This document shows, piece by piece, positions 1-64,000 of a stretch of 64,000 bases of DNA. The notes beneath the pieces are model-generated. The model saw only the letters and a list, made by a program, of their open reading frames with translations, was not told the origin of the DNA and searched no databases. The first letter of the stretch is position 1. The number at the start of each line of letters is the position of its first letter. Source of the DNA: an uncultured Pseudomonadota bacterium (GTDB lineage Bacteria > Pseudomonadota > Gammaproteobacteria > Steroidobacterales > Steroidobacteraceae); the NCBI GenBank assembly GCA_963824395.1, contig CAWGPF010000004.1, forward strand, positions 220,872 to 284,871. Direction: 5' to 3'. The translations under genes and the position numbers were made by a program.

Positions 1-278
1 TCGGCGGCACTCATCAGGGCACAGCTCGAGAATACCGTCGTCGATGCACTCTGGAGCTGGGATGCAAAGGTCGACTCAAACGCGCACCGGATGTCGCGAT
101 TCGGACTGACCCCGATGACCAGAACTCGGGCGAACGTCTGGTTGCGGGGCGCGTCGGGCTGCCATTCGCTCTTTACCGAGACGCCGGCGCATCCAGAAAG
201 GCCTGCAAGTGCCGCCATCCAAAGGAGCGTGCAAGCCGCAAGGTCTTTCTGCAAACGCGCGCGCGGGTGAGGGCTCAA
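1..278 (-). CDS. putative lipoprotein, N-terminal part (partial; gene runs off the left edge)
   Basis: The minus-strand frame is open from position 1 up to TTG 278 (alternative ATG 218). It is absent from the ORF track because no stop lies in the window. Translation MSPHPRARLQKDLAACTLLWMAALAGLSGCAGVSVKSEWQPD... shows a basic N-terminus, a hydrophobic core and a lipobox L-S-G-C. Third codon positions are mostly G/C. It competes with track ORF 76..540(-), which is Arg/Pro-rich and looks non-coding. Confidence 0.4.
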   Translation of the reverse strand, partial: MSPHPRARLQKDLAACTLLWMAALAGLSGCAGVSVKSEWQPDAPRNQTFARVLVIGVSPNRDIRCAFESTFASQLQSASTTVFSSCALMSAA

Positions 279-538
279 GATGCGCTCTTCGGGTGAAAAC
301 AGTCGGCGCAGTATACGCGTTACGAGGCGGTGAAGTTCCGCGCAAGCGCGCTGCAGGGCCCGACTTGCGGGGGCGAGCGCATGGCGTAAGGTCAGGGCCC
401 TGTTCCAGCGCAAACGATAACGCCTCCACAATGTTCGGACCATCCGTACAAGTCGCGACCCGAATCTTTAACCGGGTCACGGACTTGCCGCCCTGAGCCC
501 CTAATGCTCTGGCTTTGCCCCATTTAAGCGCCGGCGCC

Positions 539-1207
539 ATGCTCTGGATCCTGACCTCGCTGTTCTTCTTTTGGTGCGCGTTTCACGAAATCCGCGCCAG
601 CGTCATCGCGCCTCCCGGTTTTGACCGTCCGAGTCCGATCTCAACGCCTTACCTGGCAGTAGTGCTGAGCCTGGCGGTGATCTTTGCCTGGCCCCCAGTC
701 CACACCTGGATGTTCGAGCGGTTCCTATCGAGGCAGGCCTCGGTACTCACCGACGGCCATCCAGCGCACGTCCATTGCAACACCGTCTGGGACACGCTTT
801 TTGATCCGGAGATGATGGCGGCGGGGCACGCAAGTCCAGTCACGGGAAAAATCGCTCTCCAGCATCCGTGGTGTGGCACCCTGAGTTCGTATCTGGCTCA
901 CCCCAGCCGTGCGAACAACCAGGAGCTGTGGAGCCTTGCCATGTTCACGCACGAGAGCATGCACGTACGGGGCGAACTCAACGAAGCCCGTACCGAATGT
1001 GAGGCTGTGCAGCGCAATTACCGCGCGGCGAAGTTACTTGGCGTTCCAGATGCCACGGCCAGGAGGAACGCCCTCGACTACTATAATAATCTGTACAAGT
1101 CGCGCCGGGACGAGGGGATCATGCAGGCCGAGTACTACTCGGACGAATGCGCACCGGGTAAAGCAATGGATGAGCACCTTCCCGATTCGACCTGGGCGGC
1201 GCCGTAA
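539..1207 (+). CDS. membrane protein with HExxH motif (possible zinc metallopeptidase-like)
   Basis: Track ORF 515..1207; ATG at 539 gives MLWILTSLFFFWCAF. There are two N-terminal hydrophobic segments and an HESMH (HExxH) motif followed by acidic residues. The functional call is weak. Confidence 0.55.
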   Translation: MLWILTSLFFFWCAFHEIRASVIAPPGFDRPSPISTPYLAVVLSLAVIFAWPPVHTWMFERFLSRQASVLTDGHPAHVHCNTVWDTLFDPEMMAAGHASPVTGKIALQHPWCGTLSSYLAHPSRANNQELWSLAMFTHESMHVRGELNEARTECEAVQRNYRAAKLLGVPDATARRNALDYYNNLYKSRRDEGIMQAEYYSDECAPGKAMDEHLPDSTWAAP

Positions 1208-1328
1208 CGAACGACGCACGGTTGCTCCGGAAAAGCGCGTTCGTCTACTCGTTCCGAAAATACCCGATAGCGCTGCTGGGATGACCCCGGGCGTCATCGG
1301 ACGAGCTGGCCTGATGGTTCACTCGAGC

Positions 1329-2612
1329 CTACTTCGGCGACGGACCGGGCGGAGGGCCATGATCCAGCAGCATCCCATGGCGGCGCAGCACGGCCTGCAG
1401 CTGATCGTGGGGGAGGGCAGCAACGGTCCAGTAGTCCGCGCCCGTCATGGTCCGGGCGGCGACGAGTGCGTTGATTACGGATTCTTCCACTCCCTGAACG
1501 GTAGCTTCAAACAGGGGGTTGAGCGCTTCGCTGCGTAGACGCGCAATTTGCGCCAGCTTGCCCGGGGCAGAATCCCAGTTGCCATCGTCAGCCCCCGCAT
1601 TGGCGGTCGAAAAGGCGATGAAGATGTCCCCGGATCCGTCACTCTCAATCGCGCCAAGACGCCCGAGGGCCACGGAGGCGCGCCGGGCCAGGCGCTTCAG
1701 CTGTTCTGCCGTTAAGGGCGCGTCGGTGGCGATCACGATGATGATCGAGCCGCGGTGTTCCTGATTCGGGCCGTCGGCAAGAGCCAGACGCTTCGGATCA
1801 CAGAGCGTTGCTACGGTTCCAAACTGTTGCTGCGGCGGAGACAGGAGTCGTGTGACGCAGCGGGGCTGCAGCATCATCTCGCGAGCCACCGGAATGCCGG
1901 CGACACGTAATTGCCGGGCAGAGCCGTAGTTGCATTGCACCAGTACGCCAACCGTGAAGCCGCCAGCTTCTGGGGGCAATTTCCGGGAGGACGTGCCGGT
2001 GCCGCCCTTGAAGCCGTTGCAGACCATGCCTGTCCCGCCGCCTACGTTGCCCTCGGCCACCGGTCCGTTGCTAGCGCCATCGAGAGCGTCGAGCACGTCC
2101 TTTTGTGTGACGTGCTGGCCGGCCATGTCATTAAGTGGCACGTCGGCGGTTTCTGCGGCTACGGGGTACCAAAAGAGTCCCTGGCGATGGTCGGCCAGCC
2201 ATTTGAACGCGGCATCGCGGACGACGCCGACGCTTCCGGTGCCAGTAATCAGGATTGGCGTCTCGAGCACGCCGCTTTCCTCGACCCAATGAGTGCCGGT
2301 CATGTCGCCATTGCCGTTTCCGGCGAAGAAGCCCGCGAAAACGGCCCTGCCGTCGCTCTTGGGGCGGGGAAATATGGCAGTGACGCCGGTTCGCACCGGT
2401 CCTTTTCCGCGGACCAGCGATCCCTCACCGGAGATCAGCGTGGTGAAACCGACCTCCACCCCTGCGACGTCGGTAATCGCGTTGTTCATCCCGGGTGTTC
2501 CATCGAACGGCACGCCCAGCTCACGCGCGCGCGGCGCCGGCGCCTCTCCTGGCCCACCTAACGCAACGCCAGACCAGGCCAACGCCGCGAGAGCCAAAGG
2601 CCAATATTTCAT
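1329..2612 (-). CDS. DmpA/peptidase S58 (P1) family aminopeptidase, secreted
   Basis: Signal peptide MKYWPLALAALAWSGVALG. Family-typical ITDVAGVEVG, GVTAIFP and the Gly-rich self-processing region GGGTGMVCNGFKGGTGTSS. ATG 2612 is preferred over GTG 2615. Confidence 0.85.
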   Translation of the reverse strand: MKYWPLALAALAWSGVALGGPGEAPAPRARELGVPFDGTPGMNNAITDVAGVEVGFTTLISGEGSLVRGKGPVRTGVTAIFPRPKSDGRAVFAGFFAGNGNGDMTGTHWVEESGVLETPILITGTGSVGVVRDAAFKWLADHRQGLFWYPVAAETADVPLNDMAGQHVTQKDVLDALDGASNGPVAEGNVGGGTGMVCNGFKGGTGTSSRKLPPEAGGFTVGVLVQCNYGSARQLRVAGIPVAREMMLQPRCVTRLLSPPQQQFGTVATLCDPKRLALADGPNQEHRGSIIIVIATDAPLTAEQLKRLARRASVALGRLGAIESDGSGDIFIAFSTANAGADDGNWDSAPGKLAQIARLRSEALNPLFEATVQGVEESVINALVAARTMTGADYWTVAALPHDQLQAVLRRHGMLLDHGPPPGPSPK

Positions 2613-2657
2613 CACCGATCTCCGCGCGTTTCGAGCCTATACGTCCACCTCAATAGC

Positions 2658-2691
2658 AAAGCCCCCGAGGTGGCAGTACCTCAGGGGCTTT
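2658..2691 (-). terminator. GC-rich hairpin with flanking T-runs downstream of the 2720..3361 gene
   Basis: aaagcccccgagg-tggcagt-acctcaggggcttt forms a ~12-bp stem. T-rich sequence follows on both strands (tttgtttcc on one, tttgctatt on the other). Confidence 0.5.
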
Positions 2692-2719
2692 GTTTCCGCT
2701 CGCGGACTGCGTCCGCGCT

Positions 2720-3361
2720 CTAGGTGCCGCTGGCCGGCGCCGAACTGGCGTGTGACGCCGGTATGACACTTACTGCGACGGACTCAGTGTAAGTCACGTC
2801 CACCGTGTCACCGGGTTTCAACGTGCGGATGAACTTCTTCATGTCCGGAGACTTCACTGCCACGACGTGCTGCGAGCCATCCTGTCCTTGGAACGCCACC
2901 TTATTGGTGCCCGGATCGATTCCCAGGATTTTCACGGTTACTGTGACCGATTGCCCGGCGCCGCCACCGGGTCCATTGGGATTCTTATACGCAAAGGTGG
3001 ATCCGGCCGGATCCGTCACCGTCTGGCCGTTCTTTGCGATTTGAGCCGCGAATCCTTGGTAGAAGCTAACCTTCACCTTGTCGCCGGCCTTGATACGGTC
3101 GAGCTTCACCTTCTCGTCTACAAAAATCGTCTGTACTTTGCCGTCGGGACCTACCAGCGTTACCGAGCGCTTCTCGGGATAGACGGCCTGCACAGTCGCC
3201 GTCACGGTGCTCAACTTGCTGGTCACCGCGGGCATATTGGCGGACATGGCAGTTGACGCCGGCGGCGCACTGGCTGCCGGGGCAGCGGCCTGCTGGGCCG
3301 ACGCGTATCCCGCCATCGTCGCGAGGACGAGGACAGGTAGTTGTTTTCCAAGGACGCTCAT
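2720..3361 (-). CDS. secreted hypothetical protein with an internal tandem duplication of a small beta-rich domain
   Basis: Signal peptide MSVLGKQLPVLVLATMAGYASAQQ. Two ~55-aa repeats share the pattern V-T-[LF]-x-G-x-DG ... K-x-GD-x-V-x-V-[ST]-[FY]. Confidence 0.7.
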   Translation of the reverse strand: MSVLGKQLPVLVLATMAGYASAQQAAAPAASAPPASTAMSANMPAVTSKLSTVTATVQAVYPEKRSVTLVGPDGKVQTIFVDEKVKLDRIKAGDKVKVSFYQGFAAQIAKNGQTVTDPAGSTFAYKNPNGPGGGAGQSVTVTVKILGIDPGTNKVAFQGQDGSQHVVAVKSPDMKKFIRTLKPGDTVDVTYTESVAVSVIPASHASSAPASGT

Positions 3362-3632
3362 CTTCCTACTCCTTACCTTTTTTACTAATCACTTGAAGAA
3401 TCGCGCACCATGCGCGTGTGGCGCTGCACAATCCAAGAACGCAGCAGCGCCGCCCGGCACCTGTATACGCGCATCCCGCTGGAGGTACCAGAATCTTGAG
3501 CGACCAGTAACGACCGATGCGACCTTACAGCCTTAGTCGGAGCTGGTTTGCCATCACCTGGCCGTTGTCTAGAACTCTGGTTCCATGTTATCTCGATGCC
3601 GGACGAGTCGCTGCCGAAGTCGCTTTGCAGGG

Positions 3633-5015
3633 CTAATCGTACCGGATGCGGTTGTCCTTACGGTCGCCCAGTGCAACCCGCATGATTGCCTGTTCGCGCT
3701 GTGCGCGCCAAAGCAGATATTCGAGCAGCGGCCTGACGCGGGCCGCATCGACGTTGCGCGCGTACTCGCAGATTGCGGCATTGGCCTCCGCCTCGTTCGT
3801 CAACGGCCGGTCCACGAGTGCTGAGATCCGCTCAACGTCCTCGCGCTGATAGCGCTCCGGACCGTAGTCGATGAACGAACGCAGGTATGCAAGCAGGTCC
3901 GCGATGCCCTTAAGTCGATAGCTGTTCGCAGCTAGCACCGCGGAATCGGCGGCCATCTGCGTCAGGGAATCGACTCCGTATTTAAAGACGCTGGCGCAGG
4001 GATCCGCATTGCGAAATTCGACGGGGTGCTCCGTTACGGTGATGTCATTCGCGCGACACAATGCCTCAATGAGAGCCAGGCCATTGATTTGCCGAAATGC
4101 AAACAGCATCGGAACGTTCTGCAGCGCTGAGGGGCGCGAAAGCGCCATGAGGATCCCGACCATCCAACGGGCGAGGACAAGCGCCAGTGCATAATCGAGC
4201 GTTCGATAGTTGACGGCTCTCCCGGTGAGTGCCTCGTAGTTCTCGATATGCTCTCGCGGTGCACCGAACGGAGCTCCTAGTGCTCGCGCGATGATGCATG
4301 CCACGTCCTCCAGTGGATGGCCAAGGCGGGTCATTTCCCAGTCAATCACCGCTCTGATTTGTCCATTAGAGATCAGGAAATTCCCGGGTCCTGTGTCGCC
4401 ATGAACGACTACGCACGGAGATTGCGCGTCCGGCACTGAGCGACCGAGCCAGTTTAGGGAAAACTCTACCAGCGGGTCGCGAATAGCTGCCCGCTCGGCA
4501 TACATCTGGCGCCAAAGCGCCAGGTCGGCCGGAATCGCGATCCCAATAGGATCGCCGCGATGCTCACCGAGTACCGCGATCTTACGTGGGTCAATCCGCT
4601 GCAGGCCCACGACCGCGACCATGAGCTCGCGCCGCAGCTTCGCCTCCTCGTCCTCACTCCCTATCTTCTGGTAGCTGGTATGGCCAGGAATGAATTCCAT
4701 CAGAGCAGCGTTGTGCTCGATCGAAAACGCCAGGAGTTTCGGCACCGGCAGACCGTTGTCCCGCAATTGCGCGATCACGGCAGATTCGCGCGCCAGGGTG
4801 AAGGAGGTACCCGAGAGTGGCCCATGCCCCGCATCCAACCTTAAGAACGTTTTTTCACCCGTGACACTGGTTACGATGTAACTGTTGCGCGAGGCGCCGC
4901 CGGTGAGCTCCTGAACAGAGGCCAGCGTTGTTCCGGTGACCTCCTCGATCCAGCGCGCCAGTCCCCGGTCGAGTGCATGCGCTTGCGTAACCGTATCGGC
5001 GGCCGGGGAAGCCAT
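3633..5015 (-). CDS. phosphotransferase family protein (APH/choline-kinase-like fold)
   Basis: Catalytic loop VVHGDTGPGNFLI (HxDxxxxN) and IDWEMTRLGHPLEDV. ATG 5015 overlaps the TGA of the upstream LuxR gene (TGATG), which suggests translational coupling. Confidence 0.85.
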   Translation of the reverse strand: MASPAADTVTQAHALDRGLARWIEEVTGTTLASVQELTGGASRNSYIVTSVTGEKTFLRLDAGHGPLSGTSFTLARESAVIAQLRDNGLPVPKLLAFSIEHNAALMEFIPGHTSYQKIGSEDEEAKLRRELMVAVVGLQRIDPRKIAVLGEHRGDPIGIAIPADLALWRQMYAERAAIRDPLVEFSLNWLGRSVPDAQSPCVVVHGDTGPGNFLISNGQIRAVIDWEMTRLGHPLEDVACIIARALGAPFGAPREHIENYEALTGRAVNYRTLDYALALVLARWMVGILMALSRPSALQNVPMLFAFRQINGLALIEALCRANDITVTEHPVEFRNADPCASVFKYGVDSLTQMAADSAVLAANSYRLKGIADLLAYLRSFIDYGPERYQREDVERISALVDRPLTNEAEANAAICEYARNVDAARVRPLLEYLLWRAQREQAIMRVALGDRKDNRIRYD

Positions 5016-6169
5016 CACGCAATGATCGCCAGACTTGTGAGAACGAGCCGCACCAGATCGGCCTGCCTGTGAGTGTCGGTCTTGGTAAACACCGAACGCA
5101 GCTGGACCCTCGCCGTGTTTTCCGATATTTCCAAGTTCGTCGCGGCTTCGACAATCGATGCGCCCTCCAGCAGCTCCGTGACCAACGCCATTTCAGCACG
5201 GGAGATGTGGTACAGCTTGGCGAAGGCGTCTATGGACACGTTGTGCTGTAGCTTGTCGGCCGACAGAAAGATGGCGACGCCCGCGGCCGGCCCGTAGGGG
5301 TCTGGGGTACCGTCCTGGATGGGCTTCAGAAGCATATACAGGGAGCGGCTGGATTCAGCGGCCGAAAGCTTCAGGGAGCCTGCGGTACGAGCCTCGCTTC
5401 CAGTCGCACCGAGAGTCGCCTTGATGGCATTGGCCACAAGCACTTCGTGCTCTGGATCGCCAGCCTGCAGGTGGTTTCCGACTACACGCAGTAACTGGCT
5501 GTCCTTGAGCATGCGGGATGCAGTCTCGTTGACGCGGATCACGTGGCCGCGTTCGTTCAGAATGACAACGCCGAAGGCAAGCTGGTCAATTGCTCTGATA
5601 TACGCATTGTTCTCGAGATACTGCCGACGGCTGCGCTCGTAGATCTCCAGGGCGACCTTAAGGTGTGGATACAGCCGCATCATCAGCGACTTTTCCGGCA
5701 AACCAAACACCCCCTTTGGCTCCCGCCGCGAGAGCTTCAAGCTCCCCAGATACGTGTTTCCAAAGGTAATGTTGAGTGCCAGCACGTCGGTGTCGTTGTC
5801 GAGCTTCAGGAGCTCGTTGTAGAACCGCGAGCGCAGAAAGACCTCGCGTGGGACCCGGTCAAAGATATTGCAGGCGACGCCTTCCTCAAGGTCGAGAAAC
5901 GGATCATCGGGAAAGTTGGCGGTTCGATAGACCTCCATGAGAGACTGCCGTACGTTCGCATCGAACATGTGTCCGCGATCGCCCCGCGAGGGCTGCCGTA
6001 GCACCAGGGTAGCGGCGCACGCCTGGAACTGATCGCAAAGGGCGTGAAGGAACTCACTCCAGGGGCTGGGGCTGTGGATACTGCGATAAAGCGTAAGCAG
6101 CAGCTGGTCGAACGCGCTCGACTCGCCGCGCAGCAAAACCCCGATCGGCAGGGAACTGTCATTCTCCAT
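5015..6169 (-). CDS. LuxR-family transcriptional regulator
   Basis: C-terminal HTH ISRAEMALVTELLEGASIVEAATNLEISENTARVQLRSVFTKT, plus a ~300-aa N-terminal domain of unknown ligand. Confidence 0.85.
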   Translation of the reverse strand: MENDSSLPIGVLLRGESSAFDQLLLTLYRSIHSPSPWSEFLHALCDQFQACAATLVLRQPSRGDRGHMFDANVRQSLMEVYRTANFPDDPFLDLEEGVACNIFDRVPREVFLRSRFYNELLKLDNDTDVLALNITFGNTYLGSLKLSRREPKGVFGLPEKSLMMRLYPHLKVALEIYERSRRQYLENNAYIRAIDQLAFGVVILNERGHVIRVNETASRMLKDSQLLRVVGNHLQAGDPEHEVLVANAIKATLGATGSEARTAGSLKLSAAESSRSLYMLLKPIQDGTPDPYGPAAGVAIFLSADKLQHNVSIDAFAKLYHISRAEMALVTELLEGASIVEAATNLEISENTARVQLRSVFTKTDTHRQADLVRLVLTSLAIIA

Positions 6170-6207
6170 TCCCCGATTGTACCGTCACTCAATGGGCGCC
6201 CGCAGGA

Positions 6208-6684
6208 TCAGGCCCCCCAAAGGTTCGCTTTCACGTACCCCCGGGTGTCGCCCATGATGTGCACCTCGACGATGCGGCGCCGGAATTGGTAGCCGTGCTC
6301 ACCCATCGCAAAGGCATCGACATAGCGGCCACCGAAGACGATCCGCGGACGCTTTTCGTTCTGGCGAACGATGAGAAAGCGGGAGGTCGCAGCCGCGCTC
6401 CCGGTGGGATCGAGAAAGACATCGACATTGGTGATGTAGTGCAGAGCACGCGGGGTCGCATACACCTGAGCTGGATCGGCTGCGGACCCGTTGGCATCGT
6501 AGAACACGTGCTGACTCAGGAGCTGGCGCATCCCCTCGACACCCTTAAAGACCTGACCCAGGCCACCGAAGACTATCTCTCCGTGGGCGAACAGCTGTGC
6601 CAGCTCCTCCACCTGGCCGAGGTCCTGGAGCTCGGCGGAGCGGTGGATCAGCCGGCGTAGCGTGTATTCAGTCGCGAAGTCCAA
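6208..6684 (-). CDS. NTF2/SnoaL-like small protein
   Basis: ~158 aa. N-terminal helix EYTLRRLIHRSAELQDLGQVEELAQLFAHGEI is typical of SnoaL_4/ring-hydroxylating beta-subunit-like folds. TTG start. Confidence 0.7.
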   Translation of the reverse strand: MDFATEYTLRRLIHRSAELQDLGQVEELAQLFAHGEIVFGGLGQVFKGVEGMRQLLSQHVFYDANGSAADPAQVYATPRALHYITNVDVFLDPTGSAAATSRFLIVRQNEKRPRIVFGGRYVDAFAMGEHGYQFRRRIVEVHIMGDTRGYVKANLWGA

Positions 6685-6697
6685 GTGCGCGACGGCC

Positions 6698-7687
6698 CTA
6701 GATACGCGCCTTGCGGTCGCGCGCGTGCCACAGGGGGATGCTCCAGACGTCCTGTTCCTCGCCGTAGACCGTATGTTCGCCTATTGTCCAACGCATCAGG
6801 TACAGCCAGGTCAGCAGGTTCGGGTATGGCTCGTAGACCATACGATTCAGTGGCACGCCGGTCGCGACCAAATCGCGGCCGTCCGCGTCGACCAGGCTCA
6901 TCTCGATGCTCTGCAGTTCGCCGCCGCGATAGCGACAGCGGCGTGTCCCCCCGGTAAGGTTCACCCGTCTTCCTTCAAGCGATAGATAGCCCTTGAACAC
7001 CTCGTCGTGCTCTGCAGTCGGGCGCGAGTAGCAAACGAACGCGAGTCGACTGGACTGACCGTGGCAGTAATTCATGCGGATGGTGTCCGTCATTACCCTT
7101 GGACCCCAAGAGCGGTCGCGGATACCGAAACAGTCAATCTCGTGGCGGACGGTACCGATCCGGACGTACCCGCGATACTGACCGGACTGGTCGATGTGAC
7201 CGGCAAAGAAATCGCTCATACCCTTGGCTGTAACGGTCTCCGGAGGGGTGACGCCGTCAAAGCGCAGGGCGACTTCAATGTCACGGCGCGCATAGCTCAT
7301 TTCGTACTGCCAGCCCTCCTTGAGAGTGCGCAGCTGCGTGCCGCAGTCAAGGTGAAGAGCTCGCAGATCCGCGGGTGCCAGTAGCGGTCTGTTTACGTCG
7401 TAGTGGAAGGCAGGGATGTCCCACGGAAGATATTCCCTGTCATCCCAGACCAGGCAGCCACCCCCGTAGATCCCCAGCACCGGACGAAACCAACTGTACA
7501 GGTAGACTGTGGTGGCCGCTTCAGGAACCCAGGCACCGAACCAGAACGTCTCGGTCCAAGCTGGCTGCTGTGGGTCCCACGTGTGAAACGTATCAACCGA
7601 GTTCTCGACCACCAACATAGATTGAGCTCGCGGGCGCGCGTCGCGGACCATTGAGAATATGCCGACGGCCCGGCGCGAGTTAATCAC
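6698..7687 (-). CDS. conserved hypothetical protein (unknown fold; same operon as the NTF2-like gene)
   Basis: 329-aa ORF with coding-like composition, 13 bp upstream of the next gene. I recognise no catalytic motif. The start is uncertain (GTG 7687, ATG 7651 or ATG 7618). Confidence 0.6.
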   Translation of the reverse strand: MINSRRAVGIFSMVRDARPRAQSMLVVENSVDTFHTWDPQQPAWTETFWFGAWVPEAATTVYLYSWFRPVLGIYGGGCLVWDDREYLPWDIPAFHYDVNRPLLAPADLRALHLDCGTQLRTLKEGWQYEMSYARRDIEVALRFDGVTPPETVTAKGMSDFFAGHIDQSGQYRGYVRIGTVRHEIDCFGIRDRSWGPRVMTDTIRMNYCHGQSSRLAFVCYSRPTAEHDEVFKGYLSLEGRRVNLTGGTRRCRYRGGELQSIEMSLVDADGRDLVATGVPLNRMVYEPYPNLLTWLYLMRWTIGEHTVYGEEQDVWSIPLWHARDRKARI

Positions 7688-7854
7688 CGGAACCGATTAG
7701 CTCAGGGCGCGAATTCAGGGCGGCACGGGCTGACGTGACTCGGGCGGCCCCGATGCATAGCCCATTCCGATGATTGACGCCTCCCACACCAGAGGACGAG
7801 AGTCGGGTGCGAGCCGCGAGGCTAAGTGTGTATTTACCGATTCTGGAAGGTGCG

Positions 7855-8301
7855 ATGGATACCGCAGACCGTATAGCGATAGAGAGCCTTATCTTTCGCT
7901 ACGCCCGCTATGTCGACACCGCGCAGTACGAGGCGCTCGGAGAGCTGTTCGAACATGCGCGCATCACGGCCAATAAGACGGATCAGGTCTTCGTAGGCGC
8001 TGCGGCGGTTCGCGACTATTGGCGCATGAGCAACAAGCGATTTGAGTGTGGTACTCCCAGGACGCACCATGTGATCACCAATCTGGAGTTTGAAGAATCA
8101 CGCGACGGCTCCGTGACCGTGCGCTCGTGCTTTTCGGTTTTTCAGGGGACTCGGGCGATCCCCTTGCAGCCGATTGCCTGTGGTCGCTATGCGGACGTGT
8201 TTTTCCAGGAGTCGAACAAGTGGCATTACCGCTCGAAGCACATCGACGTCACCCTGCTGGGGGACGTGAGTGATCACCTGAACGTGCAGATCGAGGGGTA
8301 G
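7855..8301 (+). CDS. NTF2/SnoaL-like small protein
   Basis: ATG 7855 is preceded by ggaagg. MDTADRIAIESLIFRYARYVDTAQYEALGELFEHA is a typical SnoaL_4 N-terminus. The track ORF begins at 7774. Confidence 0.75.
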   Translation: MDTADRIAIESLIFRYARYVDTAQYEALGELFEHARITANKTDQVFVGAAAVRDYWRMSNKRFECGTPRTHHVITNLEFEESRDGSVTVRSCFSVFQGTRAIPLQPIACGRYADVFFQESNKWHYRSKHIDVTLLGDVSDHLNVQIEG

Positions 8302-8520
8302 GCGTCTCGTTAGGTGAGGCCGTAAGACTGAGTAGAGAACTGATTCTTTCACCTGAACTGGTTATCGAGGCCAAGGCCGCTTCCCGGGAAGCGCAATCCA
8401 CGGGTCACAAACGCCTTGTCTGGTAATCGGTTTCGATGATTGACGTATCCGGGTAAACGAATCAGCGTTCGGTTCCAGACGGGATCTGTTGTCGTGGCTA
8501 GAGTTCCGGGGGGGACACAA

Positions 8521-10644
8521 ATGACTTCATATGGTCGCAGTAGCTTGGTGCTGCTCGGAATGCTCAGCGGGTTGAGTCTCGGGTCGGGGGCAAAGGCCGA
8601 CGAGCCGATGCTGCAGGAGGTCACCGTCACGGCGCAGAAGCGGCAGGAAAATCTTCAGGACACGCCCATATCGATCGTTGCAATAGGTGCCGACGAGCTC
8701 CAGCAACGGGCAATCAACAACGTCAGCGATCTATCCAATTACGTTCCCGACCTTCATATCATGCCCTTCGGCAGCGCATCGACTACGCTGGAGGTATTCA
8801 TCCGCGGGATGGGTCAGGTCGACAGCCAGGTCACGGAAGATCCGCCGGTAGGGGTCTATCTCAACGGGGTGTACGTCGCACGGCCCGTGGGCTTGGCGAC
8901 GGATATGGCCGATATCGAGCGGATCGAGGTACTGCGGGGACCGCAGGGCACCCTCTATGGGCGAAACACGACGGGCGGCGCGATCAATATCGTCACCTCA
9001 AGCCCGCAGGACCAGCTTGGCGGTTCGGAGCTCGTGAGCTTCGGTAACTTCGGTGCGGTCCGTTCGCAGAGCATGATTAACTTGCCCGTCACCGACACCT
9101 TCGCTGTAAGGGCGTCTCTGGACTGGAGCAAGCGCAACGGCTGGGTAACGAACTACGGGGTAGGCGATGACTGGTCATCGTACGATCAGCTTAACGGACG
9201 TCTCGACATGCGGTGGCGCCCGACTGAGGCGGTTACAGTCGACTACTCATACGATCGTGGCAAGAACGTCTATACCAGTGATCTCTATCAGCTGACGATC
9301 CCGAGTCCGGGGTTCTCATTTCTGCCGGCGCAGCCCACACGCCTGGGCAGTACGACCCTGGCGGCGCCCTACCAGCCGAGCAATGATCTGATATGGGGGC
9401 ACACACTCACGGTGTCGGTCGCGACCCCCATCGGTGAGTTCAAATCGATCAGCGCCTACCGCAGCACCTATTCGGACGAATACCAGGACTTCTCGGCCAA
9501 TACGACGATCACGATCTACCGGAATGACCCGATCGTCGTTGATCAGCATCAGATCTCGCAGGAATTTCAGTTAGTCGGCACTTCCGCCGCCAAGACGTTC
9601 GATTACATCGCGGGCGCCTATTATTTCACTGAGAAGGCCGGATCCGACGATACTGACAAGATCGATCTGTACGACGTCGAGACCGTCAACAACGTAACGG
9701 CTATTAACACGACCTACGCGGCTTACGGACAGCTCACCTGGCATCCGAGTGCGGCCTCGCCATGGTCACTCACCGCAGGCGCCAGGTATACCAAGGACGA
9801 ACGGCGGGCCGAGAATTTCACGACGCCCCCGGGGTCCACCTCGTACAACAATTTCTCGCCGTCGGGAATACTCGGTTACCGGGTGTCCGACGAGGTAAAT
9901 CTGTACGCCAAGGCAACCCAGGGCTATAAGGCGGGCGGTTTCAACTGGCGCGAGGGAAATTTTGACAATCCGTTCGGGCCCGAAAAGATCACCACCTATG
10001 AACTCGGAGCAAAGACCGAATTGCTGCAGCATCGCCTTCGCTGGAACACGGCGGTGTTTTACTCCGACTACCGCGACATCCAGCTCGACATTCTGGTGCC
10101 CAATCAGCCGGACCCGACGCTCACGGAAACCAAGAACGCCGGAAAGGCCAAGGTGGCCGGCGTCGAGAGCGATTTGAACTTCGCCTTAACTGAGGCGCTG
10201 CGATTCCAGCTGGGCTACGCCTACCTCTACAACGACATCACCCAGGTCGCAGGCGACGACCCTTCGCTGTATCACCTGCCAGCTGCTCCCAAGAACTCCG
10301 TCAATGCCGGCATCAGCTGGGACATCGCCAAGCTCCCGTTCGGTACTCTGAATGCGAAAGCCGACTATTCGTGGCGTAGCGAATCGTTCACGCAGGCCCG
10401 ATACGTTATCGACGGCGGGTCCACCATTCCATCCTATTCCATCGGCAACGCTTATCTCTCGCTGGACGGGGAGAACTGGCTGGGAAGGGGCAGCCATTGT
10501 CACGTTTCGCTCTACGTACGCAACCTTGCGGATGCGCAGTATCTTGCGGACCCGTTCGGCAGCTTCTCGGGCCTGCATGCGACCAAGATGACGAACTACG
10601 GCACTCCGCGCACTTTCGGCGTCGACCTCGGGGTGAAGTTCTAG
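8521..10644 (+). CDS. TonB-dependent receptor
   Basis: Signal peptide MTSYGRSSLVLLGMLSGLSLGSGAKA. Plug motifs QEVTVTAQKRQENLQDTPISIVAI and IERIEVLRGPQGTLYGRNTTGGAINIV. C-terminal beta-barrel ends ...FGVDLGVKF. Confidence 0.9.
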   Translation: MTSYGRSSLVLLGMLSGLSLGSGAKADEPMLQEVTVTAQKRQENLQDTPISIVAIGADELQQRAINNVSDLSNYVPDLHIMPFGSASTTLEVFIRGMGQVDSQVTEDPPVGVYLNGVYVARPVGLATDMADIERIEVLRGPQGTLYGRNTTGGAINIVTSSPQDQLGGSELVSFGNFGAVRSQSMINLPVTDTFAVRASLDWSKRNGWVTNYGVGDDWSSYDQLNGRLDMRWRPTEAVTVDYSYDRGKNVYTSDLYQLTIPSPGFSFLPAQPTRLGSTTLAAPYQPSNDLIWGHTLTVSVATPIGEFKSISAYRSTYSDEYQDFSANTTITIYRNDPIVVDQHQISQEFQLVGTSAAKTFDYIAGAYYFTEKAGSDDTDKIDLYDVETVNNVTAINTTYAAYGQLTWHPSAASPWSLTAGARYTKDERRAENFTTPPGSTSYNNFSPSGILGYRVSDEVNLYAKATQGYKAGGFNWREGNFDNPFGPEKITTYELGAKTELLQHRLRWNTAVFYSDYRDIQLDILVPNQPDPTLTETKNAGKAKVAGVESDLNFALTEALRFQLGYAYLYNDITQVAGDDPSLYHLPAAPKNSVNAGISWDIAKLPFGTLNAKADYSWRSESFTQARYVIDGGSTIPSYSIGNAYLSLDGENWLGRGSHCHVSLYVRNLADAQYLADPFGSFSGLHATKMTNYGTPRTFGVDLGVKF

Positions 10645-10694
10645 CTTGCGCAGGACAACGTGCCCGATTCATGCCCAGCGTGCGCACCGCCGGG

Positions 10695-11480
10695 TCAGCA
10701 GCTCTCCAGGTAGTGGTCGCGGAGGTCTTTGATTGCGCTCTGTGTGAGCCTGATGCGGGAGGCCAGGTACTGCTGCAGCGAACCGTAACGCCGGTCGAGG
10801 CTACTCAACATGCCTTCCAGGTAAGCAGGCTCTGCGGCCACGAGCGGGGCACGCAGCTCAGGTGATAACGTGGCCAGGAACGCCCAGGAATGGTCGCGCC
10901 GGGCGACTGCGTTCGCGCTCAGCGCCCGTGGATCCACCAGGCTTTCCGATAAGGCGTAGTCCTCAATGACGGTTTGTGCGGGAACACCGAGTGCACGCAG
11001 CACAATGGCAGTGGCTACGCCGGTTCGATCCTTGCCGGCGGTACAGTGCACTACTAGTGGCACGGCCTTCGTGTGCAGGAGTGCGAAGATTGCCTGGAGT
11101 CGCTCGGAGAATTCCTCTGGTGCAGTCAGATAGAACTCAAGTATGGCGCCCCGCACCCGTTCAGGGGTGGGTGTTCCGACGCGGAAGGCACCCATTACAG
11201 CACCCTGGTCGAGCTCATAGTCCCAGGCCATGGTGCGCGCTGCCTTCGGTTTCCAGCGGGTGGGTTCAGAGTTGCGCTCTGCCGTGGTGCGCAGATCACA
11301 AATGCTGCGAATTTCAAGCGACTCCAACAAGTCGCAGTCAGACGCCGTCAGATGCGTCAATGTGCCGGAGCGGAATATCTGTCCGCAGCGCACCCGGCGA
11401 CCGTCCTCGGTGCGATAGCCGCCTACGTCGCGAAAATTGGCTGCACCCTCAAGCACCACCTGCCGCGGTCTTGCCGTCAT
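10695..11480 (-). CDS. tyrosine-phosphatase-like protein (Y_phosphatase3-like, CX5R)
   Basis: P-loop HCTAGKDRTG (CX5R-T). N-terminal NFRDVGGY is typical of this family. Confidence 0.85.
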   Translation of the reverse strand: MTARPRQVVLEGAANFRDVGGYRTEDGRRVRCGQIFRSGTLTHLTASDCDLLESLEIRSICDLRTTAERNSEPTRWKPKAARTMAWDYELDQGAVMGAFRVGTPTPERVRGAILEFYLTAPEEFSERLQAIFALLHTKAVPLVVHCTAGKDRTGVATAIVLRALGVPAQTVIEDYALSESLVDPRALSANAVARRDHSWAFLATLSPELRAPLVAAEPAYLEGMLSSLDRRYGSLQQYLASRIRLTQSAIKDLRDHYLESC

Positions 11481-11517
11481 ATCGGTTCGAGGTCCAGCGG
11501 AGCGTATCCGGGGGCGC

Positions 11518-11994
11518 TCACGGCGCCGTGAGTTGCGGGGTGAATTCCATTGCCAGGTGTGCGCTCAGATCGCCGACGAGCTCGAAGTTCTTGAATTCCT
11601 CACGCCGCTCCGCAAAGCGCCAGGTGCCATCGACTTTTTCGAACCGGTCTTCATAGGTGCCAGCGATCACCGGTTGGAGGCGGAACGTCGGCGTTGCCTG
11701 CACGACAAGCACATAGCAGCGCGCCGTGGCGGCGCGGTCGCCATCGGGCTCGAGCAGTAGGTTAGTGGTGATGTGCCGCGTCCGGAGAGTTCCGGTATCC
11801 GCGTAGACCCGATTCCAACGGCGGAAGAGGTCGGCCACGCCCGCAGGGTCCTGGCGAAAGGTGCCGGCGTCGCCTGGCATGTAGACGTCGGCATGGGCGA
11901 ACAGCTGGCCGACGGCATCAAAATCGGCGTGATCCATCAGGTATGCATAGCGATGTAGCAGGTTCTGAATCTGCAGATAATCGGAGAATTCCAT
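11518..11994 (-). CDS. NTF2/SnoaL-like small protein
   Basis: ATG 11994 is preceded by aggtga. MEFSDYLQIQNLLHRYAYLMDHADFDAVGQLFAHADV. The track ORF is over-extended to 12147, into the upstream gene. Confidence 0.75.
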   Translation of the reverse strand: MEFSDYLQIQNLLHRYAYLMDHADFDAVGQLFAHADVYMPGDAGTFRQDPAGVADLFRRWNRVYADTGTLRTRHITTNLLLEPDGDRAATARCYVLVVQATPTFRLQPVIAGTYEDRFEKVDGTWRFAERREEFKNFELVGDLSAHLAMEFTPQLTAP

Positions 11995-12010
11995 GGCTTC
12001 ACCTATGTGC

Positions 12011-13360
12011 TTAATCGAGAGGCGCCCATTGGCGATCGGGATAGAGCTGCGTGACCGGAGAATACAGCCACTCCAGCCGGTAAGCCCTGCGGCCCAGAAA
12101 TTGTATGAGGCGCTGGTCATCCAGGCGGTGCGCACGGATCGCGGCATCGAGTACCCTGTTTCCGGATGTCACGTCGTTGAAATTGGCGCCCAGCAGAGCG
12201 CTCAGCTCCGCAAGATCGGCGCGCTCGATCTCTGCGCGCAGTCGCGCTGCGCGGTCCATGCATTTGAGTAGAATTGTGACGTCGGCGGCGCGCGAGCTGG
12301 CGAAGCTCGTCGTCAGCGCCGGCCGGACATCATGCTCGTTGGCCCACTCCGCGGCGGCGGCCAGCGGGTCGGCGATACCAGAATCCGGAGGCAGCTCGGG
12401 CCTGTCGATGGTGAAGCCGAGAAAGTCCGCCATGGCTTCCAGCGTCGAGCGATCGCCGATGTAGCGATAGGCAAGGTACCAGGCCAGAGGCTCGCGGGGC
12501 TCAGCAATGACGGTTCGCTCGGCAATGGGAATCATGCCACGCATGTTTTGCTGCACGCGGTAGTAACGGACCGCTTGCAGATCGACCTCAAGCCCAGAGC
12601 GCTGCTGGTACCGCTGCATTAGGCCAGAAAGACCACCGGAAGGATTCCAAAATTCACGCACACAGATGTTACCGAGATCCTCCATGGGATCTCCGAGGTG
12701 TCCCCATTCCCAGTCGATGACAGAGGTAACGTGCTGACCTTCGAAGAGAAAATTCATCGGACCAGTGTCTCCCTGGACCAGGGAGACACGCGGAACGCGC
12801 TGGGGCACATATCGCTCCAGCCAGTCGATTCCGTAAGTGATCAGGGGATCGTGATACGTCGAGAGGAAACCCTGCCAGCGACTCACGACGCGATCCATTT
12901 CGCCGAGTGCGCAGTCGCGTACGTTAGCAGGGCGGGGGAATTCGGCGGCGGGGAGTGCTTCGATGTCGACCGTGTGCAAGGCAGCAATGATGTCGAAGAA
13001 ATGTTCCATGACAGGGCGCTGCTGATCAGCCGGCGCGTTCTGCAGATCCGCTCGACCGCGTACTCGCTCAAACAGCGTGCATGCGAGGGATGCGCTCTGA
13101 GCGAGGACCCGGGGAACCGGCACCGGGGTATGCTGGAGTATCTCGACGAGGCGCGTTTCGCGCGCCAGGGACCAGGGATTGTCTGGGATCGGGGTGCGCT
13201 CGAGCCGCAGGAACCCCTCCACAGTGGAGCCCTTGGAATCCTGAACATCCACGACCCATGCCTCGCGGCGCGCTGTGTGCCGTTCCAACCGCGTGATCCG
13301 GCCTTCGCAGACGCTGCTCAGCCACTCGGGAATGCCGGCAGGAAGATCAGGATTGACCAT
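12011..13360 (-). CDS. phosphotransferase family protein (APH-like), paralogue of 3633..5015
   Basis: LVQGDTGPMNFLF and IDWEWGHLGDPMEDL motifs. ATG 13360 has gaggga upstream (alternatives 13372 and 13396). It is the first gene of an operon with 11994 and 11480. Confidence 0.85.
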   Translation of the reverse strand: MVNPDLPAGIPEWLSSVCEGRITRLERHTARREAWVVDVQDSKGSTVEGFLRLERTPIPDNPWSLARETRLVEILQHTPVPVPRVLAQSASLACTLFERVRGRADLQNAPADQQRPVMEHFFDIIAALHTVDIEALPAAEFPRPANVRDCALGEMDRVVSRWQGFLSTYHDPLITYGIDWLERYVPQRVPRVSLVQGDTGPMNFLFEGQHVTSVIDWEWGHLGDPMEDLGNICVREFWNPSGGLSGLMQRYQQRSGLEVDLQAVRYYRVQQNMRGMIPIAERTVIAEPREPLAWYLAYRYIGDRSTLEAMADFLGFTIDRPELPPDSGIADPLAAAAEWANEHDVRPALTTSFASSRAADVTILLKCMDRAARLRAEIERADLAELSALLGANFNDVTSGNRVLDAAIRAHRLDDQRLIQFLGRRAYRLEWLYSPVTQLYPDRQWAPLD

Positions 13361-13602
13361 GAGATCCCTCATTTGATGTACCGCGCCCCGGGCCAATGCT
13401 GCTCATGTCGACTGAGGACGTCGGAGACCGCAGGGCTCCGGCGAGAAACCGCCCGGGGGAAACGAACAGCGAGTGGCTGTTACTATTATAGGATGAAGAG
13501 GCTGCCGTCGCGGCAACTTGGAGTGAGTGCCGCCTGCCTTCAGCCCATGCCGGATCAAGGCATCCGGCGCACTCAACTGGGCCTTGCGAGGATGGCCGGG
13601 CC

Positions 13603-14781
13603 GTGAATCCGACGCCACACCTCGATGACTCAGACCTATACCGGCACGGTATCCCGCACGCCGTCTACGACAGTGTGCGCGCCGATTCGGGTGTTTACTT
13701 CAGCCCGGGAATGACCCCGTTTTTCGCGGTTCTGTCACACGCTGAGTCTGCAATCGTCCTGCAGGACACGACCAGATACTCATCGGCACTGCAGGGAATC
13801 CTCATCGAGGACGTATCCGCAGAGATGCGTCCAGTCATACGTGCGATGTTGCCATTCACTGATCCCCCCGCGCACACGGACCTGCGACGCAAACTGTTTC
13901 CTCCGTTGCTAGCAAACCAGCTCAGCGGACTCAAGGCGCAGCTGGAAGCCACTTGCGTCCGCCTCGTGGACTATGCGGTTAAGGCGCGGGACGTGGACTT
14001 CGTCCGGCGCCTTGCGGCTGAGGTACCCCTTGCCGCGTTCGGGTTGCTCACGGGTATCGAACGGGGCGAGCTTGAGCCTCTGCGCGCCCCGAGCGACGCG
14101 GTGATAGAGAACGGCATGAATGATAGCGGCGAGGCGATTGCGGCGCTCTGCCGCTGCCTCGATCAGCTGGTAGCGAATCGGTTGCACGAGCCCCGTGATG
14201 ACTACATGACGCGGCTCGCTCAGGTTGACTTTGCTGATCAGCCCATGAGTCGCCTCGAACGCAACGGCATGTTGCTGCAAATTGTTATCGGGGGCTTGGA
14301 GACGACGCGTAATGCGATGTCAGGGCTTCTGGTGGCGCTGAGCGAGAACCCAGCGGAATGGGAATCGCTTCGCGCTGGCCGTGAACTGCTTCCCAACGCT
14401 GTCGAGGAGTCGCTGCGGTACGTGACGCCCGTGAACTACGTGCGTCGCACCACAACTGAAGAAACCCGGCTTGGCGACAAGACGCTGGCGGCTGGGTCCC
14501 GCGTTGTGGTTTTTCTCAGTGCCGCGAACCGGGATCCTGCTCGGTTTGCTCGGCCGCATACTTTGAACGTCCGGCGCACCAACGCGCGCCAGCATCTGGC
14601 CCTTGGTGCCGGGACGCACTTCTGCATGGGAGCCGCATTGGCGAGGATGCAGCTGACCGCGTTCTGGGATGCGTTCACAGCCAGAGTGTCGAGTTTCGAG
14701 TTACCATTGGGGTGCGAACGGGGAGGGCTCGTTCAGCAAAACCTCATCCGGACGCTACCGGTTCGATTGCATGCAGCGTAG
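13603..14781 (+). CDS. cytochrome P450
   Basis: Heme-binding loop LALGAGTHFCMGAALARMQ, an ExxR-like EESLRY, and ~392 aa length. Confidence 0.9.
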   Translation: MNPTPHLDDSDLYRHGIPHAVYDSVRADSGVYFSPGMTPFFAVLSHAESAIVLQDTTRYSSALQGILIEDVSAEMRPVIRAMLPFTDPPAHTDLRRKLFPPLLANQLSGLKAQLEATCVRLVDYAVKARDVDFVRRLAAEVPLAAFGLLTGIERGELEPLRAPSDAVIENGMNDSGEAIAALCRCLDQLVANRLHEPRDDYMTRLAQVDFADQPMSRLERNGMLLQIVIGGLETTRNAMSGLLVALSENPAEWESLRAGRELLPNAVEESLRYVTPVNYVRRTTTEETRLGDKTLAAGSRVVVFLSAANRDPARFARPHTLNVRRTNARQHLALGAGTHFCMGAALARMQLTAFWDAFTARVSSFELPLGCERGGLVQQNLIRTLPVRLHAA

Positions 14782-14815
14782 GGGGACTCATCGAGAATCC
14801 TAGTCCGAGTGGGGG

Positions 14816-16888
14816 ATGAGCGGGTGCGCCCGCCGCGATCATCCTGACAGCGCTATGCAAGTGCGAACTGTCTGTCGCTGCTGCAGCGCTGCCTGCGCCA
14901 TCGTGGTGACCGCGGAGGGCGGTCGCATCGTCGACGTCAAAGGCGATGACGACAACCCGCGAACGCGGGGCTATATCTGCCCAAAAGGGCACTCACTCGG
15001 TTACTTCCACCACAGACCGGACCGTTTGGATTTTCCGGCTGTTCGTGGCGGCCGAAGTGACTGGGCCGCATCGCTCGATGATCTCGCCGCCAGCCTTCGA
15101 ACGCTCATCGCACGACACGGGCCCGATTGCGTCGGGGTATACCAGGGCACCGGTGCCGTGAGCGACACGATCGGTCTGCCACTGATCGAGCGCTTCATTC
15201 GCAAGATAGGTTCCAGTCAGTTCTACACCGCCGCGACCGTGGACGTCGCACCGGCATTTCGGGCCGCCGATATGGTCTGTGGCAGCTGGTATCTGTTCCC
15301 GGTATGGATACCCGAAGATGAGGAGAATCGCCTTGCGGTTTACCTCGGATCCAACCCGGCGGTATCGAATGGCTACCTCACGATGTTGCCGGATCCGCAG
15401 CGCCGCATTCGGGCGTTCCGCCGGCGCGGCGGGAAGCTGTGGGTAGTGGATCCCAAGAGGAGCCAGACGGCGGGGCTGGCGGATCACCATCTTGCGATAC
15501 GGCCGGGTGCGGACGCGGTGCTTCTGGCGTATTTGATTCGCGAACTGCTAATCGCCGGCGCAGACCACGATGACTACATGCGTATGACCGACGCTGGCGA
15601 CCGGGCGCAGTTAGCGCAGGCTGTAGAGCCCTTCACGCTGGATCGGACCAAGGCGGCGACCGACCTGAGCGCGGACTCACTGCTGGAACTCCTGGCGGCA
15701 ATCCGCTCCGCGGGGCGCGTTGCGGTCATATCCGGCACAGGCGTGACGTTTGGGGAGCATGCCTTGCTCACCGAGTGGCTGCGTTGGGTGTTGCTGATTC
15801 TGACGGGATCGCTCGATCGCCGCGGCGGCATGTGGTTCAACCCGGGCTGGACCCATCCGTTAGAGAAGCAGGCGCAGTGGACGCATTCGCCACCACACGG
15901 CCTTACAGGCCCTGGGCCAAAGGCTCGGCCTGAGTTGCCCAGCGTGTTCGGTCAACGACCGGCAATTGCCATTGTCGATGAAATTGAAGCGGGGAACCTG
16001 AAGGCTCTGCTGGTTTGTGGTTCAAATCCACTTACCGCATTTCCAGACCCGGAGCGCACGCGAGCGGCTCTGGCTTCGCTGGATGCGCTTGTAGCCGTCG
16101 ATGTCGTAGAGACCCCGCTGACGGCTATTGCGTCGCACGTATTTCCGTCGGTCGGCCAGATGGAGCGCGCCGATATCGTTGCTGAGGCAAGCACGAGCTA
16201 CGCGCCGTCCGTTGTCCCGCCCGTGGCGGAGCGTCGTCCGATGTGGTGGATGTTGCACGAGCTGGGCCGCAGGTTAGGCGTTGATGTACTTGAGGGCCTA
16301 CAGCCTGAGTCCTGCTCGGACGAGCAGGTGATCCGGCAACTGACGGCGCACAGTCGCGATGGCAGCGAGGCCCTGATTGCCGCGGGGAGTGTCGGCCTGA
16401 TGCCGCCACGGCTCTATGGGTGGGTTCGCGAGAAGGCGCTACCGGGCGGCCGTTGGCGTCTGACGCCGCCGGATATGATCCAGCGGCTGCGCGATCTTGC
16501 GGGATCCCTAAACGGCATGGCAGCCGGTCTACCGGTGGATACGCTGCTCTTGATCAGCGGACGGCAGCTGAGCAGAACCAATTCGACAGCCTATGTGCCG
16601 GGCGATGTCTCGCGTGATCTGCCGTGGGTATGCGTAAACCCAGACGATGCAGCTCGCCGGGGATTGCAGAACGGCGACTGCGCACAGGTCCTGAGCGAAT
16701 TCGGCAGACTCGATGCGGATGTGCAGCTCGATGCACGGCTGCGTCGTGGCGTGGTCGCTATTTCACATGGATGGCACGAAACGAACGTCTGTCGGCTGAC
16801 GTCCTCGCGACAAGGAGTCGATCTGCTGACGGCGCAACCACAGATGACGGCACTGCGCGTCTCGATAAACAAGAAGCAGGATTCTTAA
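14816..16888 (+). CDS. molybdopterin (bis-MGD) oxidoreductase, cytoplasmic, with an N-terminal 4Fe-4S motif
   Basis: CRCCSAAC-x27-C(PKG) fits C-x2-C-x3-C-x27-C. No twin-arginine signal. Length and C-terminal barrel-like region fit the DMSO reductase superfamily. ATG 14855 is an alternative start. Confidence 0.85.
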   Translation: MSGCARRDHPDSAMQVRTVCRCCSAACAIVVTAEGGRIVDVKGDDDNPRTRGYICPKGHSLGYFHHRPDRLDFPAVRGGRSDWAASLDDLAASLRTLIARHGPDCVGVYQGTGAVSDTIGLPLIERFIRKIGSSQFYTAATVDVAPAFRAADMVCGSWYLFPVWIPEDEENRLAVYLGSNPAVSNGYLTMLPDPQRRIRAFRRRGGKLWVVDPKRSQTAGLADHHLAIRPGADAVLLAYLIRELLIAGADHDDYMRMTDAGDRAQLAQAVEPFTLDRTKAATDLSADSLLELLAAIRSAGRVAVISGTGVTFGEHALLTEWLRWVLLILTGSLDRRGGMWFNPGWTHPLEKQAQWTHSPPHGLTGPGPKARPELPSVFGQRPAIAIVDEIEAGNLKALLVCGSNPLTAFPDPERTRAALASLDALVAVDVVETPLTAIASHVFPSVGQMERADIVAEASTSYAPSVVPPVAERRPMWWMLHELGRRLGVDVLEGLQPESCSDEQVIRQLTAHSRDGSEALIAAGSVGLMPPRLYGWVREKALPGGRWRLTPPDMIQRLRDLAGSLNGMAAGLPVDTLLLISGRQLSRTNSTAYVPGDVSRDLPWVCVNPDDAARRGLQNGDCAQVLSEFGRLDADVQLDARLRRGVVAISHGWHETNVCRLTSSRQGVDLLTAQPQMTALRVSINKKQDS

Positions 16889-16993
16889 GCGACTCCCGCA
16901 GCGGGAAGTCGCGCTTCGACAGGCAGCTACCGCGGTTCTGCCGCTTAGGCAGACGGCTGCCGGGAACGGAAGCGCTGCCCGGCAGCGGCCAAA

Positions 16994-17782
16994 CTACCTG
17001 GACTGCTGGATGCTGCGGCCATTTCGGGGCTGAATCGGGCGGTTGTCCGCCGGGTAGAGCTTGGCGAATGTCGCGATCTGCTCCGCCGAGACGGTAGGGT
17101 GGTCCTTCAATACATACCACGTGACGCCCTCGGTGCAGGGGGGCGTGGTCAGTGACCCTGGATAAGTGAAGTAGCCCAGCTTGGCAGGCAGCATCGCAGG
17201 TATCTGCAGCGAGACCGCCGGTACATCGCGTGCCTTGTTCTTTTCCGCCGGGATGTTGTTCCACAGTGAGGCAATCAATGGGTTGGCTGCCCCTTGACTG
17301 AACAGGACGGCAACGACGGCCAGATGCCCGTCAGCGCTCTGATGCACGAGGTGGGCAACCAGAGGGAAGTTCTTCCCATTCACGTGCTCTTCGCTCGGAT
17401 GATGAAAGTGAAACTGCGTCAGGGTGAAGGTCTTGTCGCCGACCGTAAGGGTACTTCCGGGTTTGACGGTGATCTGAATTGAGTGCCCGTTATCAATAAT
17501 GTTCAGGGGTGTCGCGACGTAGTTGAACGCGAGCGGCGGCAGATCGGCCGGCCTGGCATGCACGATATTGATGGGCGACTGCGTATGGCCCTGTGAGCAG
17601 GTGGCGTACCCGGGGTCGAGATTGCCCCAGTGGCTCGGACTTTCTGCTCCGGAGTATGTCCAGTGGCTGGGGGCCGGCTCATCCGCCGCGCACTCGGTGG
17701 GTAGCGCCATGAAACACATCCCCGAGGATGCCGAGACCAGGAGGCAGGCCAGGGCTCGGGAAAGACGAGCGTTCATATCCAT
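16994..17782 (-). CDS. alpha-class carbonic anhydrase, periplasmic
   Basis: Signal peptide MDMNARLSRALACLLVSASSG. Motifs HWGNL, QSPINI, QFHFHHPSEEHVNGK and GSLTTPPCTEGVTW. The track ORF is over-extended to 17860. Confidence 0.9.
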   Translation of the reverse strand: MDMNARLSRALACLLVSASSGMCFMALPTECAADEPAPSHWTYSGAESPSHWGNLDPGYATCSQGHTQSPINIVHARPADLPPLAFNYVATPLNIIDNGHSIQITVKPGSTLTVGDKTFTLTQFHFHHPSEEHVNGKNFPLVAHLVHQSADGHLAVVAVLFSQGAANPLIASLWNNIPAEKNKARDVPAVSLQIPAMLPAKLGYFTYPGSLTTPPCTEGVTWYVLKDHPTVSAEQIATFAKLYPADNRPIQPRNGRSIQQSR

Positions 17783-17907
17783 TGCAGTATTTCTTTCATA
17801 TTGATGCGTGAAGATCATGACAGGCCGGCTGTCCGTTCTGCGCCCGGCCGATACTGTCAAGCTAGCGCCTCGCGGTGCACCGACCCCGGCAGCATGCGGC
17901 AGCGGGC

Positions 17908-18573
17908 TTATCGCCCATTGCCGGATGTCTGCGGATATCCCACTGATTGCGCAAAAAGCACGTGCTGTTCGAGTCCTAGCCTAAGTCGTATCGCGAGATC
18001 CGTCTTTTCGCAGTTGTGAAACCACGCCGCGAGCCCTACCGCAGCAGCAAAAAGGTAGACATTCCCGGCGATGAGACCGGTGTCTATATAGTAGTACGCC
18101 TTCTGCCACTCCGGATCCTGCAACCTCGGCTCCTGGAAGCCCCGCGAATGCGTGAGCCTGTGGACGTCGGCGACATATATAAGTTGCACGGGAGCCAGCT
18201 CGGCAACGGCTTCCTGACCCGGCGTCATGGCGCCGTGGCGCAGGTCGGCCTGGTCCACGAGCACGAGGGCATGCCGGGGGGCATCGTATAGATAGGCGCC
18301 TTCCTTTAGAGCGACATAAATATCGATTTCCTGCGAATTGCTGGCTGAAGCCGCTGTTCTGCCCACGAGCCCGAATGGCCCGTTGGGACGATTCACGCCG
18401 AATGCCGCCCACAACAGCGTCGACAACAGCTGCATGGACAAGGGGGTGGCACTTATCTCGCGAATGGTTCGTCGTTGCGTTAAGGCGGCAAAGACCGACA
18501 GGCTCGACTCATCAATCGGCGCCGGAAGCGTGATTGTGGACGAGCCGCAAGTGCTGTTCGGCGGTGAAGCCAA
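17908..18573 (-). CDS. nitroreductase-family protein (SagB/ThcOx-like subgroup)
   Basis: RRTIREISATPLSMQLLSTLLWAAFGVNRP...GRTAASASNSQEIDIYVAL matches the pattern of FMN nitroreductase-fold proteins. TTG start. Confidence 0.7.
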   Translation of the reverse strand: MASPPNSTCGSSTITLPAPIDESSLSVFAALTQRRTIREISATPLSMQLLSTLLWAAFGVNRPNGPFGLVGRTAASASNSQEIDIYVALKEGAYLYDAPRHALVLVDQADLRHGAMTPGQEAVAELAPVQLIYVADVHRLTHSRGFQEPRLQDPEWQKAYYYIDTGLIAGNVYLFAAAVGLAAWFHNCEKTDLAIRLRLGLEQHVLFAQSVGYPQTSGNGR

Positions 18574-18921
18574 GACGGGGATGCTCCGGGGTCGATTGGG
18601 CTGAAAGTCTTGCTAGATCTCAGGTGCACGTCGATACGGGAAAGCACTCATGCAGGGGGGCGCCGATAAGTCTGCCGGTCAGATCGATGGGATGGCGACT
18701 CCTTCACGAGCGCGTTTGATACGTAGTACCCACGATGGCAAACGGCCTTTTGTCGGCTAACAAGAACGCGGACGAACGCCCGATTGCCAGGCAGTAAAAG
18801 AAACGACGCTCAACCCGACGTCCGTGCACGCTGACGCATGACCAGGCTGGCCTCTTACGGATAACCAGTAACCCTGCGCTCAAACTCGGGCCACCTCCAT
18901 CAGGCAAAGCGGTCGACACTC

Positions 18922-19725
18922 ATGACTCCAGAAGGCACACGAGATTCCCCAGGACTCTCAAAGAGTGCCAAGGCGATCCCGGAAGGGGCGCCTGGCGAGG
19001 ACTTAGGGTCCGACGAAGACAACACTCACAGGGACCTGATTTTGACGGGCCCCGCAAAGACTGCGCCGCGTGAGCCTAATCCGCCGCGTGAGAGCGAAAC
19101 ACCCCCGCCCAAGTACGCGTTCGGCGGCGAGGGTAGGCCGAACGGTCCGGCCGCGACATCCGACGCGAATACCGCTCGCAGCCCAAGCGCGGGGTCTTCC
19201 TCACCGGGGGACGCGTCAACGCCTCCTGAAGGGCAGAGGAGCCAGTCGGGGCCGGACAAACAGCCGAAGGCCGCGGCTAGGCCGGTTTCTGCGGAAAAGG
19301 CCAAGATGCAGAGCCGGTTACCGGCCTTGGATGACGATGCTGAGGTTGGACGGCAGAAGGAACAGATCGTCACTCGAGATGGCAAAGCGGACCTGGGATT
19401 TACGGGAACACTGTTGGCATCGGCATCGACGTCTGCTCCGAAGGGGTGGTGGCAGGAGTATCGGGTCTATTCGACCGCGAGCGGAAAACACGTGTTCTCC
19501 AAGATCACCCGCAGCATATTCGCGGACGAAGGTGACAAGCACGAGGCTGACGTTTTTGACCCTGCTCCCACTTCGGTGCCATCTCAATTGCTGCGAAGCG
19601 CACGCGAGATGACGCGGTCGCGTCCCATGACCTGGATGGACGCGGCGGTTGCATTCTTCGGCTTCGACCCGCTCGCCAAGATCCTGTATCGAAAGCTCAG
19701 CGTTGACTTTGAAGAGCGCATTTGA
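18922..19725 (+). CDS. hypothetical protein: ~150-aa Pro/Ser/Gly-rich disordered N-terminus + ~115-aa globular C-terminus
   Basis: ATG-initiated 267-aa ORF between two convergent/divergent genes. The C-terminal part (GWWQEYRVYSTASGKHVFSKITRSIF...) looks like a real fold. There is no signal peptide. Confidence 0.5.
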   Translation: MTPEGTRDSPGLSKSAKAIPEGAPGEDLGSDEDNTHRDLILTGPAKTAPREPNPPRESETPPPKYAFGGEGRPNGPAATSDANTARSPSAGSSSPGDASTPPEGQRSQSGPDKQPKAAARPVSAEKAKMQSRLPALDDDAEVGRQKEQIVTRDGKADLGFTGTLLASASTSAPKGWWQEYRVYSTASGKHVFSKITRSIFADEGDKHEADVFDPAPTSVPSQLLRSAREMTRSRPMTWMDAAVAFFGFDPLAKILYRKLSVDFEERI

Positions 19726-19989
19726 AGGGCGCATGTGCGCCCGGGAGAACGCTGGACAGTAACGGAGAACCAATCCGTCGGTCATTGTTCGAGACGACCA
19801 ACGCAGGTTCGCCCTGCAGGCGGCGCGTGCAGATTCAGGGCCAAAGGTGCCTCCGGCGCAGGTGTCTGGGCGTATCAGGCGGCGCCGGCAATTCGCGCAC
19901 CGTGTCGTCGCGACCTTGGCGCTCGCGCCGCGACCGTTTCTCCAAAGTTCGGCGTAATACCCGGGCGGCGACTCACCGAATGAGCCTGC

Positions 19990-20445
19990 TCACACTCGAG
20001 TCAACACAACTATTGGAATCTGTCGGTCCGTCTTGGCCTGGTAGTGCTCGTAGGGGCCGTAGATTTCGACCATCATTGGCCACAGAGCAGCCCGCTCCTG
20101 GGCATCGGCCGTATGTGCGCGAGCAGTGAACTTGTCAGCCTTTACCTGAACCTTAGCCAGAGGATTGGCCGCGAGGTTTAGGTACCAGGCCGGATGCGCG
20201 GGTGCGCCGCCTTTGGACGCCACGACGACGTAGTCGGACTTTGAACGACCAAAGATCAAAGGCAGTGTCAGGGTCTTCCCCGACTTACGGCCGGTCGTGG
20301 TCAGCAGCAGAGTGGGCACCATTCCTTTTCCACCGCCGAGACTCGCATCCCACAAATAGCCATCCTCGCCATTTGTCGCGACATAGCGGGCAATGTGGTC
20401 CTTGATCCAGGACGGTAACTCATTGGGCTTGTTTGGCTCGGTCAT
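19990..20445 (-). CDS. Ddn-like deazaflavin-dependent nitroreductase family protein (split beta-barrel)
   Basis: LLLTTTGRKSGKTLTLPLIF...GGAPAHPAWYLNLAANP...V..........A matches the F420H2-quinone reductase/DUF385 pattern. Confidence 0.75.
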   Translation of the reverse strand: MTEPNKPNELPSWIKDHIARYVATNGEDGYLWDASLGGGKGMVPTLLLTTTGRKSGKTLTLPLIFGRSKSDYVVVASKGGAPAHPAWYLNLAANPLAKVQVKADKFTARAHTADAQERAALWPMMVEIYGPYEHYQAKTDRQIPIVVLTRV

Positions 20446-20848
20446 GGGATTCTCCGATTCGGACGTAACGTGAGTGTAGGTATCCTCGCCCGCGCGGTCT
20501 CACTCGCACTCGCCCAGACCGCGCAAGCCTGCAGATCTCTCGCAAGAGGATCAAGACCTCCGAGCCTAAGGCGCGAGCTGAGCGGCGTTAGGCGCGTCCG
20601 GTCATCGATCGATGACCGCCACGGTTCTGCGCGTCATCTGGAAGGAGGATGATCTGAGCGCGCGGCGCGGTCTGACGCGGCCGCGGGCAGAGCAGCAGTG
20701 TGGCTGCTCATTGACATCCTCCGGATCGCGCCGGAGAGTGCGGGTGCACCCTTTTTTAAAGCAGCGCCGCGTTCTCGCGACATTCGGGTCTGGCTCATCG
20801 CGACTCGTCCTTGTGCGTTGGCCGCTCAACCAGTAAAGGAGATATTCC

Positions 20849-21679
20849 ATGCCAAAAATAACGACGCGTGACGGAACCTCGATCTTCTATCGTGACTGGG
20901 GCAAAGGAACGCCCATCGTTTTCTCCCACGGCTGGCCACTGACCGGTGCAGCGTGGGAAGCACAGATGCTGTTTTTCAACGCCAAGGGTTATCGGACGAT
21001 CGCTCATGACCGGCGGGGCAACGGCTACTCCGATCAACCTGACGCAGGAAATGATGTCGATACCTGGGCCGATGATCTGGATGCCCTTATCAACAGTCTT
21101 GATCTGCGCGGTGCAGTGTTGGTCGGGCATTCGACAGGAGGCGGGGAGCTGGCCCGCTACATCTCACGCCACGGAACTTCGCGGGTCGCCAAAATGGTGC
21201 TCCTCGACTCGATCGTGCCGGTGATGATGCAGCGTGAGGGCATAGAAGGCGGCGCTCCAAAATCGGTCATCGACGGCATCCGTGCGGGACTTGCCCATGA
21301 TCGTTCCTCGTTCTACGAGGATCTGTCGGGACCGTTCTTCGGCGCCAATCGCCCCGGCTCGAAAGCAACCCAAGGCATGCGCGACCTGTTCTGGTTCCAG
21401 GGGATGCTAGGCGGGGCCAAGAGTCAGTACGAAACGACCTACAGCTGGGAGCTCGACTACACCGCCGATATCGCCAAGTGCAATGTTCCGCTACTCGTCA
21501 TCCACTGCGAAGACGATCAGATCGTGCCGATAGGTCCCACTGGGCGGCGCGTGCGATCTGTCGTTCCCCATGCGATTCTGAAAGTCTACGAGGGCGGCGC
21601 TCACGGTATTGCGATCATCGACCCCGAGCGGGTCAATGGCGACTTACTTGCCTTCATCAAAGGTGAGTTGAAGGGCTGA
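20849..21679 (+). CDS. alpha/beta hydrolase, non-heme haloperoxidase/arylesterase-like
   Basis: MPKITTRDGTSIFYRDWGKGTPIVFSHGWPL, nucleophile elbow GHSTGG, and C-terminal HG(I/L). Confidence 0.9.
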   Translation: MPKITTRDGTSIFYRDWGKGTPIVFSHGWPLTGAAWEAQMLFFNAKGYRTIAHDRRGNGYSDQPDAGNDVDTWADDLDALINSLDLRGAVLVGHSTGGGELARYISRHGTSRVAKMVLLDSIVPVMMQREGIEGGAPKSVIDGIRAGLAHDRSSFYEDLSGPFFGANRPGSKATQGMRDLFWFQGMLGGAKSQYETTYSWELDYTADIAKCNVPLLVIHCEDDQIVPIGPTGRRVRSVVPHAILKVYEGGAHGIAIIDPERVNGDLLAFIKGELKG

Positions 21680-21703
21680 CCGGGCTTGCGAGCGTATCGG
21701 GGC

Positions 21704-21744
21704 AGCGGCGCGCCTGGCGTTGACCATCGCCGGGGCGCCGCTGT
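21704..21744 (+). terminator. possible hairpin downstream of 20849..21679
   Basis: cagcggcgc ... gcgccgctg forms a 9-bp stem followed by tctttg, but the loop is long (~23 nt). Confidence 0.3.
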
Positions 21745-22055
21745 CTTTGATGAGGGTTCCGGTCTGCCCCTCAGAGTCATCCTGGATGGGCGGCGAGTTC
21801 TGGTTGGCGTTGATCCGCGTGTCCCGATACCACGACCCGGAAGGGACATCGAATTGCGGTCTCGGCAGCGTATTCAATCGTGATCCGGGAGCTGACCTGT
21901 GTGGTCCACGAACGCGAACGGTCACAGACCGACGAACATGGCCACGATCGCGTTCCACAATTAAATCGGAATCGAACCGATTGTTGCGATCACTTTCAGC
22001 GAAGTGGGGGGTATTTGTGCAGGTTTTGTGCGGTTCTTAGCCGGCTTATCCGCAT

Positions 22056-22457
22056 TCACCGCGCAGTCGGCTTCACAAACTTGCAGCTATGTCCTTTCGC
22101 TCGGCTCAGACGGAGATCCAACGTAGCGAGCGGCAACCCAAGGGCCTCGGCCAACGCCACATACCACGCTTCGTAGCTCGTGCACGTGTAACGCAGTGTC
22201 CAGATTCGTTCCGCGAACGGGTCAAAGGGAAATAGTTGCAGGTCGAGCTGCATCAGATCCTCGTACGCTCCATTTGCGTCAGCCGTGGTGATCTGTTTGG
22301 CGCGCTCGAGGCGTCGGAGAATGTTGGTCGCCTCGACGCGCACCAACTCGGGTGCGAACAGCGACTCAGTCGCAATAAGCGTCTCCGCCCAAAAGCCCTG
22401 CGGCCCGCCATCGACGACCGCGGCGACCAGTACCGACGAGTCGACAACGACGCTCAA
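22056..22457 (-). CDS. vapC: type II toxin VapC (PIN domain)
   Basis: MSVVVDSSVLVAAV (Asp6), PELVRVE, SYEAWYVALAE and ATLD acidic positions. The TTG start overlaps the antitoxin TGA (TTGA). Confidence 0.85.
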   Translation of the reverse strand: MSVVVDSSVLVAAVVDGGPQGFWAETLIATESLFAPELVRVEATNILRRLERAKQITTADANGAYEDLMQLDLQLFPFDPFAERIWTLRYTCTSYEAWYVALAEALGLPLATLDLRLSRAKGHSCKFVKPTAR

Positions 22458-22690
22458 GACCGGTCCGCGTCACGGTCCTTGAGAATCCGTCCAGGCGGGA
22501 CACGAACCTGCGTCGCTCGCTTACGTTTACGGACTTGCCGCAGCCAAGCTTCAACCGATGGCCTGTTCGCCAGTCGCACCAGCTCGGCCCGCAGGAACTC
22601 CTGCATTGATTGACCCTGAAGGGCCGCACGGGCAGCAAGTTCATCCCGGACCTCTTCCGGTACGTCTCGAACACTAATTTGGATAGCCAT
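22454..22690 (-). CDS. vapB: type II antitoxin, ribbon-helix-helix (FitA/VapB-like)
   Basis: MAIQISVRDVPEEVRDELAARAALQGQSMQEFLRAEL is a typical RHH antitoxin N-terminus. ATG at 22690. Confidence 0.8.
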   Translation of the reverse strand: MAIQISVRDVPEEVRDELAARAALQGQSMQEFLRAELVRLANRPSVEAWLRQVRKRKRATQVRVPPGRILKDRDADRS

Positions 22691-22745
22691 GCATTCATTA
22701 TGCAAGCGGTGCAGTCGTCATGCAATCGACAAATAATATATTTGT
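22690..22745 (-). promoter_or_regulatory. vapBC-1 promoter/operator region (leaderless-type)
   Basis: Read on the minus strand: TTGCAT(-35)-17 nt-CATAAT(-10)-6 nt-ATG, with no Shine-Dalgarno. Dyad TGCAT-n5-ATGCA (22690..22704) spans the -10 and the start codon. A perfect dyad ACAAATA-ata-TATTTGT (22729..22745) lies just upstream of the -35. Confidence 0.45.
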
Positions 22746-23232
22746 TCAAGGACACGGGGCTTTGTCCAGGTGTGACGCCGCCGATCGTAGGTGTACGCCT
22801 TATGAAGCACAGGGGGTATCAGGCAGGCCAGGCAGGAACTCCCGGAGCTGATTGACCGAGCGGAAGGTGGTGAAGAGACCGTCATCAGTCGGGGGCGGAA
22901 GTATTCGCATACTCGATAGATCCTAAGGGCCCGAACGAATCGCAAACACTTTAATGATGGTCACTTGATCGTGGCGCCATTCGTAAACGGCGGATTCCGT
23001 CCTGGTCTACGACCCAAGACGGCTGGAGAGACACGAATACCGTCTGCCTTGCAATCCGCGAGAGCGAGCAGGCCGCCGCGGGCTGAAGAGCCGTCGTCGG
23101 CAAATCGCAGACCGGTGAGCGGAGGGGTGTCTTGCAGGTGTCATAGCGTCCGACGATTTCGGTAGGACCCCATAAAACAAATTATTAATCAGTTGGATAT
23201 GATCTACTCTTGAGTTAATACCGAGTCGGAAC

Positions 23233-23272
23233 ATCTATTCACAATCTATTCAAAGATCGGTAGAATGCCCAC
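23233..23272 (+). promoter_or_regulatory. promoter with tandem direct repeat operator for the wHTH/NTase pair (leaderless-type)
   Basis: TTCACA (23238-23243)-17 nt-TAGAAT (23261-23266)-6 nt-ATG 23273, with no SD. The direct repeat ATCTATTCA occurs twice (23233-23241 and 23244-23252, 11-bp phasing) and overlaps the -35 and spacer. Confidence 0.45.
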
Positions 23273-23779
23273 ATGCGAAACGTGGACCCAGAGCGGGTGC
23301 TGCAAGTGCTTCTCATGGCGCCCAAGGGGCTGCGCGCTCCGGAAATCATGCGAGATTTGGCACTGACGGTTAGTCAACCGACGCTCTGGCGCGTTCTCGA
23401 CAAGCTTCGCTCGGAGGGTCGCGTCGTTGTGGACGGCTCCGCTAGAGCAACCCGATATCACGCGGCTGAACGAAGCAACCTGCCCGCCCTTCGCAGTTTG
23501 CGGATGCATGAGGTTGTGGCTAAGCGCCTGATCAATGATCCGGACTTGCTCGATGTCGCTCGTAATCGACTGCGGCGCTTGCGCGAAGTCAATCCGCACG
23601 GAAACGTCTATCACGAACGATGGCAGGACTTGATCGACGGTTCGGTGGACCGCCTGCTGCGCACCATGGTCGAGCCTTCCGAAGAGGCGAGCACTCTAAG
23701 GCGGGAGTCGCCATTTACTACTCTCGTTCCAGGCAAGGAGCGTCGGCGTGTGTTTAAGTCACTACGTTCGGCCGCCTAG
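23273..23779 (+). CDS. winged-helix DNA-binding protein (putative antitoxin/regulator of the downstream NTase)
   Basis: N-terminal wHTH pattern LRAPEIMRDLALTVSQPTLWRVLDKLRSEGRVVVDGSARATRYH, plus a ~100-aa C-terminal helical domain. Confidence 0.65.
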   Translation: MRNVDPERVLQVLLMAPKGLRAPEIMRDLALTVSQPTLWRVLDKLRSEGRVVVDGSARATRYHAAERSNLPALRSLRMHEVVAKRLINDPDLLDVARNRLRRLREVNPHGNVYHERWQDLIDGSVDRLLRTMVEPSEEASTLRRESPFTTLVPGKERRRVFKSLRSAA

Positions 23780-23803
23780 CGGCACACCGCCAGCTGCGCG
23801 GCC

Positions 23804-24331
23804 ATGTATCGACACCAGTTAGAGCACGTAATCCTCGAGATAGGACGGCGGTTCGATCTCAAGGATGTTTACATCATCGGCTCTGCTGCGATCTTGGCAG
23901 CAGTCCCCGATCCGCCGGACGGAGCGCTCACGGCGACTCGGGACGTGGACGTAATTGCTCCGCGTGATGAGGAACGTCTGGCAGACCAGATTTCATTCGT
24001 GCTCGGAGAAGCAAGTGACTTCGAGGCCGCGCACGGTTACTACGCGCAAGGAGTAACTTCCGAGACGCCCGAATTCGCGCCCACTGACTGGAAGTCGCGA
24101 ACGATCGATATACCCGTCGCTGGAATTGTCGGTCGCTGCATGGATCCCAATGACCTAGTCCTTAGCAAGCTGGGTGCTGGTCGCGCTAAAGATCTTGCGT
24201 TCGCACGGGCCGCAGCCAACCTCTTGCCGATTCGACGCAAAACGCTGCTAGAACGGCTTGAACACGTCGAGTGTTCCGATCAAATGCGAAAGCTGATAAC
24301 GGACCGCATAACAGCGACCATTGCAGCCTAA
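23804..24331 (+). CDS. nucleotidyltransferase-fold protein (Pol-beta superfamily; DUF6036/AbiEii-like, tentative)
   Basis: YIIGSAAIL ... TRDVDVI gives hG[GS] followed by DxD. The gene is small (175 aa) and lies 24 bp after the wHTH gene. Confidence 0.6.
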   Translation: MYRHQLEHVILEIGRRFDLKDVYIIGSAAILAAVPDPPDGALTATRDVDVIAPRDEERLADQISFVLGEASDFEAAHGYYAQGVTSETPEFAPTDWKSRTIDIPVAGIVGRCMDPNDLVLSKLGAGRAKDLAFARAAANLLPIRRKTLLERLEHVECSDQMRKLITDRITATIAA

Positions 24332-24347
24332 GGGCTGACGATCCGAT

Positions 24348-24461
24348 CAACGGTCTTGGAATCCGTTGGTTCGACGCGTCGCACCCGAGAGTCTCTGGCC
24401 CTGAGCACGACCGGACGCGAATCAGTGCAAATTGGGTGCAATGGAATGCCGCACCAGCGAT
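24348..24461. repeat. dispersed non-coding repeat, copy A (hairpin CAACGG-n9-CCGTTG at the 5-prime end)
   Basis: Hand alignment to 40454..40566 is gapless for the first ~95 nt, with roughly 70-75 percent identity over ~113 nt. Both copies contain GTGCAR-n5-GTGCAA. Confidence 0.55.
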
Positions 24462-24506
24462 GCAAGCCGTCGCTCAACCGCGTAGACGCTCGCAACCTAT
24501 TGCTGG

Positions 24507-24911
24507 TCAGGGCCGATGACGGCTAGCGGCCGTCTTTTGGGAATCTGCTCGGAGCGCACCGAGAAACACTGTGAACGCGACTACCAGGCCAGCGATCATC
24601 CACCGGTGATCGAACCAGAGGGTGTCGATGCGAGCCCGCTCAGGATCCATGCGAGAGTAGGCGATCGCAACGGTATCGCCAGCGGCTAGTCGAACTATCG
24701 CCTGCTGCGTCGCGTTCACGGCTCGATGTGGTTTTCCGTCGAAATCCCGGAACTCGAACACCGGATATACCTGTCTGGAGTTCCGGCGCACGAAGTCAAC
24801 GACGGTTCCCTGGGTTCGTACCGGTCCCGGGGTGGAGCGTGCGTAGCCGTAGTCAAGCAGAAGGCCAGAAACCAGACAAGCTACGGCTACAAGATAGGCG
24901 ACTGCTTTCAT
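24507..24911 (-). CDS. DUF3592-like membrane protein
   Basis: An N-terminal TM, a beta-rich core (GTVVDFVRRNSRQVYPVFEFRDFDG) and a C-terminal TM; this architecture is typical of DUF3592. Confidence 0.7.
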   Translation of the reverse strand: MKAVAYLVAVACLVSGLLLDYGYARSTPGPVRTQGTVVDFVRRNSRQVYPVFEFRDFDGKPHRAVNATQQAIVRLAAGDTVAIAYSRMDPERARIDTLWFDHRWMIAGLVVAFTVFLGALRADSQKTAASRHRP

Positions 24912-25136
24912 TGCGCTACCCCAACGCTAGTGTCAGCTTAGGCCTCCGTGCGAGCGAGCCCTCACCGGTGAGCATTTATAGCTTATCCCGTGTTCGGGCC
25001 TCGGTTTTTCCACAAGGTGGTGCGCGATCGAGCGCGTTAAGTAGGTTCAAATCAGGGGCGCCCCCCGGCTAACTTTCGGAGGTAGTCCAGTTGAGGAGGG
25101 TGGCGTAGAAAAAAAGCCGCAAATATCGGCGTTTGC

Positions 25137-25541
25137 GTGTCGGTCATCCTCGGCGCCAGCGGCCGCGAACCTGCAGGGAGAGATCCAGCTGGTCACATTG
25201 GGGGTACGGAGACCTGGTCGCTGAATCTGGGGCTCTGGATTGACGACGGGCCCTTACCGTCCGGACGGTTCAAAGAGGTGATCGCGGAGTTCGCCGGCAG
25301 CTGTGAGGTGGTCGTGAGTCTCGATGGCAGCGGGAAACTCTTTTTTCAGAGTTCAGGATCCAGTTGCGTCGGTAACGGCACATTGGCTCCGCACTCTGCC
25401 GGTTCTCCCAGTGACGCTTTTGATGGAGAGCTGCGGCGGAGCTTACGCCTAGCTGCGGTCGGCCCAAACGGGCAGTGGACTCGCAACGCGTGGGTACGCC
25501 CAGATGAAAAGCCGAGCCTCAGTGCTCTACTGAGGTGGTAG
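25137..25541 (+). CDS. hypothetical protein (weak call)
   Basis: GTG-initiated 134-aa ORF with moderately coding-like third positions. No recognisable motif. Confidence 0.3.
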   Translation: MSVILGASGREPAGRDPAGHIGGTETWSLNLGLWIDDGPLPSGRFKEVIAEFAGSCEVVVSLDGSGKLFFQSSGSSCVGNGTLAPHSAGSPSDAFDGELRRSLRLAAVGPNGQWTRNAWVRPDEKPSLSALLRW

Positions 25542-25698
25542 CGGGGGTCCACACGAGTTTGGCGCACGCTATAGCTGCGTCTTCCATTGGCTTGCGTGGG
25601 CGTAGTGCCCGCAGACACTATTGCGGGCTTTTGCGTCTGTGGGAAGATCTCCAAATACCGTCGTACCACCCGGGTCGACAGAGCGATACAAGGTATCT

Positions 25699-26637
25699 AT
25701 GCGTCTCGTCGCCCTACTCGCTTTACTCGCGCTCGTCGAGTTCGCCCCCCAGAACGTGTCAGCAGCCGAGCCTGCGGTCGGGTCCGAGCCGAAAGCCGCG
25801 CCGCGGGGATGGTTTCATATCATTCAAATCGACCCCGCAACCTATGCTATCTCGGAGCCTAAGTACTGGCAGGAGAACGTAAGCTACCTGATTCTCGGAT
25901 CGCATCAAGGCGTGCTGTTCGATACAGGTCCGGGCCTCTACAGCATCCGTCTTGAGGTCAAGAAGCTGACGAGCTTGCCGCTTCTGGTGATTCCGTCTCA
26001 TCTGCACTTTGACCATGTCGGAAGAATCCAAGAATTCTCCACCGTCGGTCTCATGGATCTGCCGGAGCTACGCCACCAGACACAGGGCGATGTCCTCAAC
26101 GAGACCACTGACCAATACCTGCTTACCAGTCGGCACGCCTTCAAGGTCTCGCGCTGGCTGCGCGACGGCGAGGTGCTGGATCTCGGTGGGCGGCAACTTA
26201 CCGTCATCAATACCCCGGGGCACACGCCTGAATCAATCGCACTGCTCGAGCCGGCGCGACACCAGATGTTTACCGGAGACCTCGTGAACCGGATTGTCAC
26301 GCTTTGTGATGTACCGGGATCGGATATACGGCAGACCGCCCAATCGCTGCATCGCCTGATGAAGGTCATGCCGGTCGGAAGCGTGGCGCATGAAGCGCAC
26401 GCGGAGAAGCCGATCAGCTGGGCGGAGCTGTCAGAGCTTGGACGCGGTGCTCGGGCGATTGCGGATGGCAATCTTGGCAGCAAGGCAATGTGCCTGGGCG
26501 GGCAGCCGATGCGACGCTTCGACGTCGGCGCCTTTGCGTTTGTATTGCCCGCCAGTCCTTCCGAGCCGCTCAGACCTCTGGCATCCGCTACTCAAACGCT
26601 GGACTGGCTGGGCGCGACTTGCCCTGCCACGAAGTAA
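25699..26637 (+). CDS. MBL-fold metallo-hydrolase, secreted
   Basis: Signal peptide MRLVALLALLALVEFAPQNVSA, metal motif SHLHFDHVG, and later TPGHTPES. ATG 25699 follows aagg. Confidence 0.85.
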   Translation: MRLVALLALLALVEFAPQNVSAAEPAVGSEPKAAPRGWFHIIQIDPATYAISEPKYWQENVSYLILGSHQGVLFDTGPGLYSIRLEVKKLTSLPLLVIPSHLHFDHVGRIQEFSTVGLMDLPELRHQTQGDVLNETTDQYLLTSRHAFKVSRWLRDGEVLDLGGRQLTVINTPGHTPESIALLEPARHQMFTGDLVNRIVTLCDVPGSDIRQTAQSLHRLMKVMPVGSVAHEAHAEKPISWAELSELGRGARAIADGNLGSKAMCLGGQPMRRFDVGAFAFVLPASPSEPLRPLASATQTLDWLGATCPATK

Positions 26638-26658
26638 ATACCTGAACAAGGAGTGCAA

Positions 26659-27636
26659 ATGGCAACTCAGACGGTTTCCGACCCCACGATGTGGACGGGA
26701 AATCTCCATGCAAATGTGATCGGCACCTTCCTGGGCAAGCCGCGCGTCGCCCCGTCGGCCGCAGCGCTGCGCGCGGCTGGCGCCAATGTGGCATTCGTCG
26801 GGTTCCCGTGGGACGGTACCTGCATCAGCCGGACTGGAACCAATTTCGGTCCGCGCGGTTTGCGTGAGGCGAGCGAGCAGTTTCTGAGCTACAACGCCAA
26901 CACGGGCGTCGATCTTACAGACACCCTCACGATCGTCGACTGTGGGGACATCTCGGTTGTGCCGGGAAATTCAGTATCGACCCAGAACAATGCGGAGCAA
27001 TTTATCGCCACGCTGTTGTCCGCCGACGTGCTGCCGGTCATCGGCGGCGGTGACCATTCGATCACCATCGGGCCGGGACGCGCCTTTGCCAAGCATTTCA
27101 GCCGCTGCGGCATGATCCACTTTGACACCCACCTGGATACTGCACAGGACGTCGGTGGTGAGACGCTCAATCACTGCTGTCCTATTGCACGCGCGGTCGA
27201 TGCCGGGTTTCGCCCCGAGAACATCGTCACCATTGGCCCCAACGGGTGGATGAATCCGCGGTCGGAACTGAAGTACGTGCGCGATCGGGGCATCACGCTA
27301 ATCACCTTGGAAGAAGTCTGGGAGCGGGGGGCGGAAGCGATTGGCAAGCGCGCGGCCGAGGTGGCCTCCAAGGGTACCGATGCGGTCTATCTCACCATCG
27401 ACATCGATGTGATGGACGCGGCCTGCGCGCCGGGGACCGGTGTACCCACCCCTGGGGGCATGACGCCCCGTGAAATCATTGGCATTCTCGGATGTTTCAA
27501 AGCAGTTCCGCTAAAGATGATAGATATCGCGGAAATCTCCCCGCCTTGGGATCCTTCGGGCATTACCGCGAGACTCGGGATGCGAATTCTCCTCGAGGCA
27601 CTCTCTAACGTGGCCACCTGCCGGCAACGCGCCTGA
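26659..27636 (+). CDS. arginase/agmatinase-family ureohydrolase (guanidino-compound hydrolase)
   Basis: Mn-binding motifs GGDHSIT, FDTHLD and DIDVMD. aaggag lies 5 nt upstream of ATG 26659. Confidence 0.9.
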   Translation: MATQTVSDPTMWTGNLHANVIGTFLGKPRVAPSAAALRAAGANVAFVGFPWDGTCISRTGTNFGPRGLREASEQFLSYNANTGVDLTDTLTIVDCGDISVVPGNSVSTQNNAEQFIATLLSADVLPVIGGGDHSITIGPGRAFAKHFSRCGMIHFDTHLDTAQDVGGETLNHCCPIARAVDAGFRPENIVTIGPNGWMNPRSELKYVRDRGITLITLEEVWERGAEAIGKRAAEVASKGTDAVYLTIDIDVMDAACAPGTGVPTPGGMTPREIIGILGCFKAVPLKMIDIAEISPPWDPSGITARLGMRILLEALSNVATCRQRA

Positions 27637-27638
27637 CA

Positions 27639-29084
27639 GTGACCGAAGGTACTTCAGGTCAAAGCGCACCCGCGGCCGCAGAGCCGGTACTGCTTCGGGA
27701 GTTCACGCTCAGCTCGGCGTTTTCGTTAGCGTTCGCCTTCATCTCCCCGATCGTCGGGGTCTATTCGATCTTCGCGTTGGGGATGTCGGCAGCCGGGCCC
27801 GGCTTCTGGTTCGGTTTTCCGTTAGTACTCGCGGCGCAGATGCTCGTCGCGCTGGTGTTCGGAATGCTTGCCTCACGCTTCCCGCTGGAGGGCAGCATCT
27901 ACCAGTGGTCAAGGCAGCTGATCGGGCCGCGCTATGCCTGGTTCGCAGGATGGACCTATGCATGGACGCTGCCTATTGGTATGGCAACCGTTGCCTTGGG
28001 TGGGGCACAGTTCATGGCCGAACTGCTCGGCCTTGATGCGAACGGCAAGCTCGTCAGTGGCACGCTGTCGCTCGGGCTTCTGGCGGCCGCCACTTGGGGT
28101 AACACTCATGGCCGACACATTCTCAAGGCGATTGTAGGCCTGTGCATCTTGGCGGAGATCGTGGGCTCGATTGGCGTCGGGATTCTGCTCCTGACATTCC
28201 ACCGCGTTCATTCTCCGGCGATTCTCTTGAACAGCGACAATTACTTCGCCGCCGGCCGCTTTGCTAGTCACCTATTCGACACCAAGTTTGCAGTATCCAT
28301 CGCGCTCGCGGGCTGGGCCTTCCTGGGCTTCGAGAGTGCCGGGTCGATCGCCGAAGAGGTGCGCGATCCGGAGCGTGTCATCCCTCGCGCCATGATTCTG
28401 TCACTGATGAGCGTCGCGCTCGTGGTGGCATTTGCTGCGTTTGCCCTGATTCTCGCTATTCCGGACCCGACACACATCTCACCCGACTCCGACCCGGTCG
28501 CCGACACGCTGGGGTTAGCCTTCGGCAAGTTGGGGGCGAAGGTTATGCTCGCCGTGTTTATCGTGGGCTTCTTCGCTTGCATCGTCAGCATGCAGGCCTC
28601 CGTGTCCCGGGTGCTATGGGCCTTTGCGCGCGACGACGAGTTGCCAATGTCGGGGTGGCTCAAGCGCCTAGCCGGCAGGGATCGCATGCCAGTGAACGCG
28701 ATCCTCCTCGCAGGCGTCGTCGCCGCAGGAATGTATCTGACAAGCTTTACGAAAATTTACGCGACCTTGGTGGCGTTTACGACGGTAGGCTTTTATATCT
28801 CGTTTGCCTTTCCGGTTTTTGCCGCCGCGCTGTGCGTTTTCAGGAGGACGTGGCGGCCGGGAATCTTTGATCTGGGCTACCTGAGCACCCCCGTCATCCT
28901 GGGGGCCTCACTCTGGGTGGCTTTTGAAATTCTGAACATCGCGTGGCCGCGCAGCCTGGAAAGCGCATGGTATGAACGCTGGGCGGTTCCTTTGATGATT
29001 GTCATCATCGCTGCCTTGGGATTGTTGGTGCGCAGCCGCCTCAGTGCACGTTCTGCAAAATTGCCAGTCCGACAGCGACCATAG
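27639..29084 (+). CDS. APC-superfamily amino acid/polyamine permease
   Basis: ~12 hydrophobic segments with ...FGMLASRFPLEGSIYQW... The GTG lies 2 nt after the agmatinase stop. Confidence 0.85.
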   Translation: MTEGTSGQSAPAAAEPVLLREFTLSSAFSLAFAFISPIVGVYSIFALGMSAAGPGFWFGFPLVLAAQMLVALVFGMLASRFPLEGSIYQWSRQLIGPRYAWFAGWTYAWTLPIGMATVALGGAQFMAELLGLDANGKLVSGTLSLGLLAAATWGNTHGRHILKAIVGLCILAEIVGSIGVGILLLTFHRVHSPAILLNSDNYFAAGRFASHLFDTKFAVSIALAGWAFLGFESAGSIAEEVRDPERVIPRAMILSLMSVALVVAFAAFALILAIPDPTHISPDSDPVADTLGLAFGKLGAKVMLAVFIVGFFACIVSMQASVSRVLWAFARDDELPMSGWLKRLAGRDRMPVNAILLAGVVAAGMYLTSFTKIYATLVAFTTVGFYISFAFPVFAAALCVFRRTWRPGIFDLGYLSTPVILGASLWVAFEILNIAWPRSLESAWYERWAVPLMIVIIAALGLLVRSRLSARSAKLPVRQRP

Positions 29085-29121
29085 ACCACGCAGCGCAACG
29101 CAGGCGCTGCCAGTGCACAGC

Positions 29122-29715
29122 TCACCCGTGCTGCGGATGGCAGCCCAGGTAGCCCCAGATCTCGGCCCACTGCCTGCGCATGAAGCCCCGCATATTGGTC
29201 CAGGGGCGCGTGATTGAGACGAAACAGATGCCGTCGAGATGTGCGGAGATGAAGACTGCCGCGACGCCGGGATTCATCCGCTTGAAGTCCCCCGCCTTGA
29301 CGCCGTCCGCGACGCAGCGCCGCAGAATGCCGTGCTCCTTCTGATAAAGCTTGCGAACCTGGGCGTCGATCATAGAACAATGGCGTGTCGTGCTCTGATA
29401 GTGAATCAGAATCCGCGCCATCTGCCGCAGGGGCGCGAAGAACTGCGCATTCACTTTGAACCACTCATCGAGAGCGCGCTTCGGATCGGAAGTCCCAGCG
29501 ATGCGCCGCTCATACAGCTCGAAGGCCTGCGTCATGGCGTGTTCAATCACGGCGGTGACCAGACGTTCCTTACTCTTGAAGTAATAGTACACGAGGGCGC
29601 TGTTCACGTTGGCCCGCACTGCGACCTGGCGGACCGTGACCGCCGAATACTCACTGGAAGAAAAGACCTGCAGCGCGACCTCAAGAATCTCTCGGCGACG
29701 CGCGGCCGGTGCCAT
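29122..29715 (-). CDS. TetR-family transcriptional regulator
   Basis: N-terminal HTH RRREILEVALQVFSSSEYSAVTVRQVAVRANVNSALVYYYFKSKE. Confidence 0.9.
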   Translation of the reverse strand: MAPAARRREILEVALQVFSSSEYSAVTVRQVAVRANVNSALVYYYFKSKERLVTAVIEHAMTQAFELYERRIAGTSDPKRALDEWFKVNAQFFAPLRQMARILIHYQSTTRHCSMIDAQVRKLYQKEHGILRRCVADGVKAGDFKRMNPGVAAVFISAHLDGICFVSITRPWTNMRGFMRRQWAEIWGYLGCHPQHG

Positions 29716-29768
29716 GCGCTTACGCGGCGGATATCGGCCCTGAGAACCCTTGTTTATGATCTTCTCTC

Positions 29769-30674
29769 TCAGACGGCGTGACGCGTGGCAAGGAATTCAG
29801 CAACCATGTGCACCAGGGCACGCTCTGAACTCACCCGCAGCTTGCGGTAGAGGCGGCGTTTGTAGTTCTTGACGGTACCGAACGCCAGGTTCAGTTGTGC
29901 TGCTATTGCGCGGTTTGGCAGCCCTTCCATGGTGAGGATCAAAACCTTGCGCTCCTGGGTGCTCAGATGATGTACGCCGTGAAATTCCTCAATCGCCTCG
30001 CACCGGCTAAGGTGGGTTGCGGCGGTCCGTCTCCCAGGGTACGAATCGGAGCGGGTGCCGAACTGCCCCGGCAGCGCTGAACGCTCGAGGTGGAGTCGAT
30101 TGGCCTGCGTCAAGACCGGATAGATTGATTCCGCGAGCCGGACGACACCAGGATCGAACCGTCCGGAATCCTGGTTGAAGCAGACCGCGACCGCCGCGCC
30201 GTCAGGGCTTGGCAGCATGATGGCGAGCTCGTCGAAGATGCCGGCATGCCTCAATAGCGCCGCACGATACCGCGACAGTCGCACGGCACCTTGGAGCGCT
30301 CGCAAGGTCATGACGCGGGGCGGCACGCCTTCCTGCACCGTTCGATACAACGGGTCATGCTCGTACAATGAATCCAGATAGATTTCGCTCGCCGATCGCG
30401 AGAACGAGCGGTTGAAGAGAAACACAGGTTTGGAGCTGCGGCGGTAGGAGAGCGCAAGATACCGACCACAGCCAAACAATGAGCACAGCTCCGCGGCGAT
30501 TGCCGAGTAGAACTCAGGACGCCCTACCGCGGTGAGCATCTCCGTGATGCAGGAGAGAGCATGCTTGGCGTCCCGCACCGGAGTGGTGCGGAAGGGCCGC
30601 GTGGACGCACCAGCTCTGGGCGGGCCGGTGACCAGACTGTCGATGCGCGACCCGAGACTTGTTCTGCTTTGCAT
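29769..30674 (-). CDS. LuxR-family transcriptional regulator
   Basis: C-terminal HTH LSTQERKVLILTMEGLPNRAIAAQLNLAFGTVKNYKRRLYRKL. It is divergent from the GS-like gene. Confidence 0.8.
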   Translation of the reverse strand: MQSRTSLGSRIDSLVTGPPRAGASTRPFRTTPVRDAKHALSCITEMLTAVGRPEFYSAIAAELCSLFGCGRYLALSYRRSSKPVFLFNRSFSRSASEIYLDSLYEHDPLYRTVQEGVPPRVMTLRALQGAVRLSRYRAALLRHAGIFDELAIMLPSPDGAAVAVCFNQDSGRFDPGVVRLAESIYPVLTQANRLHLERSALPGQFGTRSDSYPGRRTAATHLSRCEAIEEFHGVHHLSTQERKVLILTMEGLPNRAIAAQLNLAFGTVKNYKRRLYRKLRVSSERALVHMVAEFLATRHAV

Positions 30675-30813
30675 CGGTACGTCCTTTTCGGCGGATCAGG
30701 ATAGTGCCCGTAGGCACTACTGTAGCCCGTTGCACGGTCGGGAATCTACATGTCTACTATTAAGCATCGGGTTAATAACATCAACGCCGGGCGCAAAAGC
30801 GCCGGAGTGTCGT

Positions 30814-32157
30814 GTGGCGAGTATTGGCGACCTGCAGGAGTCTCTTCAGCAACGCGGAGCGAAGTTCTTTATCGGCGCCTACGTCGATGGGCTTGGCGTA
30901 CCGAAGTCGAAGATAGTTCCGCTCGGTTCTCTGGCGGCCGCCGTGGATGGATCGGAGCGCTATACGGTGGGGGCTCTCGAGGCCTGCGGGGAGCTGGGGC
31001 CGAACGAGGATGAGTGCGTCGGTTTCCCCGATATCGAGCGCATGGTGGTGTTGCCCTGGGACGCGCGCTATGTACTGGCACCGACCGATCTGAAGTTCCA
31101 GGGCAGTGCCTATTCCCATTGCTCTCGGAGCGTCCTCAAGCGCCAGGTGGCTGCGGCCGGCGCACTAGGGTTCACCTGCAACATGGGGGTGGAGCCGGAG
31201 GTCTACGTGCTTCGGCGCTGTGCGGAGCGAGGCTGGATTCCTTTCGTAGACGAGGACACGTGGAACCGGCCGACCCGCGGCTACGACGTTGACACGACGC
31301 TGCTGGCCGACCGATTTTTGCTGCCGATGGTCGAATACATTGATGCCTTGGGCTGGGGCACATACTCGTTCGACCATGAGGGCGGGCAGGGGCAGTACGA
31401 GTTCGACTTCGGCTACACCGACGTCCTAAGCATGGCGGACCGGATGCTGTTGTTTCGTCTTATGGCGAAGCATGTCGCGCGCTCACTGGGATGCATCGCC
31501 TCCTTCATGCCCAAGCCCTGGTCGGAGGCCTTTGGTTCAGGCGCACACCTGAATGTGAGCTTGGCTCAGAATGGTAGGAACGCATTCACGGAGGGCGCAG
31601 ACGGCGAGGGATACAGCCGCATTGCCTATCAATTCACCGCAGGCGTGTTGCGGCACCTGCGCGCCATCACCCTGGTCGGTTGCCCGACGGTGAACTCCTA
31701 CAAGCGCTTAAATCCACGCGGCAAGATGAACGAGATGTCGTGGGCGCCGGTGTACGCCGCGTACGGTCACAACAACCGCACGCTGGCGGCGCGTCTGCCG
31801 ACGAATCGCTTCTGCTTGGAGGTGCGGCACGTGGATAGCGCCACCAACTTCTACCTAAGCTCGGCCATGGTGCTGGCGGCCGGCCTGGTGGGGGTTCGCG
31901 AGCAGCTCGATCCCGGTGAAGCGTGCGAGGTCAATACTTACGAGTTCTCCGAAGCGGAGCTGAGTGCGCGGGGCGTGAAGCGTCTGCCGAGGACGCTGGG
32001 TGAGGCGATCGACGCGTTTGCGGATGACCCGTTCGCAATCGAAGTGATGGGTTCTGCGTTTCATGCCTCCTACGTCGCCTACAAGCGGCGCGAGTGGGAA
32101 GACTACTGCCTGACCGTGGACGAGTGGGAGCGGGAACGCTACCTGCATGTTTGGTAA
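30814..32157 (+). CDS. glutamine synthetase-family ligase (gamma-glutamyl-amine synthetase-like)
   Basis: GS catalytic-domain motifs MGVEPEVYV, FDHEGGQGQYEFDF, FMPKP...GSGAHLNVSL, NSYKRL and RTLAARLP. GTG 30814 follows ggag. The track ATG at 30532 would overlap the divergent LuxR gene by >140 bp. Confidence 0.85.
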   Translation: MASIGDLQESLQQRGAKFFIGAYVDGLGVPKSKIVPLGSLAAAVDGSERYTVGALEACGELGPNEDECVGFPDIERMVVLPWDARYVLAPTDLKFQGSAYSHCSRSVLKRQVAAAGALGFTCNMGVEPEVYVLRRCAERGWIPFVDEDTWNRPTRGYDVDTTLLADRFLLPMVEYIDALGWGTYSFDHEGGQGQYEFDFGYTDVLSMADRMLLFRLMAKHVARSLGCIASFMPKPWSEAFGSGAHLNVSLAQNGRNAFTEGADGEGYSRIAYQFTAGVLRHLRAITLVGCPTVNSYKRLNPRGKMNEMSWAPVYAAYGHNNRTLAARLPTNRFCLEVRHVDSATNFYLSSAMVLAAGLVGVREQLDPGEACEVNTYEFSEAELSARGVKRLPRTLGEAIDAFADDPFAIEVMGSAFHASYVAYKRREWEDYCLTVDEWERERYLHVW

Positions 32158-32191
32158 GCAGACAGTCGCATCGTGCCGGAGATCATGACCG

Positions 32192-32944
32192 ATGCCGCAA
32201 TGGGAGCGTTGTACCAGCACCGAGCTCACAGCTCTGATTGGCGGGGGCATGGATCTTGCCATCCTGCCTGTGGGCGCCACCGAGCAGCATGGGCCGCACC
32301 TCGCCACCGGCACCGATACGTTCTCCGCCGCATGGGTGGCGGAGCAGGTGGCCGGGCGTACTGGCGTCTTGGTGCTGCCGGCAATCGCCTACGGGTGCTC
32401 GCTGGGACACACGGATCATTGGGCGGGTACGCTGTCGCTCGGGCCCTCCACCCTGACTGGCATGGTGCTCGACATCGCACGGTGGGCTGCCAGGTCGGGA
32501 ATCCGCCGCCTGCTGATGTTCTCCGGCCACGCGAGCAATGCCCCGTCACTTGGGAGCGCCGTACTCCAGCTGCGCTACGAGTTGCCTGCGGTCAGGTTCC
32601 GCCAGCTCGGCATATGGGAGATATCACCGCGCGTGACCGAGATCTACTGTCGCGACGGCCGCGAGGTGCACGCCAATCGCGCCGAGACGTCGCTTTTGCT
32701 GCATGCGGCGCCTGACATGGTGAGAAGAGAGCTGGCCTTCGACGTGCCGGACGTGACACATGGGCGGTTCTGGTCCTACGACATGCCGCGGACCACCGCT
32801 ACCGGTGTCGTGGGGCGTCCGACGGAAGCCAGTCTCGAAGACGGGGTGGCGATGGCGGCCATCGTAGTAGACGAGTTCGAAGCGGTCATTCGCGCGGCAG
32901 TGACCGAGAGCTGGCCCGATGTGCCTGCCGGGCCACCCCGATGA
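32192..32944 (+). CDS. creatininase-family amidohydrolase
   Basis: LAILPVGATEQHGPHLATGTD is the signature N-terminal metal-binding segment of the creatininase/MftE/ArfB fold. Confidence 0.85.
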   Translation: MPQWERCTSTELTALIGGGMDLAILPVGATEQHGPHLATGTDTFSAAWVAEQVAGRTGVLVLPAIAYGCSLGHTDHWAGTLSLGPSTLTGMVLDIARWAARSGIRRLLMFSGHASNAPSLGSAVLQLRYELPAVRFRQLGIWEISPRVTEIYCRDGREVHANRAETSLLLHAAPDMVRRELAFDVPDVTHGRFWSYDMPRTTATGVVGRPTEASLEDGVAMAAIVVDEFEAVIRAAVTESWPDVPAGPPR

Positions 32945-33040
32945 ATTTGACCCGACGCATCGAAGCCGCGATGCGATCGGGTGTCGTGACAGCGAGTGCA
33001 AGCTTCCACAACAAGATTTAGCGGAACGGGAGAAAACTAG

Positions 33041-35410
33041 ATGCGAACCCAGCTGTGTGTCCTGCTTGGAGCCTGCGCACTCGTGTCGGGGGCCTCAGCC
33101 GCCCGGGCGGGTAGCGACGCTGTAGGTGAGGACGCGGGCGAGACACTGCCTGTCAGCAACGCCTCTGGCTCCCCGTCTACGACGGCTGAGAGCTCGCAGC
33201 TGCAGGAGGTGGTCGTATCAGCACAGCGTCGCAGTGAGCGCCTGCAGGACGTGCCGGTCAGCGTGAGCGCTTTTGATCAGAATGCGATCGCGAAGCTCGA
33301 TATCAGCGACATCCGCGATATAACGCGGCTCACGCCCGGGCTGGACAGCACGGTATCGTTCGGCGGTCAGCCGGTAGTCTCGATCCGCGGCATCATCTGG
33401 AATGTCGGCGCGGCAACCACGGGCATCTACATTGACGACACCCCCATTCAGGTGCGCTTCGTCGGGCAGGGGGAGACCGCGGGCAACGCATTTCCGGACC
33501 TGTTTGATATTGACCGCATCGAGGTGCTGCGCGGACCCCAGGGGACTCTTTTCGGCTCCGGGTCCGAGGGCGGAACGATCCGCTTCATCACACCGCAACC
33601 CAGCCTGACACAGTGGGAGGGTCACGCCCGGGCCGAAATGTCATTTCTACAGAATGGCGAGCCCGGGTCACAGTTCGGCATCGCCGGCGGCGGCCCGATC
33701 GTGGACGGCGAGCTTGGCTTTCGCGTCAGCGCCTACATCGAGCAGAGTGCCGGCTGGATCGACCGAGTGCCATACGGCGTGCCGGGGGGCCAGGTCGACA
33801 ATAATGCGAACTCGGGAAATACCCAGACGCTGAATGCAGCGATGACCTGGGCGCCCACGCAGAATCTACGTATCACACCGTCACTGTACTACCAGCGGGA
33901 GTACCAGGCGGACATCGGTCAGTACTGGCCGATGCTTTCCGATCCGTCGGACAACAAATTCATCAATGGCTATATCGCGCCGCAGCCAATTCTGGATCGC
34001 TTTGTCCTGCCGGCGCTCAAGGTCAGCTGGGATCTTGGCGGCGTGTCGCTGTATTCGAACACGTCTTACATGGATCGGACCCGGGATATCACGCAGGACT
34101 ACTCGTTCTACGTTACCGAGCTTCTGAGCGGGGGGATAGCGCCGCCGGTAGAGCCCGCTCCCACTTATATGAAGAACCCTCAGCAGCAGTTCACTCAGGA
34201 AATCCGCCTGCAATCGAACGACGAGGCGAGTCGTCTGCGCTGGGTCGTCGGCGGCTTCTTCCAGAGAATAGCCCAGCAGGCTGACCAGACCATCGTATCG
34301 CCGAATCTCGGGGTGCTCACCCAGGCTTTCTATGGAACGACGGTGGAAGGCGCGTTCGGTGTTCCGCTTTTGCCGGGGGGAGTCTCCTACGAGGGCTTCG
34401 ATGAGACCGTCGACAAGCAGGAGGCCATATTCGGCCAAGCAGACTTCAAGCTGACCTCGCACTGGACGCTGACGGGAGGGCTGCGCTACGCACACACGAC
34501 GTTTGATCACTCCAACTATCAGGACGGCCCAATCAACGGCGGCACATCATCGGCCACCAACGGTAGCTCAGAGAACGACGTTCTACCTAAGGGCGGCCTG
34601 AGCTACAAGCCGAGTGAGGACCTCATGTTCTATGCCACCGTGGCGAAGGGATTTCGTCCGGGTGGCGGCAACACGCCGGTGCCGACATCGCTGTGTTCAG
34701 GGGATCTGAAGACGCTCGGCCTCACCGACGCGCCCCCGACCTATGGGTCAGACCACGTCTGGAGCTACGAGCTCGGCTCGAAGGGGGATGCGCTGGCGCG
34801 CCGGCTGCAGTGGGAGGCCAGCGTGTTCTACATTAAGTGGAGCGAGGTGCAGGGCTCCATATTGCTGCCCTCGTGCGGCTTCAATTTCATCGCAAACCTG
34901 GGCGAGGCGGTGAGCAAGGGGTTCGATCTCCAGCTTAACCTACTGCTAACCGACGACCTGGTACTGGGCGCGACGCTCGGCTATACCGATGCCAAGTACA
35001 CCACAACCGTAGATGGCCCGAACTCTACGCCGATCGTCAGCGACGGAGACCGACTGCAAGCGGCACCATGGCACGGAACGCTGTCGCTGGATTACAACGT
35101 CTGGAAATCCCAGAGCGGCGCGGTCACGTATGCCCATGTCGACGGGCAGTACACCAACGGCTACATGAGCGGTAACCCCGATAACGCGCTGTATGACCCG
35201 ATCATGAATAAATTCCACAGCAACTTCTTCGCCATGACGCGTGTCGGATTCAAGCAGAAGGGCTGGGACGTCTCGCTGTTCGTCAAGAACCTGACCAATT
35301 CGCATTCGGATCTGTTCGATCAGCACTGGGTGCTGACAACGCCGCTCGTGACCTCGGGTACATATACTCCGAGAAGCATCGGGGTCACGGTAAACTACCA
35401 GCTCCAGTGA
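33041..35410 (+). CDS. TonB-dependent receptor
   Basis: Signal peptide. Plug motifs LQEVVVSAQRRSERLQDVPVSVSAF and IDRIEVLRGPQGTLFGSGSEGGTIRFIT. The terminal aromatic context is ...GVTVNYQLQ. Confidence 0.9.
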   Translation: MRTQLCVLLGACALVSGASAARAGSDAVGEDAGETLPVSNASGSPSTTAESSQLQEVVVSAQRRSERLQDVPVSVSAFDQNAIAKLDISDIRDITRLTPGLDSTVSFGGQPVVSIRGIIWNVGAATTGIYIDDTPIQVRFVGQGETAGNAFPDLFDIDRIEVLRGPQGTLFGSGSEGGTIRFITPQPSLTQWEGHARAEMSFLQNGEPGSQFGIAGGGPIVDGELGFRVSAYIEQSAGWIDRVPYGVPGGQVDNNANSGNTQTLNAAMTWAPTQNLRITPSLYYQREYQADIGQYWPMLSDPSDNKFINGYIAPQPILDRFVLPALKVSWDLGGVSLYSNTSYMDRTRDITQDYSFYVTELLSGGIAPPVEPAPTYMKNPQQQFTQEIRLQSNDEASRLRWVVGGFFQRIAQQADQTIVSPNLGVLTQAFYGTTVEGAFGVPLLPGGVSYEGFDETVDKQEAIFGQADFKLTSHWTLTGGLRYAHTTFDHSNYQDGPINGGTSSATNGSSENDVLPKGGLSYKPSEDLMFYATVAKGFRPGGGNTPVPTSLCSGDLKTLGLTDAPPTYGSDHVWSYELGSKGDALARRLQWEASVFYIKWSEVQGSILLPSCGFNFIANLGEAVSKGFDLQLNLLLTDDLVLGATLGYTDAKYTTTVDGPNSTPIVSDGDRLQAAPWHGTLSLDYNVWKSQSGAVTYAHVDGQYTNGYMSGNPDNALYDPIMNKFHSNFFAMTRVGFKQKGWDVSLFVKNLTNSHSDLFDQHWVLTTPLVTSGTYTPRSIGVTVNYQLQ

Positions 35411-35456
35411 AAACAGCATCAGATGTCCCGATCGAAGGACCTGTGAGTCCGGGCAA

Positions 35457-36920
35457 ATGGATGGCCCGGAGGAACTGAGTTCGCTTTCGGCGGTGGCTGC
35501 GGTGCGAGCGCTGCGTGCGGGCGACGTGAGTGCAGAGGCGTATGCGGGCTCGCTGCTCCGGCGGTGTGAGCAGGGCGCGAGCCTGAACGCGTTCATTACA
35601 TTGCAGTCAGAACGGGTGTTGGAGTCGGCGCGTGAGCGGGACCGCGAGCGGCTAGCGGGAAGGCCTCCGGGACCGCTGCATGGGTTGCCGATTCCGATTA
35701 AGGACAGCGTTAACACCGGTGACCTGCCAACCACCGCCGGGACGGCCGCATTGCGGCACTTTCGTCCGAAACAGGATGCAGCCCTGGTGGGCTCACTGCG
35801 AGCGGCCGGTGCCATCGTGCTGGGTAAAACGAACCTGCATGAGCTGTCGTACGGTTACACGAGCTACAACCATGCCTTCGGGCCCGTCGGGAATCCCTAT
35901 GCGCCGATGCGCAGCCCCGGCGGCAGCAGCGGCGGCACGGCAGCCGCAGTTGCTTACGGGATGGCGCCATTGGGGGTAGCGGAGGATACAGAAGGGTCGA
36001 TTCGGGTCCCGGCCTCCCTGTGCGGAATTGCCGGATTCCGGCCGACGACCGGGCGTTACCCCACCGAGGGGTGTGTCCCGATTACGCCGCTCTTTGATCA
36101 GATTGGGCCGCACGCGAGGACGGTAGAGGACCTGGTGCTGTTCGATGCCGTAATCAGCGGCAGGGCGCCCGTGCGGAGGGCTCCTCTAAAAGATGTCCGG
36201 CTGGGCGTCATTCGCGCCCCGTTCTATTCAGGTCTGGATCCTGAGGTCGAAACCATTTGTTCGGGGATTCTGCGCCGGCTGGCTCGCGCAGGGGTCAGGC
36301 TGGTGGAGGGTAGCCTGAGCGAGATCGTGCCTCTGGTGGCGGCCACGACCCGACAGGTACAGACGCACGATTTCCGTCCATCACTCACGCGGTACCTCAG
36401 CCACTACGGTGCTTGCGTCTCCTTCGAGGCAGTAATGGCCCAGGCCAGCGCCAATGTGCGGGCGGCGATCGAGCCAGGAATCACGCCCGGGAGTCGAGAG
36501 CATATTTCCCACGAGCAGTACGGCGAGATTGTGAAGACTTACCTGCCGGCGCTGCGGGGAGCATTTGCCCGCTATTTCGCGGACTCCGGTGTAGCCGCAA
36601 TAGTTTTCCCCGCCACCATCACTGCCGCACCCATGCTCGGAGAGGATGACATGGAGGTCGAGGTGCGCGGGCGGCGCATGAGGTTCGATGCAGCGATCAG
36701 CCGGAACATCGCCCCCGGCAGCACGGCCGGACTGCCGGGTCTGGTATTGCCCGCGGGACTGACAAAAGCCGGACTGCCCGTGGGCCTCGAACTTGACGGC
36801 CCCGCGGGCTGCGATCGCGCCCTCCTGGCGCTGGGTCTCGCAATTGAGGCTGAGATTGGCACGCTGCCGCCGCCGGACCTGCCCGGTGACCGCGTGAGCT
36901 TCCTGCTGGGACGGGCGTAG
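35457..36920 (+). CDS. amidase (amidase-signature family)
   Basis: AS motif GGSSGGTAAAVA with upstream IPIKDS and downstream TEGSIRVPASLCG (Ser-cisSer-Lys triad context). Confidence 0.9.
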   Translation: MDGPEELSSLSAVAAVRALRAGDVSAEAYAGSLLRRCEQGASLNAFITLQSERVLESARERDRERLAGRPPGPLHGLPIPIKDSVNTGDLPTTAGTAALRHFRPKQDAALVGSLRAAGAIVLGKTNLHELSYGYTSYNHAFGPVGNPYAPMRSPGGSSGGTAAAVAYGMAPLGVAEDTEGSIRVPASLCGIAGFRPTTGRYPTEGCVPITPLFDQIGPHARTVEDLVLFDAVISGRAPVRRAPLKDVRLGVIRAPFYSGLDPEVETICSGILRRLARAGVRLVEGSLSEIVPLVAATTRQVQTHDFRPSLTRYLSHYGACVSFEAVMAQASANVRAAIEPGITPGSREHISHEQYGEIVKTYLPALRGAFARYFADSGVAAIVFPATITAAPMLGEDDMEVEVRGRRMRFDAAISRNIAPGSTAGLPGLVLPAGLTKAGLPVGLELDGPAGCDRALLALGLAIEAEIGTLPPPDLPGDRVSFLLGRA

Positions 36921-38593
36921 TGTCTGCCACGGAGGCGTTTCTCGCAGCGCGCGATCAGCTGTTGCGGTTGCGTGAGGACTGGGCAACCGCCCGGCGTGAC
37001 TTCCGTTGGCCACAGTTTGAATTCTTCAACTGGGCGCTCGATTATTTCGACGTGATCGCCGTCGGCAATCAGCAATGTGCCCTGCGCGTGGTCGATGATG
37101 CCGGTGCCAACCAGTCTCTCACGTTCGCACAGCTGTCCCACCGTTCGTCACAAGTCGCGAACTTTCTCGCATCCCAAGGCCTGAGACGTGGCGACAGACT
37201 CCTGATCATGCTGGGGAACGTGGTCCCGTTATGGGAGGCGATGCTAGGTGCGATGAAGCTAGGCGCGGTGATTATTCCCGCGACAACGTTGCTCGAGCGC
37301 GATGAGCTCGAGGACCGACTGAGGCGAGGCAACGTCCGAGGTATTATTACCCACAGCGGGCTCGCGCCCAGGTTTGCCGGGCTCACTGAATCTCAGGTCC
37401 GGATCACCGTCGATGAGGCGGTTCCAGGCTGGACGGAATTCCGCGACTCCGCCCGGGAATCAGTCATTTATACCTCCGCGACGACGACACGGGCCAGTGA
37501 CCTCCTGGTTCTGTATTTCACCTCCGGCACTACGGCGCAGCCGAAGCTGGTGGCGCACACCAATACAACCTACCCGGTGGGCCATCTCTCTACGATGTAC
37601 TGGATCGGGCTCAAGCCCGGTGACGTGCACCTCAATCTCAGCTCACCCGGATGGGCCAAGCACGCCTGGTCATCCCTGTTCGCGGCGTGGAATGCCCAGG
37701 CGACCGTACTCGCCTACCAGTATGCGCGCTTCGATGCAGAGGCTTTGCTTAAGCAGCTGGTGCAGCATGGTGTGACGACATTCTGTGCCCCACCTACGGT
37801 CTGGCGCATGCTGATCCAGCAGGACCTTTCGCGGTTTGGCGTGAAGCTGCGCGAGGTGGTGAGTGCCGGCGAGCCACTGAATCCGGAGGTCGTCTTGCGT
37901 GTGCAAGGCGCGTGGAACCTGACTATCAGGGACGGGTTCGGCCAGACCGAGACCACGGCGATTGTCGGCAACAGCCCGGGGCAGCCGGTAAGGGCGGGTT
38001 CGATGGGACGGCCGCTGCCCGGATACACCGTGAGCATCATCGATGCGGACGGCAGCCCCGCCGTTGAGGGTGAGATCTGCGTTGATCTGAGCTCGCAACC
38101 CTGCGGCGTTCTAAAGGAATATCTCGCGGAGCCGGAGCGCACCGCCCAGGCGATGCGTCAGGACCGCTACCACACGGGCGATGTGGCGACACGGGACGCG
38201 GACGGCTACTTTACCTACGTCGGCCGCCTCGACGACGTATTCAAGGCGTCAGACTACCGCGTCAGTCCCTTCGAACTCGAGAGTGTGCTAATCGAGCATC
38301 CGGCAGTCATTGAAGCAGCGGTCGTGCCCAGCCCGGACGCGCTGCGGCTGGCGGTGCCAAAGGCGTTCGTGGTTCTTGCGAGCGGTTACGCGCCGAGCGC
38401 CGCGACCGCAGGCTCGATTCTAGCCCACGTGCGGACTCGCGTTTCGCCGTACAAGCGGATCCGGCGAGTCGAGTTCGCCTCGCTCCCCAAGACCATCTCC
38501 GGCAAGATCCGACGCGTGGAACTACGCAAGCTTGAGGAGCAGCGGGCCACCATGCAGCGGCGGCCGGCAGAATTCTGGGAGGAAGACCTTTGA
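36920..38593 (+). CDS. AMP-forming acyl-CoA synthetase/ligase
   Basis: AMP-binding motif YFTSGTTAQPK, DGFGQTE, YHTGD and C-terminal SGKIRR. The GTG overlaps the amidase stop. Confidence 0.9.
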   Translation: MSATEAFLAARDQLLRLREDWATARRDFRWPQFEFFNWALDYFDVIAVGNQQCALRVVDDAGANQSLTFAQLSHRSSQVANFLASQGLRRGDRLLIMLGNVVPLWEAMLGAMKLGAVIIPATTLLERDELEDRLRRGNVRGIITHSGLAPRFAGLTESQVRITVDEAVPGWTEFRDSARESVIYTSATTTRASDLLVLYFTSGTTAQPKLVAHTNTTYPVGHLSTMYWIGLKPGDVHLNLSSPGWAKHAWSSLFAAWNAQATVLAYQYARFDAEALLKQLVQHGVTTFCAPPTVWRMLIQQDLSRFGVKLREVVSAGEPLNPEVVLRVQGAWNLTIRDGFGQTETTAIVGNSPGQPVRAGSMGRPLPGYTVSIIDADGSPAVEGEICVDLSSQPCGVLKEYLAEPERTAQAMRQDRYHTGDVATRDADGYFTYVGRLDDVFKASDYRVSPFELESVLIEHPAVIEAAVVPSPDALRLAVPKAFVVLASGYAPSAATAGSILAHVRTRVSPYKRIRRVEFASLPKTISGKIRRVELRKLEEQRATMQRRPAEFWEEDL

Positions 38594-38641
38594 TCTGCCT
38601 GACGTCGGCATAACGCGATCGTCGGCGGAGCCTGATCTCAG

Positions 38642-40327
38642 ATGGCGCAGATGCCAAGTCATGTCGTCGGAAGCACCGATCTGCCGCTACAGCACCAGAC
38701 GATTGGTGACCTGCTTGCGACCGCTGCGGGGCGCTACCCAGATCATGATGCCGTTGTAGTGCGTCAGCAGCACGCGCGCCTGACGTATCTTGAGCTAGAG
38801 CGCGAGGTCACGCGTGCTGCATGGGGGCTTGTGAGGCTCGGGCTCGTCCCCGGCGACCGATTAGGCATATGGTCTCCGAACCGGCTCGAATGGCTGCTGC
38901 TGCAGTTCGCGACCGCACGCGCGGGCATCGTGCTGGTCAACATCAACCCGGCTTATCGTCTGAGCGAACTGGGGTTCGCGCTTCGCAAGGTCGGTGTGCG
39001 CGCGCTGGTAATGGCGTCGGCATTCAAATCCAGCGACTACACCGAGATGACGCGCTCGCTGCTCGGCGCAGCAGCATTCTTGGGAGACGGACGGATCTCA
39101 TGTAAAGAGTTTCCGACACTCGAATGGCTCGTGCACCTCGGCGAGCTCGAGCTACCTGGATTCTTGTCTTTCCAGGCTCTTATTAGACTCTCTTCTGGGG
39201 CTGGACCGTTTACGTCCTCCACAAATCAGCTCGGGGAGCCTCATGCCCCGATCAACGTGCAATTCACTAGCGGTACGACCGGGTTGCCCAAAGGAGCAAC
39301 ACTCACCCACTTCAACATCCTCAACAATGGCTTTTTTGTCGGGGAGGGGATGCGGCTGACGCCGCGGGACCGGCTGTGTATTCCTGTGCCTCTGTACCAC
39401 TGCTTTGGCATGGTCCTTGGGGTTATAGCCGCGGTCACCCACGGTGCATGCATGGTGTTTCCCGCGGAGGCTTTCGATCCAATTAAGGTACTGGAGGCGG
39501 TCGAAGCGGAGCGGTGCACGGCGTTGCACGGTGTGCCCACGATGTTCATCGCCGAACTGGAACACCCGCGCTTTCGCGACTTCAACCTGTCGAGCCTGCG
39601 TACGGGGATCATGGCGGGTGCCCCGTGCCCAATCGAGGTGATGCGACGGGTTGTCACAGAAATGCACATGGACGAAATCACCATCTGCTACGGGATGACG
39701 GAAACCAGTCCGGTAAGCTTTCAGTCTTCGGTCGATGATCCGTTGGAAAAGCGCATCGCCACCGTGGGTCGTGTGCATCCGCACGTCGAAGTCAAGATTG
39801 TCGATGCAGAGGGGGCGACCGTCCCAGTTGGCGTAACCGGCGAGCTATGCACCCGCGGCTACAGCGTCATGAAGGGGTACTGGGATGACCCGGAGCGCAC
39901 CTCAGAGGTCATTGATGGCGACGGATGGATGCATACGGGCGATCTGGCGGCACTGGATGATGAGGGGTACTGCAAGATAGTCGGCCGCGTCAAGGATATG
40001 ATCATCCGTGGTGGCGAAAACGTGTACCCCCGCGAAGTCGAGGAATTTCTGTATCGACATCCCAAGATCCGAGAGGTCGCGGTCGTGGGAGTTCCTGACC
40101 GGAAGTACGGCGAGGAGGTTTGCGCGGTAATTCAGCTCCATGACGGCGTCCGAGCCGATGCAGAAGAGATCCGCATGTTCTGCCGCGGACAGATTGCGCA
40201 TCAAAAGATCCCTCGGTATGTACGTTTTGTCGACGCCTTCCCAATGACCATTACTGGCAAGATTCAGAAATTCCTCCTCCGTGCTGAGCTGAAAGATAGT
40301 CTGAAAACCTTCACCGATGAGGCATGA
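38642..40327 (+). CDS. AMP-forming acyl-CoA synthetase/ligase (FadD-like)
   Basis: [37 protein letters not shown] and TGKIQK motifs. Confidence 0.9.
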
Positions 40328-40453
40328 GCGTAGTGCCAGAAGCAGCCGGCGAGGTGTACTCGCTAGGTGGTGGTCTGGACCGGTAATATCCGGGCCTGAA
40401 CTATCTACATCGTTAATCTTTCAAGGGCGATAGCTCGTCGGTGTCCGTCAGAC

Positions 40454-40566
40454 CAACGGCCTCGGAATCCGTTTGTTCGACGCTGTGCGCCCGGAACTCT
40501 TTCGGCCCGAGCGCTACCGCACGAGAATTGGTGCAGATCGGGTGCAACGAGTGCCGCGACAGCGAT
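40454..40566. repeat. dispersed non-coding repeat, copy B
   Basis: See copy A. Hairpin AACGG-n9-CCGTT at the 5-prime end. It sits in the 480-bp gap between convergent genes. Confidence 0.55.
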
Positions 40567-40806
40567 TGGTCGCGCGCCGCCTGGGCGTTCCTTGGAGTGA
40601 GATCCTCATAGCTAGCGGCCGCTTGATTCCTGAACCCGGGCTATCTACGCGCTGCTCACTTCTTCCAATCCGCGGGGCCAGGCCAACAGCACCTGACCTC
40701 GGGCCTGTTTGCGGCGGTTCGCGAAGCTCGAGTGTCGCAAAGTGCGTGCAGCGTGGGAGCGTAAGGTTTGGAGTCAGGGGCGTGGTCGTACGGACTAGGC
40801 GCAAGC

Positions 40807-43542
40807 TCATTCCGGTAGATTCATCTGGCGCAGCAGTGACTTATAACGTGGTTGTTCACGTAATGGAGCCAGCGACAGGTCGACCTTGATCAGCACCAAT
40901 TCAGGATCCCGCTGTTCATAGGCTCGCTCCAGCGATGACATCGCTAAATCGGCTTGACCGCGGGCGGCGTAGAGGCCGGCAAGCGTAATGGAGTCGGACC
41001 CAGAGAACTTCCGCTCGAACTGGTGGAGCGCTTCATACGCCTCGGTTTTTCGACCGAGCGACCAGTAGATCATGGAGAGCGTCGAAAGCTTGTCGCCCTC
41101 ATTGTCTATTGTTTCGGCGACAGAGAGGGCCTCTGTCGGTTTGCCCGTAAGAACCAAAAGCCACGCATACTCCACGAGTGCAGATTCGTGGCGGGGATCG
41201 AGTTCGAACAGGCGTCGCAGCGTACGATTGGCGTCCGGGAACCGCCCAGCGAACACCTGCAGTGCAGACAAGAAATACAGGGCATTAACGTCGAGCGGGT
41301 TGCGCGTCAGGGCCTTATCTGCCTGCACTACGGCGTCATTTAGATCGCCGCTCATCTGCGCGCGGATGTATGCAAGGTCGACGCGCGCCATGCGCCCATC
41401 CTCTCCCCTGGGGTCCAGACTTACCGCCCGCTCCAGCTCTCGCTCAGCCCCGGTCCAATCCCAGTCGTAGGCGTGGTAGATGCGGCCGAGCCAGCGATGC
41501 GCAGCCGACGAGTTGGGATCTATTGCGAGCGCTCGATGCAGCGCCTGCAATGACCTCGATCTCACCACAGCCGGCGTAAGCGTGTGCGAGTAACCCTGAT
41601 TGACGTAGAGTCTGACCAGCTGCGTCCACGCTCGTACATAGCTCGGATCCCTCTTGAGCGCTTGCTGATACCGGTTGACCGCCCGCTCGAAGTCGCCTTT
41701 CTGTTGACGCTCGAAGAAATAGTTACCCTTGAGGAACAGGTTGTAGGCTGCCACGTTCTGCGGCCTGTCCCCCGTGGCGACTGCGCTTACGTCCAGGTTA
41801 TCGCTGAGGGCCTGTGACACCATTGCGGCGATGTCATCTTGGACGCTGAAGATGTCGTTGACGCTTTGGTCATAGCTGCGGGACCAGAGGACGGTATCGT
41901 CCGAGGCGTTCAGCAGTCGAGCAGTGACGCGTATTCGATCGCCGGCCTTGCGCACGGTGCCTTCAAGCACGTTTGCTACCCCGAGCCTTTGGCCGACCCG
42001 TCGAACGTCTTCATTCGTTTCTTTGAACTGAAAAGAGGAGGTCCGCGCGATTACCTTGAGGTCTGCGGAACGTGCAAGGCGATCAATGAGCTGCTCGGAG
42101 AGGCCCTCGGCGAGGTATTCCTCGTCCTTCTGCTCGCTCAAGTCCGCGAACGGAAGGACTGCCACGGAACCGGACGAAGGCGTAGGGCTGTCCATTCCGG
42201 AGTTTGTGTTGCCTACGGCGGCCGCGCTCGCCGTGGTTGCGAGGGCGGTCGGCGTCGGCCGCGCCGCGACTCTGGACCGATAGGCAGATTCGCGGTAGAT
42301 CGTATAGCCCAGCAACGCCAGAATCGTAGCAGTAGTGGTAGCGGCGACGGCGACGATGGAACGATTGCGTTCCAAGAATTTTCGCGGTCGGTAGGTGAGG
42401 GTGGTGGCGCGGGCGGCGACTGGCCTCCCGGCGAGGTAGCACCGCAGGTCCTGCGCGAAGGCCGCCACACTGGCGTAGCGCTGCGCCGGTTCTCTGGCAA
42501 GAGCTCGCAGCGTGATGGCATCCAGGTCGCCGCGCAGCTGGCGCACGAGCTCTTCATGACTGCCGGCGCGGACAGTCAATGCGCGCGGCCCAATCTGTGT
42601 GCTCGGCTTCCTCACTTCGACCGTGGAGATAGCGCGTTCGAGTGCCCCAATAGAGGCTGCGGTTTTGAGCTGATAAGGGCGAACGCCGGTCAGGAGTTCG
42701 TACAGTCCCACGCCCAGGGAGTAGATGTCGCTGCGAGCGTCAAGAGCCCCGCCGCAGAGGAGCTCAGGGCTTGCGTAGTCCGGTGTCATGGCTCGGCCGA
42801 ACGCACCGGTCAGTGACTGATCCGGTTCTTCCGCTTCGAGTAGCTTAGCGACGCCGAAGTCGAGCAGGCGTACCTGCCCGCCCTTGGTAACCAAAATATT
42901 GGAGGGCTTCAGATCACGATGGAGCACGTGCTTGTCGTGGGCATAGCGCACAGCCTCGAGAACCTGCAGGAACAACTCCAAGCGCTGGCGAATACCGAGC
43001 TGGCGGTCATCACACCAGTCTGTAAGTGGCTCGCCCTCGACGTACTCCATTGCGAAGTACTGCAGGCCGTTCGAATCAACCCCCGCGTCATAAAATCGCG
43101 CAATAAGCGGATGTTCAAGACTGGCCAGGATGTCGCGCTCCCGACCGAAGCGGTGTGCGATGTCGGCTCGCAGGTACGTAAGTCGCGGTAGCTTTAACGC
43201 GACGTCGCGCTTGAACGCGCCGTCTGCCCGGCGGGCCAGCCACACGAACGCCATTCCCCCCGAGCCCAGCGACCGAATCAATTCGTACGGGCCGACTCGC
43301 GCTCCCGGGCCCAGGCTACCGGGGCCTGGGTCAGCCGCACCAAGGTTCGGCAGCGTCGCTAATGCCGTTGGAACTGCACTGTCTGAGTCGCCGGGCAGCA
43401 ACGCCTTGCGAAGTGCCGGCGCAAGATTGTGGTATTCGGGGTGCAGTCTCTCCAGCCATGTGCGACGCGCCTCCTGATCAAGCGGCAGCGCTTCGTCCAG
43501 CAGGCGGCTCAGCAAAGCGATCTCAGGAATCGATAACCGCAT
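40807..43542 (-). CDS. Ser/Thr protein kinase with one TM, a TolB-N-like module and TPR repeats
   Basis: Kinase motifs GSGGMAFVW, ALK, HRDLKPSNILV, DFGVAK and SPE. TM IVAVAATTTATILALLGYTIY (~aa 396-416). Then VAVLPFADLSEQKDEEYLAEGLSEQLID... followed by ~330 aa of TPR-like repeats. Confidence 0.9.
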   Translation of the reverse strand: MRLSIPEIALLSRLLDEALPLDQEARRTWLERLHPEYHNLAPALRKALLPGDSDSAVPTALATLPNLGAADPGPGSLGPGARVGPYELIRSLGSGGMAFVWLARRADGAFKRDVALKLPRLTYLRADIAHRFGRERDILASLEHPLIARFYDAGVDSNGLQYFAMEYVEGEPLTDWCDDRQLGIRQRLELFLQVLEAVRYAHDKHVLHRDLKPSNILVTKGGQVRLLDFGVAKLLEAEEPDQSLTGAFGRAMTPDYASPELLCGGALDARSDIYSLGVGLYELLTGVRPYQLKTAASIGALERAISTVEVRKPSTQIGPRALTVRAGSHEELVRQLRGDLDAITLRALAREPAQRYASVAAFAQDLRCYLAGRPVAARATTLTYRPRKFLERNRSIVAVAATTTATILALLGYTIYRESAYRSRVAARPTPTALATTASAAAVGNTNSGMDSPTPSSGSVAVLPFADLSEQKDEEYLAEGLSEQLIDRLARSADLKVIARTSSFQFKETNEDVRRVGQRLGVANVLEGTVRKAGDRIRVTARLLNASDDTVLWSRSYDQSVNDIFSVQDDIAAMVSQALSDNLDVSAVATGDRPQNVAAYNLFLKGNYFFERQQKGDFERAVNRYQQALKRDPSYVRAWTQLVRLYVNQGYSHTLTPAVVRSRSLQALHRALAIDPNSSAAHRWLGRIYHAYDWDWTGAERELERAVSLDPRGEDGRMARVDLAYIRAQMSGDLNDAVVQADKALTRNPLDVNALYFLSALQVFAGRFPDANRTLRRLFELDPRHESALVEYAWLLVLTGKPTEALSVAETIDNEGDKLSTLSMIYWSLGRKTEAYEALHQFERKFSGSDSITLAGLYAARGQADLAMSSLERAYEQRDPELVLIKVDLSLAPLREQPRYKSLLRQMNLPE

Positions 43543-43594
43543 CGAACCCCCAGGCGAGCGATCGTTGGCGGTTGTCGGCGCCCACCATTTCAGC

Positions 43595-44176
43595 TCAGCG
43601 CAGCAGCTCTGCGAGGATTAGCCGCGCCTTCTCCCAGTCTCGCCGTACGGTGCGCTCGTTGATCTCCAGCGTCTCCGCGATTTCCTGTTCGCTGTAGCCG
43701 CCGAAATAGCGCATTTGCGCAACCTGGCCGAGACGTGGGTCGGCTTTTTCTAGCTCTCCGAGCGCCTCGTGTACCTTCAGGACGATCTCTTCGTGCTCCG
43801 CCACAGCGACCGGGAGCTCCGTGGACAGCGTCAACGGCCGCCAGTCACCGCCGCGCTTTTGTGCGATGTGCTCGCGCACGCTATCGACGATGACTGAACG
43901 CATCACCTGCGAGGCGTATGCGAAGAAGGCTCGTCGATCCTCGGCGCGCAGCGCCCCGGAGCCTACAAAGCGCAAGTACGATTCATGCACGAGGCTACTT
44001 GTATCCAGGACTGCGTTGCGGCCGCCTTGGCGAAGACGGGCGCGTGCCAGGGAATGAAGCTCGGAGTAGGAGGCCTCGAAAAGTGCATCGCGCGCCTTTA
44101 AGTCACCCGCGCGGAGGCGCTCGAGTAACTCGGTGAGCTGATGCGTCGAATACTTAGGGCCTGAGACGGAGTCCAC
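43595..44176 (-). CDS. ECF-type sigma factor (Sigma70_ECF / TIGR02999-like, kinase-associated group)
   Basis: LTELLERLRAGDLKARDALFEASYSELHSLARARL...SSLVHESYLRF, and a C-terminal region-4 HTH YFGGYSEQEIAETLEINERTVRRDWEKAR. GTG 44176 gives 193 aa; the track ORF extends to 44458 through non-sigma sequence. It lies 52 bp upstream of the kinase. Confidence 0.8.
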   Translation of the reverse strand: MDSVSGPKYSTHQLTELLERLRAGDLKARDALFEASYSELHSLARARLRQGGRNAVLDTSSLVHESYLRFVGSGALRAEDRRAFFAYASQVMRSVIVDSVREHIAQKRGGDWRPLTLSTELPVAVAEHEEIVLKVHEALGELEKADPRLGQVAQMRYFGGYSEQEIAETLEINERTVRRDWEKARLILAELLR

Positions 44177-44598
44177 TACGTTCAAGTCTACGCAACGCCC
44201 CGAGTTTTGCGGCACCGCACTGGCGCATCTTACGCCGCGTCGCAGCCCACGAGCATCCGGCAAGCCGGTACAGCCACCGTGGCCAACAGAATGTAAGAAA
44301 TTGTTAATACGGGCGTCGCTGAGGTGAATGCGAAGGCGATCCGCCTCCCTGACGACGGGACCCGGAGGAGCCTTTGCCGACCCAAGTGTCCGGTTTCGTT
44401 CGCTGATGGCGTCTGGATAAGCAGGGAGACCGTCCCCGAAGGGCTGGAGAGTCGGCATGCCGGAAAGAGGGCGTGGCTAAGGCTGCATCGGGACGGGAAT
44501 TCCACAACCAGCGCGCATTTACTGCCGGGGCGGTCATTCTCTAACTCTGGCATCCGGACGCAGCGCGCGGACACACCAACACAATGGGGAGAGGCATC

Positions 44599-45147
44599 AT
44601 GAAGAAAGTACTCACGGGAGCCGCCGCAATCGCATCAATAACGCTTGGATTCGCCGCACACGCAAGCTGCGTGGATCCGAGAACCTCGGGAAGCGGCGCA
44701 CTTTCCAACCTGCAGCTGACACACGGCGCGCAGCCCGGGCAGTTTCGAGGCAACGGTGTCGAGGAAAGGGTCGTCGGAACCTGGCTCGTGGTCTACACGC
44801 CCACGGGCTCCAAGACGCCATCCGGTGAGGCGTTCATCCAATGGCACAGTGATCGTACCGAGTGGGAATACATCAACTACCCCACACTGAATGGCAACAT
44901 CTGTCTCGGGTCGTGGAAGCCGCTCGATGGGGAGCATGTCTCTCGCAACCACTTCGGCTGGCTCTACAACGATGGCACCCTGGCGGGGTGGTTCAACGAG
45001 ACCGAGACCGATGAGGTTTCCTGGGACGGGAACTCGTACTCCGGCACGAACGACACGGTGCTCCATTTCTATCCGGTGCCGCCTGCCACTGAGGGAACGA
45101 CTCTGGAGCTGAAGGGCACAGCGAACGCAACACGGCTGGCGCCTTAG
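44599..45147 (+). CDS. secreted hypothetical protein
   Basis: ATG 44599 follows ggagagg. Signal peptide MKKVLTGAAAIASITLGFAAHA. It is divergent from the sigma/kinase operon. Confidence 0.6.
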   Translation: MKKVLTGAAAIASITLGFAAHASCVDPRTSGSGALSNLQLTHGAQPGQFRGNGVEERVVGTWLVVYTPTGSKTPSGEAFIQWHSDRTEWEYINYPTLNGNICLGSWKPLDGEHVSRNHFGWLYNDGTLAGWFNETETDEVSWDGNSYSGTNDTVLHFYPVPPATEGTTLELKGTANATRLAP

Positions 45148-45168
45148 CCTCTGCATCCGGGCTGGGCG

Positions 45169-45204
45169 CTTCGGTATCCCGTCGTCAGAAAAGGCGACGG
45201 GATA
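45169..45204. terminator. perfect 13-bp hairpin between convergent genes
   Basis: cggtatcccgtcg-tcagaaaagg-cgacgggataccg. There is no strong T-run, so this may be a bidirectional or Rho-assisted terminator. Confidence 0.45.
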
Positions 45205-45453
45205 CCGACCGCAGGTGTTTCGACGCGTAGGAGGCCGGTTAAGCGCATCGGGCTCTGGCCAGCTGGAGCCAACGGCTTTGGAATTCGTTGGTCGGTTGCA
45301 GCGGGCGCTGCAACATCAGGGCGCCGGAGGGTTGCTGGGCCCGTCCGGAGCAGATTCGGTGCACCCTGGGGAGCAGTGCGCCGTGCCGGATACCGCTGGA
45401 AGGCGCGTCCAGCGCTTAGCGGCACAAACTGGAACAGGGCGGGCGTTATTCGC

Positions 45454-47388
45454 TCAGTGCGTAGCCGCGCTCGCCTTTAGCCAGCGATCCAGTTTCGCTT
45501 CCAGTGCTGCGAACGGCAGCATGCCATCCTCGAGTTCGACCTGATGGAATGCGCGGACGTCGAAACGCTTGCCTTGGCTTGCTTCGGCGCGCCTGCGCAT
45601 CTTGGTCCACTCGATGCCCCCGAGCGGGTAGGCGAGGACAAACCCCGGCAATCCGCTGATGAGCGCGACAGACTGCGTAGCACGCTCGGGCGGCCGCATA
45701 GGCATGGCCGCACGCAGATAATCCTCTGCCTGCTGAGTACTCCAGCCTTTCAGCTGCAGGCCCAGGTCGGCCACCATCATCGGCGTGATCGAGCTCATCT
45801 GGCGCCCGATGTAATCCACGTCGGAATCGTAAAGCTTGAGTTCGTAGGCGAAATCTTCGGCATACGTGGCCCAACCTTCCGTGGGGCCCGTGAATCCGAG
45901 AAGCCGCGCGACGGGATGGTTGCCCTTATGCCCGTGCTCGGCAAGGAACTGGATCTGAAGATGATGCCCCGGAAGCGTTTCATGCAGGATCACGTTCTGC
46001 AGGGACGGGCGGTAGAGGTCCTGCGGAACGTTTCGGTAATAGTAAGTGGCCGGATGACTGCCGTCGTCTGCCGCAGCCATGTACTGTCCTCCGGGTGCAG
46101 AGGCCTGTTGGAACTCAGGGAAAGGCTCCAGCTTTACCTTGCCGTCCGGAGGCGTGAGGATCATCTGCCCCCGCGCGGCGTAGGCGCGATCGTAGGTCCG
46201 CTGCGTGTAGTCGCGGATCTCATCGGCGCTCGCAAACTTGTTCTTCGGATCGGCGAGCATCAGCTTGGCCAGCGTAGCCCAGTCGGTCGCTTTGTCGCCG
46301 TACACCTTCTTGCCGAGCGCCAAAGCCACGGCGTGCTCACTCGCCACCTGCTTGACGGCCTCGTCGTAGAGCGTGGCTGGGTCTTCATCGACTGTCACGG
46401 TCGCGAAGATCATGCCGCGGTAGCAGGTCAGACCGTTGGGATGGCTCTGGATCGAAGGGCTTTGGCGGGCGTGAGGCAGGTACTCATCCCTCAGAAAATT
46501 GCGATACCGGCGCATTGCCGGTAGCAATTTGCTCCCGATCGTCTGCGTCCACTCGGCAACGAAGGCCGGGTTGCTGTCACGTTTCGTTGGCTCCAGGTAA
46601 CCCGTCTTGCTTGCCGGCAGGTCGACCACGCCGTTGAGCTGATCGATGGTCGCCTTCACGGTGACGAGCGATGCAGAGTATCCGAGCCGCTGTCCCTCCT
46701 TGAGGTTGGCGATCTCCTGGTCGATCCAAGCGGGAAAGTTCCCCCAGCGCGTCAGGGCCTGTTTGCGTGCGTCAGCGGTGCCGAGGGGCTGGATGGTAGC
46801 CAGCTGGGAAAGCGCGGTCTGCCATCCAAGGGGCGCAACGTCCCAAAGCTCGTTGCGGCAGACCATGGTCTTCGCATCCTGCTGGAGTGCCTGATTCAGG
46901 AAATGCCACGTTACCCATTCGGGCTGGCCGACGAGAGAGTCGTTGTTTATCTGGTGCAGTTCGGCGCCGAGCTGCTTTTCGAACGTCTGCCACTTGGTGA
47001 TCGCGGCCGGAGAGTTTATGTCGATCCCGTCGTGCCGTTCTGCGGTAAGGCCGGAGAATTCATACTGGACCGGAAAGGTGGTCTTGAATTCGGCCATATA
47101 GCGATCAGCGAGGGCGGTAACGCGAGCCGCGTCGGGAGTCTTGTCAGCCGCGTAGGCGCTCGAGCCGAGCGCGACGCATACAGTCGTCAGCGCCAGCCAG
47201 CGCGCGGCAGAAGGTCCATTGCCCGATCGGGCAACGGGCAATTGGTCGTTCGCAGACTCGTAAGGATGTAGTTTGTTCTTCACTGGATCCCAATAGCTCG
47301 TTGAAGCTGACGAGGGCAGGGTAGGCAGTCGTTTTAGAAGAGTCAACGCTGGGCGACTTAGGCGGTCCCGTTTCCAGGGCGGTGCCAA
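45454..47388 (-). CDS. DUF885-family protein (putative metallopeptidase-like), secreted
   Basis: HETLPGHHLQ motif. The signal-like RWLALTTVCVALGSSAYAAD lies ~60 aa into the track ORF, so the true start is probably internal (for example TTG 47241). Confidence 0.8.
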   Translation of the reverse strand: MAPPWKRDRLSRPALTLLKRLPTLPSSASTSYWDPVKNKLHPYESANDQLPVARSGNGPSAARWLALTTVCVALGSSAYAADKTPDAARVTALADRYMAEFKTTFPVQYEFSGLTAERHDGIDINSPAAITKWQTFEKQLGAELHQINNDSLVGQPEWVTWHFLNQALQQDAKTMVCRNELWDVAPLGWQTALSQLATIQPLGTADARKQALTRWGNFPAWIDQEIANLKEGQRLGYSASLVTVKATIDQLNGVVDLPASKTGYLEPTKRDSNPAFVAEWTQTIGSKLLPAMRRYRNFLRDEYLPHARQSPSIQSHPNGLTCYRGMIFATVTVDEDPATLYDEAVKQVASEHAVALALGKKVYGDKATDWATLAKLMLADPKNKFASADEIRDYTQRTYDRAYAARGQMILTPPDGKVKLEPFPEFQQASAPGGQYMAAADDGSHPATYYYRNVPQDLYRPSLQNVILHETLPGHHLQIQFLAEHGHKGNHPVARLLGFTGPTEGWATYAEDFAYELKLYDSDVDYIGRQMSSITPMMVADLGLQLKGWSTQQAEDYLRAAMPMRPPERATQSVALISGLPGFVLAYPLGGIEWTKMRRRAEASQGKRFDVRAFHQVELEDGMLPFAALEAKLDRWLKASAATH

Positions 47389-47572
47389 TGAACATCGGTA
47401 CCTCGCAGTTACACGCCCCTAGCAACGTCATATCATTTGTAGTTGTTACGGCCCCGCTGCCTAGATGCGCGGATGGCGTCAAGTTGCATGTGTTTGGGGC
47501 TAATCGGGCGGGGGCCGGCGATGCGTTTGCGCGGAGCGATCTCAACTACCGTCGCCGTAGTGGCGGGGCACC

Positions 47573-48082
47573 GTGATCGGCAGCTATATGCAAGAGTCTA
47601 ATTCTGATGAGGTAACGGCGCGCACGCTCATCGAAAGCCTAAAGCTGAAGCCCCATCCCGAAGGAGGGTGGTTTAGGGAAATTCATCGTGCGGATCAGTC
47701 GGTCCGAGCCGATCAGGGTGTCCGCGCGGCGATCACGAGTATCTACTACCTGCTGGAACGCGGCCAGGTTGGCCGGTGGCATATGGTGGATTCCGATGAG
47801 GTATGGCATTTTCATCGAGGGGCACCACTCGAGCTGCTCGCATATGATCCAAAGCTGCGGCTCCTTAACCAGTATGTTCTCGGGCCCGCGAACGGACAGT
47901 GTTTTGTTGCTGTCGTTCCGCGCGGTGTATGGCAGGCTGCCAGGAGCCTGGGTCCGTTCTCGCTAGTCGCCTGTGACGTGGGTCCAGGGTTCGATTTCGC
48001 GGACTTTCGATTTGTCTCCACAGTCCTTGGTCACGAAGACCACTTTGTCGGCGAGCTGCTATCACGGGCCTCACTGCTGTGA
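47573..48082 (+). CDS. cupin-fold protein (DUF985-like)
   Basis: LKLKPHPEGGWFREIHR and WHFHRGAPLEL are typical of DUF985 cupins. ATG 47588 is an alternative start. Confidence 0.8.
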   Translation: MIGSYMQESNSDEVTARTLIESLKLKPHPEGGWFREIHRADQSVRADQGVRAAITSIYYLLERGQVGRWHMVDSDEVWHFHRGAPLELLAYDPKLRLLNQYVLGPANGQCFVAVVPRGVWQAARSLGPFSLVACDVGPGFDFADFRFVSTVLGHEDHFVGELLSRASLL

Positions 48083-48271
48083 CGATGATCGTCAGCCGAT
48101 GGCGATCCCGCCAATTGTCTTCGGGTTACAGAGCCTACAGAACGCGTGGCAACCGCGTCTCTCTGTAGTCGGCGACCACAGGCTCATTTCCAGAAGAGCG
48201 TACGCAGCTGCGCGAGCGTGCCTCCCGATGACTGTGCAAACTGGGCCGCCGAACGCACTCAAACCACGCTA

Positions 48272-48300
48272 AACGGACTCGCAATCCGTTGCGACACCGC
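48272..48300. repeat. short relative of the dispersed repeat (copy C; hairpin AACGGA-n7-TCCGTT then GCGAC)
   Basis: It shares only the hairpin plus ~10 nt with copies A and B, so the assignment is weak. Confidence 0.3.
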
Positions 48301-48411
48301 GCATTGGGCTTAGAAAGCTGCGATCCGCGAGACCGACGTCATCTATTTGTGAAAGCTTAGTGCACTGCCAGGCACCACAATCTGCGTGCAGCGCCTGGCA
48401 TTGGAAGTCAC

Positions 48412-48440
48412 TGGACGACTGTATCGCTATGCGATACAAT
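48412..48440 (+). promoter_or_regulatory. higBA promoter with palindromic operator (leaderless-type)
   Basis: Perfect dyad TGTATCGC-tat-GCGATACA (48420..48438) overlaps the -10-like TACAAT (48435..48440). The -35-like TGGACG lies 17 nt upstream. The higB ATG is 7 nt downstream, with no SD. Confidence 0.5.
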
Positions 48441-48447
48441 ATGCACC

Positions 48448-48729
48448 ATGCCCATCCGCAGTTTCCGGCACGATGGCCTGGAGAGATTTTTCCGCACCAA
48501 AAGTAAGGCGGGGATCCAACCCAAACATGCGCAGAGACTGAACCTTCAGCTCGGTAGGCTGGATGCTTCGATCCAGCCTATCGATATGAATCTTCCCGGC
48601 TGGTACTGGCACCCTCTCACGGGCAAGGACGCGGGCCGCTGGTCGGTGAGAGTGAATGGGAATTGGCGCGTCACTTTCACATTTGAGGGCCGAGATGCAG
48701 CCCAAGTGGATTACGAGGACTACCATTGA
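48448..48729 (+). CDS. higB: HigB toxin (RelE/ParE fold, plasmid maintenance system killer family)
   Basis: MPIRSFRHDGLERFFRTKSKAGIQPKHAQRL...WSVRVNGNWRVTFTFEGRDAAQVDYEDYH is the canonical HigB pattern. Confidence 0.85.
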   Translation: MPIRSFRHDGLERFFRTKSKAGIQPKHAQRLNLQLGRLDASIQPIDMNLPGWYWHPLTGKDAGRWSVRVNGNWRVTFTFEGRDAAQVDYEDYH

Positions 48730-48742
48730 GCGGAATCACATT

Positions 48743-49210
48743 ATGAGTGAAATGCACAGCCCGCCGCACCCGGGCGCGATTCTCGCCGACACAGTGCTGG
48801 GTCCCGAGGGTGGCAAATCTGTTTCTGCCTTCGCGGATGAGCTTGGTATCTCCCGCGTAACTCTGTCTCGTGTCGTGAACGGTCGCGCCGCGGTGAGTGT
48901 GGATATGGCGCTCGCGCTTGCAGAGGCCACCGGGACCTCGCCGGAATCGTGGCTGAACATGCAGACCGCCTATGATTTGTGGAAGGCAAGAGTCGCGCGG
49001 CGTAACTCGATTAGGTCGTCAAAACCAATCCGCGCTCGCGCCGTTCGAGAGACAGCCGCGGCCAAGAGGCAGCCCCTCTCGCGCCAGACTGTTCCGGCGC
49101 GTTCTGGAGTGCGCGGCTGGACTCGGGATACGGCAACGGGAATGGTGGCGTTTAACCGCACCCCTACCGATCGCAGTAGTCGCGTCGCAGTCGCCCGTAA
49201 AAAAAAGTGA
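48743..49210 (+). CDS. higA: HigA antitoxin (Xre-HTH) with a ~70-aa basic C-terminal extension
   Basis: HPGAILADTVLGPEGGKSVSAFADELGISRVTLSRVVNGRAAVSVDMALALAEATGTSPESWLNMQTAYDLW, followed by an Arg/Lys-rich tail. ATG 48743 lies 13 nt after the higB stop. Confidence 0.85.
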   Translation: MSEMHSPPHPGAILADTVLGPEGGKSVSAFADELGISRVTLSRVVNGRAAVSVDMALALAEATGTSPESWLNMQTAYDLWKARVARRNSIRSSKPIRARAVRETAAAKRQPLSRQTVPARSGVRGWTRDTATGMVAFNRTPTDRSSRVAVARKKK

Positions 49211-49611
49211 CGGGTGAAATCAAGCATTCGGGCAGTCGCCCGGAAAAGGGGAGCTCCGATCCAGTTGGTACTGGATTGCGGCATCGCTTTGCAGTTCTTG
49301 CTTGGCTGTAGGGGCACTCCGTGGTAACCGGCGACGATCAGCCGACAAAGTGAGTGCTTAGTCTCTTAGTTGCTCTAGACGGATGGCGTTGCGGATTTCT
49401 AGCGGTTTCCCAATCAGTTGGTGCTGAGGTTCAAGTACCACGGAGTCCGGAAGTGTCTCGAGTAAGAGAGATGAAACGGGCTCAAATCGGTCCGCTACCG
49501 CTTACTCCAATCGTTACCACCCGCAAGGGTTTCAGGGTTCCGTCTTGCTAACTAGCCGCTCTGAAGCAGTCACTCGCAGCTTTCAGTAGGCTCAATACGA
49601 AGCTTAGACCA

Positions 49612-50484
49612 CTAATGCGTGGGCGTGTTGCTGTCTGGTTTGTCGAGAAACTCGCGAATCGTCAGGTTGACGAGATCGGGCCGAGTGTTGAATGTTCCGT
49701 GGTTGCTCGCCGGCACAATACTTAGTTGCCCATACGGTAGATCTCGAAATATCTCAGCAGTGTCTTCAATCGATGTGAAGTCGTGGTCGCCAGCCATAAC
49801 GAGCACCGGTATTCGAATCTTCTTGAGGTCGGCCGGCTCGATCACAATAGGCTGCAGCCACATGTCGTACGTCTTCGCCAATAGTGTCATCCAATGATCT
49901 GGACCGTCGGGACTGACTTTCGCGTAGTCGGCTAAGAACCAGGGCGGAAGCGCGGCGGCCATCTTTTGCAGATGAGCATCCAATTGCTGTTGCGACCACT
50001 GGCTGCGCAGCCGTTCCTCCGGAGACAAATCCGCCCGGATGTTCGCGCCTGAAATAACTAACCGACGGACCAGATTTGGATGATCCCGCACTAGGACCAG
50101 GGCAAGATCCGCACCGTCACTATGGCCCACAACGTCCACTGGACCGAGGCCAAGTTGCTCGATGATCGCTGCGGTGTCGTCAGCCATTATTTTATAGGAC
50201 AGAGACCACGGGCCGTCCGGGCTATGGCCGTACCCGCGTTGATCGATGCCGACGACCGTGCGAAAGGCCGAGAAATAATCCCGCTGCTTGGCGAAGCTAT
50301 TGTCAAAGAACGCCATACCACCGTGCAAGAATACGATCGGCGGACCGTGGCCGTAGATTTGTGTATAGAGCTTTGCGCCCCTCACCTCATAGTAGCGTTG
50401 AGTGCTATCTGAGTTATCCGCAGTCGCAGCAATGGGGCCGCATGCACCGATAACAGCGATAACGGCACGTGCGAAAATATTCAC
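49612..50484 (-). CDS. alpha/beta hydrolase, secreted
   Basis: Signal-like MNIFARAVIAVIGACGPIAATA, HGGMAF oxyanion region, nucleophile elbow GHSDGA, and C-terminal NHG. Confidence 0.85.
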   Translation of the reverse strand: MNIFARAVIAVIGACGPIAATADNSDSTQRYYEVRGAKLYTQIYGHGPPIVFLHGGMAFFDNSFAKQRDYFSAFRTVVGIDQRGYGHSPDGPWSLSYKIMADDTAAIIEQLGLGPVDVVGHSDGADLALVLVRDHPNLVRRLVISGANIRADLSPEERLRSQWSQQQLDAHLQKMAAALPPWFLADYAKVSPDGPDHWMTLLAKTYDMWLQPIVIEPADLKKIRIPVLVMAGDHDFTSIEDTAEIFRDLPYGQLSIVPASNHGTFNTRPDLVNLTIREFLDKPDSNTPTH

Positions 50485-50822
50485 GATGCTTGTCTCGGGT
50501 CAGCGTAAGCGTAATTAGGATACGCGATCTCCAGCACCGTTGCTGTCCGACATTAGTCAGGCTAGAGGTGACTCGGCAGGATCACGAAGTGACCAACCGG
50601 GACAAGACAGACATAGCGGCGCTATGACTAACCAGCCGGCGACATCAGCCGCTACGGTTCTGCCGGGTCGCAATCGGCAGAGACGGCCGGCGGATTCGCA
50701 AACCGCTGGTAACGAGGGTAAGACGTTGATTCAGCGGTGAGCGGCGCCGGTTCGGCGCACTTTCGGTGCATCCACCGCTTCGCAGCATAGTGCTCACGCC
50801 CGCTGCGATGCCTGCTGGCGAA

Positions 50823-51224
50823 CTACGACCAAAGGCGTAAAGCGCAGTGCTTTGCCATTCCCTGAAAATCCCGATCGCTCGACAGCATCCGCAGACTGTG
50901 GCGAATGCACAATTGCGCCAGAATCGCGTCGATAGTCCCAACCTGAACGCCATTGCGACGGCATGTATTGCGAAGCGCAGCCGCTTCGACATGATCCGTC
51001 CGGTCAGGGACGAGGAGGGGAAGTGCGGAAAACCCGTCCAGAATCTGCGTGCGCGCTTTCGGTCCCGAGAAGCCCTGGAGAAGCTCCTGCAGTACCAGGC
51101 CGGCGGTCAGCACCAGCTCGCCGTCATGAAGCGCCTTGGTGAGGGCGGCGACCTGGGGGACAGGCGCGGGCTGATCCCTGCGTAGCGCGAGCGACCAGAC
51201 GCTGGTATCAACAAATAGGCTCAA
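50823..51224 (-). CDS. vapC: type II toxin VapC (PIN domain)
   Basis: LFVDTSVW, QELLQG, TIDAILAQ and SSDRDF acidic positions. TTG 51224 overlaps the antitoxin TGA (TTGA), the same arrangement as in vapBC-1. Confidence 0.8.
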   Translation of the reverse strand: MSLFVDTSVWSLALRRDQPAPVPQVAALTKALHDGELVLTAGLVLQELLQGFSGPKARTQILDGFSALPLLVPDRTDHVEAAALRNTCRRNGVQVGTIDAILAQLCIRHSLRMLSSDRDFQGMAKHCALRLWS

Positions 51225-51421
51225 TCGCGCGAGCGCTCCGACTTGTAGTCGTAGCTCTGATCCCACTCAAGCTTTCCCATGAGATCCAGCAGGCGCTTCT
51301 GCCTGCGCCGCGCCACAAATTCCTCCAGGGCTTTCGTGACAGCCGCCTTCTTCGTCCGCTCGCCACTGACTTCCAGGGCGCGCTCGATCAGAGCGGGGTC
51401 AATGGACAGATTGGTCGCCAT
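51221..51421 (-). CDS. vapB: type II antitoxin VapB (DUF2191-like)
   Basis: MATNLSIDPALIERALEVSGERTKKAAVTKALEEFVARRRQKRLLDLMG. ggagg lies 8 nt upstream of the ATG. Confidence 0.8.
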   Translation of the reverse strand: MATNLSIDPALIERALEVSGERTKKAAVTKALEEFVARRRQKRLLDLMGKLEWDQSYDYKSERSRD

Positions 51422-51513
51422 GTGTGAACCTCCACACATCAGTCTACACAATGTGCGTCCGACGGGCGAGCCCACTGTAAACGGTGCCCGCGGATCAAAA
51501 CGATGCACGTGCA

Positions 51514-52824
51514 TCAACGGCGAGCACTCCGCTGGCGGCAAACGTAAGCCATTGACGCTGCGGCGGCATTGGGGACGTTGGGCCGTCCTCGGGCAAATTG
51601 CGTGTATCCGGGTATCGTGCAGCGGTCAGCGTAGAGGCTGGCCGCAATGGCGAGCCATACCGGGATGGCGAACAGTAGCCAAGGCAGGTTCTGTTGCGCG
51701 TTGTGCATCGTGAGACGAATCAGCAGGCCGACCAGCGAGCCGCCTACCTGGATGGCGACAAGCATTCGCAGAAGCGGACTACCCCCGTTCTGTGTTCTAG
51801 AACGCCATATGCCGCGGATCATGAAGAACGCCAGGGGGTTGAAGATGAGCAGGTTCGCGTTGCTCCACGCGGCGTAATGGGTGGTGAGCGTCCAGAACGC
51901 GAGAAGCAGCGTGCCCATTACGCCAGCAAAGAGTAGAAATATAATGATCACGCTCGCGCCCAGCGTTCGAAAACGGAGGCGCGTGAACGCAATCGCTGTG
52001 GCGAGGAGCAGGCCCGCTACAGCCAGGGGCCATGTGAAGTCGGGAGGCGCGGATGGTGGTGGCAGCAGCCGGCTGGGAGCCACCTCGCGTTCCTCCGTTA
52101 CCACGGGGATCAGGCCGCCGTGGCCGTCGGGCACGCGCGCGCGGCGTATCTCGCGTGCGAGCACCGTCGGCAGGAAGCTCTCCTGCCATTCGTTCAAGGG
52201 CCGATCCGCCGAGGGCCCGAGCGCGAGGTCCATTAACAGCATCAGCCACGGCTGGACGCTCATCAAGCGGTCGATCTGCTGGCGATAAGTCATGGGTGCG
52301 CGCCGGCCGGTCAGAGCGGGCTGCAGTGCGCCACCCAATACGGAATTCAGGGCGTCGCGGATGCGCGTCGAGCAGTTGCTGGTGAGATAGTCGTAGTCGT
52401 AACTGACGTTTTCCGGCCTCAGGTTCCACAGGAGGAAAGCCCGCAAGGTCTGAGCCTGTTCGGGCGAGAGCGCGAGCCGTTGTACAAGCACGGAACGGCC
52501 GTCCTCGACGTAGTCCTGTTGGTTGATGTCGCTGGTGCCGATGTCGATCATGTAGCGCATATGACCGCGCGCGAAGTTCCTCAGGAAGGCGCTGTCGCTG
52601 AAGTCGAACACGCCGTAGTTAATGTCTCCGGATTCTCCGGAGAGGCGGTCGCGAATGCGGATCGCGTTGTGCCCGAATCGCTCCCAGTAAACGGCGCCGG
52701 GCCCAAATGTGACCAGCGAGACCTCCAGATCCTGGGCCGGAGCATCGAGCATCCCGGCGCGGACGCCCGCAGAAGCACTCAGAGCAAGCAGCGTGTGACA
52801 CAGGAGCGTAAGAATTCTTGGCAA
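51514..52824 (-). CDS. DUF4105-like periplasmic domain + multi-TM membrane protein
   Basis: Signal peptide, then SLVTFGPGAVYWERFGHNAIRI...NYGVFDF (DUF4105 pattern), then ~6 hydrophobic segments. Confidence 0.75.
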   Translation of the reverse strand: MPRILTLLCHTLLALSASAGVRAGMLDAPAQDLEVSLVTFGPGAVYWERFGHNAIRIRDRLSGESGDINYGVFDFSDSAFLRNFARGHMRYMIDIGTSDINQQDYVEDGRSVLVQRLALSPEQAQTLRAFLLWNLRPENVSYDYDYLTSNCSTRIRDALNSVLGGALQPALTGRRAPMTYRQQIDRLMSVQPWLMLLMDLALGPSADRPLNEWQESFLPTVLAREIRRARVPDGHGGLIPVVTEEREVAPSRLLPPPSAPPDFTWPLAVAGLLLATAIAFTRLRFRTLGASVIIIFLLFAGVMGTLLLAFWTLTTHYAAWSNANLLIFNPLAFFMIRGIWRSRTQNGGSPLLRMLVAIQVGGSLVGLLIRLTMHNAQQNLPWLLFAIPVWLAIAASLYADRCTIPGYTQFARGRPNVPNAAAASMAYVCRQRSARR

Positions 52825-52874
52825 GGACGTCGTCTTTGGTTATTGATGCCGGGGGCGTCGCACCCAGCCTGGAG

Positions 52875-54269
52875 TTACGGCGCCAGCAGGTGGTCCACGT
52901 AATCGAGAGCCTCCTTCGGGAACGGGGGATACATCATGGCGGCCCCGCTCTTCGCATCGAGTGCGTCCTCGACCACGGCGCGGGCGTTGGAGAATTCGAT
53001 GAAGCCCGCCTCACCTCCGAGGCGCCCGATGCCACTGTGGTTGGCACCGCCGAAGGGGAGGGACTGGATATTGGCCTGCACGACGGCGCAGTTGATGGCA
53101 CTCGTGCCGGCACGGGTGTGGTCCAGGAACCAGTCGGCCGCCTCGCGTTCCTGCGTAAAGATATAGATCGCCAAGGGCTTCGGGCGCCTGGCAATTTCGG
53201 CGATCGCCTGCTCGCGGTCCGAAAAGCCCTCCACGAACAGCACCGGGCCGAACACCTCTTCGTCGTATATCGACATCGCTGGCGTCACCCCCAGGAGGAT
53301 GGTCGGTGCCACAAAGCGCGTGGCGGGGTCCGCCTGACCACCCATGAGGACCGTCGCACCCTTGGCGACGGCGTCGTCGATCAGGGCCTTGATCCGGCGC
53401 ACGTGACGCTCATTGACGATCCGGGCGAGATCGGGCGATGCGGCGTAGCCGGTGCCCTTGGGATCGTAGAAGGCGCGAATCTTCTCCTGGAGAGCCATCA
53501 GGAAGCGGTCCTTGATGCTGTCGTCAACCAGGATGTAGTCGGGACTGAGGCAAACCTGCCCGCAGATGATGTGCCGTGCGAAGGCGAGTTTTGCGGCCGT
53601 ATCCTCAATGTCGGCACTTGCATCGACGACGGCCGGGTTCTTGCCGCCCATCTCGAGCGTGACACCCGCGAAGTTCTTGGCAGCCGCTTCCATGATGAGC
53701 CGGCCGATCCGGTTATTGCCCACGTAGCAGATATGGTCAAAGGGGAGCCTGAGCAGGGACTCGGCCACTTCCGGGCCACCCGTGATCACTGCAATCTCGT
53801 CACTCAGCCCGGCGCGCTCGATGACCTGGCGGACCAGTTCCGCCGACTCGGGTGCGACCTCGGAGGGTTTGACGACGATGGCGTTGCCGGCCGCGATCAT
53901 GCTGATGACCGGCGAGAGACTGATCAGCACGGGAGCGTTCCAGGTCGCGAGATGCAGTACGACGCCCTTGGGCTCGTAGTGAACGTAAGCGCGACGGCCC
54001 AGGAGGCTCGGCACCTGCTCCACTTCCGTGCGCGTCATCCAGCCCTCAAGTCTCTCGCAGGCGTGCAGCGCTTCCGCCTTCAGCGGCAGGAGCGCGAGCC
54101 TTCCGTCCATGCCGAGTTCTGTATCTCCTGCACGACCGATCGCCGCGCGCAGGTCGTAGACGGCCTGATACAGCCGCCGGATCTTGTCGGCGCGCTCGCG
54201 TGCCGTGGAGCGGGCGATGCGGGAGCTGCGCGCCCGGAGCTGTGCGAATACGTGCTGGTAGTCCTGCAT
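52875..54269 (-). CDS. NAD(P)-dependent aldehyde dehydrogenase (class-3/coniferyl-ALDH-like)
   Basis: LEMGGKNP, catalytic Cys context GQVCLSPDY, and EEVFGPVL. ATG 54269 follows gagagag. The track ORF extends to GTG 54350. Confidence 0.9.
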   Translation of the reverse strand: MQDYQHVFAQLRARSSRIARSTARERADKIRRLYQAVYDLRAAIGRAGDTELGMDGRLALLPLKAEALHACERLEGWMTRTEVEQVPSLLGRRAYVHYEPKGVVLHLATWNAPVLISLSPVISMIAAGNAIVVKPSEVAPESAELVRQVIERAGLSDEIAVITGGPEVAESLLRLPFDHICYVGNNRIGRLIMEAAAKNFAGVTLEMGGKNPAVVDASADIEDTAAKLAFARHIICGQVCLSPDYILVDDSIKDRFLMALQEKIRAFYDPKGTGYAASPDLARIVNERHVRRIKALIDDAVAKGATVLMGGQADPATRFVAPTILLGVTPAMSIYDEEVFGPVLFVEGFSDREQAIAEIARRPKPLAIYIFTQEREAADWFLDHTRAGTSAINCAVVQANIQSLPFGGANHSGIGRLGGEAGFIEFSNARAVVEDALDAKSGAAMMYPPFPKEALDYVDHLLAP

Positions 54270-55000
54270 TGAACGCTCTCTCTCGAAGGCAGATTGCTTG
54301 GACACGCTAAGCGGTGTCGGATTATCTGAAAGTTGCTCGTGCGTCGGCACAGGATCGCGTGGAAATGGCCGCCGTACGCCTCGATGTTCGAATCTAGCGT
54401 CTTGTGGCTAAGGGGACAATCTTTCAGAGGTCATTGCCCTGGCGCTTGCGGGATCTACCCGTCCACCGGGATTGTCGCCTGAACCCGCTTCTGGGCTGTC
54501 AGGTTCGGGAGGAGATCCGGCGTCCTTCCTCGCGGGCTCCCGATCTTGGGTGGCCCGGCGCTGCGTTTTGCACCGGTTGCTGCGCGGCCCTCCGCTCAGA
54601 TAGTAACGACATTTTCGCTGCGGGCACGGTGACGCTTGCGGACACACCACCCCCGGAAGTGAAGGCGCGGCGCAGTAACAAATTGGAATCAGTCCAGCGG
54701 TGTCCGGTCGGTGGCGACGCGAAGGCTCTGACGGCAGGCCCTACGCGAGCGCGATATCGTGCCCAGCCGGCCGAATCTCGGATTCCGACGCAGGCTCCCC
54801 ACTGTCACGAACACCAGTCCGATCTCACGGTACGCGCAGAATTTTCCGTCGTCGAGCCGAGTAAGCGCTGGCTGAGTTGACGTTATGTTTGTTGTGGTTC
54901 TCATGCCACGCGATGCCGTTGCTTTGGCTCAACCAACATGCTGAGATCGAGTCATTAAGCGCCCAGCCATGAACCGAGGCGCACTCTTGGGGTGGGGTAA

Positions 55001-56833
55001 ATGCGGTCGGATCTCAGGATCACTCGATATTTCTTGGTCGCCGCGTTGATCGCTGTCATGGCCGGTTGCGGTGGCGGCGGGGGTGATAGCACCACAGGCA
55101 CTACGACGACTCAGACCGGCCTCAGCGGCAGCTACACGGTCACGCCCACGACCCTAACGATCGCGGCAACAACGGCCGACGGCGCGCCGACTGGATCGGT
55201 GACGGTTACTCTGCAATTGCAAGGGGCTACGTCGACTACTGAGGTGTATGCCGTGGGCAGTTCGACCCACTCGGGAATCGACTCCCTTAGCTTCGCCGGC
55301 TCGGGGCCGGATACTGGCGTGCTGCAGGTGCTGTTCAAGGTACCTTCGGCTCTGGGGGCCGGCACCTATACGGACAGCATCACACTGCGGATGTGCTTCG
55401 ACACGGCATGCACGCAGCCCCTGTCAGGCGGCCCTGTCACGATCACCACGCATTACAGCATCACGGCAGTCCCGACCGTTTCTGTTGCCTCCACCACAGT
55501 GAACGTGTCGGCGACGACCGCAGACGCATCTGGCCCGGTGGACACGATACCGCTGAAAATCATGGACGGCCCGGCGGCCGGCGTGTACATAACGGCTACC
55601 AGCTCGACCACGGGCATCAAGTCTGTCACTGCGCCGTCGGGGCTGGTTCCCTCGGCGCAAGCCGCGGTTGCGGTCAATTTCGATAACCCGTCGCAGCTGG
55701 GGCAGGGCACCTACACCGATCAGGTGACGATCACCGTATGCGCCGACAGCAATTGCACGGCTCCGCTGAGCGGCAGCCCGCTGTTCCTGAATGTTTCTTA
55801 CACCGTGACGAGTCCGGCGCTCGCGGTGACGAGCCAGGTGGGGCTCAGCCACGATGTGATTGATGCCAAGTACAGTCGCGCACTGGACGCCATCGTGATG
55901 GTGTCGAGCTATCCGACGAACGCGCTATACCTTTATGACATCGCGACGCAGACGGAGTACGCCCAGCCCCTGAACAAGCTACCGACAGTGGTCACGGTCG
56001 GGCCGACCGGTCTGGACGCGGCGGTGGGGCATGATGCACTCATTACCTACGTGAACCTGTCCACGCTGAAGCAGGCGACACCGCCGGCGCCCGTACAGCT
56101 CAACGTAACGGCGCCCGTCTTCGATCTGGTACTGGACGGCCACGGCAACGTGCATGCGGTGCCAACGGTTGACCAGTGGGTGTACTTCCACTCGGTCAAC
56201 ATTGCGACCAATGTGGAGACGGTGGGCACAAGCGGATTGCTGTACGCAGGCAGCCACGCAAAGCTGCAGCCGGGGAGCACGTATATCTACACCGCTGACA
56301 ACGGTCTTGAGCCGAGCAGCATGCAGAAGTGGGACGTGAGCTCCGGATCGGCGGTATATCTCTACGAGATGTTTGGCGCTACCTATTCCGTGTGCGGCAA
56401 TCTCTGGTTCAGCGATGACACGGTGACGATCTACACGCCCTGCGGGAATGTGTTCCGGGCCGCGGCAACTCAGGCCCAGGACATGGCGTACTCTGGCCAG
56501 CTGGCGCTGATGCAGTCGCTCTATGGTAACCAGCTGGTTTCCGTCGACGAGTCCACGGCGGGCAAGGAAATACTCGGCGTCGAGGAGAGTCTCTTCAACT
56601 GCGGACCCAACGGAACGCCCGCAGACTGCCAGACCAATGTCGCGATCTACGACAGTACCTACCTCGGACTCAACGCGCTGTATTCACTCCCGAACGTGGC
56701 CCTGGCGGGTCAGTCGTACCCGCAGCGGGGACTGTTCGTCTTCCATAGTGCCGACGGCACACAGCGGTTCCTGATAAGCATGCTGTATGGAGAGCCGAAT
56801 CCGGCAACCCAGTACTACATCAGCAAGTTCTGA
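55001..56833 (+). CDS. lipoprotein with two tandem Cys-pair Ig-like repeats and a ~330-aa beta-rich (propeller-like) C-terminal domain
   Basis: Lipobox LIAVMAGCGGGGG. Repeats end GTYTDSITLRMCFDTACTQPLSGGPVTITTHYSIT and GTYTDQVTITVCADSNCTAPLSGSPLFLNVSYTVT. Confidence 0.7.
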   Translation: MRSDLRITRYFLVAALIAVMAGCGGGGGDSTTGTTTTQTGLSGSYTVTPTTLTIAATTADGAPTGSVTVTLQLQGATSTTEVYAVGSSTHSGIDSLSFAGSGPDTGVLQVLFKVPSALGAGTYTDSITLRMCFDTACTQPLSGGPVTITTHYSITAVPTVSVASTTVNVSATTADASGPVDTIPLKIMDGPAAGVYITATSSTTGIKSVTAPSGLVPSAQAAVAVNFDNPSQLGQGTYTDQVTITVCADSNCTAPLSGSPLFLNVSYTVTSPALAVTSQVGLSHDVIDAKYSRALDAIVMVSSYPTNALYLYDIATQTEYAQPLNKLPTVVTVGPTGLDAAVGHDALITYVNLSTLKQATPPAPVQLNVTAPVFDLVLDGHGNVHAVPTVDQWVYFHSVNIATNVETVGTSGLLYAGSHAKLQPGSTYIYTADNGLEPSSMQKWDVSSGSAVYLYEMFGATYSVCGNLWFSDDTVTIYTPCGNVFRAAATQAQDMAYSGQLALMQSLYGNQLVSVDESTAGKEILGVEESLFNCGPNGTPADCQTNVAIYDSTYLGLNALYSLPNVALAGQSYPQRGLFVFHSADGTQRFLISMLYGEPNPATQYYISKF

Positions 56834-57132
56834 GGCGGATCTGCGGTGTCCGGCAGCGCTATCCCCAAAAGGCTTATAAAACAGTCTGTTAGGTGAGCGC
56901 ACCGCAGCGCGGATCCCAGGGCACTAGACATATGGTGCTTCTGGCGCGATGCTGAACACAAGGGCATACCCGTTCGAAAGGCGGGGACGCAAAGCCACCG
57001 GTCTAAGGGCGGAAGCCTAAGACAGCGGGGTTGCCACTCCACACCCCGGGTGTGTGAGCGTGCAAGCTCGCCTGCCTTACATCTCTCGCTCTCCCGACCG
57101 TGACGCGGATGCTCGTTTCAGGGGAGAGCTTT

Positions 57133-58266
57133 ATGACATCGAGATTGGCAAAGTCCGCTGCGAACTCGGACCTCAGTTCAGTGCGTCCGCAGGCTGGCGC
57201 GGGCCGCTTCATGGTTACGCTCTGCACTTTGGACGCGGCGGTGTCCATTCGGCAGTCACAGTCGCCGCATCTACGGCCCTTCACCTTCTTCGTAAGTCGC
57301 GCGTACCAGGCGGACGGCACCGAGCGGCTTTATCTCAACATGGGATATTTCAACACGCTGGTCGATGCCGAGAGATGGGCGGAAACGACGCGACGGCAGT
57401 TTCCCGGTGCCTTCGCAACTATCGCAACGGGCGCGCCCTCGCAGGCCACCGGTCTAAAGACATCTTCATCGTCACCGCTCGGTTCTCACGCGGCAGCGCC
57501 CGGGAGCTGTGAGCCTGAAGCAGTCAAACTTCAATCTTTGACCGACAGCCAGGTCCTGAAGATCCTGGAAACGCGTGGTGACCCTACGGCTCGAGACGAT
57601 GCTGATGAAAGAAGCTTCGAGCAGATCGAGTTGCTTCGCCCCGACGACACGCTCACCCGGCGCGTCATCAGGGAGGCGGTCGCTGAGGATGCACCGGTTT
57701 GGTTTGCCGTGCAGCTTCAGTGGTCGGCGCAACCGATCGATCTGAGCACCGTGCGCTCGCTGCCCATCTTCACGTCGCACACGCTGTATGCGACTGAAAA
57801 ACGGCGTCACGGCCGCTCCCGCCATTTTCTGCGACTCGGATTCTTTGCAGACCCGATCTCCGCGAAGCAGATCGCCGTCCAGGTGCTCTCGACGTTCGAC
57901 TCTGCTGCCGTGGTGCCGGTCGTCGAGCCGGAGATCACGCGCGCACGCGAAGCCAGTACGGCACGTGCGATCCCGTATCTTGAGGAATCGCAGGTCGATC
58001 AGGATGGCGATTCCGGCAGCACGCAGGGAGCGCCGGTACCGGCCGCGCCGCCGGGTGTCGCGCGGCGTCGTGCCCGCGCAGGCGCCGAGACAGTTGAGGG
58101 GACACTCGAGGAGCCTGGCGAACAGGAGATATGGACCGAGTCAGACTTGCTGAATGAAAGCGGCGTTCGGCACCTGCGAGTCGAAAGACAGGACCACCAG
58201 TCGGGGCGCTGGAAGATCATCCGCCTGCGCGGTGATTTGCCGAACGAGGCGCAGTTACCGGCGTAA
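57133..58266 (+). CDS. hypothetical protein with two SPOR-like repeats (tentative)
   Basis: ATG 57133 follows ggggagag. The segments FMVTLCTL...LYLNMGYFNTLVDAERWAETTRRQFPGA and WFAVQLQWSA...FLRLGFFADPISAKQIAVQVLSTF resemble SPOR beta-alpha-beta-beta units. I see no signal peptide or TM. Confidence 0.55.
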   Translation: MTSRLAKSAANSDLSSVRPQAGAGRFMVTLCTLDAAVSIRQSQSPHLRPFTFFVSRAYQADGTERLYLNMGYFNTLVDAERWAETTRRQFPGAFATIATGAPSQATGLKTSSSSPLGSHAAAPGSCEPEAVKLQSLTDSQVLKILETRGDPTARDDADERSFEQIELLRPDDTLTRRVIREAVAEDAPVWFAVQLQWSAQPIDLSTVRSLPIFTSHTLYATEKRRHGRSRHFLRLGFFADPISAKQIAVQVLSTFDSAAVVPVVEPEITRAREASTARAIPYLEESQVDQDGDSGSTQGAPVPAAPPGVARRRARAGAETVEGTLEEPGEQEIWTESDLLNESGVRHLRVERQDHQSGRWKIIRLRGDLPNEAQLPA

Positions 58267-58529
58267 TTGGTTATCTCGACGAACGGTTTTTCGGACGTCG
58301 CAGTATCGTGACGAGGAGAGATTTGCGCGCGCCCGCGAAGAGCCGAAGGTGAGAAGGCCACGACGCCGCAAACCGAACCGGCAGGTTCCAAGAATACCGA
58401 ACCGAACTTAGTCAGTCGGGAAGTCGGGCTTCCAGAGTGTCGTTTTGTGACGCACACCCGTGAGACGGGACGGCTGGCGGGTTCACAGTTCCATGCTGGT
58501 CGATTTCCGTTGCAGGGGTTACCACTCCG

Positions 58530-60230
58530 ATGCTGCGCTGCCGCGTCCTGCTCCTGGCTGCTTTTCTGGCACCGTTTGTCACCGACTACGCAGTGGCGGC
58601 CGCTATTCCTGTCCCTGCGCCGCCCGAAGACGCCGCTGTCGGGGAGAGCGCCAGGGCGCTGCTGCTTAAAGGCGACCTGGCAGGATTTGATGCCCTGGCA
58701 ACAGCATTCCGCAATTCCCGGGAACGGACGGCATCGGGCAGCTGGAAGCTCGGGCTTGCGTACCTGAGCGTCGATCAGGACTGGTTCCCGTCGGCAGATC
58801 CCCGTTGGGAAAAGTTGCAGCAGGCCGCGGGCGCCTGGCTCGCCGCGCACCCCGACTCCCCGTCCGCGGTAGCCATAGAGGCGAGGATCCTTCGCGCTCA
58901 CGCATGGGCATTCCACGAGGGATCCGGGGACAGTGATCCCAAGTATCGACAGTTGATCGAGGAGGCGCGCCGGGTCCTCGATCAGCATCCGGACGCCAGG
59001 AATCAGGATCCGCAGTGGGACACGTTGCGCATCGCGATTGCGCGCGAGCAGGGCGCCGGCACGGACCAGATTCTGTCGATGGCCAAGGAGGCGCTCGAGC
59101 GCGAGGCTTACTACTATCCGCTGCACGAGGCGGTAACGAACAAGCTGATGCCGCGCTGGGGTGGCAGCCGGCAGGCGCTTGCACAGTATGCGCAGATGGC
59201 TCTGGCGTATTCTTCCAAGCAGGAAGGTCAGCAGGCCTACGCCCGCATTTATTACTACGTGCTGCGCAGCAACCGGGATGGTGATCCTGGCGTGGAGATG
59301 AGTGAGATGGGAGTCCAGTGGCCTCTGCTGGAGCAGGGTCTCGCCGACCTCGTGAAGGCCTACCCGAGTGTCTTCAATCAGGACATCCAGCGTGTAATCA
59401 CCTGCTTCACCGGGCGCGCGGGTGAGATGCGCGCCCTCGGGCGCCTCGATACGAAGAATTTCGTGCCTGTCGCCTGGTGGGATGAGGCCCGGTGGCGGCA
59501 GTCCTGCAATGACCTGGCATTCGAAGGCAAGTTCCAGCGCGACTCGCTGACGCATCTGGTGCGCAGCTACTCCGCGTTTCTTGGCAGCTTTGGCGATGTC
59601 TTCTGGGAGCGCCTGCGTTGGGCAGTTCTCGCCACATTCTTCCTGCTGGAGGGCGCGCTCGCACTGCTTGCCATGCTCTCGGACCGCTCAGTGACCTGGC
59701 CCGGGTCTCAGGGATTCAGCGAGAGCTTCAATCCGATGGCCTACCCGCGCAGCTACGCGGCGGCAGCGTCCCGCGATCCGAACTTCATTCGCTTGTCAGT
59801 GTGGATGATGCTCGGCGGGGGCGCGTGCACCTACGTGGTGGCCCACGGGGACACCCCGGACATGCTGGTGCATCAGATCGTGATGGCAGGATTCGTGATG
59901 CTGTCGGTCACCGGGGCGCTGATGATCGTCAGCCGCTTTACCGCCCGGGTGGTGCTCGAGCAGGACGGTGTGAGCGTACGCGCGCTCGTCGGCGGGGCCC
60001 GCATGAGTCGAGAGGACATTCTCGGCGTGCGCTATTACTCGCAGGTGAAGGGAGCCCCGCTGATCGAGCTCGTTGCCCGCGATTCCGCGGCAGCACCGCT
60101 ACGGCTGCCGCCGGTGAGATATGAGGACGGGCCTTTCCGGGTCTGGTTCAATTCTCTGCCGGCACTCGCTGTCCCGGTTGCGCATGAGGGCGCACTCTCC
60201 TTACCCCGGGCGGCGCCCAAGGCCCGCTGA
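58530..60230 (+). CDS. membrane protein: signal peptide + helical-repeat domain (DUF4034-like, tentative) + C-terminal TM region
   Basis: MLRCRVLLLAAFLAPFVTDYAVAAA; a helical domain with WLAAHPDSPSAVAIEARILRAHAWA and YYYPLHEAVTNKLMPRWGGS; TM segments around WAVLATFFLLEGALALLAML and MLVHQIVMAGFVMLSVTGALMIV. It is preferred over the antisense ORF 57999..59555. Confidence 0.65.
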   Translation: MLRCRVLLLAAFLAPFVTDYAVAAAIPVPAPPEDAAVGESARALLLKGDLAGFDALATAFRNSRERTASGSWKLGLAYLSVDQDWFPSADPRWEKLQQAAGAWLAAHPDSPSAVAIEARILRAHAWAFHEGSGDSDPKYRQLIEEARRVLDQHPDARNQDPQWDTLRIAIAREQGAGTDQILSMAKEALEREAYYYPLHEAVTNKLMPRWGGSRQALAQYAQMALAYSSKQEGQQAYARIYYYVLRSNRDGDPGVEMSEMGVQWPLLEQGLADLVKAYPSVFNQDIQRVITCFTGRAGEMRALGRLDTKNFVPVAWWDEARWRQSCNDLAFEGKFQRDSLTHLVRSYSAFLGSFGDVFWERLRWAVLATFFLLEGALALLAMLSDRSVTWPGSQGFSESFNPMAYPRSYAAAASRDPNFIRLSVWMMLGGGACTYVVAHGDTPDMLVHQIVMAGFVMLSVTGALMIVSRFTARVVLEQDGVSVRALVGGARMSREDILGVRYYSQVKGAPLIELVARDSAAAPLRLPPVRYEDGPFRVWFNSLPALAVPVAHEGALSLPRAAPKAR

Positions 60231-60425
60231 CCGAAGCTGGACGACCTTGACGGCCGCCCGGTCACCAGCGGAGAGGCACACCGCTGGCAACCGATACAAG
60301 ACATTGATTCGGCAGCCGGCGTCGTGGGGCACATTCAGTGCATCCACGCTTTGTCATGAATCCCCCGGGTCCTGGGGTGACCTGAGGGACAGCTCTCCCC
60401 GCGTCTGGCAGGATTGTGAGCATGT

Positions 60426-60441
60426 CATTACCGTGGTAATG
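60426..60441 (+). promoter_or_regulatory. palindromic operator upstream of the AbrB-type antitoxin
   Basis: Perfect dyad CATTACC-gt-GGTAATG ends 7 nt before ATG 60449. There is no SD between them, and GGTAAT could serve as a -10. Confidence 0.5.
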
Positions 60442-60448
60442 AACCAAC

Positions 60449-60709
60449 ATGGCAATAGCGAAGTCGAAACTTACCGCGCAGAGTCAAATCTCGGTACCGG
60501 CCGAAGTGCGCAAGACGCTCGGGGTCGGCCCCGGTTGCATCCTCGAGTGGGAGGAGCAGGGCGATCAGGTCGTGGTTCGCAAGGCGGGTCGGCACACTTC
60601 GGAAGAAGTGCATCAGGCCCTGTTTGGCCATCGGCAGTCGACTACCGCGCCTGCTGAGGTGAAGGACGGCATCCGAATGTATGTGCGCAAAGGGCATGCG
60701 CGCGATTGA
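60449..60709 (+). CDS. vapB: AbrB/SpoVT/MazE-fold antitoxin (VapB-like)
   Basis: AIAKSKLTAQSQISVPAEVRKTLGVGPGCILEWEEQGDQVVVRKAG is a typical swapped-hairpin AbrB domain. Confidence 0.8.
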   Translation: MAIAKSKLTAQSQISVPAEVRKTLGVGPGCILEWEEQGDQVVVRKAGRHTSEEVHQALFGHRQSTTAPAEVKDGIRMYVRKGHARD

Positions 60710-61078
60710 TACGAAGGTCCTGGTGTGGCTGATAGTGCGCGACGACGTGGAGCAAGTGCGCTCTGCGCACGACTTCATTTCGGGTGGGGCTTGGGGTAGC
60801 TCACCTGGTTCTCGCGGAGACCGTCTGGGTGCTTGACGCGGTCTACGAGCGCACTGCGGCGCAGATCGCGGCGGCTCTCGAGATGCCGCTGAACCAAACG
60901 GATCTCGCGGTGCAGGACACTGACGTGGTGATCTCTGCGCTTGAAGGATTCAGCATCGACCCGCGCTGGGCTTCTCTGACTGTCTGACGCTACAGATCGC
61001 GCGCAAGGCGGGTCACCTGCCGCTGGGTACGTTCGACAAGGACTTGGCAAAGCTGAAGGGGGCTCAGCGCGTTCGCTA
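60696..61078 (+). pseudogene. vapC: PIN-domain VapC toxin disrupted by two +1 frame changes
   Basis: Frame 0 from ATG 60696 reads MRAIDTKVLVWLIVRDD...FISGGAW and then reaches a stop. Frame +1 reads VAHLVLAETVWVLDAVYERTAAQIAAALEMPLNQTDLAVQDTDVVISALEGF and then a stop. Frame +2 reads FSDCLTLQIARKAGHLPLGTFDKDLAKLKGAQRVR and ends at stop 61078. Concatenated, these pieces give a full PIN domain. The first shift lies in the G-run tggggta near 60790. Confidence 0.7.
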
Positions 61079-61300
61079 GCCGTGCCGCGATTGATCGCAG
61101 ACCTTCCAGGCAATCCGGCCAGTGGAGGCGAGTTCGGGAGCGTTTGGGACAGGCCGGGCTGACCGCGGCACCCTCGCGCACCTAAGGCCTTGAATATAAG
61201 AGGCCGGGCACGCAGTTCCAGGCTGAGCGGAAGCGCGCAGAATTACGACCAAACGTGTTAACCTATTGAATTAAGAACTAAAAAACTTCCAGCGGGGCGG

Positions 61301-63040
61301 TTGGTGGCAGATATATTCGTCTCTTACTCCCGGGCGGATAAGGCGCGCGTCGCGCCCCTGGTCGCGGCATTCGAGGCGCAGGGCTGGTCGGTCTGGTGGG
61401 ACCCGGAAATCACTCCGGGTGATGAGTTCGACAAGCTCATCGGGGCGGAACTGGAGGCCGCGCGCGCCGTGGTAGTGGTCTGGACCCGCGCGTCGGTGGA
61501 TTCGCGCTGGGTGAAGGGCGAGGCCCGCGACGCCGCCGACCGCGAGATCCTGGTGCCGGTGCGCTTTGAGAACGCGCGTTTGCCGATCGACGTGCGCTCC
61601 ATCCATACGACGGAGATGGACGGCTGGGGCGGAAGCCGAGACAGCGCTCCGTTCCAGGCTCTGTGTGCCGCACTCGAGACGAAACTCAGGCGCTCCGAGC
61701 CCAAGGTAGTGACAGCGCCGAAGGATGAGCGCACGGCGGTATCCATCTGCGTCCTCCCCTTCAGCAACATGAGCGGGGATCCGGAGCAGGAATACTTCAG
61801 CGACGGGATCACCGAGGACATCATCACCGACTTAGGCAAGGTATCGGCGCTGTCGGTGGTTTCGCGCAACACGGCCTTTTCGTTCAAGGGTTCCTCGAGC
61901 GACATGGCGCGCATTGCGCGCCAGACCAAAGCCTCGTACATCCTGTTCGGCAGCGTCAGAAAAGCAGGGGCCCGCGTGCGCATTACCGCCCAGCTGGTGG
62001 CGACGGCTAACGATGCCCAGATCTGGGGCGAGCGCTACGACCGTGATCTGAACGATATCTTCGCGCTCCAGGACGAGATTTCAAAAGCAATCGTCGCAGC
62101 CCTACGCCTCACTCTGCTGCCCGAGGAAAAGAAGGCTCTCGAGCAGCGCTCCACCTCCAGCAGCGAGGCGTACAAACTCTACCTGATGGCGCGCCAGTTC
62201 TGGCTGATGGACAACGAACGCAATAACGAGATCGTGGTGCGTATATGCCGCCGGGTGGTTGAGATCGATCCGAAGTATGCGCAGGCGTGGGCAACGCTGG
62301 CGCTCGCACAATGGAACATGTTCTGGCTGAGCGATTCAGGGGACGACGGGGAGAGCGCTGCCCAGACTGCATTGAGGCTCGACCCCCACCTCGCCGATGC
62401 CCATGCGGCAATGGCGGCAGCTTTGCGTGCCAAGGGACTATACGAGAAGGGAATCGAGGCGTGCCGCGAGGCTCTGCGACTTGAGCCGGGCTCGTATGTC
62501 GCGAACCGGATCGCCGGACTGAACTACATGGGCCTGCGGCGCTACGAAGAGGCCGTCAAACATTTTGAAATCGCGGCCGCCGCGATGGAGTCGGACTTCA
62601 CGGCGTTCTCGTTCGTATCTCAGTGCTACAGGGCTCTGGGGGATCCTGTACGCCAGCAGGCTGCTGCGCGCTCGACCCTGGGCCGGATCGAAAAGTTAGT
62701 TGCAACCGATCCGGGACACAGCCGGGCGATCGGCATAGGCGCGTGCATGCTGTCTGATCTGAATGAGGGTGAGCGCGCGAAAGAGTGGGTGATCCGCGCC
62801 CGGCTGGTAGACCCGGAAAACATCAATCTTCATTACAACCTCGCGTGCGCAATGGCGGCGCTAAAAGAGGTTGATATGGCACTCGACACCCTCGCCGAGA
62901 TTGCCGATAACCTGTCGCCAGGCATGGTGAGCTGGCTGGAGTCCGATAACGACTTTGACTTGATCCGCGACGAGCCGCGATTCATAAGCATAGTGGGGCA
63001 GGTGAAGGCACGGCTGGCGAAGGCGCGCCGGCCCTCATAA
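61301..63040 (+). CDS. TIR-domain protein fused to a TolB-N-like module and TPR repeats (no TM)
   Basis: aa 1-125: ADIFVSYSRADK, VVVVWTRASVDSRWVKGEA (Glu74) and ILVPVRFE indicate a TIR_2-like domain. aa ~148-268: SICVLPFSNMSGDPEQEYFSDGITEDIITDL...GSVRKAGARVRITAQL...IWGERYDRDLNDIFALQDEI. aa ~280-579: TPR-like helical repeats. The start is TTG 61301 or GTG 61304. Confidence 0.85.
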   Translation: MVADIFVSYSRADKARVAPLVAAFEAQGWSVWWDPEITPGDEFDKLIGAELEAARAVVVVWTRASVDSRWVKGEARDAADREILVPVRFENARLPIDVRSIHTTEMDGWGGSRDSAPFQALCAALETKLRRSEPKVVTAPKDERTAVSICVLPFSNMSGDPEQEYFSDGITEDIITDLGKVSALSVVSRNTAFSFKGSSSDMARIARQTKASYILFGSVRKAGARVRITAQLVATANDAQIWGERYDRDLNDIFALQDEISKAIVAALRLTLLPEEKKALEQRSTSSSEAYKLYLMARQFWLMDNERNNEIVVRICRRVVEIDPKYAQAWATLALAQWNMFWLSDSGDDGESAAQTALRLDPHLADAHAAMAAALRAKGLYEKGIEACREALRLEPGSYVANRIAGLNYMGLRRYEEAVKHFEIAAAAMESDFTAFSFVSQCYRALGDPVRQQAAARSTLGRIEKLVATDPGHSRAIGIGACMLSDLNEGERAKEWVIRARLVDPENINLHYNLACAMAALKEVDMALDTLAEIADNLSPGMVSWLESDNDFDLIRDEPRFISIVGQVKARLAKARRPS

Positions 63041-63127
63041 GTACCTGCGAGCCTGGGTTAGCCCCAGCCGGATTCTGGCTATCTCAGGCGCGACCCGCTT
63101 AAGCTTTCTGGGCTATCCGGGGGACTT

Positions 63128-64000
63128 GTGTCGATAGCATTAGCGGCGGTCTACGTCTGTCTGGCACTGGTTGAGGTGCCGCTGGCCGTCGTGTGGGTGC
63201 GCGAGGCGCGCAGACACAAGTGGCCCTATCGCCCATCCAAAAGCGATCTCGCGATCGGGGCCGTGACCTGCTTCCTGGATACGCTCGGCATCGGCAACTA
63301 CGCGCAAATCACGGCCCTGTTCAAGTTGCGCGGCTATCCCCCCGATGAGCTGATCCCAGGCACATTGAACGTCGGCAACGCCCTGGGAATCATCATCAGC
63401 GCGGCGCTCTTCATCACGACTTTCCAGGTAGATCCGAGGCTGCTTCTCGCAATGGTCGTCAGCGCCGGAGCCGGCGCCTGGATCGGCGCCGGAATCGTAA
63501 GCCGGCTGCCGCGGCGGGTCATTCAGGTCTCCATGGGCGCAGCGCTCCTGGTTGCCGCCGCATTCTTCGCAACGAGCAACCTCGGGCTGACCCCCGCAGG
63601 GGGTTCGGCGATGGCTCTAAGCGGCTGGCGCTTCGCGGTTGCGGTCGCGGCAAACTTTGTCCTGGGTGCGCTCATGTGTGTCGGAATCGGCAACTACGCA
63701 CCATGCATGGCGCTGCTCGCGCTGCTCGGCATGAACCCGATCGCCGCCTACCCGATCATGATTGCGAGCGACGGTGTACTGATTCCAGTGGCAAGCATTG
63801 CGTTCGTCCGTTCCGGGCGCTTCTCCCCTGCAGTCGCCGTTGGCCTGACGCTCGGCGGCATTGCAGGGACGCTCGCGGCATTCCCGTTCGTGAGGGTCCT
63901 GAGCGATCACCTCACGCTTCTGCAGTGGGCCGTCACTGGAATCATTACGTATGCGGCCATCGCGATGCTCCGCTCAGCGCTGGAACGGGAGCCGGCCGTC
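63128..64000 (+). CDS. multi-pass membrane protein with internal duplication (TSUP/TauE-like, tentative); partial, runs off the right edge
   Basis: The frame is open from GTG 63128 to the window end (in-frame stop TAG at 63059 upstream). It is not in the track because it has no stop. There are ~8 hydrophobic segments. The motif GIGNYA occurs in both halves (LDTLGIGNYAQITALF and CVGIGNYAPCMALLALLG). Confidence 0.6.
   Translation, partial: MSIALAAVYVCLALVEVPLAVVWVREARRHKWPYRPSKSDLAIGAVTCFLDTLGIGNYAQITALFKLRGYPPDELIPGTLNVGNALGIIISAALFITTFQVDPRLLLAMVVSAGAGAWIGAGIVSRLPRRVIQVSMGAALLVAAAFFATSNLGLTPAGGSAMALSGWRFAVAVAANFVLGALMCVGIGNYAPCMALLALLGMNPIAAYPIMIASDGVLIPVASIAFVRSGRFSPAVAVGLTLGGIAGTLAAFPFVRVLSDHLTLLQWAVTGIITYAAIAMLRSALEREPAV

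Follow-up and report, generated by a model that had tools for sequence, protein, structure and literature searches.

A TIR domain joined to a cytoplasmic CadC-type sensor and TPR solenoid: a candidate one-component sensor-effector of soil Proteobacteria

Bacterial TIR enzymes are currently seen almost wholly as immune or virulence effectors. In the group formed by AbTir, PdTIR and 7UXR, the TIR domain is C-terminal and is preceded by coiled-coil regions. SARM1 and Caenorhabditis elegans TIR-1 are built in the order ARM-SAM-TIR; their TIR NADase is gated by a regulatory domain of helical repeats, needs TIR self-association for activity, and oligomerizes through SAM domains. A second relevant protein is CadC of Escherichia coli, a wHTH activator that is anchored in the membrane and has its sensor in the periplasm. 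The E. coli system TIR-II combines TIR and TPR in a single anti-phage protein whose defence is abolished by mutation of the TIR active site; reported occurrences include Caudoviricetes, and an ATPase is present in about 30% of the members (PMC11350192). Here we analyzed a 64-kb stretch of DNA (the window) from an uncultured Steroidobacteraceae bacterium, in which one gene encodes an N-terminal TIR domain, a CadC-type sensor module and a TPR solenoid. The family is already deposited as 'TIR domain-containing protein', and our literature search returned no study of the TIR + TolB + TPR architecture or of its cyclase + TolB + TPR relatives.

The open reading frame encodes 579 aa when counted from the TTG start given in the ORF list (Table 1). 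Orthologues begin with MADIF, so translation probably starts one codon after the TTG at 61301, with the GTG at 61304. A preliminary description of the window had claimed a TIR domain, a module with the motif VLPFxNxSxDPEQEYFSDGITEDII and TPR-like repeats, in this order and with no TM segment. This layout was confirmed by the ORF list, by Pfam and NCBIfam profiles and by an AF2 model, the repeats being recovered by Pfam TPR families and by matches to TPR structures in the PDB. Hydropathy analysis of the 579-aa protein revealed neither a TM segment nor a signal sequence (KD19 maximum 1.13), and inspection of the same sequence revealed no Walker A motif. The linker between TIR domain and sensor shows a mean pairwise identity of 25% among family members and a pLDDT below 50 at aa 136-142. 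The A/T-rich tract in front of the gene, previously called promoter-like, is real and travels with the gene, because DNA similarity to the related loci L001 and L057 begins at 61224 and 61255, respectively. The promoter scan, however, found no match to the sigma-70 consensus upstream of the gene, the tract included.

Table 1. Features of the gene and its product, with positions in the window.
Feature	Position	Strand	Basis
Complete gene, TIR/CadC-type sensor protein	61301..63040	+	ORF list; orthologue consensus start MADIF; 96% identical L001 orthologue
A/T-rich tract 5' of the start codon, may be promoter or 5' UTR	61243..61290	+	Sequence
TIR domain, aa 5-121, flavodoxin-like beta/alpha fold	61313..61663	+	Pfam TIR_2; profile matches to 7UXR, 3H16, AbTir and TIR-1/SARM1; AF2 pLDDT about 90
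Glu74 codon GAG, putative catalytic glutamate, motif W70-V-K-G-E74	61520..61522	+	Sequence; alignment with AbTir and TIR-1/SARM1; conservation
Variable flexible linker between TIR domain and sensor, aa 126-146, ~20 aa, without TM	61676..61738	+	Identity; AF2; hydropathy
TolB_N/FlgO/CadC_C1-like alpha/beta domain, aa 147-270	61739..62110	+	HMM matches; conservation; omega; structure match to 3LY7
TPR solenoid, aa 286-579	62156..63037	+	Pfam TPR families; PDB TPR matches
TPR end-of-group capping motif, aa 510-565	62828..62995	+	NCBIfam NF047558 TPR_END_plus, E 4.6e-15, 55.3 bits (cutoff 32)

The TIR hallmarks noted at the N-terminus are borne out by Pfam TIR_2 (PF13676): the match scores 78.5 bits, where 28 is the cutoff, at an E-value of 7.7e-22, and extends over aa 5-121, which cover positions 1-121 of the 122 in the profile. 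Solved TIR domains were ranked by a sequence profile of the TIR region against the PDB; whole-chain Foldseek searches were swamped by generic TPR matches. Closest was the group of AbTir, PdTIR (3H16) and 7UXR (E 1.7e-10 to 6e-8), with which the strands DxFxSY and WxD and the catalytic motif WxxxE all aligned, while the TIR domain of SARM1/TIR-1 aligned over aa 3-131, catalytic glutamate included. In this profile W70-x3-E74 falls onto WTNYE of AbTir (7UWG/8G83) and WVHKE of TIR-1/SARM1 (8P2M), whose glutamates are the catalytic residues of those enzymes. The position earlier assigned to the catalytic glutamate therefore holds. Glu74 is invariant among the close orthologues (28/28) and among diverse 50%-cluster representatives (22/22). 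At the genome loci it is kept in 79 of the 89 members, and the other ten all have non-TIR, frameshifted, mis-called or truncated N-termini; every genuine TIR-bearing relative thus retains the residue. Judged from its sequence, the TIR domain is probably catalytically competent and NAD-cleaving.

Two other roles of the TIR domain have to be weighed at this point. TIR domains can be adaptors and TPRs are protein-interaction modules, and the domain might act non-enzymatically, like animal TLR adaptors, as a scaffold that recruits partners once the TPR sensor is engaged. The lack of a linked gene for a product or receptor would fit this role. It is nevertheless improbable, as the catalytic glutamate and its flanking W/S/R motif are invariant across relatives at 32-95% identity, and as the domain is closest, among solved structures, to SARM1/TIR-1 and to bacterial TIRs that cleave NAD, and not to TLR adaptors. 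The TIR profile also matched the BtpA/TcpB structures 4C7M, 4LZP and 4LQC, which would be in line with a secreted virulence-type effector (BtpA/TcpB/TcpC-like) that disturbs eukaryotic host signalling. The carriers are, however, free-living soil bacteria with several paralogues per genome, and the protein has no signal sequence and its gene no linked secretion genes, which makes such an effector very unlikely.

The module with the VLPF motif proved to be better conserved than any other part of the protein. It was matched by the NCBIfam profiles CadC (1.8e-8) and TolB (5.9e-6), and among 13 family members FlgO was matched in 10, TolB_N in six and CadC_C1 in two, all of these HMM matches being weak yet consistent. 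In an earlier AF2 model based on 28 close orthologues this module was poor (pLDDT 32-60); it was replaced by a model from an alignment of 64 sequences, which is confident (pLDDT 93.1). When structures are superposed as rigid bodies, aa ~147-460 are matched best by the periplasmic sensor of E. coli CadC (3LY7/3LY8/3LY9/3LYA). Foldseek of the AF2 model against 3LY7 gave an E-value of 1.3e-7 and a TM-score of 0.67 normalized to CadC, and the superposition extends over about 316 of 322 residues, a near-complete CadC domain, with an rmsd of 4.8 A. This match, from a structure prediction and Foldseek search as proposed in the preliminary description, confirms the fold of the module. According to the model, the first helices of the TPR solenoid would complete the CadC-type fold.

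In CadC as in the TIR protein the output domain lies N-terminal to the sensor, and the sequence similarity between the two is weak. In contrast to CadC, the TIR protein has neither wHTH nor TM; it keeps its sensor in the cytoplasm and has additional TPRs. It shares its sensor with CadC/ToxR-like regulators and is not a member of the CadC family. The N-terminal position of the TIR domain also distinguishes it from the AbTir/PdTIR/7UXR group, as does the CadC-type sensor, which is not known from that group.

The C-terminal 440 aa are found behind other output domains as well. Rhizobial class III cyclases of the type cyclase-TolB_N-like-TPR (Rhizobium leguminosarum QIO49186.1, 624 aa; a 611-aa ORF of Ensifer adhaerens) are homologous in this part, with 38-46% identity over 95-99% of its length. 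They share the VLPFxNxSGDPEQ motif, are likewise cytoplasmic and without TM, and have their output joined to the sensor at the same point; even the TPR end cap is kept in the Ensifer homologue. At the N-terminus they carry a nucleotide cyclase as output in place of the TIR domain. Most family members, dozens of orthologues among them, bear the JGI name 'adenylate cyclase'. An identity as adenylate cyclase is refuted by the domain content, which according to Pfam consists of TIR_2 and TPRs only, with no Guanylate_cyc domain, and we give it practically no credence; the name exists because annotation was transferred via the C-terminal module common to genuine cyclases.

The same module is also carried by wHTH regulators, and a Ser/Thr kinase version is encoded within the window itself at 40807-43542. 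A Pfam census of close representatives counted 31 with TIR_2, 12 with Trans_reg_C, seven with Guanylate_cyc and five with BTAD. These output types are interleaved in a tree built from the sensor region, which is without support values. At E<=1e-30 the superfamily numbers 27,345 representatives of 50% clusters. Since the C-terminal scaffold is common to cyclases, wHTH regulators and kinases, it points to signal transduction.

We compared the protein with the named TIR systems. TIR-II as published has the same combination of TIR and TPR in one polypeptide. The family described here differs in having no ATPase motif and no match in 50,697 phage genomes (tblastn) and IMG/VR or, at the DNA level, in E. 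coli, and a TolB_N-like domain is not mentioned for TIR-II (PMC11350192). With SARM1 and TIR-1 the likeness is one of functional analogy: the domain order is reversed and the regulatory domains are non-homologous. Like ThsB of Thoeris, the protein has a TIR domain with a catalytic-type glutamate, and Pfam ThsB_TIR was matched in four relatives. The PADLOC matches to ThsB (E 5.6e-4 to 4.5e-3) are, however, far below the family cutoffs, ThsB proteins are short and TIR-only, and no ThsA (SIR2/SLOG/Macro) is found within about 3 kb. For the CBASS/Pycsar effectors, the PADLOC SAVED_TIR match covers aa 3-81 only, which is the TIR part; the C-terminus is TolB_N-like plus TPR, and no CD-NTase neighbour was found in the sampled flanks. 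There is likewise no APAZ in the protein and no short Argonaute among the neighbours, as SPARTA would have, and where Avs/STAND proteins have a P-loop NTPase, the protein has a TolB_N/FlgO-like fold of 125 aa at its centre. Altogether, PADLOC and NCBIfam matches cover the TIR domain alone, and lie far below family cutoffs. The architecture had been described as lying outside the named TIR systems. This stands for Thoeris, CBASS, Pycsar, TIR-STING and TIR-APAZ, but its novelty is reduced by the published TIR+TPR system TIR-II (PMC11350192) and by the large size of the family.

TIR-II also provides the precedent for a reading as single-gene abortive infection, in which the TPR/CadC-like module would sense a protein of the phage or a metabolite induced by infection, and the TIR domain would deplete NAD+ and kill or arrest the cell, as has been reported of TIR-II and Avs-type sensors. 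Paralogue arrays would then represent different phage specificities. In favour of this reading are the published single-protein TIR+TPR defence system (PMC11350192), the canonical TIR domain with its invariant glutamate, and a weak similarity of the TIR domain to defence TIRs in PADLOC/NCBIfam (SAVED_TIR 3.8e-9, ThcB4 9.6e-9, PDC-S66 4.5e-8). Against it, the family is absent from the phage collections although TIR-II is reported from Caudoviricetes, the protein has no STAND NTPase, and its sensor scaffold elsewhere bears transcription, cAMP and kinase outputs.

The genomic context bears on the same question. The neighbours reported previously were confirmed: a MazE/AbrB antitoxin upstream at 60449-60709 (Pfam 1e-7), a decayed PIN toxin that is legible only across three frames (Pfam PIN at 1.2e-7 for the stitched sequence), and a downstream permease, which is of the TauE/SafE type. 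In the window a toxin-antitoxin remnant and a strain-specific insertion thus adjoin the gene, as might be expected of an abortive-infection gene. However, the MazE/PIN remnant and an adjoining membrane protein are themselves the insertion and are absent from L001, the 96% identical relative, so that the 'toxin-antitoxin patch' of the preliminary description is no evidence for defence. Two candidate partners were rejected, the remnant as it is missing in L001 and all other loci, and the TauE permease as it is common to L001 only.

Within about 3 kb of the TIR gene there is no gene for a SIR2, SLOG, cyclase or STING partner, in agreement with the preliminary description, and no conserved partner gene was found across about 80 genome loci. 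No defence neighbour recurred among the 148 ORFs that flank the gene at 43 loci, and there was none in five distinct gene-called neighbourhoods, where the contexts were metabolic or housekeeping. PADLOC matches in the flanks were few and mostly through generic domains, those to mad2/mad3/mad8 occurring at no more than three of the 43 loci; two rescans for the ORFs behind these three were negative. An IS adjoins the TIR gene at one locus.

Members of the family are numerous in Gamma- and Alphaproteobacteria of soil, and a single genome can hold as many as six copies. Its taxonomic distribution is patchy, and protein identity between the two classes is 61%. On plasmids, the TIR domain was matched in only two of 72,556. 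Inside some lineages synteny is collinear over 20 kb, and some loci keep only the TIR gene itself; towards L001 the TIR protein is 96% identical, compared with 93%, 90% and 68% for its neighbours. Tandem arrays consist of up to four paralogues in which the TIR domain is kept (72% identity) and the TPR solenoid is the most divergent region (mean pairwise identity 46%). Arrays of this kind, with a constant TIR and divergent TPRs, resemble diversified immune receptors, and the patchy spread, the gene-only conserved loci and the one IS are traits of accessory or mobile genes. Both observations count against a signalling role, and the tandem arrays, the patchy distribution and the gene-sized islands of conservation are likewise in line with abortive infection.

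The TIR gene is under strong purifying selection. Compared with L001 at a dS of 0.41, omega is 0.04 for the TIR domain, 0.009 for the middle module and 0.057 for the TPRs, a pairwise measure with which a few positively selected TPR sites are compatible. For L057, L059 and L041, dN/dS gave nothing usable past about aa 305-347, the gene being frameshifted in those assemblies. A TPR sensor under such constraint speaks against abortive infection, which we consider possible but doubtful. Of the abortive-infection or stress effector proposed initially, the canonical TIR domain fused to a sensor-type module stands; its defence part is weakened by the ordinary neighbours, the absence from phage collections and the constrained sensor.

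The reading that we favour is a part in physiological signalling or in growth control. In our estimate the chances are about even that the protein is a cytoplasmic one-component sensor-effector which serves as a physiological or stress-responsive switch rather than as a classical defence-island immune gene. Of this reading the biological role is less certain than the mechanism; it is suggested by a family that is present in several copies, stable on the chromosome, strongly constrained and part of a signal-transduction group. The most reasonable mechanism is sensor-gated self-association of the TIR domain. TIR, wHTH, cyclase and kinase outputs would all be switched on by dimerization or higher-order self-association. 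We posit that a cytoplasmic ligand or partner protein binds the TPR/CadC-like module and changes its self-association, whereby TIR domains would meet and form a composite NAD+-cleaving site. NAD+ may simply be consumed, or a signal derived from ADPR, for example a cADPR isomer, may be made, or the output may combine the two; each paralogue may be tuned by its own TPR region.

More tentatively, the TIR domain may be an ordinary one-component output, with paralogous sensors that turn intracellular cues into NAD+-derived messengers or a controlled drawdown of NAD+. It is equally tentative that the protein represents an NAD-based counterpart of the cAMP-making sister cyclases, independent of phage defence or virulence. 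Nearly all characterized bacterial TIR proteins function in anti-phage defence or virulence, and TIR-II, with TIR and TPR in one protein, does protect E. coli (PMC11350192); both facts count against a signalling role.

On the CadC-type sensor, the TIR domain fills the slot that is taken in sister proteins by cyclase, DNA-binding or kinase domains, and the widespread mis-annotation as 'adenylate cyclase' can now be corrected. If the protein should instead be anti-phage, it would add a new sensor type, a CadC-like fold without NTPase, to single-gene TIR defence. With Pseudoxanthomonas daejeonensis DSM 17801, Agrilutibacter niabensis KACC 11587 and Lysobacter niastensis as cultured carriers, it becomes a testable question whether TIR-made NAD+ derivatives or regulated NAD+ consumption take part in routine bacterial signal transduction.

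The N-terminal part of the 579-aa TIR/sensor protein carries a canonical TIR domain whose putative catalytic motif is intact. Pfam TIR_2 matches aa 5-121 along its full length (E 7.7e-22; 78.5 bits, where the cutoff is 28), bearing out the TIR domain that the preliminary description had recognized from the residues. A profile of the TIR region retrieved from the PDB foremost the bacterial NAD-cleaving TIRs 7UXR (1.7e-10), PdTIR 3H16 (1.9e-9) and AbTir 7UWG/8G83 (~1e-7), followed by C. elegans TIR-1 and SARM1, BtpA/TcpB and a TIR-SAVED protein. Here, W70-V-K-G-E74 aligns with W-T-N-Y-E of AbTir and W-V-H-K-E of TIR-1/SARM1, and the glutamates opposite Glu74 are the established catalytic residues of SARM1 (E642) and AbTir (E208). 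Glu74, proposed to occupy the catalytic position, is present without exception in 28 orthologues of 70-95% identity, and is kept in 22/22 diverse 50%-cluster representatives (32-54% identity) and in 79 of 89 members from genome loci. The ten exceptions comprise seven proteins with another N-terminus (wHTH or membrane anchor) and three with frameshifted, mis-called or truncated N-termini. Other TIR signature residues (D4, F6, S8, Y9, W32, D34, G40, S68, W70) are as conserved as Glu74. PADLOC/NCBIfam defence models match aa ~3-84 only and far under family cutoffs (SAVED_TIR 3.8e-9, PDC-S66 4.5e-8, ThsB ~1e-3; ThcB4 34.5 bits, cutoff 220).

Within the protein, conservation is highest in the middle module (aa ~147-270). 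In the window protein this module weakly matches NCBIfam CadC (1.8e-8), the TolB N-terminus (5.9e-6) and FlgO; across 13 diverse members, FlgO is matched in ten (best 2.1e-8), TolB_N in six (1.7e-5) and CadC_C1 in two, and a sequence profile gave marginal matches to FlgO and PelC-like structures. Several TPR families follow at aa ~310-540, closed by an NCBIfam 'TPR end-of-group' cap (aa 510-565, E 4.6e-15). A first AF2 model, built on an alignment of close orthologues, was poor in the middle module, and a second, built on 64 sequences including distant relatives, was confident (pLDDT 93.1, pTM 0.77), with disorder confined to aa 136-142. Generic TPR proteins aside, the model most closely resembles the periplasmic sensor domain of E. 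coli CadC (3LY7/8/9/A; E 1.3e-7, CadC-normalised TM 0.67, rmsd 4.8 A, with ~316/322 residues aligned). In the model, the alpha/beta domain and the first TPR-like helices therefore make up a CadC-type sensor, which the further TPRs extend. The TolB-N-like and TPR-like regions described earlier are thus both recovered, as is the lack of a TM segment (the highest Kyte-Doolittle mean over 19 residues is 1.13), and the protein is predicted to be cytoplasmic.

The TIR/sensor protein is one of a large superfamily of sensors whose signalling outputs are interchangeable. Over 95-99% of its last 440 aa, identity to rhizobial 'adenylate/guanylate cyclase domain-containing proteins' is 38-46%, and a search with this region matched 565 plasmid records. 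R. leguminosarum QIO49186.1 combines Guanylate_cyc, TolB_N and TPR, in a 611-aa Ensifer ORF the cyclase meets the C-terminal module at the same junction as the TIR, and an Aminobacter homologue has a wHTH (Trans_reg_C) in the TIR's place; all three are without a TM segment. The window itself encodes a membrane-anchored kinase on the same scaffold, with one TM helix at aa ~395-415. Among 1.84 billion cluster representatives, 27,345 matched the TIR/sensor query at E<=1e-30, and only ~30 of the best 150 matches include a TIR. Among 64 close representatives, a Pfam census counted 31 TIR_2, 12 Trans_reg_C, 7 Guanylate_cyc and 5 BTAD. TIR, wHTH and cyclase proteins are intermixed in a rough NJ tree of the sensor region (without support values), which suggests that output domains were swapped repeatedly on the sensor scaffold. 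Most orthologues (P0001-P0120) bear the JGI name 'adenylate cyclase' though no cyclase domain is present, because annotation was transferred through the shared C-terminal module.

Two further architectures were observed. The giant metagenomic proteins P0121 (2837 aa), P0124 (2283 aa) and P0122 (1843 aa) repeat the sensor unit many times within one polypeptide, with up to 10 tandem TolB_N-like/TPR module matches. Beside some TIR copies lie proteins in which the TolB_N-like/TPR module is preceded by an N-terminal hydrophobic region with the motif RRKVFKVxxAYLVVAW..., without a recognised output domain.

The protein is a TIR_2 superfamily member with the enzymatic motif. It lacks what defines Thoeris, CBASS/Pycsar effectors, SPARTA and STAND/Avs sensors, in keeping with the earlier placement outside Thoeris, CBASS, Pycsar and TIR-APAZ; with CadC it shares the sensor only, and with the rhizobial cyclases the C-terminal module only. 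Our literature search returned no paper on a TIR joined to a CadC-type sensor, nor on the function of the cyclase sisters. wHTH domains, class III cyclases, Ser/Thr kinases and TIR NADases would all be turned on by dimerisation or self-association, so that the common module would most simply be a ligand- or partner-controlled association switch. In the TIR/sensor protein, this switch would control TIR-TIR contacts and NAD+ cleavage, possibly resulting in NAD+ depletion or a cADPR-type signal.

Coordinates of features in the window and in related loci (L numbers)
Feature	Position	Strand	Remarks
TIR/sensor gene	61301-63040	+	579 aa, TTG start; ORF list
Glu74 codon GAG	61520-61522	+	Read from sequence
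A/T-rich tract	61243-61290		Upstream of TIR/sensor gene
MazE/AbrB antitoxin	60449-60709	+	Pfam 1e-7
VapC-like PIN toxin remnant	60681/60696-61079	+	Legible across three frames only; start overlapped by MazE/AbrB antitoxin
Ser/Thr kinase + TM + FlgO/TolB_N-like + TPR protein	40807-43542	-	911 aa; same scaffold as TIR/sensor protein
610-aa ORF	55001-56833	+	No Pfam or NCBIfam family; missing from L001
388-aa ORF	57100-58266	+	No Pfam or NCBIfam family; 68% identity in L001
566-aa membrane protein	58530-60230	+	Weak bPH_6 match, else no Pfam/NCBIfam family; missing from L001
Four-paralogue TIR/sensor arrays	L040 6408-12533; L048 8081-14152; L029 546-11767		Steroidobacteraceae and Rhodanobacter MAGs
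RRKVFKVxxAYLVVAW... proteins	L013 7446-9767; L023 7339-9333; L021 16942-18774; L069 945-2921; L078 15669-17519		

In the set of species-representative genomes, relatives were located at 256 places, mostly in soil Gammaproteobacteria of the Steroidobacterales and Lysobacterales (Pseudoxanthomonas daejeonensis, Agrilutibacter niabensis, Lysobacter niastensis, Rhodanobacter), and in some Alphaproteobacteria (Caulobacteraceae, Marinicaulis). Among the 64 assemblies of the best 80 loci, at least 17 hold at least two copies and one holds at least six. Up to four copies stand in tandem (L040, L048), and the four copies of L029 stem from inverted duplication of a 5.2-kb segment containing a tandem pair. 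Within some lineages 20 kb around the gene are collinear (L026/L032, L019/L030); in others the ~1.8-kb gene alone is common, at an identity above that of its flanks (93.7% vs 81-85% in A. niabensis strains). In the close orthologues of L057, L059 and L041 (81-94% aa identity; gene at ~10001), the frame is broken after ~305-347 codons, reflecting either pseudogenes or assembly indels, and similar fragmentation is seen in L081 when it is compared with the near-identical L080.

The gene is under strong constraint. Against L001, the closest locus (dS 0.41, unsaturated), the gene as a whole has an omega of 0.052, with 0.040 in the TIR, 0.009 in the middle module and 0.057 in the TPRs; for more distant pairs, where dS is saturated, omega is ~0.1. 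The protein is 96% identical to that of L001, compared with 93% for TauE, 90% for the aldehyde dehydrogenase and 68% for the 388-aa ORF. Averaged over all pairs, identity reaches 72% in the TIR and 74% in the middle module and falls to 46% in the TPRs and 25% in the linker; together with the low omega, this indicates that paralogues differ mainly in their TPRs and that constraint on each orthologue is tight. Arrays of tandem copies whose TPRs diverge look like receptor diversification, as a single-gene abortive-infection system might show, and the majority of characterised bacterial TIRs are immune. A single-protein TIR+TPR system, TIR-II, moreover protects E. coli (PMC11350192), and a related two-gene Tir/Tpr system has been described (bioRxiv 10.1101/2023.05.26.542521). 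The first three of these points leave abortive infection a serious, if less likely, role for this protein.

The preliminary description had the ORF coordinates exactly right, although GTG 61304 is a likelier start than the TTG, because orthologues begin MADIF...; residue numbers here still count from the TTG, as in that description. The promoter-like tract ahead of it is indeed A/T-rich, but a sigma-70 scan of the upstream region gave no match. The permease downstream, which is of the TauE/SafE type, and, upstream, the AbrB antitoxin and decayed PIN toxin were also found. The PIN remnant is spread over three frames and matches Pfam PIN (1.2e-7) once stitched, and therefore has two frameshifts, which could be long-read indel errors instead of decay. 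The toxin-antitoxin setting does not hold for the family: block 58266-61224, with the 566-aa membrane protein, MazE and the PIN remnant, is a window-specific insertion relative to L001, which has an MFS transporter instead, and block 54350-56860 is a second. Neighbours are common to the window and L001 only, and clustering all ORFs of 80 loci yielded no partner gene, the largest non-self cluster occurring in 11 loci. Where gene calls are available, relatives sit in ordinary surroundings: DUF202/OCD/TauD with Band7/NfeD and a Liv ABC transporter; lptCAB-rpoN-hpf-rapZ plus IS; AceK with oxidoreductases; aldehyde dehydrogenase with hydrolases. PADLOC on 148 flanking ORFs from 43 loci gave few matches, mostly to generic domains (ABC/AAA ATPases, adenosine deaminase, patatin), with mad2, mad3 (best E 6.2e-53) and mad8 matches in 2-3 of the 148 and RIO1-domain proteins in three. 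No relatives were found in phage genomes or IMG/VR contigs, the TIR domain was matched in 2/72,556 plasmids, and the gene had no match in the E. coli DNA searched. As regards kinship with E. coli TIR-II, such indirect evidence is negative. Across the loci, flanks and phage collections examined, the family is thus not associated with defence islands or phages.

Over single-gene abortive infection we favour a physiological signalling or growth-control role, to which we give about an even chance. The molecular reading, a predicted sensor-gated TIR effector, is solid; what is new in this protein is the type of its sensor, and its genomic behaviour is unusual and signalling-like.
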